In this document: positions 1-64,000 of the stretch, in pieces
How positions within the stretch are numbered: position 1 is the stretch's first letter
Layout: each line of letters starts with the position of its first letter
Notes under the pieces: generated by a model
What the model saw: only the letters and a program-made list of their open reading frames with translations
What the model was told of the DNA's origin: nothing
Database searches by the model: none
Assembly: GCA_963819815.1 (NCBI GenBank)
Contig: CAWFXL010000001.1
Location: 1,056,001 to 1,120,000 of the forward strand
DNA length: 64,000 bases
Direction of reading: 5' to 3'
From: an uncultured bacterium
Lineage (GTDB): Bacteria; Babelota; Babeliae; Babelales; Babelaceae
Made by a program: the position numbers and the translations under genes

Positions 1-324
1 GAACTCTTTAGAGTATTAAGGCCTGGTGGGTATGCCATCATTATGGTTCCGCTCTACACAAGCCTTGATAAAACCTATGAGGATTTTTCCATAGTTCATC
101 CAGAAGCTAGAGAGTTGCATTTTGATCAAGATGACCATGTAAGAAAATATGGTCATGATATTTTGGAAAGGTTAAAAGCTGCCGGGTTTGAGGTTGAAAA
201 ATTTCCGCTCCATCGCTTGTCTAATGTTATGCGTGAACAATATGGTATGGCAGGCTTTGATGGTGAAGAACGAGTTAATGCTGCCCGAGGAGCTGATATA
301 TTTCTTTGTACAAAATTATTGTAA
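1..324 (+). CDS. Class I SAM-dependent methyltransferase, C-terminal part (begins before window)
   Basis: Frame open from base 1: ELFRVLRPGGYAIIMVP, the typical post-II 'RVLKPGG' motif, followed by 'DHVRKYG'. Confidence 0.7.
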   Translation, partial: ELFRVLRPGGYAIIMVPLYTSLDKTYEDFSIVHPEARELHFDQDDHVRKYGHDILERLKAAGFEVEKFPLHRLSNVMREQYGMAGFDGEERVNAARGADIFLCTKLL

Positions 325-341
325 GATTAGAAAGCAAAATC

Positions 342-1205
342 ATGTTTAAATCAAAATCGTTACTGCTCATTATTTTAATAAATTATCTAGAAATGGGTTG
401 TGTGAATCAGCCTGCAGTTCCCCAAAAAGAAGAAGTTCGGTTTGTGATAGTAATTCCATCTTATAATAATGAGCTATGGGCATTGGATAACTTGAGATCT
501 GCCTGTACTCAAAAGTCTTCTCAGCCCTACCAAGTAATCTGTGTCAACGATTGTTCCACTGATAGAACAGGTGAAATCATGGACGAATATGTTAAAGAAA
601 ATCATCTCGAATCAATGGTTACGGTAATTCACAATAACGCACGACTTGGTCATATGGCTAATTGGTATAACACTATTCATAAGTACATCCCTGATCATAA
701 CGTGGTAGTTAATCTCGATGGTGATGATATTCTTGCCCATGATAATGTTCTCCTAACCTTAGAGAAATATTATGTGAACCCTAACTGCTGGCTTACCTAT
801 GGTTCGGCAGTTGCATACCCATCAGGAAATAGCCTCCCTCGCATGTCACAAGGTATTCCTGATAGAGTGTTTCATGAAAAGGAAATAAGAAAATATGAAT
901 TTGTAGCTCAACATTTGAGGACCTTCAAAGCTGGGCTATTTAAGAAAATTAATAAAGATGATCTTTCTATAGATGGAGAATTTGTACAAGCAGCAGTAGA
1001 TATGGCATTCATGTTACCTATGTTGGAAATGTGCTCACCCAAAGGAGAAACAAATGTTAATCATTCAGCATTTATTCCAGAACTCTTATATTTGTATCGC
1101 ACCAATAATCCGATCAGTATTTTTAGAACTAGGCGCGCTTATCAACAAGCGATTGATCTGTTTATCAGATCTAAAAAACCATATGAGTCCTTGGATTCCT
1201 TATAA
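342..1205 (+). CDS. GT2 glycosyltransferase, single domain, N-terminal hydrophobic segment (paralog 1)
   Basis: VIPSYNN, VNDCSTD, LDGDD, HLRTFK and DMAFMLPMLEM motifs; ATG 342 chosen as start. Confidence 0.85.
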   Translation: MFKSKSLLLIILINYLEMGCVNQPAVPQKEEVRFVIVIPSYNNELWALDNLRSACTQKSSQPYQVICVNDCSTDRTGEIMDEYVKENHLESMVTVIHNNARLGHMANWYNTIHKYIPDHNVVVNLDGDDILAHDNVLLTLEKYYVNPNCWLTYGSAVAYPSGNSLPRMSQGIPDRVFHEKEIRKYEFVAQHLRTFKAGLFKKINKDDLSIDGEFVQAAVDMAFMLPMLEMCSPKGETNVNHSAFIPELLYLYRTNNPISIFRTRRAYQQAIDLFIRSKKPYESLDSL

Positions 1206-1266
1206 TTAAGCTGGGAGTCCAGCTAGGTAAATCCATAGGTTATCTATAGATGTATGCGACAAACTT

Positions 1267-2013
1267 CTAGCGACTGAATTTTTCAAACAAAAACTGATTA
1301 ATGCGCTTTTTAAGAGCCACTTCTAAAAAGGGAGGTTCTTCAAAATGATATTTTGTCTTTACCGCTTGCAGATTCTGTATAAACCGTCGGGTTATCACTT
1401 CCCCCGCTAATGTAAGAAGATGCAACTGCTCAATATCATTGAGATTATTATAGAATTTGCCGCCCACAGTTTCCCGCCTTAAAATGGACAAAGCAACAAA
1501 CTGGGATTCTGAGGTTAGAAAGCTCAAAGCCCAATCCTTCAAAGTTGTGCCTACACCAGTTGAATACAGCGAAAGAGTTTGAAGAAGTTCGTTATAGTAC
1601 TTATCAAGAGGATCAAAAGTCTCTTCTGGATTTATTTGAAACTCGTATCTAGGAATGATGATCTCTTTTATAAGCTTCTGCAATTCACTCTTATGCATCT
1701 TTGGCGCTGTAGACGGAAGGTAGCGCTTCTCAAATTCTTTCCTTACCTGCTTAACTTTTTGTTCAAGCTGCTCTTTATTCAAGTACTCAGTAAAAGGCAG
1801 TTGGGACTCATTCACCAGGAAGTCACGTGCAATTGGGGTCAATATCTTTCCAAGATCTTCTGATAAGTAAGATCCTGGAGTATCAACCACCCAATCAATA
1901 AAAGCTTTATCTGCCTGCTTATTTTTGTCTTCCAAAGAAATATAAGGTGCTTTTTTTGCCCCTTCTAGAGGAAGCAAAAGACAGGTTAAGACAAGATATA
2001 AGAACCTTTTCAT
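1267..2013 (-). CDS. Hypothetical exported protein
   Basis: Long ORF; MKRFLYLVLTCLLLPLEG signal-like start after GGAGA RBS. Confidence 0.65.
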   Translation of the reverse strand: MKRFLYLVLTCLLLPLEGAKKAPYISLEDKNKQADKAFIDWVVDTPGSYLSEDLGKILTPIARDFLVNESQLPFTEYLNKEQLEQKVKQVRKEFEKRYLPSTAPKMHKSELQKLIKEIIIPRYEFQINPEETFDPLDKYYNELLQTLSLYSTGVGTTLKDWALSFLTSESQFVALSILRRETVGGKFYNNLNDIEQLHLLTLAGEVITRRFIQNLQAVKTKYHFEEPPFLEVALKKRINQFLFEKFSR

Positions 2014-2577
2014 AAGACAATCTCCAGAGATCAAAAAAAGAAGGAGGCGCATGAATTAAAACTCATTTTTCTCTCCGCCTCATACTCGTCCTACACATAT
2101 AGTCTTTGTCATCAAAAGAATGTCCTGCAAAGACTCATCTGACATTCTTAGGTTTAGCAATTTCATCAGCATATCTACTCACTAAACAGAGTGATAGGCA
2201 TTCCCTCGTTACCTTTATGAGCATACAGATCAAGGGAATATCTTAGAGCTCATAAGTACAGCGAATCAGTTCGATCCGATGCTCGTGAAGTCCAGCTTCA
2301 CGCATAACTTGACCCTCATATTACGAGCGCAGGGGTCATCTTACTCGATGTGCACGAAAATGGTGCGAAAACAAACACGACATAACGTCGTTATCGCCTC
2401 CGGCATATTTTGTAGGTGTCAATCATTCCTACTTTTAGGCTAACAGTTCAGAGATCTGATTGTCAATAATATTAGTATTTTTTTAATAGTGATGACAATG
2501 AATGCATAGCGCATTAAGCACCATACATATCTCGGGGGGACAAAAGATCTGAATTTATGAAGATTGGGGGAAAAATC

Positions 2578-2946
2578 TGGTGGAGGCGATGGGAGTCGAA
2601 CCCATGTCCGCAAAACACTCAACGAAAAGCGCTACATGCTTAGTCTTTATTAATTCATATAATGGCTTGCAAAGACACATCACACTATATGCCTGGTTGG
2701 TTCATCATTCAAGGCTACTTACCAAGTAAACCTACCTTGACGTCCTATTATTTTTGTTATACGAGTATAGAGAAACTATAGGCAGTTTCTTTATACAAGG
2801 CGCTTATGCCCTTAGGCGCAAGCAACGTGGGCGTTAAGCCCTGGCATTTCTGCACTTATTGTTCGACCATTTGGTTTACGAGCACACAGTCAAAGCTCGG
2901 CATGCTCAGATCGCATCATATCATACGTCGAAGCCAGTACGCCCCC
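2578..2946 (-). ncRNA. ssrA: tmRNA; tag peptide (A)AEMPGLNAHVACA* at 2853..2812
   Basis: Minus strand starts GGGGGCGTACTGGCTTCGAC and ends GGTTCGACTCCCATCGCCTCCACCA; resume codon GCA follows ATAAGT; upstream TTGACA-17-TACACT promoter. Confidence 0.95.
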
Positions 2947-3012
2947 GAAAATTTCAATTGTTAGTCTTAGTGTACTGTAATAGTTACACATTGTCAAGAG
3001 CTGCCAGGAATT

Positions 3013-3378
3013 CTATTCTGGGTGTATTTTGAGCAATTCGACCTTAAAGCGCAAAGTCGCCTGAGGAGGTATTGCTGCTCCTGCTCCACGCGTTCCATAT
3101 GCCAATTGAGGGGGAAGAATAATGTAGCGAACTTCTCCTTCATGCATCTCAAGAAGTGTTTCATCCCACCCCTTAATAACCTGACCTACGCCAACCACAA
3201 AGGAAAAAGGACGGCTCCGATCATGGCTACTGTCAAACTTTTTACCCTGCTCACCTGCATTATCAAGCCATCCCGTATAATGAACATCTACGACATCCCC
3301 AGGAGTAGGGGTATGGTCTCCTGAGCCCTCTTTTTCAATATGATATTGAAGCCCATCAGGGCGTATGATAAATTCCGT
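3013..3378 (-). pseudogene. FKBP-type PPIase duplicate; start codon changed ATG->ACG, frame otherwise open
   Basis: Same 366-nt length as 14420..14785; begins ACG GAA TTT ATC versus ATG GAA TTT ATC; in-frame TAG just upstream. Confidence 0.75.
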
Positions 3379-3435
3379 GATTCTCCGCTGGTAATGAAAC
3401 AGGGCGCCAAACTATATGCCCTGCCTGTATGTTCC

Positions 3436-3567
3436 TTATTTAACTTTGAGAAGTTCAACCCTAAACCGAAGTGTTGAATTTGGTGGAATTTTAGCAACTG
3501 ACATCGATCCATAGGCAAGTTTAGGCGGAAGAATAATGTAGCGAGTTTCACCCTCTTTCATATCCGC
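3436..3567 (-). pseudogene. 3' fragment of FKBP-A
   Basis: [41 protein letters not shown] matches the C-terminus of 14845..15321; homology ends near 3567. Confidence 0.8.
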
Positions 3568-3938
3568 TTGGTCGGCAGGATGGAAAGGTTTTTTTGGAGA
3601 GCTAGTTGTAGGGATACTCGCAGCGGTAGTTGGCTGGTTCATCATAACGAACCCAATTCTCGGTGCAGCATCACTCACCCTCCTTCTTGCACTGTACTTC
3701 TGTGTATCAGGGCTCTTTAAAATTGCAGGAGCACTTATATATCATCTTGAGCATTGGGGTTGGCTCTTGTTTAATGGTATTGTAAGTCTTTTTAATTTTG
3801 GCTCAATGGCCAGCAGCTGCTCTGTGGGTTTTAGGTATGTTCCTAGCGATAGACTTAATCGTCAGTGGCTGGACATCAGTCATGCTTTCTCTTGCTCTAC
3901 GCAAAACATGTAAACTTGCCGGTCAAGAAACAGCATAA
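3563..3938 (+). pseudogene. HdeD/DUF308-like membrane protein, 5'-truncated and frameshifted
   Basis: Manual translation: GWKGFFGELVVGILAAVVGWFIITNPILGAASLTLLLALYFCVSGLFKI...WGWLLFNGIVSL / LILAQWPAAALWVLGMFLAIDLIVSGW...*. Confidence 0.7.
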
Positions 3939-3954
3939 AAATTCACCAAAACAA

Positions 3955-3990
3955 ACTGATGGAGGGGAACATTAGTTCCCCTCCATCAGT
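3955..3990. terminator. Perfect 16-bp hairpin, probable terminator
   Basis: ACTGATGGAGGGGAAC-ATTA-GTTCCCCTCCATCAGT just after the HdeD-like stop codon. Confidence 0.65.
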
Positions 3991-4279
3991 GCGCACGGTT
4001 TCGTATACAGCTCTTCACTGAAGTCTGATTTGTAGAAAATACGGTCATGGTAATAAGATAAAATAGTACGTAGTATGCTATGTTTTGCTTTGCTAATGAT
4101 GATATCGAAGCAATAAAGCTTACTTTTATTGCGCACAAATGGCTTGTTGTTGGAAAAAAGAAGAGCTAAAGGAATTGGTCAACAAGATTTCATTGAAAGT
4201 CCTTCAGTTAAAGAGTCTTGTATAAGAAAAAAATGGGCAGAGCTCCTAAGAAAACGATTGATATCTTTCTGCCTTCAAA

Positions 4280-4543
4280 GCCTGCTTTTTCAGAAGCATG
4301 AACCATCTGCCTTTATGTCGAATAGTTCGATCTCCGATTGTTTTTTAATACAAAAGATTGAGTTAAGATTACATCCCTCAATCGAACGATGAAGGTAGCA
4401 TCTTTCAATGGCTCTACATTAAATTTTTCATTATAGTGCTTGGTGTACTAGCTTTGTAGGAAGTAATTAGCTTCTTCAATTGTAGTAAAAGAAAAGGGGT
4501 CTTTGTTCATAGTCAGGGAGGACATTTCTTTTGCGTTCCGACA
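4280..4543 (-). mobile_element. IS1202-family (ISNCY) remnant: left end joined to a decayed transposase C-terminal fragment
   Basis: Minus strand from 4543 reads TGTCGGAACGCAAAAGAAATGTCCTCCC; peptide TTIEEANYFLQS*YTKHYNEKF..HRSIEGCNLNSIFCIKK..DRTIRHKGRWF; left boundary approximate. Confidence 0.75.
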
Positions 4544-4559
4544 ATTATTTTTGCAACCA

Positions 4560-4589
4560 TTGCTTTTTCTTTAAAATTATAAGTAAGAT
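4560..4589 (+). promoter_or_regulatory. Putative sigma70-type promoter (18-bp spacer) for the FkbM gene
   Basis: TTGCTT-N18-TAAGAT. Confidence 0.5.
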
Positions 4590-4655
4590 GAGGGTAAGAG
4601 GTCGAGCAAGCTTTTCAAGATCGAAAGGCATCAAAAATCACTAGGAGGGAAATTT

Positions 4656-5417
4656 ATGAAAAACAAAATAGTTTTATATTCTAAGCATTTAACAAAGATA
4701 CTAGCCAGTTCTTTATTGCTACTTCTAGTATGCACCGTCCAACTGACATTTAGTTCAATCGTTGACAGTAAAGCAGCTGATGAAAAATTACGAGAAATTC
4801 ATTCAAAATTAAGTATAAAGCATGGGGACTTTTCCTTGGAATATGACGAACAAAAGATGAACGTCATGTTTCTCCCAAAGGATGCGAAAGTTTTAGAAAT
4901 AGGAGGAAATATTGGCAGAGTCAGTTGTGTCACTGCCTCCATTCTAACTCACCAAGATAACTTGGTTACTTTGGAATCCCATCCGGTGTACGCGAAACAA
5001 TTGCAAGAAAATAGGGATCTTAACGGATTAAACTTCCATATTGAAGCATCTGCGCTATCAAAAGTGCCTTTAATCCAAGCGGGTTGGAATTCAATGCCAA
5101 GCGAAGTTTTATTGCCGGGCTACATTTGGGTCAAAACAATATCATTTGCTGAGCTGCAAAAGAAATACAACATCGAATTTGATACATTGGTGGCTGATTG
5201 TGAAGGTGCACTATATTACATTCTTCGAGATGATCCAGATATCCTTAAAAATATTAAATTAATCCTTATCGAAAACGACTTCCTAGAGCAAGAACATTTA
5301 GATTTTGTTCATAATCTATTCAGACAAAATGGATTTGAGGCTGTATATAGCCAGAGGTGTGAATGGTGTCGTATGTTCCCTAGTTTTGAATATTTCTTTC
5401 AAGTATGGAAGAGATAA
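4656..5417 (+). CDS. FkbM-family methyltransferase with N-terminal hydrophobic segment
   Basis: VLEIGGNIG SAM motif; LVADCEGA; ILIEND. Confidence 0.8.
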   Translation: MKNKIVLYSKHLTKILASSLLLLLVCTVQLTFSSIVDSKAADEKLREIHSKLSIKHGDFSLEYDEQKMNVMFLPKDAKVLEIGGNIGRVSCVTASILTHQDNLVTLESHPVYAKQLQENRDLNGLNFHIEASALSKVPLIQAGWNSMPSEVLLPGYIWVKTISFAELQKKYNIEFDTLVADCEGALYYILRDDPDILKNIKLILIENDFLEQEHLDFVHNLFRQNGFEAVYSQRCEWCRMFPSFEYFFQVWKR

Positions 5418-5489
5418 GCATTAACACCCGCTCTCTATAAGATTTTGTAAAGGCTTTGCGGTCAGGCATTCAACTTTGTCGATTAGCAC

Positions 5490-5519
5490 GAGGTAGCTCA
5501 CAATGGGCTACCTCTTTTT
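5490..5519 (+). terminator. Rho-independent terminator between convergent FkbM and pth genes
   Basis: GAGGTAGCTCA-CAA-TGGGCTACCTC-TTTTT. Confidence 0.65.
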
Positions 5520-5537
5520 ATTGGAATTTAGAAAGAA

Positions 5538-6071
5538 TCAATTAGGAAAAAGCTGCTCTATCATCTGAACTGCCTCGCTGGTCAAATTCTCAACAAGAGC
5601 AGGGTTCTCAAAGCGCTCCAGGACATAGTGTAAAACCTGTTCTCTGGCAACCGGCCGACCAATGCCAAACCTCAGCCGAGCAAATTCAGAAGTACCCCAT
5701 CGCTCAATAAGGGACTTAAGGCCATTGTGACCTCGTGCACTCCCTCCCGTCTTAATAGAAAGCTTTCCAAGAGGTTTTTCAAGCTCATCATGAATAACAA
5801 GAATATTCTGTGGCCCAATCCCCTTTTTCTTTAAAAAAGGCACGACATCGCCAGAGTTATTCATATACGTAAGGGGCTTTACAAGGAGTACCGGATGACC
5901 TTGAATCTGTATGGTAGCAATCTGCGTATCGGGGAAAGATTGCCAGTGGCCGCCAAATGAAGCGGCCACTGAATCTATAACTTTGAAGCCAGCATTGTGT
6001 CGGGTTTCAGCATATTTCGCATCGGGATTACCAAGTCCAATAAGAACTTTTGGCACCTGAATTTCAGTCAT
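5538..6071 (-). CDS. pth: Peptidyl-tRNA hydrolase
   Basis: IGLGNP, TRHNAGF, KPLTYMNNSG, HDEL, GHNGLKS and RLRFGIGRP motifs. Confidence 0.95.
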   Translation of the reverse strand: MTEIQVPKVLIGLGNPDAKYAETRHNAGFKVIDSVAASFGGHWQSFPDTQIATIQIQGHPVLLVKPLTYMNNSGDVVPFLKKKGIGPQNILVIHDELEKPLGKLSIKTGGSARGHNGLKSLIERWGTSEFARLRFGIGRPVAREQVLHYVLERFENPALVENLTSEAVQMIEQLFPN

Positions 6072-6124
6072 CTTCTTATTTTGAAGCTGGCCTTTTTTAT
6101 CTTTACGGTACGTAGTTAGAGTTC

Positions 6125-7083
6125 GGCGATGTCAATAATGAAATGCAACACATAGGATTTTCACATAGAAAAGATGCATTTTGAAGGCTCCAATATATTC
6201 ATTCATGCATCATCTCCTTAAAAGCCTCTGAAGCCATTTTATAATTTAGGATTGCTCTTGGCATATTGTTAAGCTTTTGAGCAGCCTCTTCAATATCTTT
6301 CTCGTTGATCTGATCATGTCTACCTTTAAGGGAAAGAAATGTCTGATAAGGCCATTGACGTTCTCTATGCTACCCTTTTGCCATGGCGCTCCTGAGTCAC
6401 AGAAATAAGTTGCTATGCCCAGTTCATTCAATAGCTCATGATCAGCAAATTCGCTACCATTGTCAAAGGTTAAACTTTTAACAGGAAGATCTGATTCTTT
6501 AATTGTATGAATCAGCCCCCATATAACAACATTAGTTGTTTTATTTGGATTCTTGGAGTTTTATCAGCTTTCCTCCTCAGACCTCTTTTTTTATGAGATC
6601 TGAGCAAGAATTTATTTAAATTGAGTCCTTTCCCTTCACTACTATAGATCCATTGATAAATAGCTTCTGCCGATATTCTTAGCCCAGAACTCTTATTATT
6701 CCGTGCTCCAGATATTGTTTGAGAAGACCAACCAATTTTAAGATGTTCAACAATATAAGCTTTCAATGCAGGATCCTTCTTAACTTTTGGCATGTTCTTA
6801 TGCTTGCGCTTAGCGGTTCTTTCTTGAGCTTCACCAGAGTATAAATAGCCTATGTGATCACTGTTTCTAGCTATCTCTCTTGAGATTGTAGATGGTGCTC
6901 GACCAAGTTCAACAGCTATTTGCCGTATCGGCTTTTGTCTACAGAGGGCTCTATAAATATGACATCTTTCATAGTACGATAGCTGAGTAAAGTTTTCCAT
7001 AATTTGCAACACTCTTTCGGTATAGAATATGACGCAAATATCATTCTATCTGAAAAGTGTTGCATTTCATATTAGACTAGGCC
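6125..7083 (-). mobile_element. IS30-family element, internally deleted
   Basis: 27-bp imperfect IRs (GGCGATGTCAATAATGAAATGCAACAC / GGCCTAGTCTAATATGAAATGCAACAC); 3-bp TTC direct repeat at 6122-6124 and 7084-7086. Confidence 0.9.
6246..7000 (-). pseudogene. IS30 transposase, split and missing part of the DDE domain
   Basis: HTH 'IAVELGRAPSTISREIARN' and 'ISAEAIYQWIY' in one piece; 'LTFDNGSEF', 'YFCDSGAPWQKGSIENVNGLIR' in another. Confidence 0.85.
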
Positions 7084-7109
7084 TTCACATCAAAGATTCC
7101 AGAGCCTCA

Positions 7110-8204
7110 TTACTTGTTACAGCTTTTAATATCAAATAAAAGCCCCTTCACATATTCGGGGTCTAGAATAATTATTTTTGCTTCTTTATCTTCTATCCCG
7201 ACACCTATTAATAAATTTTCACCAGAATGATCGAAGGTCATTGACGTACAAAATTCAACACCGACGTGGGTAAAAGTAAAGGGAAGGGAAATTTTTGTTA
7301 TGCGAAATTCTGCGTCCAGATACAAGAATCTGTGGGTATAGCTATAATTTTGAACACGCTCATGAACCACCATTAGGTATCCATTATCAAAGTCTATGGG
7401 CGCCGCAGACCCACGAGAATAAGAAAAGTCTAATTTAGGCGAATAGCTAAGAACTGTCTTGAATGTTCCATTTTCCATGTTTGGCTCTATGAGTATAAAG
7501 GGATCATATGAGTAAATAAACCTGAGCTTTTCCTGCCTAACAATGGGCATCCAATTCTTTTCGTGGCGTCTTTCTTCTGGTCCATGAAAAAGTGCTAATG
7601 TTTCAATCGTTGGTCGGGGAAAATGATCAAAAGAATTAAGTTCGCAACTAAGCCTACATACCGCTACTTTTTGTAACCAATTAGAGGATTTGATGGCTGA
7701 GCATCCCACTAACCAGTGGGAATTATCCCAATAGAATATTCTGCCATCTTCCACTTGGTAAGCTTCGTTTATATTTTTTGTAAGATGAGATGGTATCGTT
7801 ATTTCTTGCTCAGATAGGAGGTTAAAATCTTTATCATACCTGAGAAAAAAGTTCCTGATTTTCGGGGTATCTCCACTTACTATTGTACGATAATCAGGAA
7901 TCTTAAGATTTGTAACTTTGCACATAATATCATAGCCATTTGCCGTTTTTATGATCGATGGATTAAGTGGTACATAAGTTTCACTATGGCCTTCCTTAAT
8001 TAGTGGCAAGGTAAAAGTAACATCTATAATCTCTTTAGATTCTAGGTTCCTTAGTAAAGCTAGCATAGGTTGAATATATTTTTCTTTATCAGCTTTCGAA
8101 ATGCTTTTGCTTAATATAAGTTGATCAAGTTCCCTTAGAGATTCTTTTTGAGAGAATATTAAAGAACTACATAATAACTGTATGAGCATCAATAGATACA
8201 ACAT
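7110..8204 (-). CDS. Signal-peptide beta-propeller glycosidase-like protein (paralog 1)
   Basis: NPSII, VEDGR, EKNW, RGSAAP, VHE, YTHRF and GVEFC motifs typical of GH43/GH130-like propellers. Confidence 0.65.
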   Translation of the reverse strand: MLYLLMLIQLLCSSLIFSQKESLRELDQLILSKSISKADKEKYIQPMLALLRNLESKEIIDVTFTLPLIKEGHSETYVPLNPSIIKTANGYDIMCKVTNLKIPDYRTIVSGDTPKIRNFFLRYDKDFNLLSEQEITIPSHLTKNINEAYQVEDGRIFYWDNSHWLVGCSAIKSSNWLQKVAVCRLSCELNSFDHFPRPTIETLALFHGPEERRHEKNWMPIVRQEKLRFIYSYDPFILIEPNMENGTFKTVLSYSPKLDFSYSRGSAAPIDFDNGYLMVVHERVQNYSYTHRFLYLDAEFRITKISLPFTFTHVGVEFCTSMTFDHSGENLLIGVGIEDKEAKIIILDPEYVKGLLFDIKSCNK

Positions 8205-8406
8205 GACCTCTCCCTTTTTATATTTTCCGCCCATATGCTTATTATAAAATACTTAGATAGATATTTGCAATAATTTTCTAATGAAGATAAAAGCTCACAT
8301 TGAGCACTAACATTTATTCATCTAAATTATAGACTTATCGATATTAAATTTAGTAATTTTAAAATATATGACTACTATCACTAATTTTTCAAGAAGGAGG
8401 GGTTCA

Positions 8407-9291
8407 ATGTTTTCACTATCAAAATCTTATCGATTTCTTTATCTGAGTATGGCCATATTGAGTTCGCTTTCACAGGCTGAAGAAAGTCAATTGAATATGA
8501 CCGTAACTCACCCTATCGAATTTGTAATTTTGATCGCATCATACAATAATGAGCAATTTGCTGTTGAGAATCTGCGATCTGCTTGTTTCCAAAAATCATC
8601 AAGACCTTACGAGGTTATCTATGTGAATGATTGTTCTACTGATAATACTCATGCAGTCGTAGAAGCCTACGTTAAAGAACATGGACTTGAAAACCGAGTA
8701 ACCATTATTAATAACGAAATAAATGTTGGCCAAGTTGGAAACTATTACAATATCATACATAGCTTCATACCTGACCATAAAATTGTTGTTTTACTTGATG
8801 GTGATGATAAATTAGCCCATGATGAGGTATTGTCTGTTCTTGAAAAACACTATTCAAACCCAAATACATGGATGACCCATGGATCACGCATAATATTTCC
8901 TGAACAAGGTATGGATAATGTTCCTGAGTCCCAACCATATCCAAGTGATGTAATTTTGGAGAGATTATTTAGAAAAAGTGAATGGGTAAAAGGAGCTCAT
9001 TTAATATCTTTCAAAGCTTGTTTATACAAAAAGATTCGAAAAGAAGATCTCATGTATCAAGGGAAATTCTTAAAAGTGGCGGGCGATGTGGCATTTCTAA
9101 TGCCTATATTTGAAATGTGCTCGCCCTACAAAGGCAATAAAAAAAGCCACATTCAATTTATTCCAGAGGTTCTCTATCTCTATCGAGTAAATAATCCCAT
9201 AAGTGACTTTAGAATATATAAAGGTGCACAGAGTGAAATGAACGGGTATATAAGAGGCTTGCAACCCTATGAAAGCCTAGAATCACTGTAA
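8407..9291 (+). CDS. GT2 glycosyltransferase (paralog 2)
   Basis: IASYNN, VNDCSTD, LDGDD; GGAGG RBS before ATG 8407. Confidence 0.85.
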   Translation: MFSLSKSYRFLYLSMAILSSLSQAEESQLNMTVTHPIEFVILIASYNNEQFAVENLRSACFQKSSRPYEVIYVNDCSTDNTHAVVEAYVKEHGLENRVTIINNEINVGQVGNYYNIIHSFIPDHKIVVLLDGDDKLAHDEVLSVLEKHYSNPNTWMTHGSRIIFPEQGMDNVPESQPYPSDVILERLFRKSEWVKGAHLISFKACLYKKIRKEDLMYQGKFLKVAGDVAFLMPIFEMCSPYKGNKKSHIQFIPEVLYLYRVNNPISDFRIYKGAQSEMNGYIRGLQPYESLESL

Positions 9292-9448
9292 ATGGCAATT
9301 CGTCAGCTACTGCACGTTGTGGCAATTTTTTTGAAAAAAAATAAAAAAAATTGCCACAACGTGCACTGCCAAAAATCGTTTACTTTTTTCTAAAAGACCG
9401 AAAAGCCTATTTAAGTGAGTAGTTGGGTTGTAATTTAGAGACAAGGCA

Positions 9449-9538
9449 TTTTGGAAATAGACTAAATGCACATTAATTAGAGGTAAGTGCACGCTCTTTT
9501 CAGTAAAAGTTGCTCATTGGGGTCTGAGTCTAAAGTAG
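9449..9538. repeat. ~90-bp diverged direct repeat (partner ~10905..10992)
   Basis: Shared AGACTAAATGCACA...CTCTTTTCAGTAA...TGCTCA...CTGA.TCTAAAGT. Confidence 0.7.
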
Positions 9539-9642
9539 CCTAAAAATTTGCTCTAACAATATTAAACTCTTGAAATTTAATCATTGTTTTTGCTAACATG
9601 AAGTTAGAAGCTTTTTTATTATATAAAACAGGGAGAACAATT

Positions 9643-10353
9643 ATGATTTATATCTACTTATTACTGAGCTGTTTTTTGGGAAATCTCACTGGACAGATTT
9701 TTTGCGAACGGGGAAAGCTTGAAACTAATGATAGTAAGATGGAAGAGATTTTTACCGAAGTTTACGAAAAAAATACATGGTGGAGCTCTGAATCAAGATC
9801 TGGTACGGGATCAACTTTAGCAAATACCGTATTTCTTAGAGAAGAGCTTGTGCAGCTTCTTTCTACCTTTCAAGTTTCGTCAATGCTTGATATTCCCTGT
9901 GGTGATTTCAATTGGATGAAAGCTGTAGACTTAAAAAGTTTGAAGTATATCGGTGCTGACCTGGTAAAACAAATAGTTATCGAAAACAATATAAGATTCC
10001 AGACAGATACAATAAAGTTTATGCACTTGAATGCATGTAAGGATACTCTACCAAGAGTTGATCTTATTTTTTGTAGAGACATGCTGCAGCATATGTCTTT
10101 AAAAGATATAAAGCTTGCACTTGCCAATTTTAAGAAGAGTGGTTCAAAATATTTATTAACCTCAACTTTTCCGCATGTAGACCTCTGGTATGATCTTGAA
10201 ACTGGGTTCGATTGCAGAGAAATAAATTTCCGAAATTCTCCATTCAATTTTCCAGCACCTCTTTACCTTATAGTTGAGAATAGCATTGATGTTCGCGGAA
10301 AATGTATGGGACTCTGGTTGCTGAAAGACATTCCTGATGAAGCTTTGTCGTGA
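9643..10353 (+). CDS. Class I SAM-dependent methyltransferase with signal-like N-terminus
   Basis: SRSGTGS, MLDIPCGDFNWM, YIGADLV and DLIFCRD motifs. Confidence 0.8.
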   Translation: MIYIYLLLSCFLGNLTGQIFCERGKLETNDSKMEEIFTEVYEKNTWWSSESRSGTGSTLANTVFLREELVQLLSTFQVSSMLDIPCGDFNWMKAVDLKSLKYIGADLVKQIVIENNIRFQTDTIKFMHLNACKDTLPRVDLIFCRDMLQHMSLKDIKLALANFKKSGSKYLLTSTFPHVDLWYDLETGFDCREINFRNSPFNFPAPLYLIVENSIDVRGKCMGLWLLKDIPDEALS

Positions 10354-11075
10354 AACTTCAAGGTCCCTTGTAGCTTTATCTATCAGCTCCTTTGCTTAAG
10401 AAATACAAGCATGCTTTTTTCAGACTTACATCAACCCATCATTTAAGACGGCAGAACTATTACAGAAAAAGTTTCTGAATGATATGGGCATTAAGAAATA
10501 TACGGCAGCTCATCATAAAGCGGGTTTTAACCTGTTAGATTTGGAAGGCATTAACATCGATGTTATTCTGCTTTCTCAATTTCACCCGGAACAAGAGTTT
10601 ACGAACCAAATGCCCTCACTGCTAAACCATGAGAATTGTAGACATCTTGAATCAGTTCTTCAGCTTGAGTAATCTCGTTTGTTTGGCCAGAACTTGCAGT
10701 GGTTTTCCAACAGCATATAATATGCTGCATGTGTTTTCGTTGAATACCCACACTAAATACAACATTTTTCTACTAGCAATCCAATCTACATTATGATAAC
10801 TATGCACAATAATCTCTTCTGCACGTATTTCAAGAGACACATTGAAATGTTTATTACTTTTACTTAACCCCCGTAAAGCTCAAAGCTATTCTATAAACAT
10901 AACGTTTTGGCAACAGACTAAATGCACACTCATTAGTGTGGGCATATACTCTTTTCAGTAAGAACTGCTCACTTGGGCCTGATTCTAAAGTGAGAGCTCA
11001 GATAGCCTTACCTTTTTGCATCTTAATTTAAAACAAAGTCTTGCTTGGATTGCTTGTACAATTTGCAAATTGGTT

Positions 11076-12338
11076 CTATTTCACAATATCACAATATTTA
11101 TCGTAGAGCTCTTTTGAATTCGTCATCAGATAGTTCTCACCAATAATATTCTCAGGCCCGAGAATAACTTTTTTAGGAATCACCAACATGTGAAACTTAT
11201 TTTTCAAGTCCTTCCACAGATATCTTTTTACCCATTCTCTTCCCTGCTCCGCACTTTTCTTATACTCAGAATAATTAGAGTAGACTTTCCTTAGTTCTTT
11301 GCGGACATCCTCAATACTACAGTGAAAATTGTAACCGCAATCTCCAAAATCAAGACTCCCATACGTAGCTTTGTTTGGTATATTAGAGCAAACGCCAGAC
11401 ACATAACCACTATTGCAAATAGTAGCATGTGCAGTATTATTACTAATGATTGTAGGGATACCAAGAGCCAGGGCTTCGCGTGGAGTAATTGAAAATCCTT
11501 CACCCTTTGAGACAAGAACATAGCAATCAAAGCTTTTCATTAATTCTATGTACTTTTCATGCGAAAGTGACTTATTGCTAAGTATTATTGAAGGTATCGA
11601 ATTAGGTTCAACCTTACTCTTTACTGCTTCAAAATAGTAGCCCCCGTTGCCATGGAGAACCAACTCCACACTATCATCCCCAGCAAATTCAGCAAGAAAA
11701 GCATCTATTAATAAATGATGGTTCTTTCTATCTATAAATGTGCTACAGCATCCAAATCTAAATGGTTTATTTGGGGCTTTTTTGATCGGTTGTTGGAGAA
11801 AATCTTCGAGATAAATTCCGTGTGGTAAAACAAAAATCGGTATTGTAACGCCACTCATTACATAAGTCTCAACGAGCCATTCATCAGGTACGATCACTGC
11901 ATCAAAGTTCTCATTAAAATTGGCAACCCATTTTTTTGGTATTCGTGTGCTCTCTAACATTGAGTAAGCAAGTTTAATATGGCTTTTTATAGCATTTACT
12001 TCATCATAGCTGCTCCAGGCAAGGTACCAATACAAAAGTGCTACATTACCAGCTGTTATATCATCATTTTGTCTCCCAAGGTCAAAATGATTGATTTTAA
12101 GATCATTTTTTAAGATATCTGCAATCCCAATGCCTATGCTTCCTAGTCCAGTATCAGATTGTGCTACCCCTATTAACGATAGATCAATAGGTGACGGCGT
12201 AAATGATTTAACTTGGCCAAGTTCACGTTTATTGTTTGGCACCATGAATTTCTGCCCTTTTCTATCACCTTCCTCACAAGATATTTCGTGGGTAGATACC
12301 AGCAATAAACAACCAATTAGCATTCTGCAAAACAGCAT
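11076..12338 (-). CDS. GT4 (GT-B) glycosyltransferase, tandem paralog A
   Basis: RKN motif; 'DCYVLVSKGEGFSITPREALALGIP' EX7E motif. Confidence 0.85.
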   Translation of the reverse strand: MLFCRMLIGCLLLVSTHEISCEEGDRKGQKFMVPNNKRELGQVKSFTPSPIDLSLIGVAQSDTGLGSIGIGIADILKNDLKINHFDLGRQNDDITAGNVALLYWYLAWSSYDEVNAIKSHIKLAYSMLESTRIPKKWVANFNENFDAVIVPDEWLVETYVMSGVTIPIFVLPHGIYLEDFLQQPIKKAPNKPFRFGCCSTFIDRKNHHLLIDAFLAEFAGDDSVELVLHGNGGYYFEAVKSKVEPNSIPSIILSNKSLSHEKYIELMKSFDCYVLVSKGEGFSITPREALALGIPTIISNNTAHATICNSGYVSGVCSNIPNKATYGSLDFGDCGYNFHCSIEDVRKELRKVYSNYSEYKKSAEQGREWVKRYLWKDLKNKFHMLVIPKKVILGPENIIGENYLMTNSKELYDKYCDIVK

Positions 12339-12401
12339 GATTAATCCTTCCTTTCTTAAGAGTCTTGGTTAAGACTTCATTTTTCAAACCTAAAAATAGC
12401 T

Positions 12402-13679
12402 CTAAACCTCATGTCCCATAGATGCAATGTTGCAATATTTATTATAAAGCTCTCTAGAATTAGTCATCAAAAAATCTTCTCCAATAATATTTTCGTTTCC
12501 AAGGATAACCTCTTTAGGTTTCACCAACATGAGAAACTTGTTTTTCATGTTTTCCCAAGTATATTGTTTTACCCACTCTCTTCCCTCTACCGCAATTTTT
12601 TTGTGCTCAGCGTAATTAGAATAGACTTTCCTCAGTTCTTTACGAACGGCAGCAATATTACAATTAAAGTTGTCACCGCAATCTCCGAGATTATACGAGG
12701 AGGGATACTCAGCTTTATTCCGTATATTTGAGGGAACTCCAAATACATATCCACTATTACAAATTGTAATGTGTCCAGTATTATTACTAAGGATCGTAGG
12801 AGTTCCTAGTGCGAGCTCCTGACGAGGCGTAATTGAATACCCTTCCCCCTTTGAGAGAAGGACATAACAATCAATACTTTTCATAAACTCTATATACTCC
12901 TTACGTGTTAGCGTATTATGATTACTAATTTTTATTGATGGCACCGAAGATGCCTTAACCTTTCGTAGGGTCTCTTCAAGGTATTTTCCACCACCATCGC
13001 CATGAAGCACTAACTCAACGTTATGGTCTCCGGCAAATTCAGCTTGGAATGCATCAATTAATAGATGCTGATTCTTTCTATCGCAAAATGTAGCACATGA
13101 ACCAAATCTAAATGGCTTTGCATGAGTCGCCCTAATAGGCTCATTTAGAAAATCTTCGAGATAAATTCCATGGGGTAGTACAAAAATCGGTACAGTTACT
13201 CCACATGTTAAATATACATCCTTAAGCCACTCATCAGGTATGATCACAGCATCAAAGTTCTTATTGAAATTATTTACCCACATTTCAGGTATTTTTGTAC
13301 TCTCTAACATAGAATAAGCAAGTCTAACATAACTTTTTACAGAGTTTACCCTATTGCATTCTTCGACGTTGTATATTGGAAAATAAAGCAAAGCTACATT
13401 ACCTGGGGTTTTATCAGTATTTTGTAATATTTCTACTATATTTGATGGGATATTGTCATAAATAAAAATTCGGCCTATGTGCGAATAGTAATTGATTTTT
13501 ATATCATCTTTCAATACATCTATAATCCCTACCCCTATGCTTCCTAACCCAGTATTAGACTCCGCCAGTCCAATCAATGTTAAATCAATAGGAGAAGGTA
13601 CAAACGCATGTATTGGAAATGATAGGATAATAAAATAGTGCACCTTATTAATGCCCCGAAGGAACCGGTGGAATAACAT
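12402..13679 (-). CDS. GT4 (GT-B) glycosyltransferase, tandem paralog B
   Basis: RKN motif; 'DCYVLLSKGEGYSITPRQELALGTP'; colinear with paralog A. Confidence 0.85.
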   Translation of the reverse strand: MLFHRFLRGINKVHYFIILSFPIHAFVPSPIDLTLIGLAESNTGLGSIGVGIIDVLKDDIKINYYSHIGRIFIYDNIPSNIVEILQNTDKTPGNVALLYFPIYNVEECNRVNSVKSYVRLAYSMLESTKIPEMWVNNFNKNFDAVIIPDEWLKDVYLTCGVTVPIFVLPHGIYLEDFLNEPIRATHAKPFRFGSCATFCDRKNQHLLIDAFQAEFAGDHNVELVLHGDGGGKYLEETLRKVKASSVPSIKISNHNTLTRKEYIEFMKSIDCYVLLSKGEGYSITPRQELALGTPTILSNNTGHITICNSGYVFGVPSNIRNKAEYPSSYNLGDCGDNFNCNIAAVRKELRKVYSNYAEHKKIAVEGREWVKQYTWENMKNKFLMLVKPKEVILGNENIIGEDFLMTNSRELYNKYCNIASMGHEV

Positions 13680-13775
13680 TCACTCTCCCATGAATATTGG
13701 TTGCTGCCGTATTTAGACCCAGTTATATACAATTAAGGACTCCGACAATAAACTACTATCTATTTGTCTTTCTAA

Positions 13776-13805
13776 ATACTAATAATAATAAGATTATAAA
13801 TGCAA
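13776..13805 (-). promoter_or_regulatory. Putative promoter (18-bp spacer) for the GT4 pair
   Basis: TTGCAT-N18-TAGTAT on the minus strand. Confidence 0.55.
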
Positions 13806-13821
13806 GAGTTTCATACATCTC

Positions 13822-14140
13822 TGTCGGAACGCAATTAGAATGTCCTCTTTTTTTAAGTTTGTATTCTGGTTTCTCTATTTCTACGTAGTTAAGTCATTGG
13901 TTGCCTACCTCAAGTGATATTGTCCCATCGAATGCTATGCTTATCGAGATAGAAGATCCCTTCTGTAGCTCTTTTTTCATAAGCAAGAACCATGTGCCCA
14001 TATAGCGAATAGTTCGACTTCCGTTTATTTTACGTTTTCTTTAATACGAAAGATGGAGTTAAGATTAATTCCTTCAATGGAGCGATGAGGGTTAACATTT
14101 TCAATGGCACTACAGTGAATTTTTCATTATAAGGCCTTAT
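13822..14140 (-). mobile_element. IS1202-family remnant: right end plus decayed transposase C-terminus
   Basis: TGTCGGAACGCAATTAGAATGTCCTC at 13822; peptide YNEKF..PHRSIEGINLNSIFRIKE homologous to 4300-4440. Confidence 0.75.
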
Positions 14141-14164
14141 TACCTGTTAATTGAAGAGGTTAAC

Positions 14165-14340
14165 TTTCCGCTCCCTTATAGAGAAGAAACTCAATAACAG
14201 GAAGCTGAGCTGCCGTAACTGACCTTTTTAAAAGGGTATCTCCAAATTTATCTTGAAAATTTATCGGTACACCCTTTAAGATAAACTCTTGCCCCTAGGC
14301 AAGTCTCCAAATTGAACTGCACTGAGAAGATCAGTGCTGG
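14165..14340 (-). pseudogene. Ankyrin-repeat protein fragment
   Basis: Manual translation STDLLSAVQFGDL / GVPINFQDKFGDTLLKRSVTAAQLPVIEFLLYKGA fits the ankyrin consensus. Confidence 0.55.
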
Positions 14341-14419
14341 ACCCGCAACAAGGTAAAGTCTATGCCTTTTTATTATTCGTAAAGCAACAGTTACACATCG
14401 TCAAGTTCTGCCGGAAATT

Positions 14420-14785
14420 TTATTCTGGGTGTATTTTGAGCAATTCGACCTTAAAGCGCAAAGTCGCCTGAGGAGGTATTGCTGCTCCTGCTCCACGTGC
14501 TCCATAGGCCAACTGTGGGGGAAGAATAATGTACCGAATTTCTCCTTCATGCATCTCAAGAAGTGTTTCATCCCACCCCTTAATAACCTGGCCTACTCCA
14601 ACTACAAAAGAAAAGGGACGGCCCCGATCATGGCTACTGTCAAACTTTTTACCCTGCTCCCCTGCATTATCAAGCCATCCCGTATAATGAACGTCTACGA
14701 CGTCGCCAGGAGTAGGAGTATGGTCTCCTGAGCCCTCTTTTTCAATATGATACTGAAGCCCATCAGGGCGAGTGATAAATTCCAT
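14420..14785 (-). CDS. FKBP-type peptidyl-prolyl isomerase (FKBP-B)
   Basis: VHYTGWL, KFDSS, VIKGWD and LAYG motifs. Confidence 0.92.
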
Positions 14786-14844
14786 GGTTCTCCGCTGGTA
14801 ATGCAAACAGGGCATCATAGTTTGATGCCCTGTATACGTGCTCT

Positions 14845-15321
14845 TTATTTAACTTTGAGAAGTTCAACTCTAAACCGAAGTGTTGAATTTGGTGGAATTT
14901 TAGCAACTGACATCGATCCATAGGCAAGTTGAGGAGGAAGAATAATGTAGCGAACTTCACCCTCTTTCATTTCGGCCACGGTTATATCCCACCCAGGAAT
15001 AACGGTACCGGTACCTACCTTAAACGAAAATGGTTGACCCCTATCGACGCTACTGTCAAACTTGGTTCCCTCTAGCCCATTAACATCAAGCCATCCGGTA
15101 TAGTGCACGTCTACTTGACCACCTTTGACAGGTTTACGCCCTTCACCATGTTTCTCAATGCGATACTTGATTCCTTCAGGACTTGTTATAAAGTCCTCGG
15201 CCGTGGCAGGTTCAGCAACTTTTTCCGAAGTAGGCTCATTCTTTTTAGTAATGGCCCAAAGCGTCAGTCCAACGCCACCAAGTAAGGCTACTCCCAGAAG
15301 AACTAAAGTATTTCTTTTCAT
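14845..15321 (-). CDS. FKBP-type peptidyl-prolyl isomerase with N-terminal membrane anchor (FKBP-A)
   Basis: Hydrophobic N-terminus; VHYTGWL, KFDSS, VIPGWD and IPPNSTL motifs. Confidence 0.92.
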
Positions 15322-15397
15322 AAAATCCTCCTATGAAAATGATGCATGGTTAAAATACTACAATGCGTATAACTCTATCACTAATTAAAACCAAGAT

Positions 15398-16651
15398 CTA
15401 GACCCTTTTTACCCATTGGGCAAGAAACGTTCCCAGCTCTTGGGTAGGTATCATATGACTTTCAGGTTGGAATCGCAACTTGCCTTCAATAACCTCTTTT
15501 TCAGCCGTTTTATCGCTCATAACCAATCGGAGCGGTATTCCAATAAGGTCCGAATCGGCAAACTTTTGTCCTGGGCGTGCGTCACGATCATCATACAATA
15601 CTTCATAGCCTTTGCTTTGAAGCTCAAGATACAATGCGTGAGCTTTCTCCTGAATAAGAGAATTATTCGATAGAGAAAGAAGATGAATATCAAAGGGCGC
15701 TACGGAAGCTGGCCAAATAATGCCCTGGGCATCATGCAAGGCTTCTACTATGGTTCCCATAAGTCTTGTCGTACCTAACCCATAACAACCCATAGGAACA
15801 GGATGCTGGGCATCTTCGCTATCTCTATACACCAGATTAAACGGTTGTGAAAATCGATACATGAGTTTAAAGATGTTTCCTACTTCAATGGACTTATGCT
15901 CAATAAGATCTTTTGAGCCACATTTAGGGCAGCTTGATTGCTCTGCGATAATTTCATGATTGATACCTATTTTGCATGAGGTACAGACATAGATCGTATC
16001 CTCCCCATAGGGAGTCACGGTCTGAAACTCATGTGAATATTTACTAAACGTACCTCCAGCTGCATAGGTAAAGTAGGTTATATCCCCAAGGCCACAGCGT
16101 TCAAATATCCGAGTGTATGCATCGGTGACACGATCATAATAAAGATTGAGATCTTCTTCAGTCTTATGAAATGAGTACAGATCTTTCATACGAAACTCCC
16201 GGCCACGCAACAGCCCAGATTTAGGACGAGCTTCATTGCGAAATTTCGTTTGTATCTGGTACACGGCACGAGGCAGATCTTTATAGGAAGTAATAAATGA
16301 AGTCACTAACGGGGTCACGACCTCCTCGTGCGTAGGCCCTAAACAGAGATCACGGTCACCCGCCTTGAGCTTATATAACACATCAACCGTGTCCCACCTG
16401 CCCGTAATTTCCCAGGGCTCCTTTGGCTGCAATGAGGGCATTAAAATCTCCTGAGCGCCGAGCTCATTCATCGTATCCCGGACAATGGTTTCAATCTTAG
16501 TAAGCACACGATATCCAAGAGGGAGATAGGTAAATACCCCAGCCATAAGCTTAGAAATATAGCCAGCACGCTCAAGAAGCTGTGCATTAATACTATGTTC
16601 CTGTTGCGATATCTCTTTTCGTGTTTTAGTGAGCAACTGCGACTGTCTCAT
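15398..16651 (-). CDS. proS: Proline--tRNA ligase, short form
   Basis: LGPTHEE, QIQTKFRNEARP, GLLRGREF and MGCYGLG motifs; no large editing insert. Confidence 0.95.
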   Translation of the reverse strand: MRQSQLLTKTRKEISQQEHSINAQLLERAGYISKLMAGVFTYLPLGYRVLTKIETIVRDTMNELGAQEILMPSLQPKEPWEITGRWDTVDVLYKLKAGDRDLCLGPTHEEVVTPLVTSFITSYKDLPRAVYQIQTKFRNEARPKSGLLRGREFRMKDLYSFHKTEEDLNLYYDRVTDAYTRIFERCGLGDITYFTYAAGGTFSKYSHEFQTVTPYGEDTIYVCTSCKIGINHEIIAEQSSCPKCGSKDLIEHKSIEVGNIFKLMYRFSQPFNLVYRDSEDAQHPVPMGCYGLGTTRLMGTIVEALHDAQGIIWPASVAPFDIHLLSLSNNSLIQEKAHALYLELQSKGYEVLYDDRDARPGQKFADSDLIGIPLRLVMSDKTAEKEVIEGKLRFQPESHMIPTQELGTFLAQWVKRV

Positions 16652-16659
16652 GCATCTCC

Positions 16660-17118
16660 TCAATAGGTAATTTTTCCTTTTAATTCACGGCGCGTCTCCC
16701 GTTGTATATCGCGCTCTTTAATCGCCTCTTTAATGCCATGTGCTTTCTTATGCTTAGCAAGGCCAATCTCTACTTTGACAAGCCCTTTGCCGGTGATATA
16801 GACCTTCAAGGGAACTGCCGTAACTCCTTTGCGAGCTATCTCGCTCATAAGCTTCCTCAGCTCTCTTTTAGTGAGTAAAAGCTTTCGAGAACGCTTTGCT
16901 AACTCTTCTGCTTTTGCGTAAGCATGAGAATAGGGAGATATATTGGCATTGAGAAGATAGAGTTCATTATTATGAACGGTAGCATAGGCTCCTACGAGGG
17001 ATATATGGCCAGCACGGATAGACTTAACCTCATCTCCCGTAAGCACGATACCAGCTTCCCATCGATCCAAAATATCATACTCATGGAATGCTTTTTTATT
17101 CTGAGCAATGACTTTCAT
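16660..17118 (-). CDS. smpB: SsrA-binding protein
   Basis: NKKAFHEY, EAGIVLTGDEVKSIR and RKLLL motifs. Confidence 0.97.
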   Translation of the reverse strand: MKVIAQNKKAFHEYDILDRWEAGIVLTGDEVKSIRAGHISLVGAYATVHNNELYLLNANISPYSHAYAKAEELAKRSRKLLLTKRELRKLMSEIARKGVTAVPLKVYITGKGLVKVEIGLAKHKKAHGIKEAIKERDIQRETRRELKGKITY

Positions 17119-17121
17119 AGT

Positions 17122-17616
17122 CTATACTTTTTGTTTCTCAAGCTGTATGGCAATGCGCGATAAAATTCGCGTTAGCAGAGGATATAAGGGAAGGCATATC
17201 ATAGTCGCTAACAGAAAACCACCACCTAATAAGTACCATAAACACAGCTCTGCACCTATATATTGTTTCAAATCAACATACTTAGATAAAAAGGTATTAA
17301 ACCGTTCTACCCACCAGGGATTATACTGTATTAAATCGATTCCGACTACCTTGGTAAAAAACCATGCACCAAGAGCATAGCCCGAAACATAGATGGGGAT
17401 TAAGGTTATGGGGTTATTCACAATATATAAAGTTGCCACGGCAACGCCAACATTAAGGCCTAAAAGCCAACCAAGCACCATAACTAACGGTGTTTGCAGT
17501 GGAATTGTAGGAGTTAATGCGATAAAAGTTCCTAAACATAAAGAGGCAGAAACCTTTTGCACACTGCGTTCCTTAAGTAAGAGGTTCTCAAACCACTTAC
17601 GCAACCTTTTTGCCAT
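17122..17616 (-). CDS. DUF2062-like membrane protein
   Basis: Multiple hydrophobic segments; 'GTFIALTP..PLQT', 'NNPIT..PIY'. Confidence 0.65.
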   Translation of the reverse strand: MAKRLRKWFENLLLKERSVQKVSASLCLGTFIALTPTIPLQTPLVMVLGWLLGLNVGVAVATLYIVNNPITLIPIYVSGYALGAWFFTKVVGIDLIQYNPWWVERFNTFLSKYVDLKQYIGAELCLWYLLGGGFLLATMICLPLYPLLTRILSRIAIQLEKQKV

Positions 17617-17866
17617 TGTCTACCTTTTTAATAGCCAGCATTTTCAAGCTTTGCTAGCAGTATACCTGTTTTTAAGGCCCTAAGAAAAGGGTTCGCCCAT
17701 TTTGGTAGGGCTCAAAATAATACTCAAGCGTTGAAATATTAAGATCAGGTGTCTGCTTATGATGTGTATGTGCAGAATAGACAAACTCGTAGCCATTACC
17801 CTGTTACCTATTCCTCCCTCATGATTTAGCGGGTATACTAAGTAGAAAGCTTTACAGAAAGGTCTC

Positions 17867-18886
17867 ATGGAATCATTGATATTTGGTATAGAAACCTCAT
17901 GTGATGAGATTGCCGCAGCAGTCTACTCAAACACGAGAGGAGTCCTCTCCAATGAGCTCTACTCCCAGATAGAACTCCATGCTCTCTATGGAGGAGTAGT
18001 CCCCGAGATAGCTTCTCGTTCACATCTTGAAAAAATAAGACCCATCTGTGAAGCAGCATTGGCCAAAGCTGGCGTCACTCTGTCAGATATCTCAACGATT
18101 GCAGTCACCTCTAAACCTGGATTGCCGGGCTCATTGCTTGTCGGGTTAAGCTTTGCAAAAGCGATTGCCTGGGCATCGGGCAAAAACCTCATAGGGATAA
18201 ACCACCTAGAAGGACATATTTTCTCGGCCTGCATTGAGCAAGACATCCCCTTTCCCTTTCTTTGCTTAACTGCTTCAGGTGGACATACTGCTCTTTATAT
18301 GGTCCATGATTATGGAACCTTTACCTTATTGGGGCAAACTCTTGATGATGCAGCTGGAGAAGCCTTTGATAAAATAGCAAAGTTTATGAATTTGCCCTAT
18401 CCAGGTGGCCCCATCATTGAAACACTCGCCGCTGAGGCGTCTTTTCAAGACTTCTTCCACTATCCACAACCTATGAAGCATAGCTTAGATTTTAGCTTTT
18501 CTGGCCTCAAGACTGCAGTGCTCTATAACCTGGTTTCTCAAGGTGCCTACGATCTTAAAGAAAAGCGCTTCCTAAAAAATGACGACCTTGAGTTGAAGCA
18601 AAAAGTGGCAAGCTCATTTTTGGTATGCATAGGAGATATCTTTGAGCATAGGCTCACCATGGTCCTAAAAGAACATACACCGAAAGCAATCGCCTTTGTA
18701 GGAGGAGTTGCCTGTAATAGGTACCTGGGTGACAGATTACGTACCTTTGGCAACAAAAATGGATTGACCGTCTATACCCCTTCAAGGCAGTACTGCACCG
18801 ACAATGGTGCTATGATAGCATTCGTTGGTAATTATAAAGCACAGCAAGGTGCCTTCTCGTCGCTTACCTTGGACTTGTTTGAGTAA
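17867..18886 (+). CDS. tsaD: tRNA N6-adenosine threonylcarbamoyltransferase
   Basis: GIETSCDE, GGVVPEIASR, NHLEGH, SGGHT, DDAAGEAFDK and TDNGAMIA motifs. Confidence 0.97.
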   Translation: MESLIFGIETSCDEIAAAVYSNTRGVLSNELYSQIELHALYGGVVPEIASRSHLEKIRPICEAALAKAGVTLSDISTIAVTSKPGLPGSLLVGLSFAKAIAWASGKNLIGINHLEGHIFSACIEQDIPFPFLCLTASGGHTALYMVHDYGTFTLLGQTLDDAAGEAFDKIAKFMNLPYPGGPIIETLAAEASFQDFFHYPQPMKHSLDFSFSGLKTAVLYNLVSQGAYDLKEKRFLKNDDLELKQKVASSFLVCIGDIFEHRLTMVLKEHTPKAIAFVGGVACNRYLGDRLRTFGNKNGLTVYTPSRQYCTDNGAMIAFVGNYKAQQGAFSSLTLDLFE

Positions 18887-18917
18887 CGCAGATCAATCTT
18901 CTGCAGTATGCAAGATC

Positions 18918-20213
18918 TTATGACGAAGATGAAGAAGTTGGTGTTGTTGTTGCAGTCTTTTTCATCGAATCGATAAACTCATCGTTCGTCTTAAACTTCT
19001 TAATCTTATCGATCAGAAACTCCATACCTTCTACCGTGTTCATACCACTCAGGAACTTACGAAGAATCCAGATCTTATTAAGCTGATCTTCATCCATAAG
19101 AAGATCTTCGCGACGGGTTCCTGATTGCAAGAGATCAAAGGCAGGAAATGTACGTCGGTTAGAAAGCTTACGACTCAGATGCATCTCCATATTACCAGTT
19201 CCCTTAAACTCTTCATAAATAACCTCGTCCATACGTGAACCGGTTTCTACAAGAGCAGTACCTATGATCGTTAACGACCCAGCTTCTTCAGTCTTACGAG
19301 CAGCACCAAAGAAACGTTTAGGATGTTGTAAGGCTGTCGCATCAATACCACCGGTAAGCACCTTCCCTGAAGCAGGGGCTACGGTATTATAGGCACGAGC
19401 AAGCCTCGTAATCGAATCAAGAAGAACGACAACATCATACCCCACCTCAACCAAGCGCCGTGCTTTTTCTATGACAATTTCGGCAACTTGCACATGGCGC
19501 TCTGCAGGTTCATCGAACGTTGAGCTAATAACCTGAGCATGGTTCATGCCAACCACCGCATATTTCATCTCGGTGACCTCTTCAGGACGCTCATCGACAA
19601 GCAGCACAATGATATATGTCTCAGGATTATTTGCAGCTATTGCCTGGGTAAGCTCCTTTAGAAGAACCGTTTTACCGGTCTTTGGTGGTGCAACGATTAA
19701 ACCACGTTGCCCTTTACCTATAGGGGTAAACAGATCCATAATTCTTGTTGATATCGCGGTCGGATTGTGTTCAAGAGTAAATTTCTGAGTAGGATGATGA
19801 GGAGTTAAGCGCTCAAAGAAAGCTCTATCTATAAGAACTGAAGGATCCTTATAGTTCACTAAATCAACTTTAAGCAATGCAAAATACTTTTCACCCTCTT
19901 TTGGCTTTCTGATGACTCCTGAAATAGTATCCCCTGTTCTGAGCCCAAAACGTCTAATCTGAGAAGGTGATACGTAGATGTCATCAGGACCTGACACGTA
20001 GTCGAACTTCGCTGAACGTAAGAAACCAAAACCATCGGGTAATTTTTCAAGAACCCCTTCAACCGGTATTTCTTTATCTGGATTTTCTTTAAGGTCGATA
20101 ATATTTTTTATAAGATCTGGCTTCGACATGAGGGAAGAACCCACTACGCCAACTTTACGAGCTTGGATCAATAGCTCAGCTAATGGTAGCTTTTTTAATT
20201 CTTGATCTTTCAT
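18918..20213 (-). CDS. rho: Transcription termination factor Rho
   Basis: [34 protein letters not shown] and [12 protein letters not shown] motifs. Confidence 0.98.
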
Positions 20214-20413
20214 AGAACCTGTAACTCCTTTCCCATCCGGGATAAGTAACTCTATAAGAGTAATTGTGATTTTTTTAGAAAATAGATACGTATTTCGTTA
20301 GTAGTAATTGGGGAGCAAACTAGGAAAAGTCTGCAATCTTTTTAGTATTAAGCCTCACAGCCTACAAGGGTAGAAGCAAAATAACTGTTTGTTGTGCTTT
20401 CAAGTACCAGTAA

Positions 20414-21355
20414 TTATGCACTCTTTTTAGGGTATAACATATAAAGAACCGGCGTTGCAATAAATATTGTAGAATAAATTCCAAATATTATACCGATAAA
20501 GAGTGCAAGGGACAGATCTCGCAGCGTTTCACCGCCAAAAACTAAAAGCGAGACAACCACTAAAAGGGTTGCAAATGTCGTAAGCAACGTACGGCTTAAG
20601 GTCTCAGTAATACTTATATTAATGACATCATAGATTGATCGATTTGCCAAGAGCTTAACATTTTCACGAACACGAGCAAAAATCACAATCGTGTCATTCA
20701 CCGAATAGCCAAGCACCGCTAAAATCGCACCGATAACGTTCATAGAGATCTCTTTATCAAAAATAAGGAAAAAGGCTAATATCGCAATCGCATCATGGAA
20801 TAATGAAACAATAGCTCCCATGGCATAGGCAAAAGACCAGAACCTTATGGCAATATAGAGAAGCATAAGAATCAAACTCACTAAAATTGCATAGATAGAG
20901 TTAGTACGCATCATCGATCCAGTTGCCATCCCAACGCTGTCAGTTTGCTCAATGGTAACGGTATACTCAGATCCAAGACCTTTTTGCACCGCTTCACGAA
21001 TAAGCTCAGCTTCCTTAGAAACATCCTTTGCTTCTTTTTTTACGCGCACTAAATGCTCCGTAGCAGAGAACTCGCGCGTCACACTACCGGGCCATCCAGC
21101 TTTTTCTAAGATCGCCACTACCTTTTCACTTTCTACAGGCTTATTAAAGGCAAGCAACGTTTGAATACCCCCCGTAAAATCGACACTGTAATTAAAAGTA
21201 TGACCATCTGGGTTCGTAAAGCGCTTATACAGATAAGTTCCAAAGAAAGATGCTAATAAAAGACCTGATACAATAGCAGAAACATACTGAAGTTTAAGGA
21301 AATCTATCGGATTATTAATAGCCTCAGATTTATGGTAACGGAAAAAATTAAACAT
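20414..21355 (-). CDS. secF: Protein translocase subunit SecF
   Basis: DFTGG, LFHD, GYSVNDTIVIF.RVRE and TLSRT motifs. Confidence 0.93.
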   Translation of the reverse strand: MFNFFRYHKSEAINNPIDFLKLQYVSAIVSGLLLASFFGTYLYKRFTNPDGHTFNYSVDFTGGIQTLLAFNKPVESEKVVAILEKAGWPGSVTREFSATEHLVRVKKEAKDVSKEAELIREAVQKGLGSEYTVTIEQTDSVGMATGSMMRTNSIYAILVSLILMLLYIAIRFWSFAYAMGAIVSLFHDAIAILAFFLIFDKEISMNVIGAILAVLGYSVNDTIVIFARVRENVKLLANRSIYDVINISITETLSRTLLTTFATLLVVVSLLVFGGETLRDLSLALFIGIIFGIYSTIFIATPVLYMLYPKKSA

Positions 21356-21419
21356 AAGTACTCTACCCTTGCCAAAATGCGCTCAAAACCTATATAACTC
21401 GATCACTATAACTAAATTC

Positions 21420-21677
21420 TTAGGAAGCTGCAAGCACAGAAACGTACTTACGACCTTTTGGACCATAATGAAACTTTACTTTACCTGATCCAATAGCATA
21501 AATAGTGTGATCGGTTCCCAATCCTACGTTATTACCAGGATGAATACGTGTGCCGCGCTGGCGAATAATGATCTCGCCGCCCGAAACAACTTCGCCGTCA
21601 AACAATTTAACGCCTAGCCTTCTGCCTCTACTATCTCTACCATTGGAGGTCGATCCACCCGACTTACTGGTTGCCAT
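21420..21677 (-). CDS. rpmA: 50S ribosomal protein L27
   Basis: [27 protein letters not shown]. Confidence 0.97.
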
Positions 21678-21888
21678 CGTAATCCTTTACTCAGTGATAT
21701 CATTCAATTGTTTTTTACCTTGGAAGATAGCCCTAGAATTAGGGCATTTTTGTCTATGGGATTGAGTATGCCTTTTTTTTAGCCTTCTGTCAAAACTTTA
21801 TAAAACAAAGAACGATAAATTATTGCAAAAATGAATTGGGGTGGTTTATTATTAAAGCAAGAACAACAAGTTGAACTAGGTGGGACAT

Positions 21889-22485
21889 ATGTTTTTTTTA
21901 TTATTATTGATACAACTATTATGTAGCTCAATGATGTTCGCTCATCAACAATCATTGGAGGAGCTGGACCAACTTTTATTGAGCAAAAGTATCCCTCAAG
22001 CTGATAAGACAAAATATATTGAACCTATGCTATCTTTCGTAAAAAGCCTTGAACATAAAGATGCTATAGATATTACCTTTACCTTACCACTAATAAGGGA
22101 AGGGCATAGCGACACTTTTCTGCCCCTTAATCCATCTATCATAAAAACTGATGGCGGCTATGATATTATTTGTAAGACTACAAATCTTAAGTGTCCTGGT
22201 TATCAGCCAATTATACCTGGAGAAACTCCTAGTATCAGGAATTTTTTCCTCAGGTATGATAAAAATTTTAACCTCTTAAATGAGCAAAAAATGCACATCC
22301 CATCTCATCTTACAGTAAATATAAACGATGCTTGGCAAGTAGAAGATTGCAGAACATTCCATTGGAATGAATCCTACTGGCTCATAGGATGCGCACTTAT
22401 TAAACCTCGTTTGCCCAAAGTAGCTATGCAAATAGTATATCAACCTACTAAACATAGAGCATTTGGCGAAAAAACAAACGCTTGA
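21889..22485 (+). pseudogene. 3'-truncated beta-propeller paralog
   Basis: Highly similar to the N-terminal half of 7110..8204; similarity stops at 'PKVA' (~22425). Confidence 0.75.
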
Positions 22486-22548
22486 TGGCTGTTATTTCTT
22501 TTTTGGAATTAATTTAAACAACTAAACCAAAAAGAGGGGGAACGAATC

Positions 22549-23391
22549 ATGCTGTTAAGATCAGTTTCATGGACATTGCTCGCAATGGGCAGTTTATTTA
22601 CTATGATGGAAACCGAGGCTAATCCGACTAAATTCGTAATACTTATAACATCATACAACAATGAAAAATTTGCAGAAGATAACTTACGGTCAGCCTGCTT
22701 TCAAAAGTCTACATATCCCTACAGGATCATATATGTCAATGATGCTTCTACTGATAGAACCAAGGAAATTGTAGAAAACTTTAGAACCGAACAGAATCTT
22801 TCACACGTGCTTACTGTAATAAACAATGCTACAAATATGAGTGGGATAATGAACTACTATAATGTCATTCATGGGTATATTGATGACGAAGAGATAGTCG
22901 TAAATCTCGACGGAGATGATATTTTAGAAGACAATGTCTTATTAACCTTAGAAAGGTATTATAGTAATCCAGATGTATGGCTAACATATGGATCAGCGCG
23001 CTTCTATCCTGGAGGAGAATTGATACGCAACATGTCCTCCGAATATCCTGAGCATATAATAAAAGAAATGAAATTTAGAGAATACGACTTTTTTGCCCAG
23101 CACTTAAGAACATTTAAAGCCTGGCTATTCAAGAGGTTAAATAAAGACGACTTTTATTATAATGGTCTTCCCATAACTGGAGCACCTGATATGGCCTTTA
23201 TGATCCCTATGCTGGAGATGTGCTGTCCTTATGGTGAAGGAGGGATTAATCATTCAACATTTGTTCCAGAAGTCCTATATAATTATCGAACAACAAACCC
23301 TTTAAGCCAACATATACTTAATCTTCAACGACAAAAAAATGAAGATGATTTCATCCGGTCAAAGAAGCCATATCAACCAATATGTCGATAG
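22549..23391 (+). CDS. GT2 glycosyltransferase (paralog 3)
   Basis: ITSYNN, VNDASTD, LDGDD and AQHLRTFK motifs. Confidence 0.85.
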   Translation: MLLRSVSWTLLAMGSLFTMMETEANPTKFVILITSYNNEKFAEDNLRSACFQKSTYPYRIIYVNDASTDRTKEIVENFRTEQNLSHVLTVINNATNMSGIMNYYNVIHGYIDDEEIVVNLDGDDILEDNVLLTLERYYSNPDVWLTYGSARFYPGGELIRNMSSEYPEHIIKEMKFREYDFFAQHLRTFKAWLFKRLNKDDFYYNGLPITGAPDMAFMIPMLEMCCPYGEGGINHSTFVPEVLYNYRTTNPLSQHILNLQRQKNEDDFIRSKKPYQPICR

Positions 23392-23413
23392 CATTTAGAT
23401 GACTAAATAAATG

Positions 23414-23476
23414 AAAATATCATCGTACCCGCAATATATATCATAAAATGTTGCCCGGGCACGAATGATATTTTTT
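23414..23476 (+). terminator. Long imperfect hairpin with T-tract after GT2
   Basis: AAAATATCATCGTACCCG ... CGGGCACGAATGATATTTT. Confidence 0.45.
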
Positions 23477-23943
23477 GGGTTTTGATTCCAGTGGTCTTTA
23501 TTGAGGGTGAGGTTTAGGTTTTCTGGGCTTAGGGGGGTAAGCCTTTCATATACTGTAAACAATTAAGTTTTGGAAAAGGCATAAATAAATAATAAGGCCA
23601 CATCTCAAATAAAGCATACCTTCCTATATGCAGGTATAGTCTGAGCAACAGAACCCAAGAATTTCAGAAAACGCTATCTCATACTACAAGCAGAAGTAGA
23701 CCAATTAAAGCAACTTTTGTAATACTTATGCAGAAATCCACGAGATACTTGGTACATGATTTGAAAAGCAGAAACATAAAAATAGATTAAATCTTCAGCT
23801 AACTCAGAATACAATGATCTCTAACGGCCTGACATTCTTTCGGCATACTATTGGTTTTGTTTAAATTTAAATACTACCTTAAAATTAAATTACACTTGTC
23901 GATGACCGGCTCTGAAGAAGATCCATAACATGGGAGTCCTTAT

Positions 23944-24000
23944 ATGATACCAAAAATAGCCTTTCTGTTCCTTACAGTTGGGAATGTTTTCCATGAAGGT
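23944..24000 (+). pseudogene. 5' remnant of a second GT14 gene
   Basis: MIPKIAFLFLTVGNVFHE versus MVPKIAFLFLTVGNIFHE of 35248..35985. Confidence 0.7.
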
Positions 24001-24245
24001 CAAGCCTATGGACACTATCGTAATTCTTTTGGTGTTCCAAAATTAAACCTCCATTCGCACTCTTTTATGTACAAATAAAATTGCTTTTGTGGTACACCAT
24101 AAAACGTCTTAAATGCCTTTTGGCTTAGTTCCAAAAATTTTCGATTCCATTGATGTGGTTCTCTTACAAACCCAAAAAAATGCTGCGCTTTCTGGCATTC
24201 AAATTACCAAATTACGGCAAGTTATCATGTACTCCATAAGCTTGG

Positions 24246-25250
24246 TCAATTACTTGTAATCAAAACTTTAAATTTAGTTATATCCGCACTACTATGACGT
24301 ATCTCACCAATTCGTTCAGGCCCAAACGTAAGCACACTAGTAGAATAGGGAAATTGTACCCTAAGATTATCGAGAAGTTCTAGTAAGCTCAAACTTCTAC
24401 CTGTTGCAATGTTAAATACTTCTCCTCGTACTCTTGCGCGGTCATGCATCCCCATCAGCAAATTAGCCTCCGCTACTTGTTCTACATGGACAAAATCCCG
24501 GGTTTGTAAGCCATCTCCGAAAATGGTAATCGGTTTATTTTCTCTTAATTGAGCAGTAAAACGAGCAACAACCGCTGCATAATCCCCTCGGGGACTTTGA
24601 CGCGGCCCATACACATTAAAATACCTCAATATAACAGTATCAATACCATAGTTTAAGGCATATTGCTTACACAAATATTCACCTATCAGTTTTGAAAATC
24701 CATACGGAGAAATAGGATTCGTGGGGGTGTGTTCAGAGCAACATCCCTCAGTAAGACCGTACACTGCAGCGGAAGAGGAAAAAATGAATCGGGGCACAGC
24801 ATTAATTCTTGCAGCCTCAAGGAGATTCGAGAGACCATCAATATTCACTTGGAAGCACTGCATAGGTTGTTCAATAGATTGCGGTACAGAAATAAAAGCC
24901 GCTAGATGAAAAACAATATGCTGACCATGTGTCGCCTCCAAACAAGCATCCATATTACAAATATCTGCAGTAAGTAAGCGCACTCGCCCTTTACACGTTT
25001 GGATGTTTTCAATAGAACCAGTCGCAAGATTATCAAGAATGGTTATATTAGCTCCTAAGTCAAGAAGTTTTTCACAAATATGCGACCCTATAAAACCACA
25101 CCCGCCAGTCACCAAAACATTCTTATCGTGATAAAACTCTTGCACCTCTTTCTTAAGAGATCCAGGCAACTCAAGACGAGGCTGAATAGCCCCTTCAAGA
25201 GATATAACAAATAGACATATGCATGAAATTGCAGAGAAATGTTGCTTCAT
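24246..25250 (-). CDS. NAD-dependent nucleotide-sugar epimerase/dehydratase (WbpP/GalE-like) with signal-like extension
   Basis: TGGCGFIG, HLAA, SSSAAVYG, YGFSK, RYFNVYGP and GDGLQTRDF motifs. Confidence 0.9.
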   Translation of the reverse strand: MKQHFSAISCICLFVISLEGAIQPRLELPGSLKKEVQEFYHDKNVLVTGGCGFIGSHICEKLLDLGANITILDNLATGSIENIQTCKGRVRLLTADICNMDACLEATHGQHIVFHLAAFISVPQSIEQPMQCFQVNIDGLSNLLEAARINAVPRFIFSSSAAVYGLTEGCCSEHTPTNPISPYGFSKLIGEYLCKQYALNYGIDTVILRYFNVYGPRQSPRGDYAAVVARFTAQLRENKPITIFGDGLQTRDFVHVEQVAEANLLMGMHDRARVRGEVFNIATGRSLSLLELLDNLRVQFPYSTSVLTFGPERIGEIRHSSADITKFKVLITSN

Positions 25251-25625
25251 GAATACTCTTCTCTCTTTTGGCACAGGCAATTAGGTAAAAAGTGTTAGCA
25301 CTATTAAAATTTTATTAATAATAGCACTAAAAAGTCAAGGTTAATCCTTCGAACCTCTGCACACACTAGAAATAGCGTTATAGAACGCAACTCCCATTGA
25401 AGCATTTCTTGAAAACAAGCTTGCTCATACTATCACCTTATTATGCAACATGAGCGCTCGCTGATTGATAATATTAAAGCTTTTTCAAGATCATTCTGTT
25501 TAACTGAAGGAAGCGAAATACGAGTCACATTAACAAATTTATAACAAACTCTTGTATTTTCAAAAATCTGCATGCTAGTATTGTGGCGATCTAAAAAAAG
25601 TATCGTACAAAAAAGGGAGATCCAA

Positions 25626-26867
25626 ATGAAATTACGTGCTTGTATCAGCCTTCTCATACTTACAATCAGTTCATCACTACTTGCAACTACCCAACCCATG
25701 CTCGTGGTGCTTATTATGGCTAAAGATGAACATCAGGTTATTATTCCTACCCTTGATACCTACCTTTCTGCAGATATAAAAGTAGGTAAACCTGACTCTG
25801 GAGAAGTTGCTTATATACTCTATGATACAGGTTCAACTGATGGCACTGACCTCCTTGCTCAAAAGTTTTTTAAAGAAAAAAAAATCACTCACTATCGCAT
25901 AGAAAAGGAGCCCTTCATTAACTTTGCAGAATCTCGCAATAGGGCACTTTCGATTGCTAGACAAGCATATCCACAGTCAACCTTCATCCTCTTTCCCGAC
26001 GCAGAATGGTACATGCATGGGTTTGATGAGCTGCTTACCTTTTGTAGACAAAAAATTGCAGAATATGAGACCGGAGTGATCCCCCCTCCCTATTATAATC
26101 TCCGTATGGAGAGACCAGATTGTTATGTCTCACTCACTTCGCGTCTCTTTTTAACCGATGACTCTGTGGAATTTGAAGGGAGAGTCCATGAGTGCCCTAC
26201 CAAAAGTTCCAATATTCAGGTACCTCCAGAGATGTATTTCGAAATTGGATCGAGCAAATTCGGCAATGACAAGAGTAAGAACCGCTGGTACCGCGATCGA
26301 AACCTCCTATTGCAAGATCTTCAAGAAAATCCTAACAACTCTCGTTCAACACTTTATTTAGGACTCACCGAGAAATGGCTCGGACATAACGAAATTGCCT
26401 ACATTTATTTAAAAAAGCGTATCCTTTTGCCGGCATTTCCTGAGGAAGACTATTACGTGCTTTTTAACCTTGCAGAAGTAACAAAACTGCTTAGCGAAAA
26501 CGATCCGGAGAACTATACTTGGGAAGAAGCTCTTGGCTATTATATACAGGCCTATGAAATGCGCCCCCATCGAGCAGAACCTCTTATAAGACTTGCAGAA
26601 CATTATTTATACAAAGGAAACTACGCCGTTAGTTATCTTTTTATTAAAAGAGCAACTGAGCTTCCCCTACCCGTAATTGAACAAGAAATGTTACCCTTCG
26701 ATGTTGAGGAGTATACCTATTACCGTTGGCAACTCTTAAGCCAAGTCGCCTGGTATGTAGGTGAATTTCAAATAGGAGAAGCTGCCGTGAAAAAAGCAAT
26801 CGAAGAACGACCAAACCTCCCATTCTTATATAGTGACCTTGCATGTTACTGGGAACGTACTCGATAA
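25626..26867 (+). CDS. GT2-TPR glycosyltransferase (SunS / flagellin-glycosyltransferase-like architecture)
   Basis: IMAKDE, YDTGSTDGT, FINFAESRNRAL, PDAE and GRVHE motifs, then helical TPR-like repeats (RPHRAEPL). Confidence 0.8.
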   Translation: MKLRACISLLILTISSSLLATTQPMLVVLIMAKDEHQVIIPTLDTYLSADIKVGKPDSGEVAYILYDTGSTDGTDLLAQKFFKEKKITHYRIEKEPFINFAESRNRALSIARQAYPQSTFILFPDAEWYMHGFDELLTFCRQKIAEYETGVIPPPYYNLRMERPDCYVSLTSRLFLTDDSVEFEGRVHECPTKSSNIQVPPEMYFEIGSSKFGNDKSKNRWYRDRNLLLQDLQENPNNSRSTLYLGLTEKWLGHNEIAYIYLKKRILLPAFPEEDYYVLFNLAEVTKLLSENDPENYTWEEALGYYIQAYEMRPHRAEPLIRLAEHYLYKGNYAVSYLFIKRATELPLPVIEQEMLPFDVEEYTYYRWQLLSQVAWYVGEFQIGEAAVKKAIEERPNLPFLYSDLACYWERTR

Positions 26868-26884
26868 CAAAAAAGGACCTTTTC

Positions 26885-27781
26885 ATGAATCGATTTTTTG
26901 CGAGCATTGTTCTAACAGGATTTGCAACGGCTGCCTATGGGATACCTCGTATGCCCCAAAGATCAGAAGCACCAGAGTTTGTCGTACTGGTTACCTCTTA
27001 TAATAATGAAAAATATATAGAAAAGAACCTTGACTCAATCTTCTGTCAACGTTCCTCAAAGCCATTTCTGACGATATATGTGAATGATGGCTCAAAAGAT
27101 GGCACGGAAGCTAAACTTGATGAGTACGCACAGAAGCATCATCTTGATGAATCACAGTTCCTCATAATTAATAACAAGGTACAGCTTGGATCGGGCATTG
27201 CCAACATTTATACTACGGTACATAACCTCATAGAAGATCATAAAGTGGTCGTTTGTGTCGACGGTGATGATTACTTGTCCTTCTCGGGAGTATTAGAGCG
27301 ACTTGAAAAGGAATACGCTAACCCTGACGTCTGGATGACCTATGGGAGATTTGTGGTATACCCTGCAGGAGAATTCTGGTCACTCACCTGGGGCTATGAT
27401 GATGAGGTGATACGTAATCGAAGCTTTAGACAGCATGAAAATGTTCCCTCTCATTTAAAAACCTTCAGGGCAAAGCTGTTTAAACAGATTAAGAAAGAGG
27501 ACCTTACTGACGAAGAGACGGGTACCTTCTATACAAAAACCTGGGATATGGCGATGTTCTTTCCTATGCTTGAAATGTGTGCGCCAAAAGACCCAGATGG
27601 TATAAATCACAGCCGCTTTATTGAAGATACGGTACTGTACATCTATAACTTTGCTAACCCGATCGGTGATGCACAGAATAACGGACGAGAAGAACAGATT
27701 CGTCTTGATAGAATTATTCGCGCAAAACCTTCTTATGAATCACTTGAGACATTATTTGACGAGCAAGAGGATCCCTTATGA
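26885..27781 (+). CDS. GT2 glycosyltransferase (paralog 4)
   Basis: VTSYNN, VNDGSKD, VDGDD and HLKTFR motifs. Confidence 0.85.
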   Translation: MNRFFASIVLTGFATAAYGIPRMPQRSEAPEFVVLVTSYNNEKYIEKNLDSIFCQRSSKPFLTIYVNDGSKDGTEAKLDEYAQKHHLDESQFLIINNKVQLGSGIANIYTTVHNLIEDHKVVVCVDGDDYLSFSGVLERLEKEYANPDVWMTYGRFVVYPAGEFWSLTWGYDDEVIRNRSFRQHENVPSHLKTFRAKLFKQIKKEDLTDEETGTFYTKTWDMAMFFPMLEMCAPKDPDGINHSRFIEDTVLYIYNFANPIGDAQNNGREEQIRLDRIIRAKPSYESLETLFDEQEDPL

Positions 27782-28620
27782 AAAGACTTTTAATCTGTTT
27801 AGCGCTCACTTTTACACTCCTGGGAAAACAAAGTTCTCTTGAATTTGTCTTTGTTATTCCTTCTTATAATAATGCAAAGTATGCGCGATGGAATCTTGAA
27901 TCCCTGATTAACCAACGAACCACCAATAGCACCTACTCAATTATTGTCGTTAATGATTGTTCCCGTGATACTACCGGACAAATCTTAGAGGACTTTAAAA
28001 AGGAACATGGGCTTAGTGATTCATTCTTAAAAATTATCCATAATCCAGTACGTATAGGTGCCCTAGCGAACATCTATACTACAATTCACAACCACTGCAA
28101 GGATCATCAGATAGTTGTGCTCGTTGATGGTGATGATGCCCTGCCTCATAACAATATTATTAATCGTCTTGAAAAAGAGTATGCTCAGGACATTTGGATG
28201 ACCTATGGCCAGTTTATTTTCTTTCCCTGTTGGCCAACAGGGCGCCAATGGGGCACTACCTACGAGATAGACCATGAGGATCAGGTAAACAAAAACATCC
28301 GCTCATTGGTATATGTTGCACAGCACTTGAGAACTTTTAAGGTATCCCTCTTTAAAAAAATTAAGAAAGAGGATCTTATGCTTAATGGATCATTTTATCA
28401 GATGAACGCAGATATGGCGATCATGCTACCGATGCTTGAAATGGCTGCTCCACTCACCCCTCATGCAAAAAGCCGAAGTCTCTTCATCCCAGATATTATG
28501 TATATCTATAACTGCAGCAATCCAATTAATGACCATAAAGTTGATGAATCATTACAGATCTCTCTTGAAGAGGTAATTCGCGCAATCCCGCCCTATGATC
28601 CTCTTAAAGCTCTTGAGTAA
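27778..28620 (+). CDS. GT2 glycosyltransferase (paralog 5)
   Basis: IPSYNN, VNDCSRD, VDGDD and AQHLRTFK motifs. Confidence 0.85.
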   Translation: MKRLLICLALTFTLLGKQSSLEFVFVIPSYNNAKYARWNLESLINQRTTNSTYSIIVVNDCSRDTTGQILEDFKKEHGLSDSFLKIIHNPVRIGALANIYTTIHNHCKDHQIVVLVDGDDALPHNNIINRLEKEYAQDIWMTYGQFIFFPCWPTGRQWGTTYEIDHEDQVNKNIRSLVYVAQHLRTFKVSLFKKIKKEDLMLNGSFYQMNADMAIMLPMLEMAAPLTPHAKSRSLFIPDIMYIYNCSNPINDHKVDESLQISLEEVIRAIPPYDPLKALE

Positions 28621-28631
28621 AAGGAAAGATA

Positions 28632-29993
28632 ATGAAGTACTTACTCTTTTTTTTATTACTGTTTTTTCCAAGTCTCTATGCAAGAACCAATGAGGGTAAT
28701 AAAGGCGCTCATCAGGAAGTTAATCTAATTGATGGGCTCACGGTGTCTAAAAACCGTATTGATATACAGATTAATGAAGGCTTTAAGAAAAAGTTTCTTA
28801 AAAAGGACTTTTTTGCAGTCTATGATGAGGATCTTGATCTATCACAGCTTGATTCATCATTGCTCGTACTACCTTTTGTCTCAAACGTAATCTCTATTAT
28901 CTGGATTTCAGGGAGAACCTTCTATATCGACTTCTTAGATCAAGATTTTTATGAATCTCTTACAAAAGTTAAAGAAGTCTTTAAAAGAATGTACCCTCAC
29001 ACAAAATGGAATGGGCAACTTATTCCCCGAAAACTCGTAAAAAACAATTTCCGCTTTCTCTCAAAACCTGGCGAAAATGAACGAACCGCGTTATTGTTTA
29101 GCGGCGGTCTAGATTCTATTACTTCATCGCTGTACCACAGAGAGAAAAAACAGCTCCTTATAACTGTTAACGGTCACTGGGACCTTCCTCTATGGGATAA
29201 GCATCTACTTCAAGAGCGTAAAAAAGATCTGATGGCGTGGGGCACACAGTATGGCCATGAGAATTCGTTTATCAATTCTAATTATTATGATTTTCTTAAC
29301 AGAGATGTCCTCGATTGGTACTCCCATGAGATTACCTCATGGCGTATTTTTTGCGTAGAAGGTATCGGCTGGGCAGGGCTTGCAGCCCCTATAATGGCGC
29401 TTAAGGGGTATCCTAGCTTACTGCATGGATCCACGATCACCTGGGATTTTAATTTCCCAGCATGCGCAAATCCATTTGTAGATAACAATATTAGGTTTGG
29501 TGGCATGCGACTTAAGCATGATCTTTTTGATATGAATAGACTCGGAAAATGTGAATTCATTGCCAGTCTTAGAAAAGCAGGACTCATTACGACGCCTACT
29601 ATCAGAGTCTGTGAAGAAAAATCGGTCGACAACTGTGGTACCTGTCAAAAGTGCATCCGCACCATCATTGAGCTGGTAGTCGCTGGGGAAGACCCAAGGC
29701 CTTATGGTTTTGCTTGCGATGTCGAAAAAGTATTACGCAATTCTGAGAGATTCATGAAAAGCCATGGTACCGGAGCAACCACCGTCTGGCATTTTATGCA
29801 TATTCAAAAACGGCTGCAAGAAAAGGCCGCACATAAGGAAAAAATCCCCGAATCTCTAACCTGGCTCCTTAAGGTTAACCTTAAAAAGAAGCTTACCACC
29901 GAAATAGAGAATCAGCATAAACTAGATTGGCGAGATTTTGTTGATCTATTGCCAGACATTGAGGTTCCTGAAACTGTTGATCTAGCATTTTAA
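28632..29993 (+). CDS. PP-loop ATP-pyrophosphatase-fold protein with C-terminal Cys cluster (paralog 1)
   Basis: LLFSGGLDS; VC...NCGTCQKC; signal-like N-terminus. Confidence 0.7.
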   Translation: MKYLLFFLLLFFPSLYARTNEGNKGAHQEVNLIDGLTVSKNRIDIQINEGFKKKFLKKDFFAVYDEDLDLSQLDSSLLVLPFVSNVISIIWISGRTFYIDFLDQDFYESLTKVKEVFKRMYPHTKWNGQLIPRKLVKNNFRFLSKPGENERTALLFSGGLDSITSSLYHREKKQLLITVNGHWDLPLWDKHLLQERKKDLMAWGTQYGHENSFINSNYYDFLNRDVLDWYSHEITSWRIFCVEGIGWAGLAAPIMALKGYPSLLHGSTITWDFNFPACANPFVDNNIRFGGMRLKHDLFDMNRLGKCEFIASLRKAGLITTPTIRVCEEKSVDNCGTCQKCIRTIIELVVAGEDPRPYGFACDVEKVLRNSERFMKSHGTGATTVWHFMHIQKRLQEKAAHKEKIPESLTWLLKVNLKKKLTTEIENQHKLDWRDFVDLLPDIEVPETVDLAF

Positions 29994-30001
29994 GGAAAAC
30001 T

Positions 30002-31324
30002 ATGAATAGATTGCTCACGGCGATGATACTCTTAAATTGCTCACTCGATGCAAAAGACCTTATCACTGAGATCTCGGTTACTAAGAACCGTCTTTCGATA
30101 CGAGTAAACAAGGAGTTTAAAAAAAAGTATCTTACCGGAGACTTTTTTGTTGAATATGAGCCTGATATAAGCCTCGAGAAGTTTGATTACTCGATCCTCA
30201 GTATGCCCTTTCTTATGAATGTAGTTTCTATTGTCTGGATCTCAGGCGAAACCTACTATCTGGATGAGATGGATGCCGAACTCTATGAATCACTCAAACG
30301 GGTAAAGAAAGTCTTTGAGGTTATGTATCCAAAAACTTCGTGGCATGGTGAACTCAAAGCTCGCAAGCTGGTGCCACATCAAAGACCCTTTTCTGAAGAT
30401 CCCACGACAACGGCTGTCCTTTTTAGTGGAGGTGTCGATTCTGTTTCTGCAGCACTAGGACTTCGAAATAAGAAACTGCTCCTTATCACCGCATGGGGTC
30501 ATTGGGATCTTCCGCTTTCAAATAAGGACCTTTGGAAAACTCGTTCCCGAAAAATTCAGGAACTTGGAGAGAGTTTCGGTAATAGAACAACATCCCTACG
30601 TTCAAATTATACTTCTATGCTGAACTACCAGTATCTCTCACAACTTTCTCCTGAGATACCTAAGTGGCGCCTCGGCGCTGTTGAAGGGCTTGGCTGGGCA
30701 GGCTTAACTGCTCCTATTCTTTTATCTAAAGGGATTACCACCCTCCACATTGCTTCTTCACATACCTGGTGCTATCCCTATCCATCTGCAGCAAGCCCCT
30801 TCATAGATAACAATCTGAGATTTTGTGGACTAAGAGTACTACATGATCAATTCAACCTCACCAGACTTCAAAAAGTAGCCTATATCGATGCGGTATATAA
30901 TAAGCTTGACTTAGAAAAGCCCTTTTTAAAAATATGTAGCTATGAAAAGTCTCAGGATGGCAACTGCCAGGAATGCCGGAAGTGCTTAACCACAATTCTC
31001 TGCTTTGAAGCGCTTGGCATCGATCCTTGCCAGTACGGGCTTCCAAACAGCGCTGGCATCTCACAGAAGATTCTTGCCTTGTTTAAAGAACCTAAGCTTA
31101 ATTACTACACGATCGTACTTGGTAAAGAAATTCAAGAGACTATATATAAATGCAAGGCTCAAGGAGTTTCTCTTGATCTCTATCTTGAAAAGTTTCTGAC
31201 TATTAATTTTGATACCAAAGTTGCTTTCGATATAGCACCACAAGCCAAACTGGATTGGTCAACTATGATCTCTCTTCTTCCTCAAGATCATGGCCTTGAA
31301 ATACCTCAGATGACCTGCTCATGA
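30002..31324 (+). CDS. PP-loop protein (paralog 2)
   Basis: VLFSGGVDS; IC...NCQECRKC. Confidence 0.7.
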   Translation: MNRLLTAMILLNCSLDAKDLITEISVTKNRLSIRVNKEFKKKYLTGDFFVEYEPDISLEKFDYSILSMPFLMNVVSIVWISGETYYLDEMDAELYESLKRVKKVFEVMYPKTSWHGELKARKLVPHQRPFSEDPTTTAVLFSGGVDSVSAALGLRNKKLLLITAWGHWDLPLSNKDLWKTRSRKIQELGESFGNRTTSLRSNYTSMLNYQYLSQLSPEIPKWRLGAVEGLGWAGLTAPILLSKGITTLHIASSHTWCYPYPSAASPFIDNNLRFCGLRVLHDQFNLTRLQKVAYIDAVYNKLDLEKPFLKICSYEKSQDGNCQECRKCLTTILCFEALGIDPCQYGLPNSAGISQKILALFKEPKLNYYTIVLGKEIQETIYKCKAQGVSLDLYLEKFLTINFDTKVAFDIAPQAKLDWSTMISLLPQDHGLEIPQMTCS

Positions 31325-32616
31325 AGAACAATCGAAGAGGTATCCTAATCATACCTATTCTCATTGCGTTCCCATCTTTGCATGCTCACAAGCCAATACC
31401 GCTCATTGACAAGCTCACGGTTCATAAGAACCGAATCGACGTAACCGTCAATGAAAGCTTTAAAAAGAAGTATTTAAAAAGTGATTTTTTTGTTGAGTAT
31501 GACGAAGATATTAATCTTGAACAGTTTGATTACTCAATTGTCAGCCTACCCTTCCTTATGAATGTGCTCTCGCTTATATGGATCTCAGGGGAAGACTATC
31601 TCATTGAAGAAATGGACAGGGAAGTATATGAGTCTCTTGAGCGACTTCATCCTGTGTTTGAGATTATGTTCCCTAAAACCTCTTGGAAAGGACATCTTAT
31701 TCCCCAAAAGCTCGTTTCCCATGAACCTGTCAAAGAAAAAGTTCCCGGAAAAATAGCATTACTTTTTAGTGGTGGTGTAGATTCGACAACTTCTTCATTC
31801 TATCATCGCAAGACTCCACAGCTCTTAATTACCGCATGGGGCCAAAGCGAGCTTCCTCTTAACGAGCAAACACTTTGGACGAGGAAAAAGCACCAGATGA
31901 TCGATTTTGCAGAACTCTATGGCCATGAAAATGCTTTCCTCAAGTCGAATTACTATTACTTTCTTGATTTAACCAAACTGAAACACCTTTCGCCTGAGAT
32001 ACTCACTTGGCGGATGGATACTATTGAAGATATAGGTTGGGCTGGTCTTATTGCTCCAATACTTCTATCACACGGGATCAGAACGCTTCGAATAGCCTCG
32101 TCGGAGCATTGGAGTCTAAGAAACCCTTCCGCTTCCCACCCGTACATTGATGGCAATATACGCTTTGCAGGACTTGAGTTCCAGCATGACCTCTTCTCAA
32201 TGACTCGCTTTGAAAAAATTAAGTATATAGTCGATCTCTGTAACCAAGGCCTCGTACAAAAGCCCAAGCTCATTATCTGCCAGAAGCCAGGTAATATTAT
32301 AACCTGTGGTTCATGCGAAAAGTGTTGTCTTACCCTTGCATTACTCCTCAGTACTGGAGCTAATCCGCAAGAATATGGATTCTCTCTTTCTCCCGAGAGA
32401 GCTGCTGACCGCGTACAAAAATACCTTGCCAAGCACACCTCTTTTCTCGCTCCAAACCTTTGGGACTACAAAGATCTTCAAAAAAGAATCTTACCAAACT
32501 CGAATGAGCATCTTTCCTGGCTCAAAAATATCGATTTCTCAAAGAAGGTAGTTTTTGCAAAGGACTCATCTCCCATAAACTGGGATACATTAAGTGTCTT
32601 ATTTCCTCATATATGA
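31321..32616 (+). CDS. PP-loop protein (paralog 3)
   Basis: LLFSGGVDS; IC...TCGSCEKC. Confidence 0.7.
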   Translation: MKNNRRGILIIPILIAFPSLHAHKPIPLIDKLTVHKNRIDVTVNESFKKKYLKSDFFVEYDEDINLEQFDYSIVSLPFLMNVLSLIWISGEDYLIEEMDREVYESLERLHPVFEIMFPKTSWKGHLIPQKLVSHEPVKEKVPGKIALLFSGGVDSTTSSFYHRKTPQLLITAWGQSELPLNEQTLWTRKKHQMIDFAELYGHENAFLKSNYYYFLDLTKLKHLSPEILTWRMDTIEDIGWAGLIAPILLSHGIRTLRIASSEHWSLRNPSASHPYIDGNIRFAGLEFQHDLFSMTRFEKIKYIVDLCNQGLVQKPKLIICQKPGNIITCGSCEKCCLTLALLLSTGANPQEYGFSLSPERAADRVQKYLAKHTSFLAPNLWDYKDLQKRILPNSNEHLSWLKNIDFSKKVVFAKDSSPINWDTLSVLFPHI

Positions 32617-32972
32617 GAAGATTTAAGATACTGGGTTATCTGGCTGTAGTGTTGCCTGTCTTCGTATATGTACCAAAGTAATTTGTCCTCTAATATTCGG
32701 GTTTAGGCACCTTTGCTATCTCCCCTTAAGGGAATGTGCGCGAGGCTTCCTAGCTTCCAGTTTCTGGCGGTGCCGCTCGTATTCTTTTCAGCATGCTTTG
32801 CTTGGGTCTGGATAAGCTGCCATTATTGCTTTTTACTAAATAATCCTATTGATAAATCACAATTTTATAAAACTCTTGTTTGCGAATAAAACTATCAGCT
32901 ATAATGATAGCATCATAACCACAACAGTGGAAAGAGGTTAGACATGCTCAAAGCTAAGCACGGGAGAAGTTT

Positions 32973-33803
32973 ATGTTGCGACAATTAATTACATTAATGA
33001 TCTGTTTTTCATGGTTTGTTTCTGCATTTGGAGAAACTCTAGATAGCATCGAATTTGTCTTTGTTATTCCATCATTCAATAATGAAAAATATTATGAGAA
33101 AAATCTCGATTCAATTTGTTATCAAGCTTCAACCCGACCATACCAGGTAATATACGTCAATGATTGCTCATCAGACAGGACTGGAGAGTTAGTTGATGCA
33201 TATGTTAAGCAACGTAATTTGGAAGATAAAGTACAAGTGATTCATAATAAAGAACGCCTTGGAAGTGGAGTCGCCAATATATATAATGCGATACATTCCT
33301 ATGTAGAGGATCATATAATTGTTGTGTTAGTAGATGGAGACGATACATTACCCCATAATAATATACTTACAATTCTTGAAAGTTATTACAAAAATCCTGA
33401 TGTTTGGGTGACGCATAGTAAAATTAAGAAAATCCCCACAGGTGACATTCTAGGTGAACCTGTACCTCAATGGATGTATGAGAGTGGTCAGCTTCGAGAG
33501 GAAATTCGCTGGCACCACCTGACTGGATTAAGAGCTTTTAGAGCCGCCTTATTCAAAAAGGTTTTCAAAGAAGATCTTTTTTACAAAGGTAAATTTATGA
33601 CGGTAAATTGGGATTATGGCTTTTACCTTCCGATGATTGAAATGAGTGGCCCAAATCATTATTTCTTCATAAATGAAATTCTCTATCTCTATCAAGTTGA
33701 TACGGGCATAAATGACTTTACAGTAAGAAGATATCTACAGGATGAGGTAGATTCTTATATAAGACAACTTAAGAAATATACTCAAATTTCAAAATTATTT
33801 TAG
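32973..33803 (+). CDS. GT2 glycosyltransferase (paralog 6)
   Basis: IPSFNN, VNDCSSD and VDGDD motifs. Confidence 0.85.
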   Translation: MLRQLITLMICFSWFVSAFGETLDSIEFVFVIPSFNNEKYYEKNLDSICYQASTRPYQVIYVNDCSSDRTGELVDAYVKQRNLEDKVQVIHNKERLGSGVANIYNAIHSYVEDHIIVVLVDGDDTLPHNNILTILESYYKNPDVWVTHSKIKKIPTGDILGEPVPQWMYESGQLREEIRWHHLTGLRAFRAALFKKVFKEDLFYKGKFMTVNWDYGFYLPMIEMSGPNHYFFINEILYLYQVDTGINDFTVRRYLQDEVDSYIRQLKKYTQISKLF

Positions 33804-33843
33804 ATATTAAAGAACCTGGATTTTTTACAAGAAAGGACAAGAA

Positions 33844-34674
33844 GTGAAGAGTTTTTTTATTCTGATGTTTATTACTATGCTACCAAATTTATTATTCGGT
33901 AGAGATGACGAACGAAGTCTATGTGAATTTGTCCTGATAATACCTTCATTCAATAATGAAAAATATTATAAAGAAAATCTAGACTCAGCTTGTTGGCAAT
34001 GTTCTACAAATCCCTACCATATATATTACATTAATGATGCTTCGACAGATGCAACCGGACGACTTGTTGCAGAGTATATTAAAGAAAATGGACTAGAAGA
34101 CAAAATTACTTTGGTAAATAATGAGCAAAATATAGGTGGAGCAGCTAATATCTACAACACTATCTATAAGTATATCGAGGATAACAAAATAGTAGTCTTG
34201 CTTGATGGGGATGATCTATTTCCTCATGACAATGTGCTTCTTACACTTGAAAAGTACTATCGCGATCCTGACATATGGCTGACACATGGCGTTTATGAAA
34301 CTATCCCCGGAAAGGACAAACTTGGATATAAGATATCAGATGAAATTTGTAAAAATAATCAAATAAGAGAAAAGGCATGGGCCACTCATCTCAAAACTTT
34401 TAAAGCTGGTCTTTTTAAGAAAATTAGAACGGAAGATTTCTATTATGAAGGCGAGCTCGCGAGGGTCGCTTGGGATCTTGCAATGATGTTGCCTATGCTT
34501 GAGATGTGCAATTCTCCCAAGAAAAAACACTGGGCCTTCACTTGGGAAGTATTATATCTTTATCGTACCAACAATCCCATCAGTGAATTTAGAATTAGAC
34601 CTAAATTAGAGCTCGATGCAGCATACTATATTAGGAGCTTGCCTCCTTACGAACCTCTTGACGTGCTTAATTAA
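33844..34674 (+). CDS. GT2 glycosyltransferase (paralog 7)
   Basis: IPSFNN, INDASTD, LDGDD and HLKTFK motifs. Confidence 0.85.
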   Translation: MKSFFILMFITMLPNLLFGRDDERSLCEFVLIIPSFNNEKYYKENLDSACWQCSTNPYHIYYINDASTDATGRLVAEYIKENGLEDKITLVNNEQNIGGAANIYNTIYKYIEDNKIVVLLDGDDLFPHDNVLLTLEKYYRDPDIWLTHGVYETIPGKDKLGYKISDEICKNNQIREKAWATHLKTFKAGLFKKIRTEDFYYEGELARVAWDLAMMLPMLEMCNSPKKKHWAFTWEVLYLYRTNNPISEFRIRPKLELDAAYYIRSLPPYEPLDVLN

Positions 34675-34981
34675 AGCACAGACGCCATCGTGCTATTGGT
34701 AGTATTGTGCAATTGGTATTGATGATATAGATTATTGATTACTGCTCAATAACTTGTAGGAATTCTTTTCTAATTGGCTGAATAATATTTTGGGCCTACA
34801 CATTGAGCATTCTTTAGTTTGAATAAGTATGGAATTCTATTAGTTTGATTTTAAGTAAACAGTAGCTTAGACTTTCCAGCTAACTTTCATCTTTCTCTGA
34901 GAGCATCAGCTATATGTTTTGTTTCCGTAATATTTTTTGCTGCTGGCATATTTAAGCAAATTTATTTAGGCTTTAACCATA

Positions 34982-35158
34982 CAAAGAAAGTCACGCCTTA
35001 AAAAGAGTCAACTTTTCAAAACTTGTGGAACATTTCGTAGCTGGATCAACAATACAACGGCTGATCTGATAGGCATAAACAGATATACCGCTACTAATTA
35101 TCCTTTTCGGGAAATTATAGCCTTGAAAATTGAAGATGAATCTCCTGTTAAAGTTGGT
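34982..35158 (+). mobile_element. IS1595-family (IS1016-like) transposase N-terminal remnant
   Basis: Frameshifted RKSRLKKSQ.KLVEHFVAGST..TADLIGINRYTA..REIIA resembles the IS1016-type N-terminus. Confidence 0.65.
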
Positions 35159-35247
35159 AAAACTCCTTATGCAATATCACTTCTAGCAAGAAATTAGCCG
35201 ATTGGGATTGCTAAAAAAACTCCGGAAAAAAGATTTAGAAAAGCTGG

Positions 35248-35985
35248 CTAGTAAAGCAGAGGAATATAGGGATGTAAGCGCGCGAGATTACATGATTTTG
35301 AAAATTTCCGCGCATATAATACTTTTTCATCGATGGCTTTTAAAATTTTGATGAAATAAGGGTCTGTATCAAGGTCTTTAAAAAAGTGCGGGTGAAAAGC
35401 TCCCTTTTTCTCCCATATAACAAGAGTTGCACTATTGTTTACTACCTCATGGAGTACATTATTATGAGCCAAGAGCGTTGCAGGGTAATGCTCCTGGTCA
35501 TGTGGGTAATGCTCAAAGAGCCTAATATATTTTTCATCGTTAACCATTAAAGTAGCATGGTTTCTGTTGAGGACAATCCATTGCGAGTTTTTATATATAT
35601 CTGACAGGGGGCCAAATCTTCTGTTACCGTGAGGATTTTTTCTGTAGGTAAACTCACTATAAGGATGCCTTAAAAGTTTTACATAGGCTTCTTCGAAGGT
35701 CGAGAGTGGTATGGTAGATTCGGACAAAAATACAAATTTTTCATTATGAGTGTCTTTGAGAGCTGCCTTAAGTAGAGCTATCTGGGCTTTCATGGTATTT
35801 GCCCACGTCGTCTGAACCCTTTCTTGGATAATTGTAGGAGTAAAAAAAGAGTTGGCATCTAATCCGCTAGCAGTATGCACATATAACGAATAGTATTCTT
35901 GATAACCTTCAAAATATTTAATCCATGCAGCCTCGTGAAAGATATTTCCTACCGTCAGAAAAAGGAATGCGATTTTCGGTACCAT
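35248..35985 (-). CDS. GT14 / Core-2 I-branching-like glycosyltransferase
   Basis: KIAFLFL, YSLYVH, TTW, FVFLSESTIPL, SQWIVLNR, DQEHY and ARKF motifs. Confidence 0.8.
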   Translation of the reverse strand: MVPKIAFLFLTVGNIFHEAAWIKYFEGYQEYYSLYVHTASGLDANSFFTPTIIQERVQTTWANTMKAQIALLKAALKDTHNEKFVFLSESTIPLSTFEEAYVKLLRHPYSEFTYRKNPHGNRRFGPLSDIYKNSQWIVLNRNHATLMVNDEKYIRLFEHYPHDQEHYPATLLAHNNVLHEVVNNSATLVIWEKKGAFHPHFFKDLDTDPYFIKILKAIDEKVLYARKFSKSCNLARLHPYIPLLY

Positions 35986-36127
35986 GAGTAAGCTCCTGAT
36001 GATGGTTGAGGAATTGTCACAGAACAACTATCAATATAGTGATGCTTTAAGCCTTAAATTGCGATGTACAACTACCTGCACAATTGATAAGGCTCAAAAA
36101 TCCACATCGCGTCTTTTGAGTTATCCT

Positions 36128-37162
36128 TTAGATAGCACTTTCAGGAAGATAACTTTTAAGGAATGCCTCTCTAACACCCTCAATTTTTGTTTTCCAGTAA
36201 GCTACATAAAGCCTTTCAATATTATACGTTTTTGAGGAGATCTCTTCGTACTTCTGTAATAAAAATTGAGGAGTTATACTTTCCCATTCATCAATAATAA
36301 GAATGGGTAAATCTTCATAGAGGGTATCAAGTTGGCTTCCCTTAGGCGAAGAAAGTGTCGATTTCTGTCCAGGATCAGCCATGTCATCATCCCCCACTAT
36401 CAATGCATCAAATTGACAACGTTTTACTACAGGTATTGTGCCTACAAGAAGCGCTTCCCACGTTCTATAACAATCTGGGCCCCACCCGCGAGGAGACAGG
36501 GCAAACTTGTAGTGGGCCATCTCCTCAAGATAATCTTTAAAAGGAATAAAAGCTTGTCGTATAGTAAAGTCGCAACATTCCTTAAAAAGCTTTTCCACAA
36601 AATGGCGTTCAGGATTTTGTTCGCTTGACCAATTTAGATACGCTAGCTCCTTCTTAGGAATAGCACGACACTTTTTAATACAGTCATGAAGATCTGGTTC
36701 CTTATATTCCTTTTGAGAAATACCTATCGGAAGAGGAAAAAATTTCTTATGACCTTGCTTGGGAGGATGGATACTAAACCATGCAATAATTTTACTATCT
36801 TCAAGAAACGTCAAGTGATATTCCATGCATGTATCACGGAACTCACCATGAGTTATTATGATATAGGGCACCATTATTTTAGGATGCATTTCCTCAAAAA
36901 ACTTTTCAAGATCCCGCACAAAAATAATATCACCAGTCTTTACATCAGGAGGATTGAAGCTAACTCCGCCTGGCTCTAAACTTGTTGGATGAGCCCAGGA
37001 TATCGTCCTAGGATCATAGACATGGTTACATATTTTTTGAAACCCCCATCGAATGATAAAATCATCGCCATCATAAGGGGTATAGGTAATACAAAAACTC
37101 ATAAAAGATACAGAAACTGCAACATACGTAATTGCAAAAATTCTTCTAAAAATCGGTACCAT
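36128..37162 (-). CDS. Exostosin/GT47-like glycosyltransferase (paralog 1)
   Basis: FALSPRGWGPDCYRTWEALLVGTIPV. Confidence 0.75.
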   Translation of the reverse strand: MVPIFRRIFAITYVAVSVSFMSFCITYTPYDGDDFIIRWGFQKICNHVYDPRTISWAHPTSLEPGGVSFNPPDVKTGDIIFVRDLEKFFEEMHPKIMVPYIIITHGEFRDTCMEYHLTFLEDSKIIAWFSIHPPKQGHKKFFPLPIGISQKEYKEPDLHDCIKKCRAIPKKELAYLNWSSEQNPERHFVEKLFKECCDFTIRQAFIPFKDYLEEMAHYKFALSPRGWGPDCYRTWEALLVGTIPVVKRCQFDALIVGDDDMADPGQKSTLSSPKGSQLDTLYEDLPILIIDEWESITPQFLLQKYEEISSKTYNIERLYVAYWKTKIEGVREAFLKSYLPESAI

Positions 37163-37216
37163 TTTCTCTCCCTGCTTCCACAAGCATGTTTTTTCAAGTA
37201 TTAGTTTTCATAATTT

Positions 37217-38317
37217 TCATTTCACACTTCCCGTATATGGGTAATCTGACAAGACCACATAAGCGTCGTTACATACTCCTTGTAAGACGTTAATTTTTTC
37301 GATATGTTCTATGTCCTGTTCATACCCTTCCTTTTTAAGTAACCAAAATCCCGCTTGAGACCCTGCTAGAGCGCCCACAAGAGTAGCATATAACTCATTA
37401 TCTCCACCTGCATGAACACTATCCATAAGCGATCCCCCAAAATTTCGGTCGTATCTCATTAAACAATATATTATACCCCCAAGTACTTCAGCTGACTTAT
37501 ATCCTTGCCAACTTCCAGATAAAGTTTTATAGCCTATCCTTGTACCAAGGACTTCTTTGGGCTTGGCACCACTTTCGGCTTTCTTAAGAGCATTGCGAAT
37601 ATATTCGCTTGGACGACTTTCAAGACGTTTTAGTTTAAACATGGTCTCATATTTTTCTGCAGTCGAAGTCATAATGCTGATAACCTTTTCAATTGAATCT
37701 CCTCGTGTTGAACATGCTAATCCTACCGCAAGAACAATCCCTGTTATTCTCGTTAAAGGATTATTGTCAGTAAGCTGAATTTGCAAATCAGCTATTCTCT
37801 CTACATACTCTAAATTATCAAGGAATACTATTCCTACAGGAAGCGCTCTTACCAGTGCGCGTGCATTTACTTTCGCGTCAACTTCTCCTTTATTTTTGGG
37901 CGTGAAGTGGCGAGAATTATAAAAACAGTCAGATGACGCAGCACTAAGCAACTTAGTAAGCGATTTTGAGCATAGATCTGAGATGCGCTTCGGGCTATAG
38001 TTTAGACGTCGACCTTCTATGAGACTTTCAAGTTGATTCATAAGAATAAGAGTATTTTCTGTTCCAATTCCTATGCCAACTTTTTTTGAATCATAGACCC
38101 AATCTTCTATACTGAAATCTTTAAAAGACGTTATAGGCTTGAGAAGGTCCACCAGATTCGAGCGATTAGTAGCCACTCGGGCATATGCATCACCTAATGC
38201 GGCTCCCATAAGTGCTCCTTTGATGTGAGATTGAACTAACACATCGATAGCATTACAATTATTAAAAGATAGCAATATCACCTGTATGCTAATCAATAAG
38301 CAAATGCTGGTCCTCAT
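37217..38317 (-). CDS. ADP-ribosylglycohydrolase-fold protein with signal-like N-terminus
   Basis: GALMGAALGDA; ALVRALP; GGDNELYATLVGALAG. Confidence 0.7.
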   Translation of the reverse strand: MRTSICLLISIQVILLSFNNCNAIDVLVQSHIKGALMGAALGDAYARVATNRSNLVDLLKPITSFKDFSIEDWVYDSKKVGIGIGTENTLILMNQLESLIEGRRLNYSPKRISDLCSKSLTKLLSAASSDCFYNSRHFTPKNKGEVDAKVNARALVRALPVGIVFLDNLEYVERIADLQIQLTDNNPLTRITGIVLAVGLACSTRGDSIEKVISIMTSTAEKYETMFKLKRLESRPSEYIRNALKKAESGAKPKEVLGTRIGYKTLSGSWQGYKSAEVLGGIIYCLMRYDRNFGGSLMDSVHAGGDNELYATLVGALAGSQAGFWLLKKEGYEQDIEHIEKINVLQGVCNDAYVVLSDYPYTGSVK

Positions 38318-38328
38318 TGAAAACTCCT

Positions 38329-39693
38329 TCAAAGTTGTTTACTCATTACTGTGGGAATATTAAATGTCTTTGGTACAAGGTCTTTATAATTTTGCCAATA
38401 AAGTAGGTTCTTTTCCTTGATATACTCATTTTTAATCAGCTTCTTAAAATCAAGTTCCATAAACCAATCCAGATTTACACCAATTGATTCTTTTTGTAAA
38501 AGCTTGTCTTTTAATGACCGAAGCTCCCAAAGAGTCCAATAGAGCTGTTTATTCTTTAAATAATGTTGAGCTTCCTCAATAATCTGATTTTGTGAGATAT
38601 TAAATCCATATAAGCTCGGATCAGCGCCTAATGCGAACAACATGAATGCGGTTGGAATGCACTTAGAGCAATTCTGATGTAAACAATTTGCAGCATTTTT
38701 ACTATCGCATGCTTTTAATTTCGGTGCAGAATCAATAACCCCATCTGCAACCAAATTAAGCAGAAACTCTATTTTATCAGCGCGTGAATACTCAAATTGA
38801 TCATGTTCAAGTCTGAAATGACTCGCAATGCGAAGGCTATTATCTATAACTGGATTTGCTGATGAAGGCCAAGGATACTCCCAGGTATATGAAGCGGCAA
38901 TCCGTGCTAATGAATAACCCTTACTAAATAAAAGAGGCATTGCGAGACCAAAGATTCCCATTCCTTCACAAGTATCTAAGCGCCAGGAAGTAATTTCTTC
39001 GCTTAGGCTCTCAAGCCGATCCCAATTAAGGAACTCAAAAAAGTTTGACTCAATAAAGGCATTAGTAAATCCATATTTTTCAGCAAAAGCTCGTATATCT
39101 TTTTCTCTTTCCTCCCAAAGAACAGCATTCCCTAAAGGAACATCCCACTGGCCTCGGACTGTTATTAGAAGTAGCTTCTTATCAAGATTTGAAAGAGCAG
39201 AGGTTGTTGAATCAAGACCTCCACTAAAAAAAAGGGCCAATTCCTTTTCCCGATCTTTTAAATGTTCCTGAGAAATATTCTTTACTAATGCTCTTGGAAT
39301 TAGTCGACCATTCCATGAGGTATCTGGATACATGCGGGATAGCACTTTTTTTATCCTGATAAGAGAATAATGGAGATCTTCATCCATGGTATCTATATAA
39401 TAGTCTTCCCCCGAAATCCAGATTATGGAAATAATATTAAGTATGAAAGGTATGGTAACAATTGATTGGTTAAACAGGGTCAGATCCATTTCGGGCTCAT
39501 TATAGGTAACAAAGAAGTTATCCTTGAGATATTCTTTTTTAAACCCTTCCTCAACCTCTATAGATACCTTATTTTTCTCTACAATCATCTTGGAAATAAT
39601 ATTTTTTCCATCTTGCATTATATAAGCAAGTACTTGAGAGCCCCCAAGGGAGCTCATAATAAGCGTGCTATAAAATAATTTTGTTAGCTTCAA
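38329..39693 (-). CDS. PP-loop protein (paralog 4)
   Basis: LFFSGGLDS; AC...CLHQNCSKC. Confidence 0.7.
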   Translation of the reverse strand: MKLTKLFYSTLIMSSLGGSQVLAYIMQDGKNIISKMIVEKNKVSIEVEEGFKKEYLKDNFFVTYNEPEMDLTLFNQSIVTIPFILNIISIIWISGEDYYIDTMDEDLHYSLIRIKKVLSRMYPDTSWNGRLIPRALVKNISQEHLKDREKELALFFSGGLDSTTSALSNLDKKLLLITVRGQWDVPLGNAVLWEEREKDIRAFAEKYGFTNAFIESNFFEFLNWDRLESLSEEITSWRLDTCEGMGIFGLAMPLLFSKGYSLARIAASYTWEYPWPSSANPVIDNSLRIASHFRLEHDQFEYSRADKIEFLLNLVADGVIDSAPKLKACDSKNAANCLHQNCSKCIPTAFMLFALGADPSLYGFNISQNQIIEEAQHYLKNKQLYWTLWELRSLKDKLLQKESIGVNLDWFMELDFKKLIKNEYIKEKNLLYWQNYKDLVPKTFNIPTVMSKQL

Positions 39694-39883
39694 CTTTTCT
39701 CCCTTTTATCCCACGCTGAGTTCATTAAAAATAGCTATAAGTAATTCTTAATGCCATAATAAACAAGTTCATAATATTGATTAGAATTAACATATCATGG
39801 GCAGTGACACGATTGCAATACCTTTGTAAATAATTTTGAAATGCAATAAAATGCCCACATGAAGCAATGAAAAATTACCCGTT

Positions 39884-41278
39884 TTAAGATATTTCTATAA
39901 CAGGTACATCTGGAATTACCAGCCCTGCAGGTGCAAGGTCTTTAAATTCTTGCCAATTAACCAGATGCCTTTCTTTGCAAGGTGCTATTGAAGCAGTCAA
40001 ATCTGCTTCCATAAACCAGTTAAATTTGCTATCGTATCCCCGCTTTTTCATCTTATTCCTTAAATCTTGCAACTCCCACATAGTACTATAAAGATGAGGC
40101 CGCTCAAGATAACTTTTAGCTCTATTTATCATTTCATCAATATCCAAGGTAAACCCATACAAATGAGGATCCTCACCTAATGCTAACAACATTAAAGATG
40201 TTGGAACGCATTTAGAGCAATCATCATCATAACAATGTTCACTCTGCCTACCATCGCATATTTTTAGCTGAGGCCTCTCTATGAGACCTTTTTTGACCAG
40301 ATCAATGATAAGCTCTATCTTATCTGCCCTTGATAAATCAAATTGATCATGGTCGAATCTAAAATTATTAGCAAATAGAATATTATTGTCAATGAGAGGA
40401 TTAGCTGAGGATGGCCATGGATATGTCCATGTATAAGATGATGCAATACGGAGAACTGAATAACCTTTTAAGTAGAGAAGAGGAACAACAAGACCAAATA
40501 ACCCTATTCCTTCTGCTGTATCAAAGCGCCAGGTCTCAATTTCAGGACTTAAGCTTTCTAAAAAATCCCAATTCAGGAATTCCGAAAAATTAGAACTAAC
40601 AAAGGTACTTGAATGACCATAATGCTTTGCCAAGCTCTGGGTAGCCTTTTTTTGCCTTTCCCAGATTCCACCATCATCAAGAGGAATATTCCAGTGGCCA
40701 CGTAGCGTAATAAGCAAAATTTTGCTATCTATGCTCGATAAAGCTGAGGTCGTAGAATCAAGTCCTCCACTAAACAGCAAAGCGAATTCTTTGTTAGGGT
40801 CCTTTAAAGGCACCCTTGGCATATTTTTTACAAGTCGACCTGGGATTAAGTTCCCTTCCCACTTTGTCTTTGGATAGAGCCGTTGTAAAATTTGTTTTAC
40901 TTTAACCAGGGAATAATATAAATCGATATCCAGCGAATCAATGTAATAATTTTTACCAGAAATCAAGATAATTGAATAGACATTCATGATGAAGGGTATA
41001 ATAAGCAAAGAACTATCAAGCGAAGAAAGATCAATATCTTGCGCATAGGATACAAAAAAATCGTCTACGAGATAGTCATTTTTAAATCCATCTGCCACTT
41101 CCACCTTAATGCTGTTTTTTGTTACCAAAACATTTTTTACGAGATTAATTGCTCGCGGAAAAGCAACCCCACAGTCTTCGTATATAGAAGCTATGCATTC
41201 CCTTTTTTTTTCAATCACAGAACAAAAAACTGGTAGGCTAAGTAATGATAAAATAATAGAAAAATAGCATTGCTTCAT
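39884..41278 (-). CDS. PP-loop protein (paralog 5)
   Basis: LLFSGGLDS; IC...CYDDDCSKC. Confidence 0.7.
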   Translation of the reverse strand: MKQCYFSIILSLLSLPVFCSVIEKKRECIASIYEDCGVAFPRAINLVKNVLVTKNSIKVEVADGFKNDYLVDDFFVSYAQDIDLSSLDSSLLIIPFIMNVYSIILISGKNYYIDSLDIDLYYSLVKVKQILQRLYPKTKWEGNLIPGRLVKNMPRVPLKDPNKEFALLFSGGLDSTTSALSSIDSKILLITLRGHWNIPLDDGGIWERQKKATQSLAKHYGHSSTFVSSNFSEFLNWDFLESLSPEIETWRFDTAEGIGLFGLVVPLLYLKGYSVLRIASSYTWTYPWPSSANPLIDNNILFANNFRFDHDQFDLSRADKIELIIDLVKKGLIERPQLKICDGRQSEHCYDDDCSKCVPTSLMLLALGEDPHLYGFTLDIDEMINRAKSYLERPHLYSTMWELQDLRNKMKKRGYDSKFNWFMEADLTASIAPCKERHLVNWQEFKDLAPAGLVIPDVPVIEIS

Positions 41279-41900
41279 CTGCTTTCCTTCATACGTAGAA
41301 ATTGTCCCCCTTCATCTTTCATAATAATATCATGATCGCATTATAAATTGCAACGGTTTATAGGAAAATTCTAAAATGGAAATAATATTCATTGATGGGC
41401 TTTTGAAAACTTCCTTTGATGGATATGCATAGATTAGTTTAGGCAGATCTCAAAGGATTGACCAAGTTGATAGGATATTGTTTTTTTAAAATTTAAATAT
41501 TTTATTTTGATTTGAAGATTTCTGCTATCTGATATTTGCGCTAAAGAAAAGTATCATAAATGGGATCGAAATTGTATGAACCTAAAAAAAAGGTTTTAAG
41601 CACTTTCGTTTATCTCAAACAAGAGGACGCATGGGGTTTAAATTTTGGGCCTCAAGAAAGCTCTTTAAAATACCCTTTCAATGGCAACCCAAGAAATAAC
41701 CTCAGTGATACCGCCCCCCCCGATAATAGTTATGTTCTTCATATTTATATTTAGGATTTTTTGAAGCAAAGAAAATCGGCTTATTATTTTGCGCTATCCC
41801 GGCTTTAGGTGGCCTAAAAAAATAGGGCACACTCATCTGAAAATTGGCTCAAATGATCATTGTGCCCTATCATTTCACATTGTATGGACAAATGCTATCT

Positions 41901-43046
41901 TTATGCTAAAGAAGCCTCAATACTGGAAATCTCAATTAACATTTTTTTCACCTGTTCTAAATCTACAATCGCGATTTTCGCTTCCACATCCTCAATACCA
42001 AAGGGTATGACTAATTTCTTACCCGAATGGTCTATGGTCATCGCAAGACACATTTCGACTCCAACGTGAGTAAAGGTAAAGGGTAGCGACAATTTTGTTA
42101 TAACAAAATTCTTGTCCATAAACACAAGCCTATGCGTATAGGAGCGATACACATGAGTTTCATGAACCATTGCAAGATAACCATCCTCAAACTCTACAGG
42201 AGCCGCCGAACCATGAAAATAAGTAAAATCTAATGTTGGGTCATAGGTAAAAACAGTTTGGGTTTCACCACTTTGGATGTTTGCCTCTATAATAACAAAA
42301 GGGTCGTAGATATAAATAAATCTAAGTTTATCTCCCGGAATATGCAGCCAATTTTTTTCCCACCGTTTTTCTTTTGGTCCAGTAAAAAAGGTAAAACTTT
42401 CTATCTTGGTTGGAAGAACATCCTGTGATCTAAAAAAGGTAAAACTTTCTATCTTGGTTGGAAGAACATCCCGTGATCCGTCTAACTTGCATGCTGAAAA
42501 CTTCTGTATTCTCTCCTTACCCTTAAGATAAAACCAACTCGAGAACCAGCTAGCGCCCTTCCAATTAAATAGTCTATGATCAATAAAAAGGAGATCTGGA
42601 GTTACAACATCTGCTATTAGATCAGTTGGTATCATAATTTCTTGCTCTCCCAAAAGGTTGAAAGATTTGTCATATCTCAGAAAGAATCCTCTATTTTTCC
42701 TAGCTTCTCCACCAGTTCCTTCCCAATTATCCTTTGTTAAATTACTAGTCCTACAAATCATGTCATAACCTAGATCTGTCTTGATGATGGAAGGATTATA
42801 GGCTGCGTATGTACCGCTACCATCCTTTAAAGGTGGCAATTTAAAAGAAATATCGATTATCTTTTCACATTCAAGATTTTTGACAACATTTGCTAATTCA
42901 TATCTATAATCAGCTTTAGGCCCTCCTCTACGTAGTAGAAGTCTATTCAGATCCTCCAGGGTCCATCTTTCTCCATCACCGCATACTACGGGAGCCCATA
43001 ATAATTGGGCAATAAGCCCCATATAAAATACAATGTTCATTAACAT
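41901..43046 (-). CDS. Beta-propeller glycosidase-like protein (paralog 3)
   Basis: YNPSII, EKNW, HGSAAP, VHE and YTHR motifs; paralog of 7110..8204. Confidence 0.65.
   Translation of the reverse strand: MLMNIVFYMGLIAQLLWAPVVCGDGERWTLEDLNRLLLRRGGPKADYRYELANVVKNLECEKIIDISFKLPPLKDGSGTYAAYNPSIIKTDLGYDMICRTSNLTKDNWEGTGGEARKNRGFFLRYDKSFNLLGEQEIMIPTDLIADVVTPDLLFIDHRLFNWKGASWFSSWFYLKGKERIQKFSACKLDGSRDVLPTKIESFTFFRSQDVLPTKIESFTFFTGPKEKRWEKNWLHIPGDKLRFIYIYDPFVIIEANIQSGETQTVFTYDPTLDFTYFHGSAAPVEFEDGYLAMVHETHVYRSYTHRLVFMDKNFVITKLSLPFTFTHVGVEMCLAMTIDHSGKKLVIPFGIEDVEAKIAIVDLEQVKKMLIEISSIEASLA
42384..42479. repeat. In-frame 48-bp tandem duplication
   Basis: Two copies of AAAAAAGGTAAAACTTTCTATCTTGGTTGGAAGAACATCCYGTGATCY. 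Confidence 0.92.
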
Positions 43047-43683
43047 AACTTTCTCCCCTATGTATCATAATAGAAACCAGTTCCATATATATGTTGCTAC
43101 TTAAATCGATAGAGCTTTAGCCAAAGCTACTTTTTTGATCTTAGGGCATTCATTACAGAGTGAATTTACCGTTTCATATACCACTTCACTTCGTTTTAAA
43201 CATCCTTCTTAAATTTCATCATATTATAATTACATTATAGATATCAATATTTAATAACGAATCTGCTATCGAATGATCTTGCTAACAGGAGATCTCAATC
43301 GGAGCTAAGGTTCTCATGCAATTTAATATTTTTCGAAAAAACAAAAAAAGAATCTTTTGGTCGACCAATTCAGGCATGAAATCTATAATTTATGATTAGG
43401 TTTGATCTAATGAAGAAAATACCAAAAAAAGGCTGCCAACATCTGACCCCATGGTCTATGATCCCAAATTGTGCCTAATTGCTCAAGCAAGTCTAAATAA
43501 CTATCACCAATAGTTTTACGAAAAAAGCTTGCATTTGATTTTTTGTTAGTGCTAGTATGAACATGAATTATGGGCCATCATGCCATACACTAAATTTCCT
43601 TTAGCTGGAATTCCTTATGAGCACGATGCAAATTGCATTAAAAAATGATACATGGGCAAGCAAGCCTTCTACAAAGGATGCTG

Positions 43684-44679
43684 ATGAAACAACTTAGTTT
43701 ACCATTATTTCTTTTTATATTTATTTCATCCAACTTGATATCTGCAGGCTGTGGTATAAGTTATACAGATGAGCATGTGGGTCGCTTTGGTGATTGTTTA
43801 AAAACATATTGTGAAGCTCGTTGGCTAGCCTTTAAGAATAATTGGGAATTTTATTACCATCCTTTCAGTTATACTGATAAATTGGCTATGCATACCCTAT
43901 TCAAGCATAGGAAAAATCACCACTTCCCCCATGAAGTATCCATTCGCGATGTTCGGCAGATACCTGACGGATCTACCGATACTCTGTATATTGTCGATGG
44001 CTTTTTAGCAAACAATGATGTTAACTTGGAGAATCACAAATTCATGGCGCTTGTCCAAGCTGAAGTCAGCCCAGTCGTTGCCATAGAAGAAATAGCGATT
44101 CCCCAAGATCACTATGCTATCGCACTTCATGTGAGACGTGGCGGTGGCTATGATTATGCACTATATCAATCTGATACTCTTGTACATACGCAGACTAATG
44201 ATGTTCAAGCTACGACGGATGCCCAACAGAAGACCTATGATGATCAACGCTTTCCAACAAGGTTTCCTCCAGATACCTTCTTCATTGACCAACTTAAGTT
44301 CGTGGTCGAACAAGTGGATCCTAAAAAAAAGATCTACGTTCATCTTTTTACAGATGACCCTTTACCATCAGCAATCGTGGAGAAATATAGGCGGGCAATT
44401 AATGAACCAAGGGTTGTTTTTGGGTACCGCATAACTGGAAATCGCCTACATGAAAACGTGCTGGAAGACTTCTTCAACATAATGCGATTTGACTGCCTCA
44501 TTCGTTCGGCATCTCATTTTTCAGAGATGGCTGGCGCTATAGGCCGGATAAAGCTAGAAATCAAGCCGGAACAAATTAGATGGGAAGGTAGAAAGCTTAT
44601 AGTGACAACAGTGAAGGTGATAGAGCGCGATAGCAAAAATACCATGATCCAATACATTGTCACAGATAACAAGGATTGA
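43684..44679 (+). CDS. GT11 / alpha-1,2-fucosyltransferase-like protein (paralog 1)
   Basis: GRFGD, ALHVRRGG, FTDD and SHFS motifs. Confidence 0.65.
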   Translation: MKQLSLPLFLFIFISSNLISAGCGISYTDEHVGRFGDCLKTYCEARWLAFKNNWEFYYHPFSYTDKLAMHTLFKHRKNHHFPHEVSIRDVRQIPDGSTDTLYIVDGFLANNDVNLENHKFMALVQAEVSPVVAIEEIAIPQDHYAIALHVRRGGGYDYALYQSDTLVHTQTNDVQATTDAQQKTYDDQRFPTRFPPDTFFIDQLKFVVEQVDPKKKIYVHLFTDDPLPSAIVEKYRRAINEPRVVFGYRITGNRLHENVLEDFFNIMRFDCLIRSASHFSEMAGAIGRIKLEIKPEQIRWEGRKLIVTTVKVIERDSKNTMIQYIVTDNKD

Positions 44680-44710
44680 CGCATTGAATATCATGATCCT
44701 GAACTAGGGC

Positions 44711-45787
44711 ATGCAATCTTTGCCAGATCTCACAGAAAATGATTCAAAAAATTTGGAGGCAAATATGTTTTTTTTACTAAAATGGGCTATAAGAAAAATG
44801 GGCCATATGTTATCTATTAATAATCCTACCAAAAGGATGATAGTAGCCTGGTTAATATTGGTAAGCTTTTTTATGAGAGCTAACGCGCCAACAATACACG
44901 CTAACTTATACAAGAACTCCAGCAACACTCCAGACATTGTTATCAGATGGCAATACCAATATTTTTGCGATCATGTATATGATTCACAAGATAGTCATTA
45001 TTGGCCGACCCCTGAACATAAATTAGTGAAATTCAATCCAAAAAAGGTAAAGCCTGGTGATACCATTTTTATTCGTAAGATTTCTCGCTTCTTCAAAGAA
45101 ATGCACCCCAAAATTGAACATCCCTATATCGTGGTATCAGCTGGGGATAGCCAAGACCAAATTATAGATGATTATGAGGGATACCTTAATGAAGACAAGG
45201 TTATTGCATGGTTTGGAGTGCATCCAAATAAAATGGCCATGAAACATCCCAAGTTTCATCCCTTACCTCTTGGCATTATGCAAGATCATGACTTCTACGA
45301 TGAGCAAGAAGACCTAAATAATGAATTTAGAGAGTTGCGCGAAGAGGCCGAGAAAAAATATCTTATATATATGAATTTTAGCCCAGGATATGCTGATCGT
45401 AAACAGGTCAGAGAATTATTCCTAAACAAACCTTATTGCAAAACAACAGACGAAGCTTTAGGTTATTCAAGCTATTTAGAAGAAATGGCTGAATGTTACT
45501 TTGCCCTTTCACCAGAAGGCACAGGGCCCGATTGCTATAGAACATATGAAGCTCTTCTGGTAGGCTCTATTCCGATAGTAAAAAGTTCACAGCTTGATAC
45601 ATTATTTGAAGATCTTCCAGTACTCATTATTGATACTTGGGAACAGGCAGCAAATGAGAAGTTCTTAAAAGAGGCATATAAAAAAATAACTTCAAAGAAA
45701 TATAATATCGAAAAATTATATACCCATTATTGGACAAGCCAAATTCAAAAATTACAGCAAGAATTTCGCAAAAATACTGCGAAGTGA
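44711..45787 (+). CDS. Exostosin/GT47-like glycosyltransferase (paralog 2; true start probably downstream, e.g. 44837)
   Basis: FALSPEGTGPDCYRTYEALLVGSIP. Confidence 0.75.
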   Translation: MQSLPDLTENDSKNLEANMFFLLKWAIRKMGHMLSINNPTKRMIVAWLILVSFFMRANAPTIHANLYKNSSNTPDIVIRWQYQYFCDHVYDSQDSHYWPTPEHKLVKFNPKKVKPGDTIFIRKISRFFKEMHPKIEHPYIVVSAGDSQDQIIDDYEGYLNEDKVIAWFGVHPNKMAMKHPKFHPLPLGIMQDHDFYDEQEDLNNEFRELREEAEKKYLIYMNFSPGYADRKQVRELFLNKPYCKTTDEALGYSSYLEEMAECYFALSPEGTGPDCYRTYEALLVGSIPIVKSSQLDTLFEDLPVLIIDTWEQAANEKFLKEAYKKITSKKYNIEKLYTHYWTSQIQKLQQEFRKNTAK

Positions 45788-46045
45788 CATGAAGGTAGGA
45801 CAAAAAGGTATTTAAACCTTTCAATTAGAAAAAGTTGGAAATAGACCAAAACCCTAAATATTTTTTCGCTCTAACTCACATCCCAGATTGAGAGAGCTGA
45901 AAATACCACTTCACTTGAACCAGTACTTATAACGTTAATAGACTATTGCATTCTGAAACCTTTTCTTGCTAACCTGAAACTAAGGCGTTAAAACGAACGA
46001 ACAAATTATTTAATTTTGATAATGAGCTATAAAAAGGGTATCATA

Positions 46046-47044
46046 ATGAAACAACCTACTTCGAAATATGCACTTATTGGCATTCTTACTATATCTATAT
46101 TTTCAAGCATTTTCTGCACTTCAAACCGTAGTGCTGGTATCACCTACTCTTTTGGCGGGGGACGATTAGGGGATAATCTTTATACCTACGCGGAAGCTCG
46201 ATGGCTTGCTTACTCTAAGGGACTAGAATTTTATTATAGACCTTTTGAGCATTCTTCCTTTCTCAATATGCACAGAGCGCACAAGAACTATAGGGATCAT
46301 AACCATTTGAGGATAAAATCAACCACTGACATTAGCATACTAGATAGCGAACAAGTCGATAACTTATACGTCATTTCCCCTTTCATATCCAATAATCATA
46401 TTAATTGGGATGATCCGGTTTTTTATAACATGATAGAGACAGAAATTAGTCCTATAAATGATATTCCCCATTTAGAGGTACCCGCTGAACATCTTTGCAT
46501 AGGCTTACATGTTCGTCGTGGCGGCGGTTGGGATAATCCATTGAAACAGAAATCTGCTTTGATTAATTCTAAACTTGAAGATGAAGATGACAATGATACC
46601 TATGCTGATGTTCAGTACCCTAATAGGTTTCCACCAGATAGCTTTTTTATAGACCAATTAAACTATATTTTGGATCGCTTCTCTGATAGAAAGTTCTATG
46701 TTCATATTTTTTCCGATGATCCACGCCCAGACCTTATCGCTGAAAAATATCGTAAAATGCTGCCTAGCTCTAGAATTAAGTACGGTTATCGTAAAGATGA
46801 GAATAAGCACAACGCAAATGTTTTAACCGATTTTTTTATGATTTCTCAATGTGACGTAGTTATCAGAGCTGATTCATTTTTTTCTGAAATGGCCTGTCAT
46901 GTAGGTCGCGTTAAGCTTGAATTATGGCCTAATAAGTCTAGGTGGGAGAAAGATATTCTTTTGGTAACACAGATCGGAATCAAAGAAAGAGATCAAAAAA
47001 AATGGGGCACAAAAACCTATTACCTGGCAAACCCAGATGCTTAG
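46046..47044 (+). CDS. GT11 / alpha-1,2-fucosyltransferase-like protein (paralog 2)
   Basis: GGRLGDN, GLHVRRGG, FSDD and SFFS motifs. Confidence 0.65.
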   Translation: MKQPTSKYALIGILTISIFSSIFCTSNRSAGITYSFGGGRLGDNLYTYAEARWLAYSKGLEFYYRPFEHSSFLNMHRAHKNYRDHNHLRIKSTTDISILDSEQVDNLYVISPFISNNHINWDDPVFYNMIETEISPINDIPHLEVPAEHLCIGLHVRRGGGWDNPLKQKSALINSKLEDEDDNDTYADVQYPNRFPPDSFFIDQLNYILDRFSDRKFYVHIFSDDPRPDLIAEKYRKMLPSSRIKYGYRKDENKHNANVLTDFFMISQCDVVIRADSFFSEMACHVGRVKLELWPNKSRWEKDILLVTQIGIKERDQKKWGTKTYYLANPDA

Positions 47045-47367
47045 CGGTACAAAAATAGGTGAGAGCTCAAGATCTTTGTGGAAACTGAATACCTGCCATG
47101 AAGTTTTCAGAAGCATCACCTCTCTTCAAGCAACCCGGGGGGGTTGGCCATTCCAAAAGATCTAGTTGCATATGAGCTTCTTCACTCATATAGTTCACCT
47201 TATCCAGCCACGCAGAATTTGTTGGATTCAGCACATAGTTAGATAAAAAGATGACTCATTCTAATTGTGTTTCGTTATTTTCAGCGACCTTCTATTGATT
47301 ACTTATTCCTATTACGGTTAAAATAAAATTAGCGATTAGGAAATAATTTATTTTGGGAGAGGGGATC

Positions 47368-48336
47368 ATGAAGTTTTCACGATATTACACTATTGAACTT
47401 TTATTTGGAACGTTGCTATATCTACCAATCCTATTTTCGAACGGGAAGCTTGGATTGCCATTAAATGAGACACCTAAAAGAGAAGCTATCTTGAGATATA
47501 TCCCAGACACCAAAAAGCCAATATTTAACAGCCTTTCTTCTAAAAAAAGCATGTGGACCTCTGGTAAGGAAGTATCTGTATCAAAATTTGGGGTGCCAAA
47601 AATAATTCATCAAATATGGATTGGAAAAAGTCTGCCATCAATCTTAGGTAAATATATGTCAACATTTAGCATGATGAATGGATATTACTATAAACTATGG
47701 GATAATGCAGATCTTCATGAAATAAACTTTCCCAAAACATGGAAATATATCGAACCATTATTGCTAGATTCAAAAATTGTCTATGCTAAAATTGCTGACT
47801 TGATGAGATTAGAAATTTTGTATCATCATGGTGGAATATACGTTGATGCTACCATGCAGGCTTTGCAAAGCATGGATGTAATATTAGAGAGTATCGATAC
47901 TCCCTTTATGATAAGTCAGGAGGATTACTGTGGATTAGACTGCGTAGGTCAAGAAGATAAACCCTATATTTCAAGTGGATTTATTGTGAGCATTCCGGGC
48001 TACAAAGTTCTTGAAAGATTGCTTTCAGAAGAATATCTATCACAAATCGATTTTTCTGAAAAAGCAAATCTTGCCACAGGACCCTATTATGTAAGAACAG
48101 GAATTAAAGAAGCTTCTGAGGTTACTGTGTTGCCCACAGATATGATTTATCCGATTCCTTTTGCAGATCGGAACGTTGATGAATTGTATTCTGACTGGTT
48201 TTCATTTAAAGCACGCCAAGGATTTGAGCAGTATAATTATTTTGACACTCCATGCTATATAAAAATTCCCTGCCAGGCTTTTCCTCATGCAGTTACACTC
48301 AGAAACTGGAAGCTTGGTGGAAGTTGGTTGAAATAA
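47368..48336 (+). CDS. GT32 (OCH1-like DXD) glycosyltransferase
   Basis: VPKIIHQIWIG; ADLMRLEILYHHGGIYVD; TGP. Confidence 0.82.
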   Translation: MKFSRYYTIELLFGTLLYLPILFSNGKLGLPLNETPKREAILRYIPDTKKPIFNSLSSKKSMWTSGKEVSVSKFGVPKIIHQIWIGKSLPSILGKYMSTFSMMNGYYYKLWDNADLHEINFPKTWKYIEPLLLDSKIVYAKIADLMRLEILYHHGGIYVDATMQALQSMDVILESIDTPFMISQEDYCGLDCVGQEDKPYISSGFIVSIPGYKVLERLLSEEYLSQIDFSEKANLATGPYYVRTGIKEASEVTVLPTDMIYPIPFADRNVDELYSDWFSFKARQGFEQYNYFDTPCYIKIPCQAFPHAVTLRNWKLGGSWLK

Positions 48337-48424
48337 TGACCCTTTTGAGCCCCCTAGATTTTTCCAAGCGCAAGCCCTGTTTATAGAGAAAAAGGACATT
48401 TACACAAAAATTTCTTACAAACCC

Positions 48425-49127
48425 TGTGACTGCAAAGCGAAAATGTCCCCTATTCTGCAAAGTAGAAATGTCCTCCCAACTATTGAAAACAGGCCCCCTC
48501 TTTGGGCAGATTCTGGTATCAACTTAACAAGTCCAGAATTGCAAGAAGGGGCAAAATGGAGAAACTATTTACTATGAAGCAGATATACATGTGATCGAAA
48601 TTATTAAGCAAGTGGCATTGGGAGCTCTAACACGAAAGAAGGCTGCTCAATTGTCAGGCTATGGCTTGCGTCAGATAAGCCGTAACACAGAAGAAGGCCC
48701 TAAGAGACTTATACGCGGCAACGCTGACAAGCCCAGTAACAATAAAACATCGGGCGAAGTAGAAGAAAGTATTGTTGAGATTATGTCAACTAAACTGGAA
48801 GGCTTTGATCCGACTCATGCGACTGAGATGCTTAAGCGGGAATATAACATTACTGCAAATAGAGAAACGTAAGGCAAATTATGATCCGGCATCAACTGTC
48901 CAGTTGTATACGGGTTGCGAAGTAACCGTCTGTGCTTTGATGGAACTCTATGGCTAACTTATAGTAAAAAAAGACTGTATTGTAAAGAGATAACTGAACC
49001 TAAAAAAACAGTCCGAAAGGAGCAAGTCAAAGTGGTGAGCAACATAATGTACAGGCCGCCTAAAAACCACTCCTGGCGAGAACCGGGTGTACTGAAATAA
49101 ATGGGACATTTCTACTTTGCTTTAACA
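48425..49127 (+). mobile_element. Internally deleted IS1202-family element (703 bp) with 16-bp target duplication
   Basis: TGT...ACA termini; IR core GCAAAGTAGAAATGTCC (twice at left, once at right); AATTTCTTACAAACCC at 48409-48424 and 49128-49143; transposase N-terminus (AAQLSG..RQ..FDPTHATE..RET) joined to C-terminus (PPKNHSWR). Confidence 0.9.
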
Positions 49128-49143
49128 AATTTCTTACAAACCC

Positions 49144-49173
49144 TTGAAGTATGAGAAAATATTATGCTAACTT
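49144..49173 (+). promoter_or_regulatory. Putative extended -10 promoter (18-bp spacer)
   Basis: TTGAAG-N15-TGC-TAACTT. Confidence 0.55.
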
Positions 49174-49215
49174 AACATTAAATACAAAACGGAATCTCAA
49201 AAAGGGAGAGAGTCG

Positions 49216-50079
49216 ATGAATTGTTCAAAAAAATTCTTGTTGGGAATACAACTAATTCTTCTAGGTAGTATTATCGAGAGTAATGAAATTAAGAGCAATT
49301 GCGAATTTGCAATTCTGATTCCATCATACAATAATGCAAAATTTTATGAAGAAAACCTACTTTCTGCATGTTGGCAAAAATCTACAAATCCTTACCATAT
49401 ATATTATATCAATGACTGCTCGACTGACGATACGGGCAAGCTTGTCGAAGGATTTGTTAAAAAACACCAGCTAGAAAACATTGTTACAATTATACATAAC
49501 CCAGAAAATATGGGTGCTGGTGCTAATACTTACAATACGATTCATAATTATATCTCAAACCATAAAATAGTCGTAATACTTGATGGAGATGATAAATTTG
49601 CGCACAATAATGTTCTTTTAACATTAGAGAAGTACTATAAAGATCCAGACCTTTGGCTAACTCATGGTAGAAGTACAGCATTCGGGAACGGTTATGATTA
49701 TACCCTTGGCAGTGCGATTCCAAAGGATCTTCTTCAAACACATCTCATTCGGAAACATGTCATGCCACAAATGACAGAACATCTCAGAACATTTAAAGCA
49801 GGACTATTTAAAAAGATAAATAAGGAATACTTCTATTATAATGGCAAGTTTATGAGGACTACAGCTGATACCGCTTTTATGCTTGCCATGTTGGAAATGT
49901 GTTGTCCTAAAGATGGTGCTATTGGTAAAAATCACGTTGCGTTCATAGATGAAGTTCTTTACTACTATCGCCGTAATAATCCAATAAGTGTTTACATGAT
50001 TAAACCAGCTCTACAGATGGAAATTGACGCCTATCTTAGAACATTAGAGCCTTTTCAGCCACTTGAACAGCTCGATTGA
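49216..50079 (+). CDS. GT2 glycosyltransferase (paralog 8)
   Basis: IPSYNN, INDCSTD, LDGDD and HLRTFK motifs. Confidence 0.85.
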   Translation: MNCSKKFLLGIQLILLGSIIESNEIKSNCEFAILIPSYNNAKFYEENLLSACWQKSTNPYHIYYINDCSTDDTGKLVEGFVKKHQLENIVTIIHNPENMGAGANTYNTIHNYISNHKIVVILDGDDKFAHNNVLLTLEKYYKDPDLWLTHGRSTAFGNGYDYTLGSAIPKDLLQTHLIRKHVMPQMTEHLRTFKAGLFKKINKEYFYYNGKFMRTTADTAFMLAMLEMCCPKDGAIGKNHVAFIDEVLYYYRRNNPISVYMIKPALQMEIDAYLRTLEPFQPLEQLD

Positions 50080-50249
50080 TTTCCGCCCTTATGGCGAAGC
50101 GAAGATTGTATCAAAGATTATCCATAAAAACTGGAATCGTTTGAGAGTCAAATAGAAAAAGCGGATTCCCGCCTTCTGTGAGTCAAGCTTTTTCTGATTT
50201 TATCGAGTTAGTGGCCATTGCTTGCATTTCTGGTTGTTTATCAGATTCC

Positions 50250-50390
50250 TCACCTTTTCATCTTGTTCCTCAAATCCTGCAACTCCCAAATCGTGCTATC
50301 AAGCTGAGGGCGCGCAAGATATGTTCTAGCTATATTAATAATTTCATCATAATCTAAGTTTAATCCATACAAATAAGGATCATCGCCGTA
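50250..50390 (-). pseudogene. Fragment of a sixth PP-loop paralog
   Basis: GDDPYLYGLNLDYDEIINIARTYLARPQLDSTIWELQDLRNKMKR* matches GEDPHLYGFTLDIDEMINRAKSYLERPHLYSTMWELQDLRNKMKKR of 39884..41278. Confidence 0.8.
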
Positions 50391-50399
50391 GTGAAGGCA

Positions 50400-50645
50400 T
50401 TACCCCGTTCTAGAATTACGTATGGATATACATAAAGAAGGGAATTAGCATAATGCGAATGTTTTAAACGATTTTTTCATGATTTCCCAATGTGACGCAG
50501 TTATCCGGGCTGATTCATTTTTTTCTGAAATGGCTTGTAATGTGGGTCGGGTTAGGCTCGAATTATGGCCTGATAAATCTAAATGGGAGAATGATACCCT
50601 TTTAATAACACAGATCGGCATAAAAGAACGAGATCAAAAAGATAT
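50400..50645 (+). pseudogene. 3' fragment of a third GT11-like paralog
   Basis: Colinear with ~46760..47000 (ISQCD.VIRADSFFSEMAC.VGRV.LELWP). Confidence 0.8.
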
Positions 50646-50980
50646 TACAGCTGTTCTTAGAGCAAAAAAAACAAGTAATAGCTCAAGATCTGATCTTTTT
50701 GAGAGCTTCACACTCCTATCGCGTCAGTCATGAATTTTGGATTTAACATTAGATTAAGCCAAGTATGTGCTGCTTAAAAAGGGAGCTTAAGACAGCACTC
50801 ACAATTAACCCGTGGTCTCGGTATAAAATTTCCTGTAATAAATTTACTCTGTTGAGCATCTTTGCAATTTCTGATGAGTACAGTTTGGAGTCAGCCACAA
50901 AATGCCGTTCTTACTATTTTTTAGCCCCTCCAAGAGAACAATTCTAGTGCCCCCTCGCCATATGTAACGCTGTACTTTCT

Positions 50981-51940
50981 TTATCTAAGTCTCTCCATGA
51001 GACTCCTAAACTGTCCAGCTTCTTGTGGCCAGTATTCTTTACGAACTGCATCAATGATATTGATCCAATGTTCCATGCCGAGAAGCTTTGGTGAATAGGT
51101 CCGAGTGGTCATTTCTTCATAGTGCTCCTCAAGAAACTCCTTGGTAATATCTTCCCATCTGTCTATGAATAAGACCGGAAGCCCTTCATACATGAAATCA
51201 AAGTATGAATGTTGTACTAGGGGAATGGAACCAAGAAGCACACTTTCCCACACACGATAACAATCAGGCCCAAGTCCCGGCGGCGAAAGAACGAACTTAT
51301 GCTCCGAAAGTTCTTCTATAAAAGTACCAAACTCACATCGCTCTACATACGTCACAAACGGTTTGTCCTCAAAGAGTTTACGTATACGCGTCCTTTCTGG
51401 CATACACCATTCGGTAAAATTCATATAGAGGAGTTTGTCTTTTTTCTTGTTACGAAGCATTGCAAATCGCTTATGCATTTCTCTTTTATTATCAAAAAGC
51501 TCTTTGTATTGTACAATTCCTAAGGGAAGAGGAATAATCCGCTCATGCTTAATATCACAAGGATGAATCGTAAACCATGCAAGAATTTTGCCATCCTTAA
51601 GGTACTTTACATATTTTTCTTGGAACTTATCAAGAAACTCTCCATGAGTAAGCACAAAATAGGGCACGTTGATTTTTTTGTGTTTATGATCAAAGTAATA
51701 CTCAAAGTCCCTCACAAAGACCATATCTCCCGGTTTTACGTCTTTCGGATCAAAACTTACGGGCCTATCATCTTTTGAAGGAGTTGGCCATACATGTCTT
51801 GGATCAAAATGATGGTCACAGAGCGCTTGAAAGGCCCATCTTATAACAAAGTTTTTTGAAATAGGCTCATCGTAGTGTATTCGCGATTCACACGATACAA
51901 CATAGAAAAGAGCCAACAACCCGAAAAACATTCTCTTCAT
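50981..51940 (-). CDS. Exostosin/GT47-like glycosyltransferase (paralog 3)
   Basis: FVLSPPGLGPDCYRVWESVLLGSIP. Confidence 0.75.
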   Translation of the reverse strand: MKRMFFGLLALFYVVSCESRIHYDEPISKNFVIRWAFQALCDHHFDPRHVWPTPSKDDRPVSFDPKDVKPGDMVFVRDFEYYFDHKHKKINVPYFVLTHGEFLDKFQEKYVKYLKDGKILAWFTIHPCDIKHERIIPLPLGIVQYKELFDNKREMHKRFAMLRNKKKDKLLYMNFTEWCMPERTRIRKLFEDKPFVTYVERCEFGTFIEELSEHKFVLSPPGLGPDCYRVWESVLLGSIPLVQHSYFDFMYEGLPVLFIDRWEDITKEFLEEHYEEMTTRTYSPKLLGMEHWINIIDAVRKEYWPQEAGQFRSLMERLR

Positions 51941-52908
51941 GATCTTCCTTCACGAAATTGGCGCTGCCTCTCTTTAATTTGGTCAGTCCAATGGCCAGCA
52001 TAGAGTCTCTTAATATCATATTTTTTTGAGGCAACTTTTATATAGGCTTCTTGTAAGAACTCTTGTGTTACATCATCCCATGAATCAACAATAAGTACAG
52101 GAAGTCCCTCATAAAGGGGATCAAGTTGTGACCGCTTGACCACAGGGATTGAACCAACAAGAAGCGCTTCCCAGGTTCGATAGCAATCTGGCCCAAGCCC
52201 TTCAGGCGAAAGCGTAAAACATGATTGTGCCATCTCTCTTAAATAGTCTTTAAATTCTTGCCGCTCACCATGCTTGCAATAGGGCTCATTCAAAAAGCGC
52301 TTTCTGAGCTTTTTACGTTCTGGTTTTCCATCATACGCAAAATTCATGTATACAAGATATTCTTTCTTAGTTGTGGTACGGAACCGCTTAAAATCTTTAT
52401 TAAGCCTGTCTCTATGCTTATAGAAGTACGGATCCTGAAGAATACCGATAGGAATTGGATGAAACTTGGGATGGTTCATCGCCATTTGATTAGCATGGAT
52501 ACCAAACCAGGCAATGACCTTCTTTTCATCAAGATAGCGCTTATAGTCATCAATCATTTTATCTAAGCATTCACCAGCGGAGACTACAATATAGGGATGC
52601 TTAATCTTAGGATGCATTTCCTTAAAGAACTCAGGAAACATACGAACAAAAATCGTATCCCCCGGCTTTACATCATTTGGATTAAACGTTACCCCATGCT
52701 CCTCATCTGTCGGCCAGCGCCAAATGTCGACCCTTGGATCATATACATGATCACAAAAATATTGATATTGCCATCTCATCACAAAATTAGGGGTATCACA
52801 TGCGCCATAATATAACGGGTCAATGCCAGAACATTCTTCCTTGTCTTGTCGGCCTGTTAATCCAAAATGGATCCCTACGAGTATAAGTAGTGCGATCTTT
52901 CCTTTCAT
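51937..52908 (-). CDS. Exostosin/GT47-like glycosyltransferase (paralog 4)
   Basis: FTLSPEGLGPDCYRTWEALLVGSIP. Confidence 0.75.
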   Translation of the reverse strand: MKGKIALLILVGIHFGLTGRQDKEECSGIDPLYYGACDTPNFVMRWQYQYFCDHVYDPRVDIWRWPTDEEHGVTFNPNDVKPGDTIFVRMFPEFFKEMHPKIKHPYIVVSAGECLDKMIDDYKRYLDEKKVIAWFGIHANQMAMNHPKFHPIPIGILQDPYFYKHRDRLNKDFKRFRTTTKKEYLVYMNFAYDGKPERKKLRKRFLNEPYCKHGERQEFKDYLREMAQSCFTLSPEGLGPDCYRTWEALLVGSIPVVKRSQLDPLYEGLPVLIVDSWDDVTQEFLQEAYIKVASKKYDIKRLYAGHWTDQIKERQRQFREGRS

Positions 52909-53876
52909 CCGAGCTCCTGTGTAGCCTTACGTAAGAACTCATCCCTAAGTTTGAAGATTTTTAGACTCCAATACTCTATAAAGAGCTTATCTATAGACCA
53001 TTTTTTTTGAGTAATTTCGGCATATTTTCTTTCAAGGTACTCTTCCGTAATAGTATCCCATCGATCTATAATCAAAATAGGCAAATCTGCATACAAACTA
53101 TCTAATTGTGAGGTGTGGACTATAGGGATAGACCCTACCAATAAAGCTTCCCAGGTTCGGTAGGTGTCGGGGCCATATCCTCGAGGTGAGAGAGAAAATT
53201 TGAACTCAGACATCTGTTGCATATATTCAAGAAAGGGAAGTCTGTTGGTAACTTTAAAGCAATAGTCTTTATCAGCAAAATAGTCGACGACCTCAGCCCG
53301 TTCAGGCTTCATACCTCGTAAATCACCAAAGTTACTGTAGAGAAGCTTAGTTTTTGGGGCGGCACGCAACTTTGCAAAGTGTTGAGTAAGTTCTTTTCGG
53401 GGCTCATAGAATTTTTTATCTTGATAAATCCCTAAAGGGAGCTGATGGAACTTAGGATGTGTTTCATAGCAGTCTTGATGTACAGCAAACCAAGCAATAA
53501 TCTTTTCATCATCAAGATACTTTAGATGCGCGGGAGTGACCTGGTCGCGGAATTCACCTGCGGTTATCATAATATAAGGTTCCTTAATCTTTGGGTGAAG
53601 CTTTTTCATAAACCGAAGTACATCTCGTACAAAGATAAGATCCCCCCTTTTTACCTCTTGAGGATTAAAAGTAACACCCTCAGGATCTGATGGCCAGGCA
53701 TATATATTTGTATGAGGATCATAAACGTGATGGCACAAATTCTGAAAGTGCCAACGCATAATATAATTTTCTGAATAGGTTCCCTCAAATAAAGTAGATT
53801 GTTCAGTAACCTTTGCCGCTACAGAATATACAAGTGCTACGAGCAGAAACCCCATTAGCCTGGAACCCAATATCAT
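52905..53876 (-). CDS. Exostosin/GT47-like glycosyltransferase (paralog 5)
   Basis: FSLSPRGYGPDTYRTWEALLVGSIP; GGAGG RBS before ATG 53876. Confidence 0.75.
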   Translation of the reverse strand: MILGSRLMGFLLVALVYSVAAKVTEQSTLFEGTYSENYIMRWHFQNLCHHVYDPHTNIYAWPSDPEGVTFNPQEVKRGDLIFVRDVLRFMKKLHPKIKEPYIMITAGEFRDQVTPAHLKYLDDEKIIAWFAVHQDCYETHPKFHQLPLGIYQDKKFYEPRKELTQHFAKLRAAPKTKLLYSNFGDLRGMKPERAEVVDYFADKDYCFKVTNRLPFLEYMQQMSEFKFSLSPRGYGPDTYRTWEALLVGSIPIVHTSQLDSLYADLPILIIDRWDTITEEYLERKYAEITQKKWSIDKLFIEYWSLKIFKLRDEFLRKATQELG

Positions 53877-54083
53877 AATACCTCCTTTTTTAATCAAGTA
53901 ATCCAGCAATAATCTATACTTTTTCAAAAATAGTTAGCAAGAGTTTAGAGAAATTTTTTTTGGGCGACTGCTGATGAAAGCAAGAATCCAAGAGCTCTTA
54001 TTTATATTTCCATTGTTTTTTAGCGTGCATACATGCTAAAATCCCTTTAAATACCATAAGTTCGTAAAAAAAGGTCTTTCATC

Positions 54084-55085
54084 ATGACAGATAAAAGAAT
54101 TATCCTTATTATTTTATCACTCGTAAAATACGAAGCATCCGGAAGCATTATAGGTCATTCTGAACTCAGCTCAAGAGAACACTTTGAGTATATGGAATCT
54201 TGTTTAGAGAAAGAGGCTATTGTTGATATCTCTCCTTTTGTAAAAGCTGAAGGAATACGGCCTACCCACAAAATCAAGTTAATCACCTTAGAAAGCGGTC
54301 TCAAAGCTCTCTTTAAGACTGGAGAGTATCATTATGCGGAAGTAGCCGGATATCGGCTGAGCAAGCTCCTTAATATATTCTTAGTTCCACCAACAATATT
54401 CAGAACCATTGCAGGGACCCAAGGAAGTCTGCAGCTATACATACATGCACCAAATCTCGCTTCCCTAGCAAATCCTTCAAAAGTTCTTGAAAAAATCGAT
54501 AAGAAAGCAATCAGCGATATGCAGCTTTTTTATTATCTAGCGGGTCAATGGGATACCCATTATGGCAATCAACTCATTGTAAAAAAAGACAACGTTTATC
54601 GATTATGGTTAATTGATAATTCTAGCATATATCATCGCTCCTATAGCAAGTACAAATCGATAACCTACATTGAGAAAGGTACAAACACAGATATTACATC
54701 ATATTCATCAAAAGCATTCCCTTTTGAGAATGCACGCACAATCACCGGTGACCAAGTACACACACTATTTAGTCCCTATATATCTTCAAAGATGCACCTT
54801 AGAAGCCTTTCAAAACAGCCAAAGCTTACTTATATCATATGGAATTCGACACTTTGGCTAGCCTACAATACAAAAGGCCCCTCTCATATTAGCCGCCACA
54901 CCACCGCTTATTTCTCTTCTACCCTCAGTGCCTGTATGAACCTAACGCAAGAAAATCTCTCACAAGTCTGGGATGAAGTACTTCTCGTTGAACCTTCCTC
55001 TACAAAGGAACTCATTGAGTTAATGCTAATTAGACGAAATGAACTTCTCAAGGACTCATTGTTAAGGAGCATAATCGAAGACTGA
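54084..55085 (+). CDS. Atypical kinase, PI3/4-kinase / FAM20-like fold, signal-like N-terminus
   Basis: ALFK, EVAGYRLS, VPPT..R, GSLQLY, DTHYGN and LIDN motifs. Confidence 0.65.
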   Translation: MTDKRIILIILSLVKYEASGSIIGHSELSSREHFEYMESCLEKEAIVDISPFVKAEGIRPTHKIKLITLESGLKALFKTGEYHYAEVAGYRLSKLLNIFLVPPTIFRTIAGTQGSLQLYIHAPNLASLANPSKVLEKIDKKAISDMQLFYYLAGQWDTHYGNQLIVKKDNVYRLWLIDNSSIYHRSYSKYKSITYIEKGTNTDITSYSSKAFPFENARTITGDQVHTLFSPYISSKMHLRSLSKQPKLTYIIWNSTLWLAYNTKGPSHISRHTTAYFSSTLSACMNLTQENLSQVWDEVLLVEPSSTKELIELMLIRRNELLKDSLLRSIIED

Positions 55086-55460
55086 AAATCAAAAATCACT
55101 GATGTTCTTTAAATAACCAGCTCTATGAAACGCAACGCGCGTTAATCACCATACACATTCACAATTAATAAAAATCCCTTCTGGTAACATTATTGGAAAG
55201 AATTGTCTTGAGCTCAAAAATTAGGCAAAAAATCAGGACAAGTTTACATCTCACATCCGAATGCTTAATTTGGAAATTATTTTAGAAAATTTTGACTTTA
55301 TGTAATAATTAGGTGCTAACGTAGTGTAAAACCAAGAAAAGTATTGCGTTTGGAAATTAAAACCTGCTAACTTGAATATATATAGTTTAGAGGTTTAAAA
55401 AAAACAAAATTAAATTACATTACCAATTATAACATTTACATGAAAAATAATAAAAGGGGT

Positions 55461-56204
55461 ATGATGATGAATGCAGGATTTAGGCTTATGGGTGTAGCAG
55501 TCATCCTCATGGGCGTTGTAAACGAGACTAGTTCTCATTTAAAAAGCATTCCGAATGCTAAAACGGTAATACTTTTTGCCCCCCATCCTGATGATGATGT
55601 GCTTGGTTGCGGTGGAACCCTGATACAGCATATTAATGACAAATCACGAATCATCCTCATCTACCTGACCTCTGGCGAAGCCGCATACCACACAAATGGA
55701 CGCCAAGAACTCGCGCAGATTCGTGAAGAAGAAGCAAAAAAAGCCGCTGGCATGCTCGGCATACATGAGCTCATATTTCTGAAAGAGCCCGATGGTCAGC
55801 TAAAAAATTCTCCTGATACCGCCAAAAAAATCGCTGATCTAATAATGCAATTTGAGCCTGACCTCATTTACGTACCTCATGAAGGAGATCAGCATAGAGA
55901 TCATATAGCAACTAATCATCTGGTAATAGATGCCATAAAAACAATAAAAGAATCTCTTCCAATGCTGCCTTTAATTCTTGGCTACGAAGTATGGACACCT
56001 ATACAACATTTTACTCACGTGTCCAATATCTCTCATGACATAGATCAAAAAATAAAAGCTCTCAATGCCCATATAAGTCAAATCAAGGTTATGAATTTTT
56101 CCGAGGCTGTAAAGGCTCTCAATAAGTATCGAGGCATCATGCATGGACATGGAAAACCTATGTATGCCTATGCCGAATGCTTTCAGGAAATACATATTGC
56201 TTAA
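55461..56204 (+). CDS. PIG-L/LmbE-family N-deacetylase
   Basis: APHPDDDVLGCGG, TSGE, REEE, PDG, HRDH and HISQ motifs. Confidence 0.88.
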   Translation: MMMNAGFRLMGVAVILMGVVNETSSHLKSIPNAKTVILFAPHPDDDVLGCGGTLIQHINDKSRIILIYLTSGEAAYHTNGRQELAQIREEEAKKAAGMLGIHELIFLKEPDGQLKNSPDTAKKIADLIMQFEPDLIYVPHEGDQHRDHIATNHLVIDAIKTIKESLPMLPLILGYEVWTPIQHFTHVSNISHDIDQKIKALNAHISQIKVMNFSEAVKALNKYRGIMHGHGKPMYAYAECFQEIHIA

Positions 56205-56967
56205 AAAGATCTAAAGTCGTTCTTACAAATTTGTTAAACGTATGAAACTCCATTATTATGCTATAATTTTATAAATACTGATTATTTACCTATCCATTTA
56301 GCCCGCTTGAGTTCGTAAATAAAAGAAATCAATTGGCAGGACACTTATCTATATGCTAAAAAAATCATATTGACATACTCACCCAAGAATAAATTCCGGG
56401 GATTCTGGGATCAGACAGCGATAGCCAACAAAGTTGGTCCTGCATCACCTAACCCAAGGGTTGATGCCCCAACTCGTTCGATGTTTTTCGCAGTATTATA
56501 GTCTCTATCATGAGTGGTTCTACACCGATAAATCACTCAATACAAAGGCGAAGCTACTCTGGCACTATTTTGATTATTAAAAACCGCCATAGTTCACATG
56601 TGATATTGCCAGCAAATGAGATACATGCAAGAGTTCTTAGAAGATATTAACTCGATGAAGATGAAATCGAGATCATATCTTGTGCTTCTCCTTCCCAGCA
56701 CAGAGGGTAAAAGTTCAATTACTATTCCCTAAAGAGCAACTCTCTACAAAACTAGATTATTTTTCGTAGATTCTCATGCTTGGATAAACTAACTAGAATT
56801 TGTTAGGCCAATAAACTTCACCCATTTAACTGCTTATTCTAGCGCTTTCTCTTAGGAGATTATATTCCTTGATTTAAAATCTTGCGTGCGACATATATTC
56901 CTGCTATCTCACATCCTATCAATTCGGAACTTTCCCAATACATGCTACTCTTTTACAAAGATAGGTA

Positions 56968-57003
56968 GAAGGACCGATCAGGGCATAACCCCGTCGGTCC
57001 TTC
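56968..57003 (-). terminator. Hairpin downstream of the collagen-like gene
   Basis: GAAGGACCGA ... TCGGTCCTTC. Confidence 0.5.
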
Positions 57004-57018
57004 GTAATATCCTACTCT

Positions 57019-59175
57019 TTATTTAAAGTCACAACTCTTTGTATATCTGAATGATGCACCCATAAGGTATACATCATGACAATATTCTTTGTCTCCGCAA
57101 TCGAGTGGTTTATTGTCATCACAGCTATCTCGGTCGATCACAAAGATTGCAAGATCTTGAGGACATATGTGCTTCGATTTAAGAGGTACTGTCACACGAT
57201 AATGCCGAAGTTTTTGACACTTCTCACTCAAACATGGCTCCTCAATCTCGATGCTTTCAGTCTCACAATCATCAAAGAAACAACCAATATTTTGTGCATT
57301 TCCCTTATAATCAGAACGTACACGTATCTTGACCTTCTTCTTATCACATTCAGTAAATGTATTATCCGTATTAGCGACAACAATATGCAGATCTAATTCT
57401 GTCTTACAATGATTGTCTAGATCCTTTGGAACCTCAAAATAGAGGCTAATAGGATTTTGTTTCTCAGAGCTCGGCTTCATTGGCCATCCACGTAGCGCTA
57501 TCGCTGGATGAGTATCATAGACCATGAAGAAGCTACTTATAGAATCATCCGGTGTAGTCATATCAAATGGAGTGAACGATAATTCACCAACTTTACCACA
57601 ACCTTTTCCAGAAGGCCCTGTAGCCCCAGTGCTACCGCGAAGACCAGTATCTCCTTTCGGACCTTGCTGACCCCTAAAACCAGTTGCTCCAGTATCACCT
57701 TTTGGACCACGATCTCCCTTAGGACCCGTTGCACCAACATCACCTTTTGGTCCTCCTTTACCTGTTGCACCTTTATCACCTTTAGGACCACGATCACCTA
57801 TAGGACCCGTTATACCTGGATATCCTTTTTGACCACGATCACCTCTTGGACCCGTTGCACCTGCAGTACCTTTAGGACCGCAAGGACCTGTATTACCTTG
57901 AGGACCAATTAATCCGGTAGCTCCAGTAGTACCTTGAGGACCGCGAGGACCTGTAGCACCTGTATAACCGCGAGGACCTCTTGAACCTATAGGTCCTCTT
58001 TCCCCAATATCACCTTTTTCACCAGGTTTTCCAGCAAAGCCTCGGGGACCAGTCGCACCTGTGAAGCCACGTGGACCTCTATTACCCTTTGGACCTGTTA
58101 CTCCACGGGGTCCCGTTGCTCCAGTTCTTCCTCTTGGACCGGTAGTACCAATTTCTCCTTCTGGACCACGCGCTCCGGTAACACCTTGAGGACCTCTAGG
58201 ACCAGTTGAACCCGTGTGACCACGAGGACCTTTTGATCCTTTAGCACCGGTTACACCAGGGCAACCATTTTGTCCAGTGACGCCAGTATCTCCTTTTGGA
58301 CCAGTCGCACCGGTAGCTCCAGTAGCACCGCGCTCACCCTCTATACCACGTTTTCCTTCACCCTTTGGACCGGTAGCACCTTTATCACCTTTAGGACCTG
58401 TTGCTCCAGTGACACCTTTTTCACCGTCTCTGCCACGCTTTCCAGTATCACCTCTTGGACCAGTAGCACCTCTTTGTCCTGTATTTCCAGTTGCTCCTCT
58501 TAAACCAGTAGGTCCCGTGGCTCCCTTAGGACCGGTGGCTCCAGTTGCACCCTTAGGACCTTTAATTCCAGTTGCCCCACGAGGACCTGTTAAACCTGTT
58601 GCACCTTTGGGGCACTTAAATCCTGTTACGCCCGTAAGACCTGTAGATCCTGTAACACCCGTAAGACCTGTGCATCCTGTTACCCCGGTAACGCCAGTAC
58701 ACCCGGTAACACCCGTAAGGCCTGTGCATCCTGTCAAACCAGTAAGACCAGAACACCCGGTAGCACCGGTATGCCCTCTTCGTTCATAAGAACGACCACT
58801 TCTTCCAGCAGACCCTTTTGGACCGTTATTTCTTGATTGGCCAGACCCAGGAGTATCTTTATAGTGCATTTCGGTATGACGCAAAACAGATTTAAGTTCC
58901 TCAATAGATGTAGGCAAACTTTTTTCTTTGTTTTCTAATAAAGCACTGGTACCAACTACAGTCTCCACTTCTTGAGAAGCTGCTTTCAGAGTTTCGCTTG
59001 TCGCCTTATTGGTCGATACAGCTTTTATAGGAGTAACAACAGCTGTTTTACTATCAGCGCTCGCAGTCCTTCTCTGGATAGATTTTTTTATTGGGCTCTC
59101 GGCAGAGAGTGAAATCGAAGTACTCAGTAACAAGAGCACTGAGATCTTCCATAGTTCCCTTAAAGTTTGCTTCAT
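57019..59175 (-). CDS. Exported collagen-like protein (~130 Gly-X-Y triplets) with Cys-rich C-terminal domain
   Basis: Signal-like N-terminus; GXY region 58776..57607 rich in GAT, GVT, GPK and GPR. Confidence 0.92.
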
Positions 59176-59405
59176 TCTTTCTCCTTGTAGGTGTTGGTAT
59201 ATTTTGGTTTTCCACATCTAAGAGCACTATCCACAATCTTGAGATAGTCTACTCACTTTCTTTCACCCAAAAATAACAAATTCGAATAAGCAAAAACAAG
59301 AGTCTTAGTAAATTCTTTTTTAGTACTTAAAAGTATTGCCCTCTTTACTATTTTAGGAGTACGATTTTTAAAGTACGGAAGCAAAACATCTTAAAGGAGT
59401 TAGCA

Positions 59406-59987
59406 ATGAGTACAAAGAAACTTACCTCGTATAAGAAGAAAAGAGATTTTTCGCACACACCAGAGCCGCATAATTCAGAAAGCTCAAAGTTGGCACATCC
59501 TATTTTTGTAGTGCAGAAGCATGCTTCCCGAAGCACTCATTATGATTTCCGCCTTGAAGATGAAGGCGTCTTGAAATCTTGGGCCGTTCCCAAAGGACCA
59601 TCTACCGATCCACATGAAAAACAGTTAGCACTTGAAACAGAAGATCACCCCATTGAGTATGCTCAATTTGAAGGCATTATTCCGCCAGGTAACTATGGTG
59701 CAGGAAAGGTGATTATCTGGGATCGAGGTACTTTCAAAAATCTTAAAGACATACCTCTTTCAGTAGCTCTTAAAAAGGGGGAAGCTGTAGTAGAGCTGCA
59801 CGGAGAAAAACTCAAAGGTGATTATGCTCTCATTCGTACAAATTACCATGACAAAAAAGCCTGGTTGCTTATTAAGATGAAAGACTCATATGCACGACCA
59901 GAATATTCGATTACTCATGAGCAGCCTAAGTCAATCATCTCTCATAAAACTATCGAAGAACTTAACGAACCAGAAAAGACCTCATGA
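59406..59987 (+). CDS. LigD 3'-phosphoesterase domain, stand-alone
   Basis: YKKKRDF..TPEP, FVVQKHA..HYDFRLE..GVLKSWAVPKGP, EDHP and IWDRG motifs. Confidence 0.92.
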   Translation: MSTKKLTSYKKKRDFSHTPEPHNSESSKLAHPIFVVQKHASRSTHYDFRLEDEGVLKSWAVPKGPSTDPHEKQLALETEDHPIEYAQFEGIIPPGNYGAGKVIIWDRGTFKNLKDIPLSVALKKGEAVVELHGEKLKGDYALIRTNYHDKKAWLLIKMKDSYARPEYSITHEQPKSIISHKTIEELNEPEKTS

Positions 59988-60904
59988 AGCTCGAATTTGG
60001 AAACTATACGGTCATTCTCAGCAATATAGATAAGCCCTTATTGGGTTCATATACTAAGGGAGATATCATCGACTACTATGCTGCAATGGCACCAAGGATG
60101 ATTCCCTATCTTAAGAATCATCCTCTCATGATGCAACGCTTTCCTGAGGGCCTTACAGGACAGTCCTTTTACCAAAAGGATATTTCGCAGTATTTTCCCG
60201 AATGGATAAAAAAAGTGCGCATCGAAAAAACGGGCGGTTTCTATAACGCTGTACTTTGCCAAAATCAAGCAACTCTTGTGTATCTTGCTAATCAAGCATG
60301 CATCACACCACATCTCTGGCTCTCACGATATGATAAACTCTCAGTACCTGATCGTATCATTTTTGATCTTGATCCATCAGGTCACGATTTTTCACATGTG
60401 CGCAAAGTTGCTCTCTCTTTAAAAGAACTCTTCGATATCTTAGGGTTGCACTCTTTTGTTATGACAAGTGGTTCAAAGGGACTTCACCTTTACCTTCCCT
60501 TAAAAAGATCCGTCACTTTTGATACCAGCAAAGAATTTGCACAGCGCTGTGCACAGATCATCGTCAAGAAACACCCTGACTTTAGTACCCTTGAAGTACG
60601 CAAACTCAAGAGAGGTCATAAAGTATTTATTGATATTCTTCGTAATCAACAAGGTGCAACAGCCGTCGCTCCTTATGCTCTACGAGCGTATCCAAATGCT
60701 CCCATAGCAATACCACTTTTTTGGAAAGAACTAGAAGATGAATCTCTTACGTCACAAAAGTATACTCTAGCCAACATAAGAGAAAGACTTATGAGTCAGG
60801 AAGATCCTTGGGAAGACTTTTTTACACAAAGCCAATCGATTGCGAAAGCACTTAAAAAGCTAAGGGGCCCTTACGGACCCCAAGAAGACCTCCAAGTCCC
60901 CTGA
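59984..60904 (+). CDS. LigD primase-polymerase domain, stand-alone
   Basis: TKGD..DYY, QRFPEG, FYQK, PDRIIFDLDP, TSGSKGLH and VAPY motifs. Confidence 0.9.
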   Translation: MKLEFGNYTVILSNIDKPLLGSYTKGDIIDYYAAMAPRMIPYLKNHPLMMQRFPEGLTGQSFYQKDISQYFPEWIKKVRIEKTGGFYNAVLCQNQATLVYLANQACITPHLWLSRYDKLSVPDRIIFDLDPSGHDFSHVRKVALSLKELFDILGLHSFVMTSGSKGLHLYLPLKRSVTFDTSKEFAQRCAQIIVKKHPDFSTLEVRKLKRGHKVFIDILRNQQGATAVAPYALRAYPNAPIAIPLFWKELEDESLTSQKYTLANIRERLMSQEDPWEDFFTQSQSIAKALKKLRGPYGPQEDLQVP

Positions 60905-61260
60905 TATAAGTCTTGTAGACGTCTATGTACTACTATAGAGGAAAATCTACGAACAATATCAGCGGAAAAGATCTCATCTATTATAATAGCATATTTTTAC
61001 ATTATGGCAAATTTTTTATCAATATTTATTGCAAATAGGGATCATGGCGTTTCAAAAAATGCCCGTGTTCCAGAGGTTAAGAAACTTTGAAAATAACGAG
61101 TGTGTCGTGAAACGGGGTACGTGAAGACTTAGTGGTTTGAGTTCTCAATCAAAGCAAAGGTCCTAGATGATTAAATACGCCAAGAGAGCACTTTTAAACA
61201 TCCATAGGTTCTGAGAATAGCCGTATATCATAGTCCTAAAGACAAGACCATCAAAGACTA

Positions 61261-63954
61261 CTATTTTGTAACTTCCTGCCAGTTCTTCCCTGAGCGTGTA
61301 GTAACAACAAGAGGTACGCTCCACTCAGCAACAGATTCTAGAACCTTTTTCACCAGCTCTTCGGTCCTGTGCAGCTTATCATGAGGCACTTCTAAAAGAA
61401 GCTCATCATGAATCTGCAAGAGAATATGGGCATCTAAGCCTTCCTGGCGAAAAGCTGCTGCAAGATTAACCATGCCCTTTTTCATCAGTTCAGAAGCAGT
61501 GCCCTGAGGAACCGTATTAATAGTTACCCGACGAGCCAAATCATAGAGGGTACGATTGCGCTCATAAATACCCGGCATATACCGACGTCGCCCAAAAACT
61601 GTCTCGACATAGCCCTTTTTGGTAGTCTGCTCGATAACTGATTGCATCCAGGCAACTACACCTGGATACTGTGCCATAAAGGTATCAATATACGTTTTTG
61701 CCACACTATGGCTGATCCCCAGATCTTTTGAAAGGCCATGTGCAGTAAGCCCATACAAAATACTAAAGTTTATACGTTTCCCTATCTGCCGTTGCTCTGA
61801 GGTTACTAGTTCTTGCGCAACTGAAAAAAGCCCTGCAGCTGTTAAGGCATGAATATCCTTATTGTCCTTAAATGCCTTGAGCAACGTGGCATCTTGAGAT
61901 ACATGTGCAAGTACGCGTAACTCAATCTGAGAGTAGTCTGCAGAAAGAAAGACATATCCCTCACGTGGTATAAATGCTGAGCGTATTGCAAACCGATCGA
62001 CCGGAATATTTTGAAGGTTCGGTTCAGAGCTTGCCAATCTACCTGTAGCTGCTGCCGACTGGCTATAGGTCGTATGAATTGCCTTTGTTTGAGGATGAAC
62101 GTACGTCGTAAGAGCATCTAAGTAGGTATTTTTAATCTTAGTTAACTCGCGGTATTTAATGATGCAGGCGGGTACTGGATGGTACTGTGCTAACTGCTCT
62201 AAAACTTCTTGGTCAGTAGAATAACCAGTTTTTCCAGCCGTTTTTTTCATGACTGGTAACTTAAGATGCTCAAATAAGAGAGTACCAAGTTGCTTTGGCG
62301 AGTTCAAATTAATATCAGCAAACTCAGCACCGATGTGGCCAAGCAATTGAGCTTTTAAGGTGGCAATATCATGGGTTACCACAGTATTTATTTCATCGAT
62401 CACCTGGGTATCAAGAAGGATACCTCTTCGTTCCATATCGGTAAGAACCTGTAATACTCCCATTTCAAGGTTACATAGCGAAGAAGCCAACTTTTGCTCT
62501 TCAAGGAGCTTCTTAAAGAAAGGCACCAAACGCATCGTTTGATGTGCATCTGCCGCTGCATATTCAGTTGCAGGCACTAAAGGTACGAAAGAAAAGTCTG
62601 GATACTTCTTCCTTGCAAGAACCTCTTTAAAGGAGAACATCGGTTCATCTAAATATTTTTCTGAAAGAGATTTTAATCCGATACTCTCCGTATCTCCTAG
62701 AGCAAGGCTAGCGGCTAAGATTGTATCAAAGGTCACCCCTACAAGCTTAATCCCATCAGTTGAAAGCATTAAGGCATCGAACTTTGCATGATGAAGATAC
62801 TTCTCAATCTTAGGATCTTCTAAAAGTGGTTTTAATACCTCGACCACCCGTGCACGAGTAAGCTGAGGTTCCTCGGTCTTATGCCCAAAAGGAATATAAT
62901 AGGATACCCCTTCTTCCACACAGATCGACATACCCACCATCTCACTTTGAAGCGGATTAAGTCCGGTTCCTTCGGTATCCAAGGCCAACTGCCCTGCCTG
63001 AGTAATCTTCTGCGCAAGAGTTTGTAATGCTTCTTCAGTAGTAACGCATTCAAAACGGTATTTTGTATGAAGCGTTACCTCTTTTTTAGAAGTAGGAACA
63101 TCGGTAAGGAATGACTTGAAGCCATACTTCTCAAATAACGGATATGCCTGAGCCCACCCCTCCATTGAAAATCTAAATGTTTCCTTATCAGATGGTGTTT
63201 CATAACGCTGCAAGATAAAAAGTTGTTCACTTAAAAAAGCATTTTCTTTTGATTCAGTGAGCAGAGTACGGATTCGCTCAGAGGAAATAGTATCAAGCTT
63301 TGCATAGAGGTCCTGTAAGGACTCAAACTTCTGTACGAGCTGCGTCGCACCTTTTGGACCAATACCTGCTACACCGGGAATATTATCTGATGCATCTCCT
63401 ACTAGAGCAAAGTAAAACGGCAACTTGGTTAGCGGGAATCCTAACTTTTTCTCAAGAGATTCCTTAGTAACCAGCTCCTCCTTAAAAGGATCTAATATGG
63501 TTACTTTCTCGCTCAATACCTGACCCAAGTCCTTATCTGAGGACAATACCACAGATTCATGGCCCTGCTCTTCTAACCGTTTGGCCACCGAAAACATAAG
63601 ATCATCAGCCTCAATTGCTGGCATAGCAAGTTGCTGAAGTCCAATACACGCTGCAAACTCCTGAATTAACTCTTTTTGATGCATAAGATCACTCGGTGTA
63701 GCCTGGCGAGTCTCTTTATAGGCTGAAAACATCTCATGTCGCACCGTCTTACCCTTACTATCCCATACAAGAAGCACATAGGAAGGATTATGAGTATCCA
63801 TGAGCTTCCGAATCATCCTACAAAAGCCATATACTGCATTTATAGGAACCCCTTCCTTCGTCGTTAAGGGCCGAATGCTATAATAAGCTCGATAGAGAAA
63901 AGAGGAGCCATCTATAATATAGACGGGAGATTTTGGGCTATCCACAGATACCAT
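61261..63954 (-). CDS. polA: DNA polymerase I
   Basis: IDGSSFLYRAYY, EADD, GDASDNIPGV, TGRLASSEPNLQNIP, DYSQIELR and QIHDEL motifs. Confidence 0.98.
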   Translation of the reverse strand: MVSVDSPKSPVYIIDGSSFLYRAYYSIRPLTTKEGVPINAVYGFCRMIRKLMDTHNPSYVLLVWDSKGKTVRHEMFSAYKETRQATPSDLMHQKELIQEFAACIGLQQLAMPAIEADDLMFSVAKRLEEQGHESVVLSSDKDLGQVLSEKVTILDPFKEELVTKESLEKKLGFPLTKLPFYFALVGDASDNIPGVAGIGPKGATQLVQKFESLQDLYAKLDTISSERIRTLLTESKENAFLSEQLFILQRYETPSDKETFRFSMEGWAQAYPLFEKYGFKSFLTDVPTSKKEVTLHTKYRFECVTTEEALQTLAQKITQAGQLALDTEGTGLNPLQSEMVGMSICVEEGVSYYIPFGHKTEEPQLTRARVVEVLKPLLEDPKIEKYLHHAKFDALMLSTDGIKLVGVTFDTILAASLALGDTESIGLKSLSEKYLDEPMFSFKEVLARKKYPDFSFVPLVPATEYAAADAHQTMRLVPFFKKLLEEQKLASSLCNLEMGVLQVLTDMERRGILLDTQVIDEINTVVTHDIATLKAQLLGHIGAEFADINLNSPKQLGTLLFEHLKLPVMKKTAGKTGYSTDQEVLEQLAQYHPVPACIIKYRELTKIKNTYLDALTTYVHPQTKAIHTTYSQSAAATGRLASSEPNLQNIPVDRFAIRSAFIPREGYVFLSADYSQIELRVLAHVSQDATLLKAFKDNKDIHALTAAGLFSVAQELVTSEQRQIGKRINFSILYGLTAHGLSKDLGISHSVAKTYIDTFMAQYPGVVAWMQSVIEQTTKKGYVETVFGRRRYMPGIYERNRTLYDLARRVTINTVPQGTASELMKKGMVNLAAAFRQEGLDAHILLQIHDELLLEVPHDKLHRTEELVKKVLESVAEWSVPLVVTTRSGKNWQEVTK

Positions 63955-64000
63955 CCTTTGCAAAGAATATTCATATTTTCAGTATACAAAAATCACGAAA

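Follow-up and report, generated by a model that had tools for sequence, protein, structure and literature searches.

In the accessible published record, the target duplications of the IS1202 family of insertion sequences fall into classes of 5-6, 15-17 and 27-28 bp, which are separated by steps of about 11 bp. An ISTde1 subgroup has been defined within this family (Siguier et al., bioRxiv 10.1101/2022.12.17.520857), and ISTde1 types have been placed within the long-duplication (long-TSD) 'IS1202 group' by Harmer et al. (PMC10132070); as far as the accessible literature goes, the subgroup is widely spread across phyla. In the case of the short-duplication members, a contact with XerC at dif sites has been proposed (PMC10132070), and the accessible text of Siguier et al. 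(10.1101/2022.12.17.520857) reports the targeting of xrs sites only for the 5-bp group. For the long-duplication group, Harmer et al. (PMC10132070) state that they found no targets. The same source describes features that the family shares with Tn7, namely TGT/ACA ends, several binding sites for the transposase at each end and domains ordered as in TnsB. Tn7 uses the target selectors TnsC/D/E, whereas the IS1202-type elements studied here encode one gene. Since they encode no TnsA/C/D/E partners, it must be either the transposase or a host factor that chooses the target.

Guerillot et al. 2014 (PMC3942029) described insertion beside promoters for a different set of elements, TnGBS and ISLre2/ISKra4, which carry p-MULT transposases. 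They integrate in an oriented manner, 15-17 bp ahead of the -35 box in sigma-A promoters. For this set of elements, a contact with the polymerase initiation complex was proposed, by analogy with Ty3 (PMC3942029).

Three relics of IS1202-type elements lie in the window, by which we mean the whole stretch of 64,000 nucleotides that was analysed here, from an uncultured bacterium. Copy 1 (48425..49127, plus strand) is an internally deleted IS1202-family relic of 703 bp with TGT...ACA tips, one of which reads TGTGACTGCAAAGCGAAAATGTCC and the other, when reverse-complemented, TGTTAAAGCAAAGTAGAAATGTCC. Its inverted repeats (IRL 48425-48450; IRR 49102-49127) agree at 21 of 30 positions, and the motif AATGTCC occupies positions 18-24 in IRL and IRR alike. 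A subterminal repeat is also seen (48432-48474), in which GCAAAGCGAAAATGTCC within IRL is followed about 14 nt inward by GCAAAGTAGAAATGTCC, a second copy of the inner block near the left end (at about 48456-48474), as expected for the second transposase-binding site that Harmer et al. describe in the family. The relic is bracketed by a perfect 16-bp target duplication, AATTTCTTACAAACCC, whose right copy (49128..49143) is identical to the left (48409..48424). Between the two ends we identified the remains of a transposase N-terminus, comprising the helix-turn-helix part and flanked by stops (48528..48872, plus strand), which aligned to positions 1-95 of 368 in the NCBIfam profile NF033594 (ISNCY family transposase; E=1.8e-12, 47 bits against a cut-off of 250). 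In tblastn searches, this segment was matched by 35 related transposases, belonging to both the long- and the short-duplication clades defined below, at 28-35% identity. Directly after the right copy of the duplication, on the IRR side, begins a promoter-like site, TTGAAG-N18-TAACTT (49144..49173, plus strand; TTGAAG at 49144-49149 and TAACTT at 49168-49173), and downstream of it lies an intact family-2 glycosyltransferase gene (49216..50079, plus strand, with its start codon at 49216; PF00535, E=3e-16). No further copy of copy 1 was found elsewhere in the genome. A DNA query covering 47700-49900 retrieved no syntenic empty target site from 10 genomes of the genus, in which the matches were exclusively to glycosyltransferase paralogues (64-88% identical).

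Copy 2 (4286..4543, minus strand) ends in a tip at 4543 that reads TGTCGGAACGCAAAAGAAATGTCC on the minus strand. Positions 260-312 of the NF033594 profile align to 4331-4486 on the minus strand of this relic (E=1.9e-4), and its segment 4286-4435 is 79% identical to 13973-14131 in copy 3. A second end of copy 2 was not found, and the tip is most simply read, from these alignments, as IRL lying beside a large internal deletion. The 16 bp at 4544..4559, present as a single copy and presumed to be the surviving half of a duplication, separate the tip from the -35-like hexamer of the promoter-like site TTGCTT-N18-TAAGAT (4560..4589, plus strand; hexamers at 4560-4565 and 4584-4589), downstream of which is an intact ORF (4656..5417, plus strand) that is weakly FkbM-methyltransferase-like (PF05050, E=0.0028, below the cut-off). 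Copy 3 (13822..14131, minus strand) has its tip at 13822 (TGTCGGAACGCAATTAGAATGTCC) and contains the C-terminal remains of a transposase, detected by tblastn at 14099-13867 on the minus strand; these align to residues 296-376 of the 421-residue transposase of L003 (E=7e-10), a long-clade element that was the only tblastn match. Here, too, 16 bp (13806..13821, read on the minus strand as 13821-13806) separate the tip from a -35-like hexamer, that of TTGCAT-N18-TAGTAT (13776..13805, minus strand; TTGCAT at 13805-13800 and TAGTAT at 13781-13776), and an intact gene for a group-1 (GT4) glycosyltransferase follows downstream (12402..13679, minus strand; PF00534, E=3.5e-10). The positions of the transposase matches identify as IRR the end of copy 1 that faces the promoter and the one tip left in copy 3.

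Like the ends of copy 1, the single tips of copies 2 and 3 start with TGT and contain the conserved inner block. Across the whole genome (1.64 Mb in two contigs), we counted four element ends of this kind, all of them in the window, and the catalytic core of the transposase is missing from all three relics. The transposase remnants in all three are compatible with the IS1202 family, although fragments of this size fall below the curated score. The relics thus appear to be old and dead, and to descend from members of the IS1202 family with long duplications (ISTde1 type). They resemble ISTde1 in having TGT/ACA tips, imperfect inverted repeats of 24-26 bp with a conserved inner block, a repeat of that block near one end, duplications of 15-17 bp (16 in copy 1) and, probably, a DDE transposase of the ISNCY type. 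They differ in their surroundings, since no target has been described for ISTde1 in the accessible literature, whereas the elements considered here would have a target at the edge of a promoter. The match to the ISNCY model, the 16-bp duplication and the TGT tips place the window relics outside the p-MULT group.

The regularity itself had been pointed out in an earlier note on this DNA. When we re-read the junctions, all three were correct: each of the tips (49127, 4543 and 13822) is followed by 16 bp and then by a TTGnnn-N18-TAnnnT site, which faces away from the element towards an intact gene, the ORFs at 49216, 4656 and 13679 being present. It also holds that a single copy keeps both duplications; the perfect 16-bp repeat occurs at copy 1 alone and, as copies 2 and 3 retain one end each, this is the only place in the window where a duplication can be measured. 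Using a sigma-70 weight matrix, built from textbook sigma-70 frequencies, we obtained scores of 7.2 bits (copy 1), 7.5 bits (copy 2) and 7.0 bits (copy 3) at offset 16, with at most 2.2 bits in the same three flanks at the remaining offsets from 13 to 19. Scores this high occur at only 0.14-0.19% of 200,000 random genome positions (0.17% for the level of copy 1). Since fewer than 0.2% of random positions do as well, finding three of three at a single offset is far beyond chance. By a hand count, however, each window site agrees with the consensus at 7 of 12 positions, and none is listed in a stricter consensus scan (at least 9 of 12 positions). That scan yields other hexamer pairs instead, TTTGCA-N16-TAAAAT at 4550-4577 for copy 2 and ATGAAA-N18-TATTAT at 13814-13785 for copy 3, which begin 6-7 nt from the respective tips. 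The coincidence in the window is real; taken on their own, the three sites are predicted promoters. Because these promoter-like sites are weak, the case for targeting rests on the relatives of the three elements.

We collected relatives from sister genomes, from a scan of species genomes (79 loci) and from a metagenome scan (80 loci), and these span a broad range of phyla. Among the sister genomes, 6 of 41 contained intact relatives scoring above the curated NF033594 cut-off, giving six intact elements with duplications of 15-18 bp. From 175 loci with a transposase match, 137 with paired ends enclosing the match were retained, and 113 non-redundant loci remained; this excluded 38 loci without paired ends (mostly cut contigs), 22 that failed a strict end filter and 2 duplicates. 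Of the 137 paired-end loci, 88 had no duplication. Many of these 88 lie on metagenome contigs; such contigs may be chimerically joined, and the two flanks may then stem from different copies. Perfect duplications of 14-18 bp were found in 34 elements, that is, copy 1 of the window and 33 elements from other genomes, which together represent 21 transposase clusters at 90% identity; several elements share one genome, and their insertion events therefore share a host. The DDE triad of the family's transposase and the Q seven residues after its E (D150, D211, E256 and Q263, numbered as in L031) are at least 95% conserved across 108 aligned relatives. The 27-28-bp subgroup of the family had no members among the 159 loci from the species-genome and metagenome scans.

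The duplication-validated elements show a precise register. TTG begins exactly at the first base past the duplication, on at least one side, in 22 of the 34 elements including copy 1, where 4.5% per element would be expected from a flank background of 2.3% per position (p=9e-22), and TT occupies the same place in 28 of the 34. An enrichment of TTG directly past the duplication (at +17) had been predicted from the three window sites. A -35/-10 site of at least 3 bits starts 13-18 nt from the tip in 32 of 34 elements, compared with 3-4 of 34 for control zones of equal width; the 3-bit threshold and the 13-18 nt zone were chosen after inspection of the data, whereas the test for TTG at the first base is independent of both. 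In 30 of the 40 positive flanks of this set, the offset of the site minus the length of the duplication is zero, and the spacers between the two boxes measure 16 nt in 13 flanks, 17 nt in 21 and 18 nt in 6. Exceptions were also seen. The duplications of L035 and L080 reach 3 and 2 bp, respectively, into the -35 box. L020 and L029, although their duplications are perfect, lack a promoter-like site where one would be expected, as is the case for 14 of 68 long-clade elements, these two among them. As for the duplicated bases themselves, the AAC-Y-M motif that the earlier note had seen before TTG did not hold up: across 69 related flanks, the duplication is uninformative at every position, and the sole trend is a C at position -1, in 29 of the 69. 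Since the duplicated bases have no sequence signal in the relatives, the motif is a local feature of the window.

The region past the duplication has further attributes of a promoter. A -10-like hexamer lies 16-18 nt past 42 of the 59 TTGs at the target offset, as opposed to 231 of 4387 TTGs at other places in the flanks and, for TTGs outside long ORFs, 46 of 542. The extended -10 TG plays no part in the matrix; its G occurs in 36 of the 69 positive flanks, over a background of 22% (p=4e-8). The excess of -10 boxes could in part reflect the survival of insertions instead of recognition. Real genes lie downstream of the sites: L004, L155 and L035 each have a tRNA gene that starts 62-81 nt from the tip, and among 51 first downstream ORFs, 27 match Pfam families, with several of the matches starting near the N-terminus of the ORF. 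The products include a release factor, a tRNA synthetase, L28, UvrB, CoaBC and AroQ, that is, ordinary housekeeping proteins, and the 51 first downstream ORFs give no sign of a restriction to highly expressed genes. The presence of a downstream ORF is a weak discriminator, since one of 60 aa or more begins no farther than 150 nt away in 48 of 59 positive flanks and also in 38 of 56 negative ones.

In a FastTree phylogeny of 112 transposases, the short-duplication elements form a clade of 28 rows (support 99), which includes all 13 elements with 5-6 bp duplications, and its sister clade of 82 rows holds every long-duplication element except L044, a tandem pair of a short-clade element. Among elements with both flanks, promoter-like sites were found for 54 of 68 in the long clade versus 2 of 24 in the short clade (p=7e-10). 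Counted by flank, 69 of 150 long-clade flanks were positive, compared with 40 of 446 control zones (p=2e-21); the corresponding control zones of the short clade were positive in 7 of 149 cases. When alignments of 80 long-clade and 28 short-clade transposases were compared for clade-specific indels (runs of at least 3 columns, present in more than 60% of one clade and less than 30% of the other), none was found save for an 11-residue C-terminal stretch in the short clade.

Both ends of the element can face the promoter, as the three window copies had suggested, and the relatives add a strong bias: in the long clade, the promoter-proximal end is IRL only in 36 elements, IRR only in 9 and both in 9 (36:9, p=7e-5). 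The symmetry of the inverted repeats, reported as the cause of orientation in ISLre2, was considered as an explanation and rejected, the mean agreement being 21.9 versus 22.0 of 30 positions (p=0.8). We also looked for dif-like cores at the published place. In the short clade, such a core lies 5 bp from the end in 16 of 25 IRL flanks and 1 of 26 IRR flanks, while the long clade has it in 0 of 76 IRL and 0 of 74 IRR flanks; flanks that match dif or xrs sites, the finding that would have spoken against promoter targeting, were thus seen in 0 of 150 long-clade flanks. The recovery of dif in the short clade serves as a positive control for the whole pipeline. In its layout, the long clade is similar to ISAba32 and ISAjo2, which belong to the same family and have the same layout of tip, duplication and recognised site, with IRL facing the site. 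The difference lies in the site itself, since ISAba32 and ISAjo2 combine a 5-6 bp duplication with the XerC arm of a dif-like site, whereas in the window elements the duplication measures 16 bp and a dif-like site is absent.

Taken together, these data make it very probable that the long-duplication clade integrates at the upstream edge of predicted sigma-70-type promoters. The relatives therefore support, for the subgroup and with predicted promoters, the proposal that a long-duplication transposase of the IS1202 type positions itself relative to the -35 element and leaves the core promoter intact. Like TnGBS, ISLre2 and ISKra4, the long clade would insert upstream of promoters while sparing them. 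However, according to the accessible text on those elements, they use an unrelated Mutator-like transposase, have duplications of 8-9 bp that stop short of the -35 box and inverted repeats with a terminal C, place IR-right near the promoter, and occur mostly in Firmicutes; here, IRL is the usual proximal end, the hosts belong to a broad range of phyla, and the enzyme is a TnsB/Mu-like DDE transposase. Full-text searches of openly accessible papers returned no description of promoter targeting for the IS1202 family, in keeping with what the earlier note had supposed. The target specificity thus appears to be new for a known family and convergent with that of known promoter-hunting elements.

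How the promoter might be recognised can be considered in the light of the same data. Since -10 boxes and the extended -10 TG are both enriched, the target would be the whole promoter, beyond the TTG. We consider the best explanation overall, with a probability of roughly 0.85, to be integration of the long-duplication clade at the promoter edge by a transposase that recognises the promoter as such. The comparison places one of the two staggered cuts directly at the 5' edge of the predicted -35 hexamer and the second 14-18 bp upstream of it, so that after repair the duplication spans the gap between the tip and the -35 box, with the core promoter and the gene remaining intact. In the usual orientation, IRL and the start of the transposase gene adjoin the promoter, with the gene reading away from it, and by standard transposition geometry the promoter-distal end, usually IRR, would attack the phosphate beside the -35 box. 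The transposase may dock on the RNA polymerase holoenzyme bound at the promoter, through sigma region 4 or the alpha C-terminal domains, at the position that a class II activator would take. We give even odds to recognition through the polymerase rather than through DNA alone; what suggests the holoenzyme is the combination of the -10 and TG signals, the merely average conservation of the -35 box and the parallel with the XerC contact proposed for the short-duplication cousins.

The main alternative is a direct readout of the -35 hexamer in the DNA by the transposase, in which polymerase plays no part and the -10 boxes mark those insertions that survived at real promoters. Such a reading has some appeal. 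A tip with the sequence TGTCAA, which is TTGACA on the other strand, is present at the right end of 26 of 36 IRL-proximal elements, and the protein must therefore already handle this hexamer; furthermore, the cut is exact to the base beside the hexamer, and a DNA motif would easily explain why the rule is common to very different phyla. We nevertheless consider it unlikely. If survival were the source of the -10 boxes, they should not be so much rarer behind the TTGs outside long ORFs (46 of 542 versus 42 of 59 at the target), where insertions would also be tolerable, and the extended -10 TG is likewise enriched. Moreover, the -35 boxes are conserved no better than those of average promoters (TTG in 22 of 34), the elements L108, L155, L157 and L174 have TGTTAG at both tips yet lie at promoter-like sites, and, in our own reading of the geometry, the hexamer is mirrored relative to the cut when compared with its position in the IRR tip. 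A variant in which the -35 box is mistaken for a copy of the IRR tip was rejected on the same two grounds, the mirrored hexamer and the promoter sites of elements with other tips.

It is much less probable still that the pattern in the window arose by coincidence in AT-rich intergenic DNA, its three sites being no promoters. Agreement with the consensus at 7 of 12 positions is modest, other candidates turn up nearby in the consensus scan, and shuffled sequence yields 1.7-2.3 promoter-like matches per 500-1000 bases. Yet three of three flanks reach 7.0-7.5 bits at one and the same offset, a level attained by 0.14-0.19% of random positions, and the identical register recurs in 22 of 34 duplication-validated elements, 33 of which, unlike copy 1, come from other genomes. 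The weakest alternative, that insertion is near-random and that only insertions upstream of promoters persist because they spare genes, fits the intergenic position expected of survivors and the intact genes on either side of the old window relics, but is hardly credible, since selection can neither align the boundary of the duplication with the initial T of the -35 box, as seen in 30 of 40 positive flanks, nor explain an 8-fold excess over control zones a few bases away or the 36:9 bias in orientation, and the short clade, under equal selection, has such sites in only 2 of 24 elements.

Returning to promoter-edge integration by a promoter-recognising transposase, we tentatively suggest that the whole IS1202 family may work by docking its single TnsB-like transposase on a host protein bound to DNA, with the near cut made at the edge of the protein's site and the far cut at least one helical turn away. 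In the 5-bp group this protein would be XerC, bound at dif, and in the 15-17-bp group it would be the sigma-70 RNA polymerase on promoters. If docking on a host protein is true, the 27-28-bp group should likewise have a target that is defined by a protein, and these one-gene elements would be natural and broadly portable devices for placing DNA at position -36 of active promoters.

A target can now be proposed for a large group of insertion sequences that spans many phyla and that is described without one in the accessible text of both papers on the family. The group would provide a second, evolutionarily independent case of a DDE transposase that homes to the upstream edge of promoters, which makes a comparative study of how transposases find promoters feasible, and it points towards a one-protein system for promoter-proximal insertion. 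The rule would also account for the rarity with which these elements disrupt genes. In practical terms, it may allow the positions of promoters in uncultured bacteria to be predicted from neighbouring elements of this kind; the three relics of the window would mark the predicted starts of transcription units in sugar-modification gene clusters.

The two IS1202-family relics on the minus strand whose single tips lie at window positions 4543 and 13822 (copies 2 and 3) are in direct orientation and flank a 9.3-kb block (4544–13821) carrying glycosyltransferase and methyltransferase genes, an arrangement that, judged from sequence, is like that of a decayed composite transposon. FKBP-type isomerase genes are duplicated adjoining the two relics (2979–3567 vs 14386–14976, 91% identical), the left gene being the decayed one, and the regions concerned, relics and isomerase genes together, are 2979–4543 and 13822–14976. 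In addition, a reading frame at 3542–3913 that looks as if it encodes a small membrane protein shares 82% identity with DNA ~2.3–2.6 kb ahead of the window start, and appears to be a further local duplication adjoining copy 2.

Turning to the surroundings of copy 1 (48425–49127), we observed that the sequence GGACATTT...TTACA at 48393–48419 resembles an additional element end. The tip of this candidate end falls within the 16-bp target duplication of copy 1, 5 bp ahead of the -35-like box. It may be the remnant of an older element that had inserted at this promoter, or a chance resemblance. The open reading frame directly upstream of copy 1 (47353–48336) encodes a DXD glycosyltransferase, with its clearer Pfam matches to Gly_transf_sug and Caps_synth; the Pfam model of the TcdA/TcdB catalytic glycosyltransferase domain also matches it, but weakly and below threshold (20.9 bits against a cut-off of 23.6; E=2.5e-4).

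Among related elements from other genomes and metagenomes, the tip of the right inverted repeat (IRR) reads TGTCAA in 26 of the 36 elements of loci L019–L177 whose left repeat (IRL) faces the promoter-like site, which places TTGACA, facing outward, at the extreme element end. In these loci, an inward TGaTAATGT is present in the IRL and absent from the IRR; this arrangement could have a role in a junction promoter or in read-out. In a Photobacterium record (L044:765–2267), a gap of 16 bp separates an element of the clade with 5–6 bp duplications from a second copy's IRR, in the order IRR, 16 bp, IRL, and the same 16 bp recurs after the element, a layout that reads as a tandem or junction-like arrangement.

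An ISNCY-type element (L192:2406–3820; also in L024, L103, L104, L106 and L107) is widespread on enterobacterial plasmids (at least 5000 records). At three of the loci inspected (L024, L104 and L106) its IRL lies 15–16 bp from TTGCCT-N17-TATCCT or TAATCT, and in L192 this site adjoins a small DUF5431 gene; neither a right end nor a duplication was found in the loci inspected.

Finally, the published account of the IS1202 family gives duplication classes of 5–6, 15–17 and 27–28 bp (Siguier et al., bioRxiv 10.1101/2022.12.17.520857). As listed there, these classes are separated by steps of ~11 bp, or one helix turn, which suggests that a single cutting geometry serves all of them, with the far cut shifted by whole helical turns.
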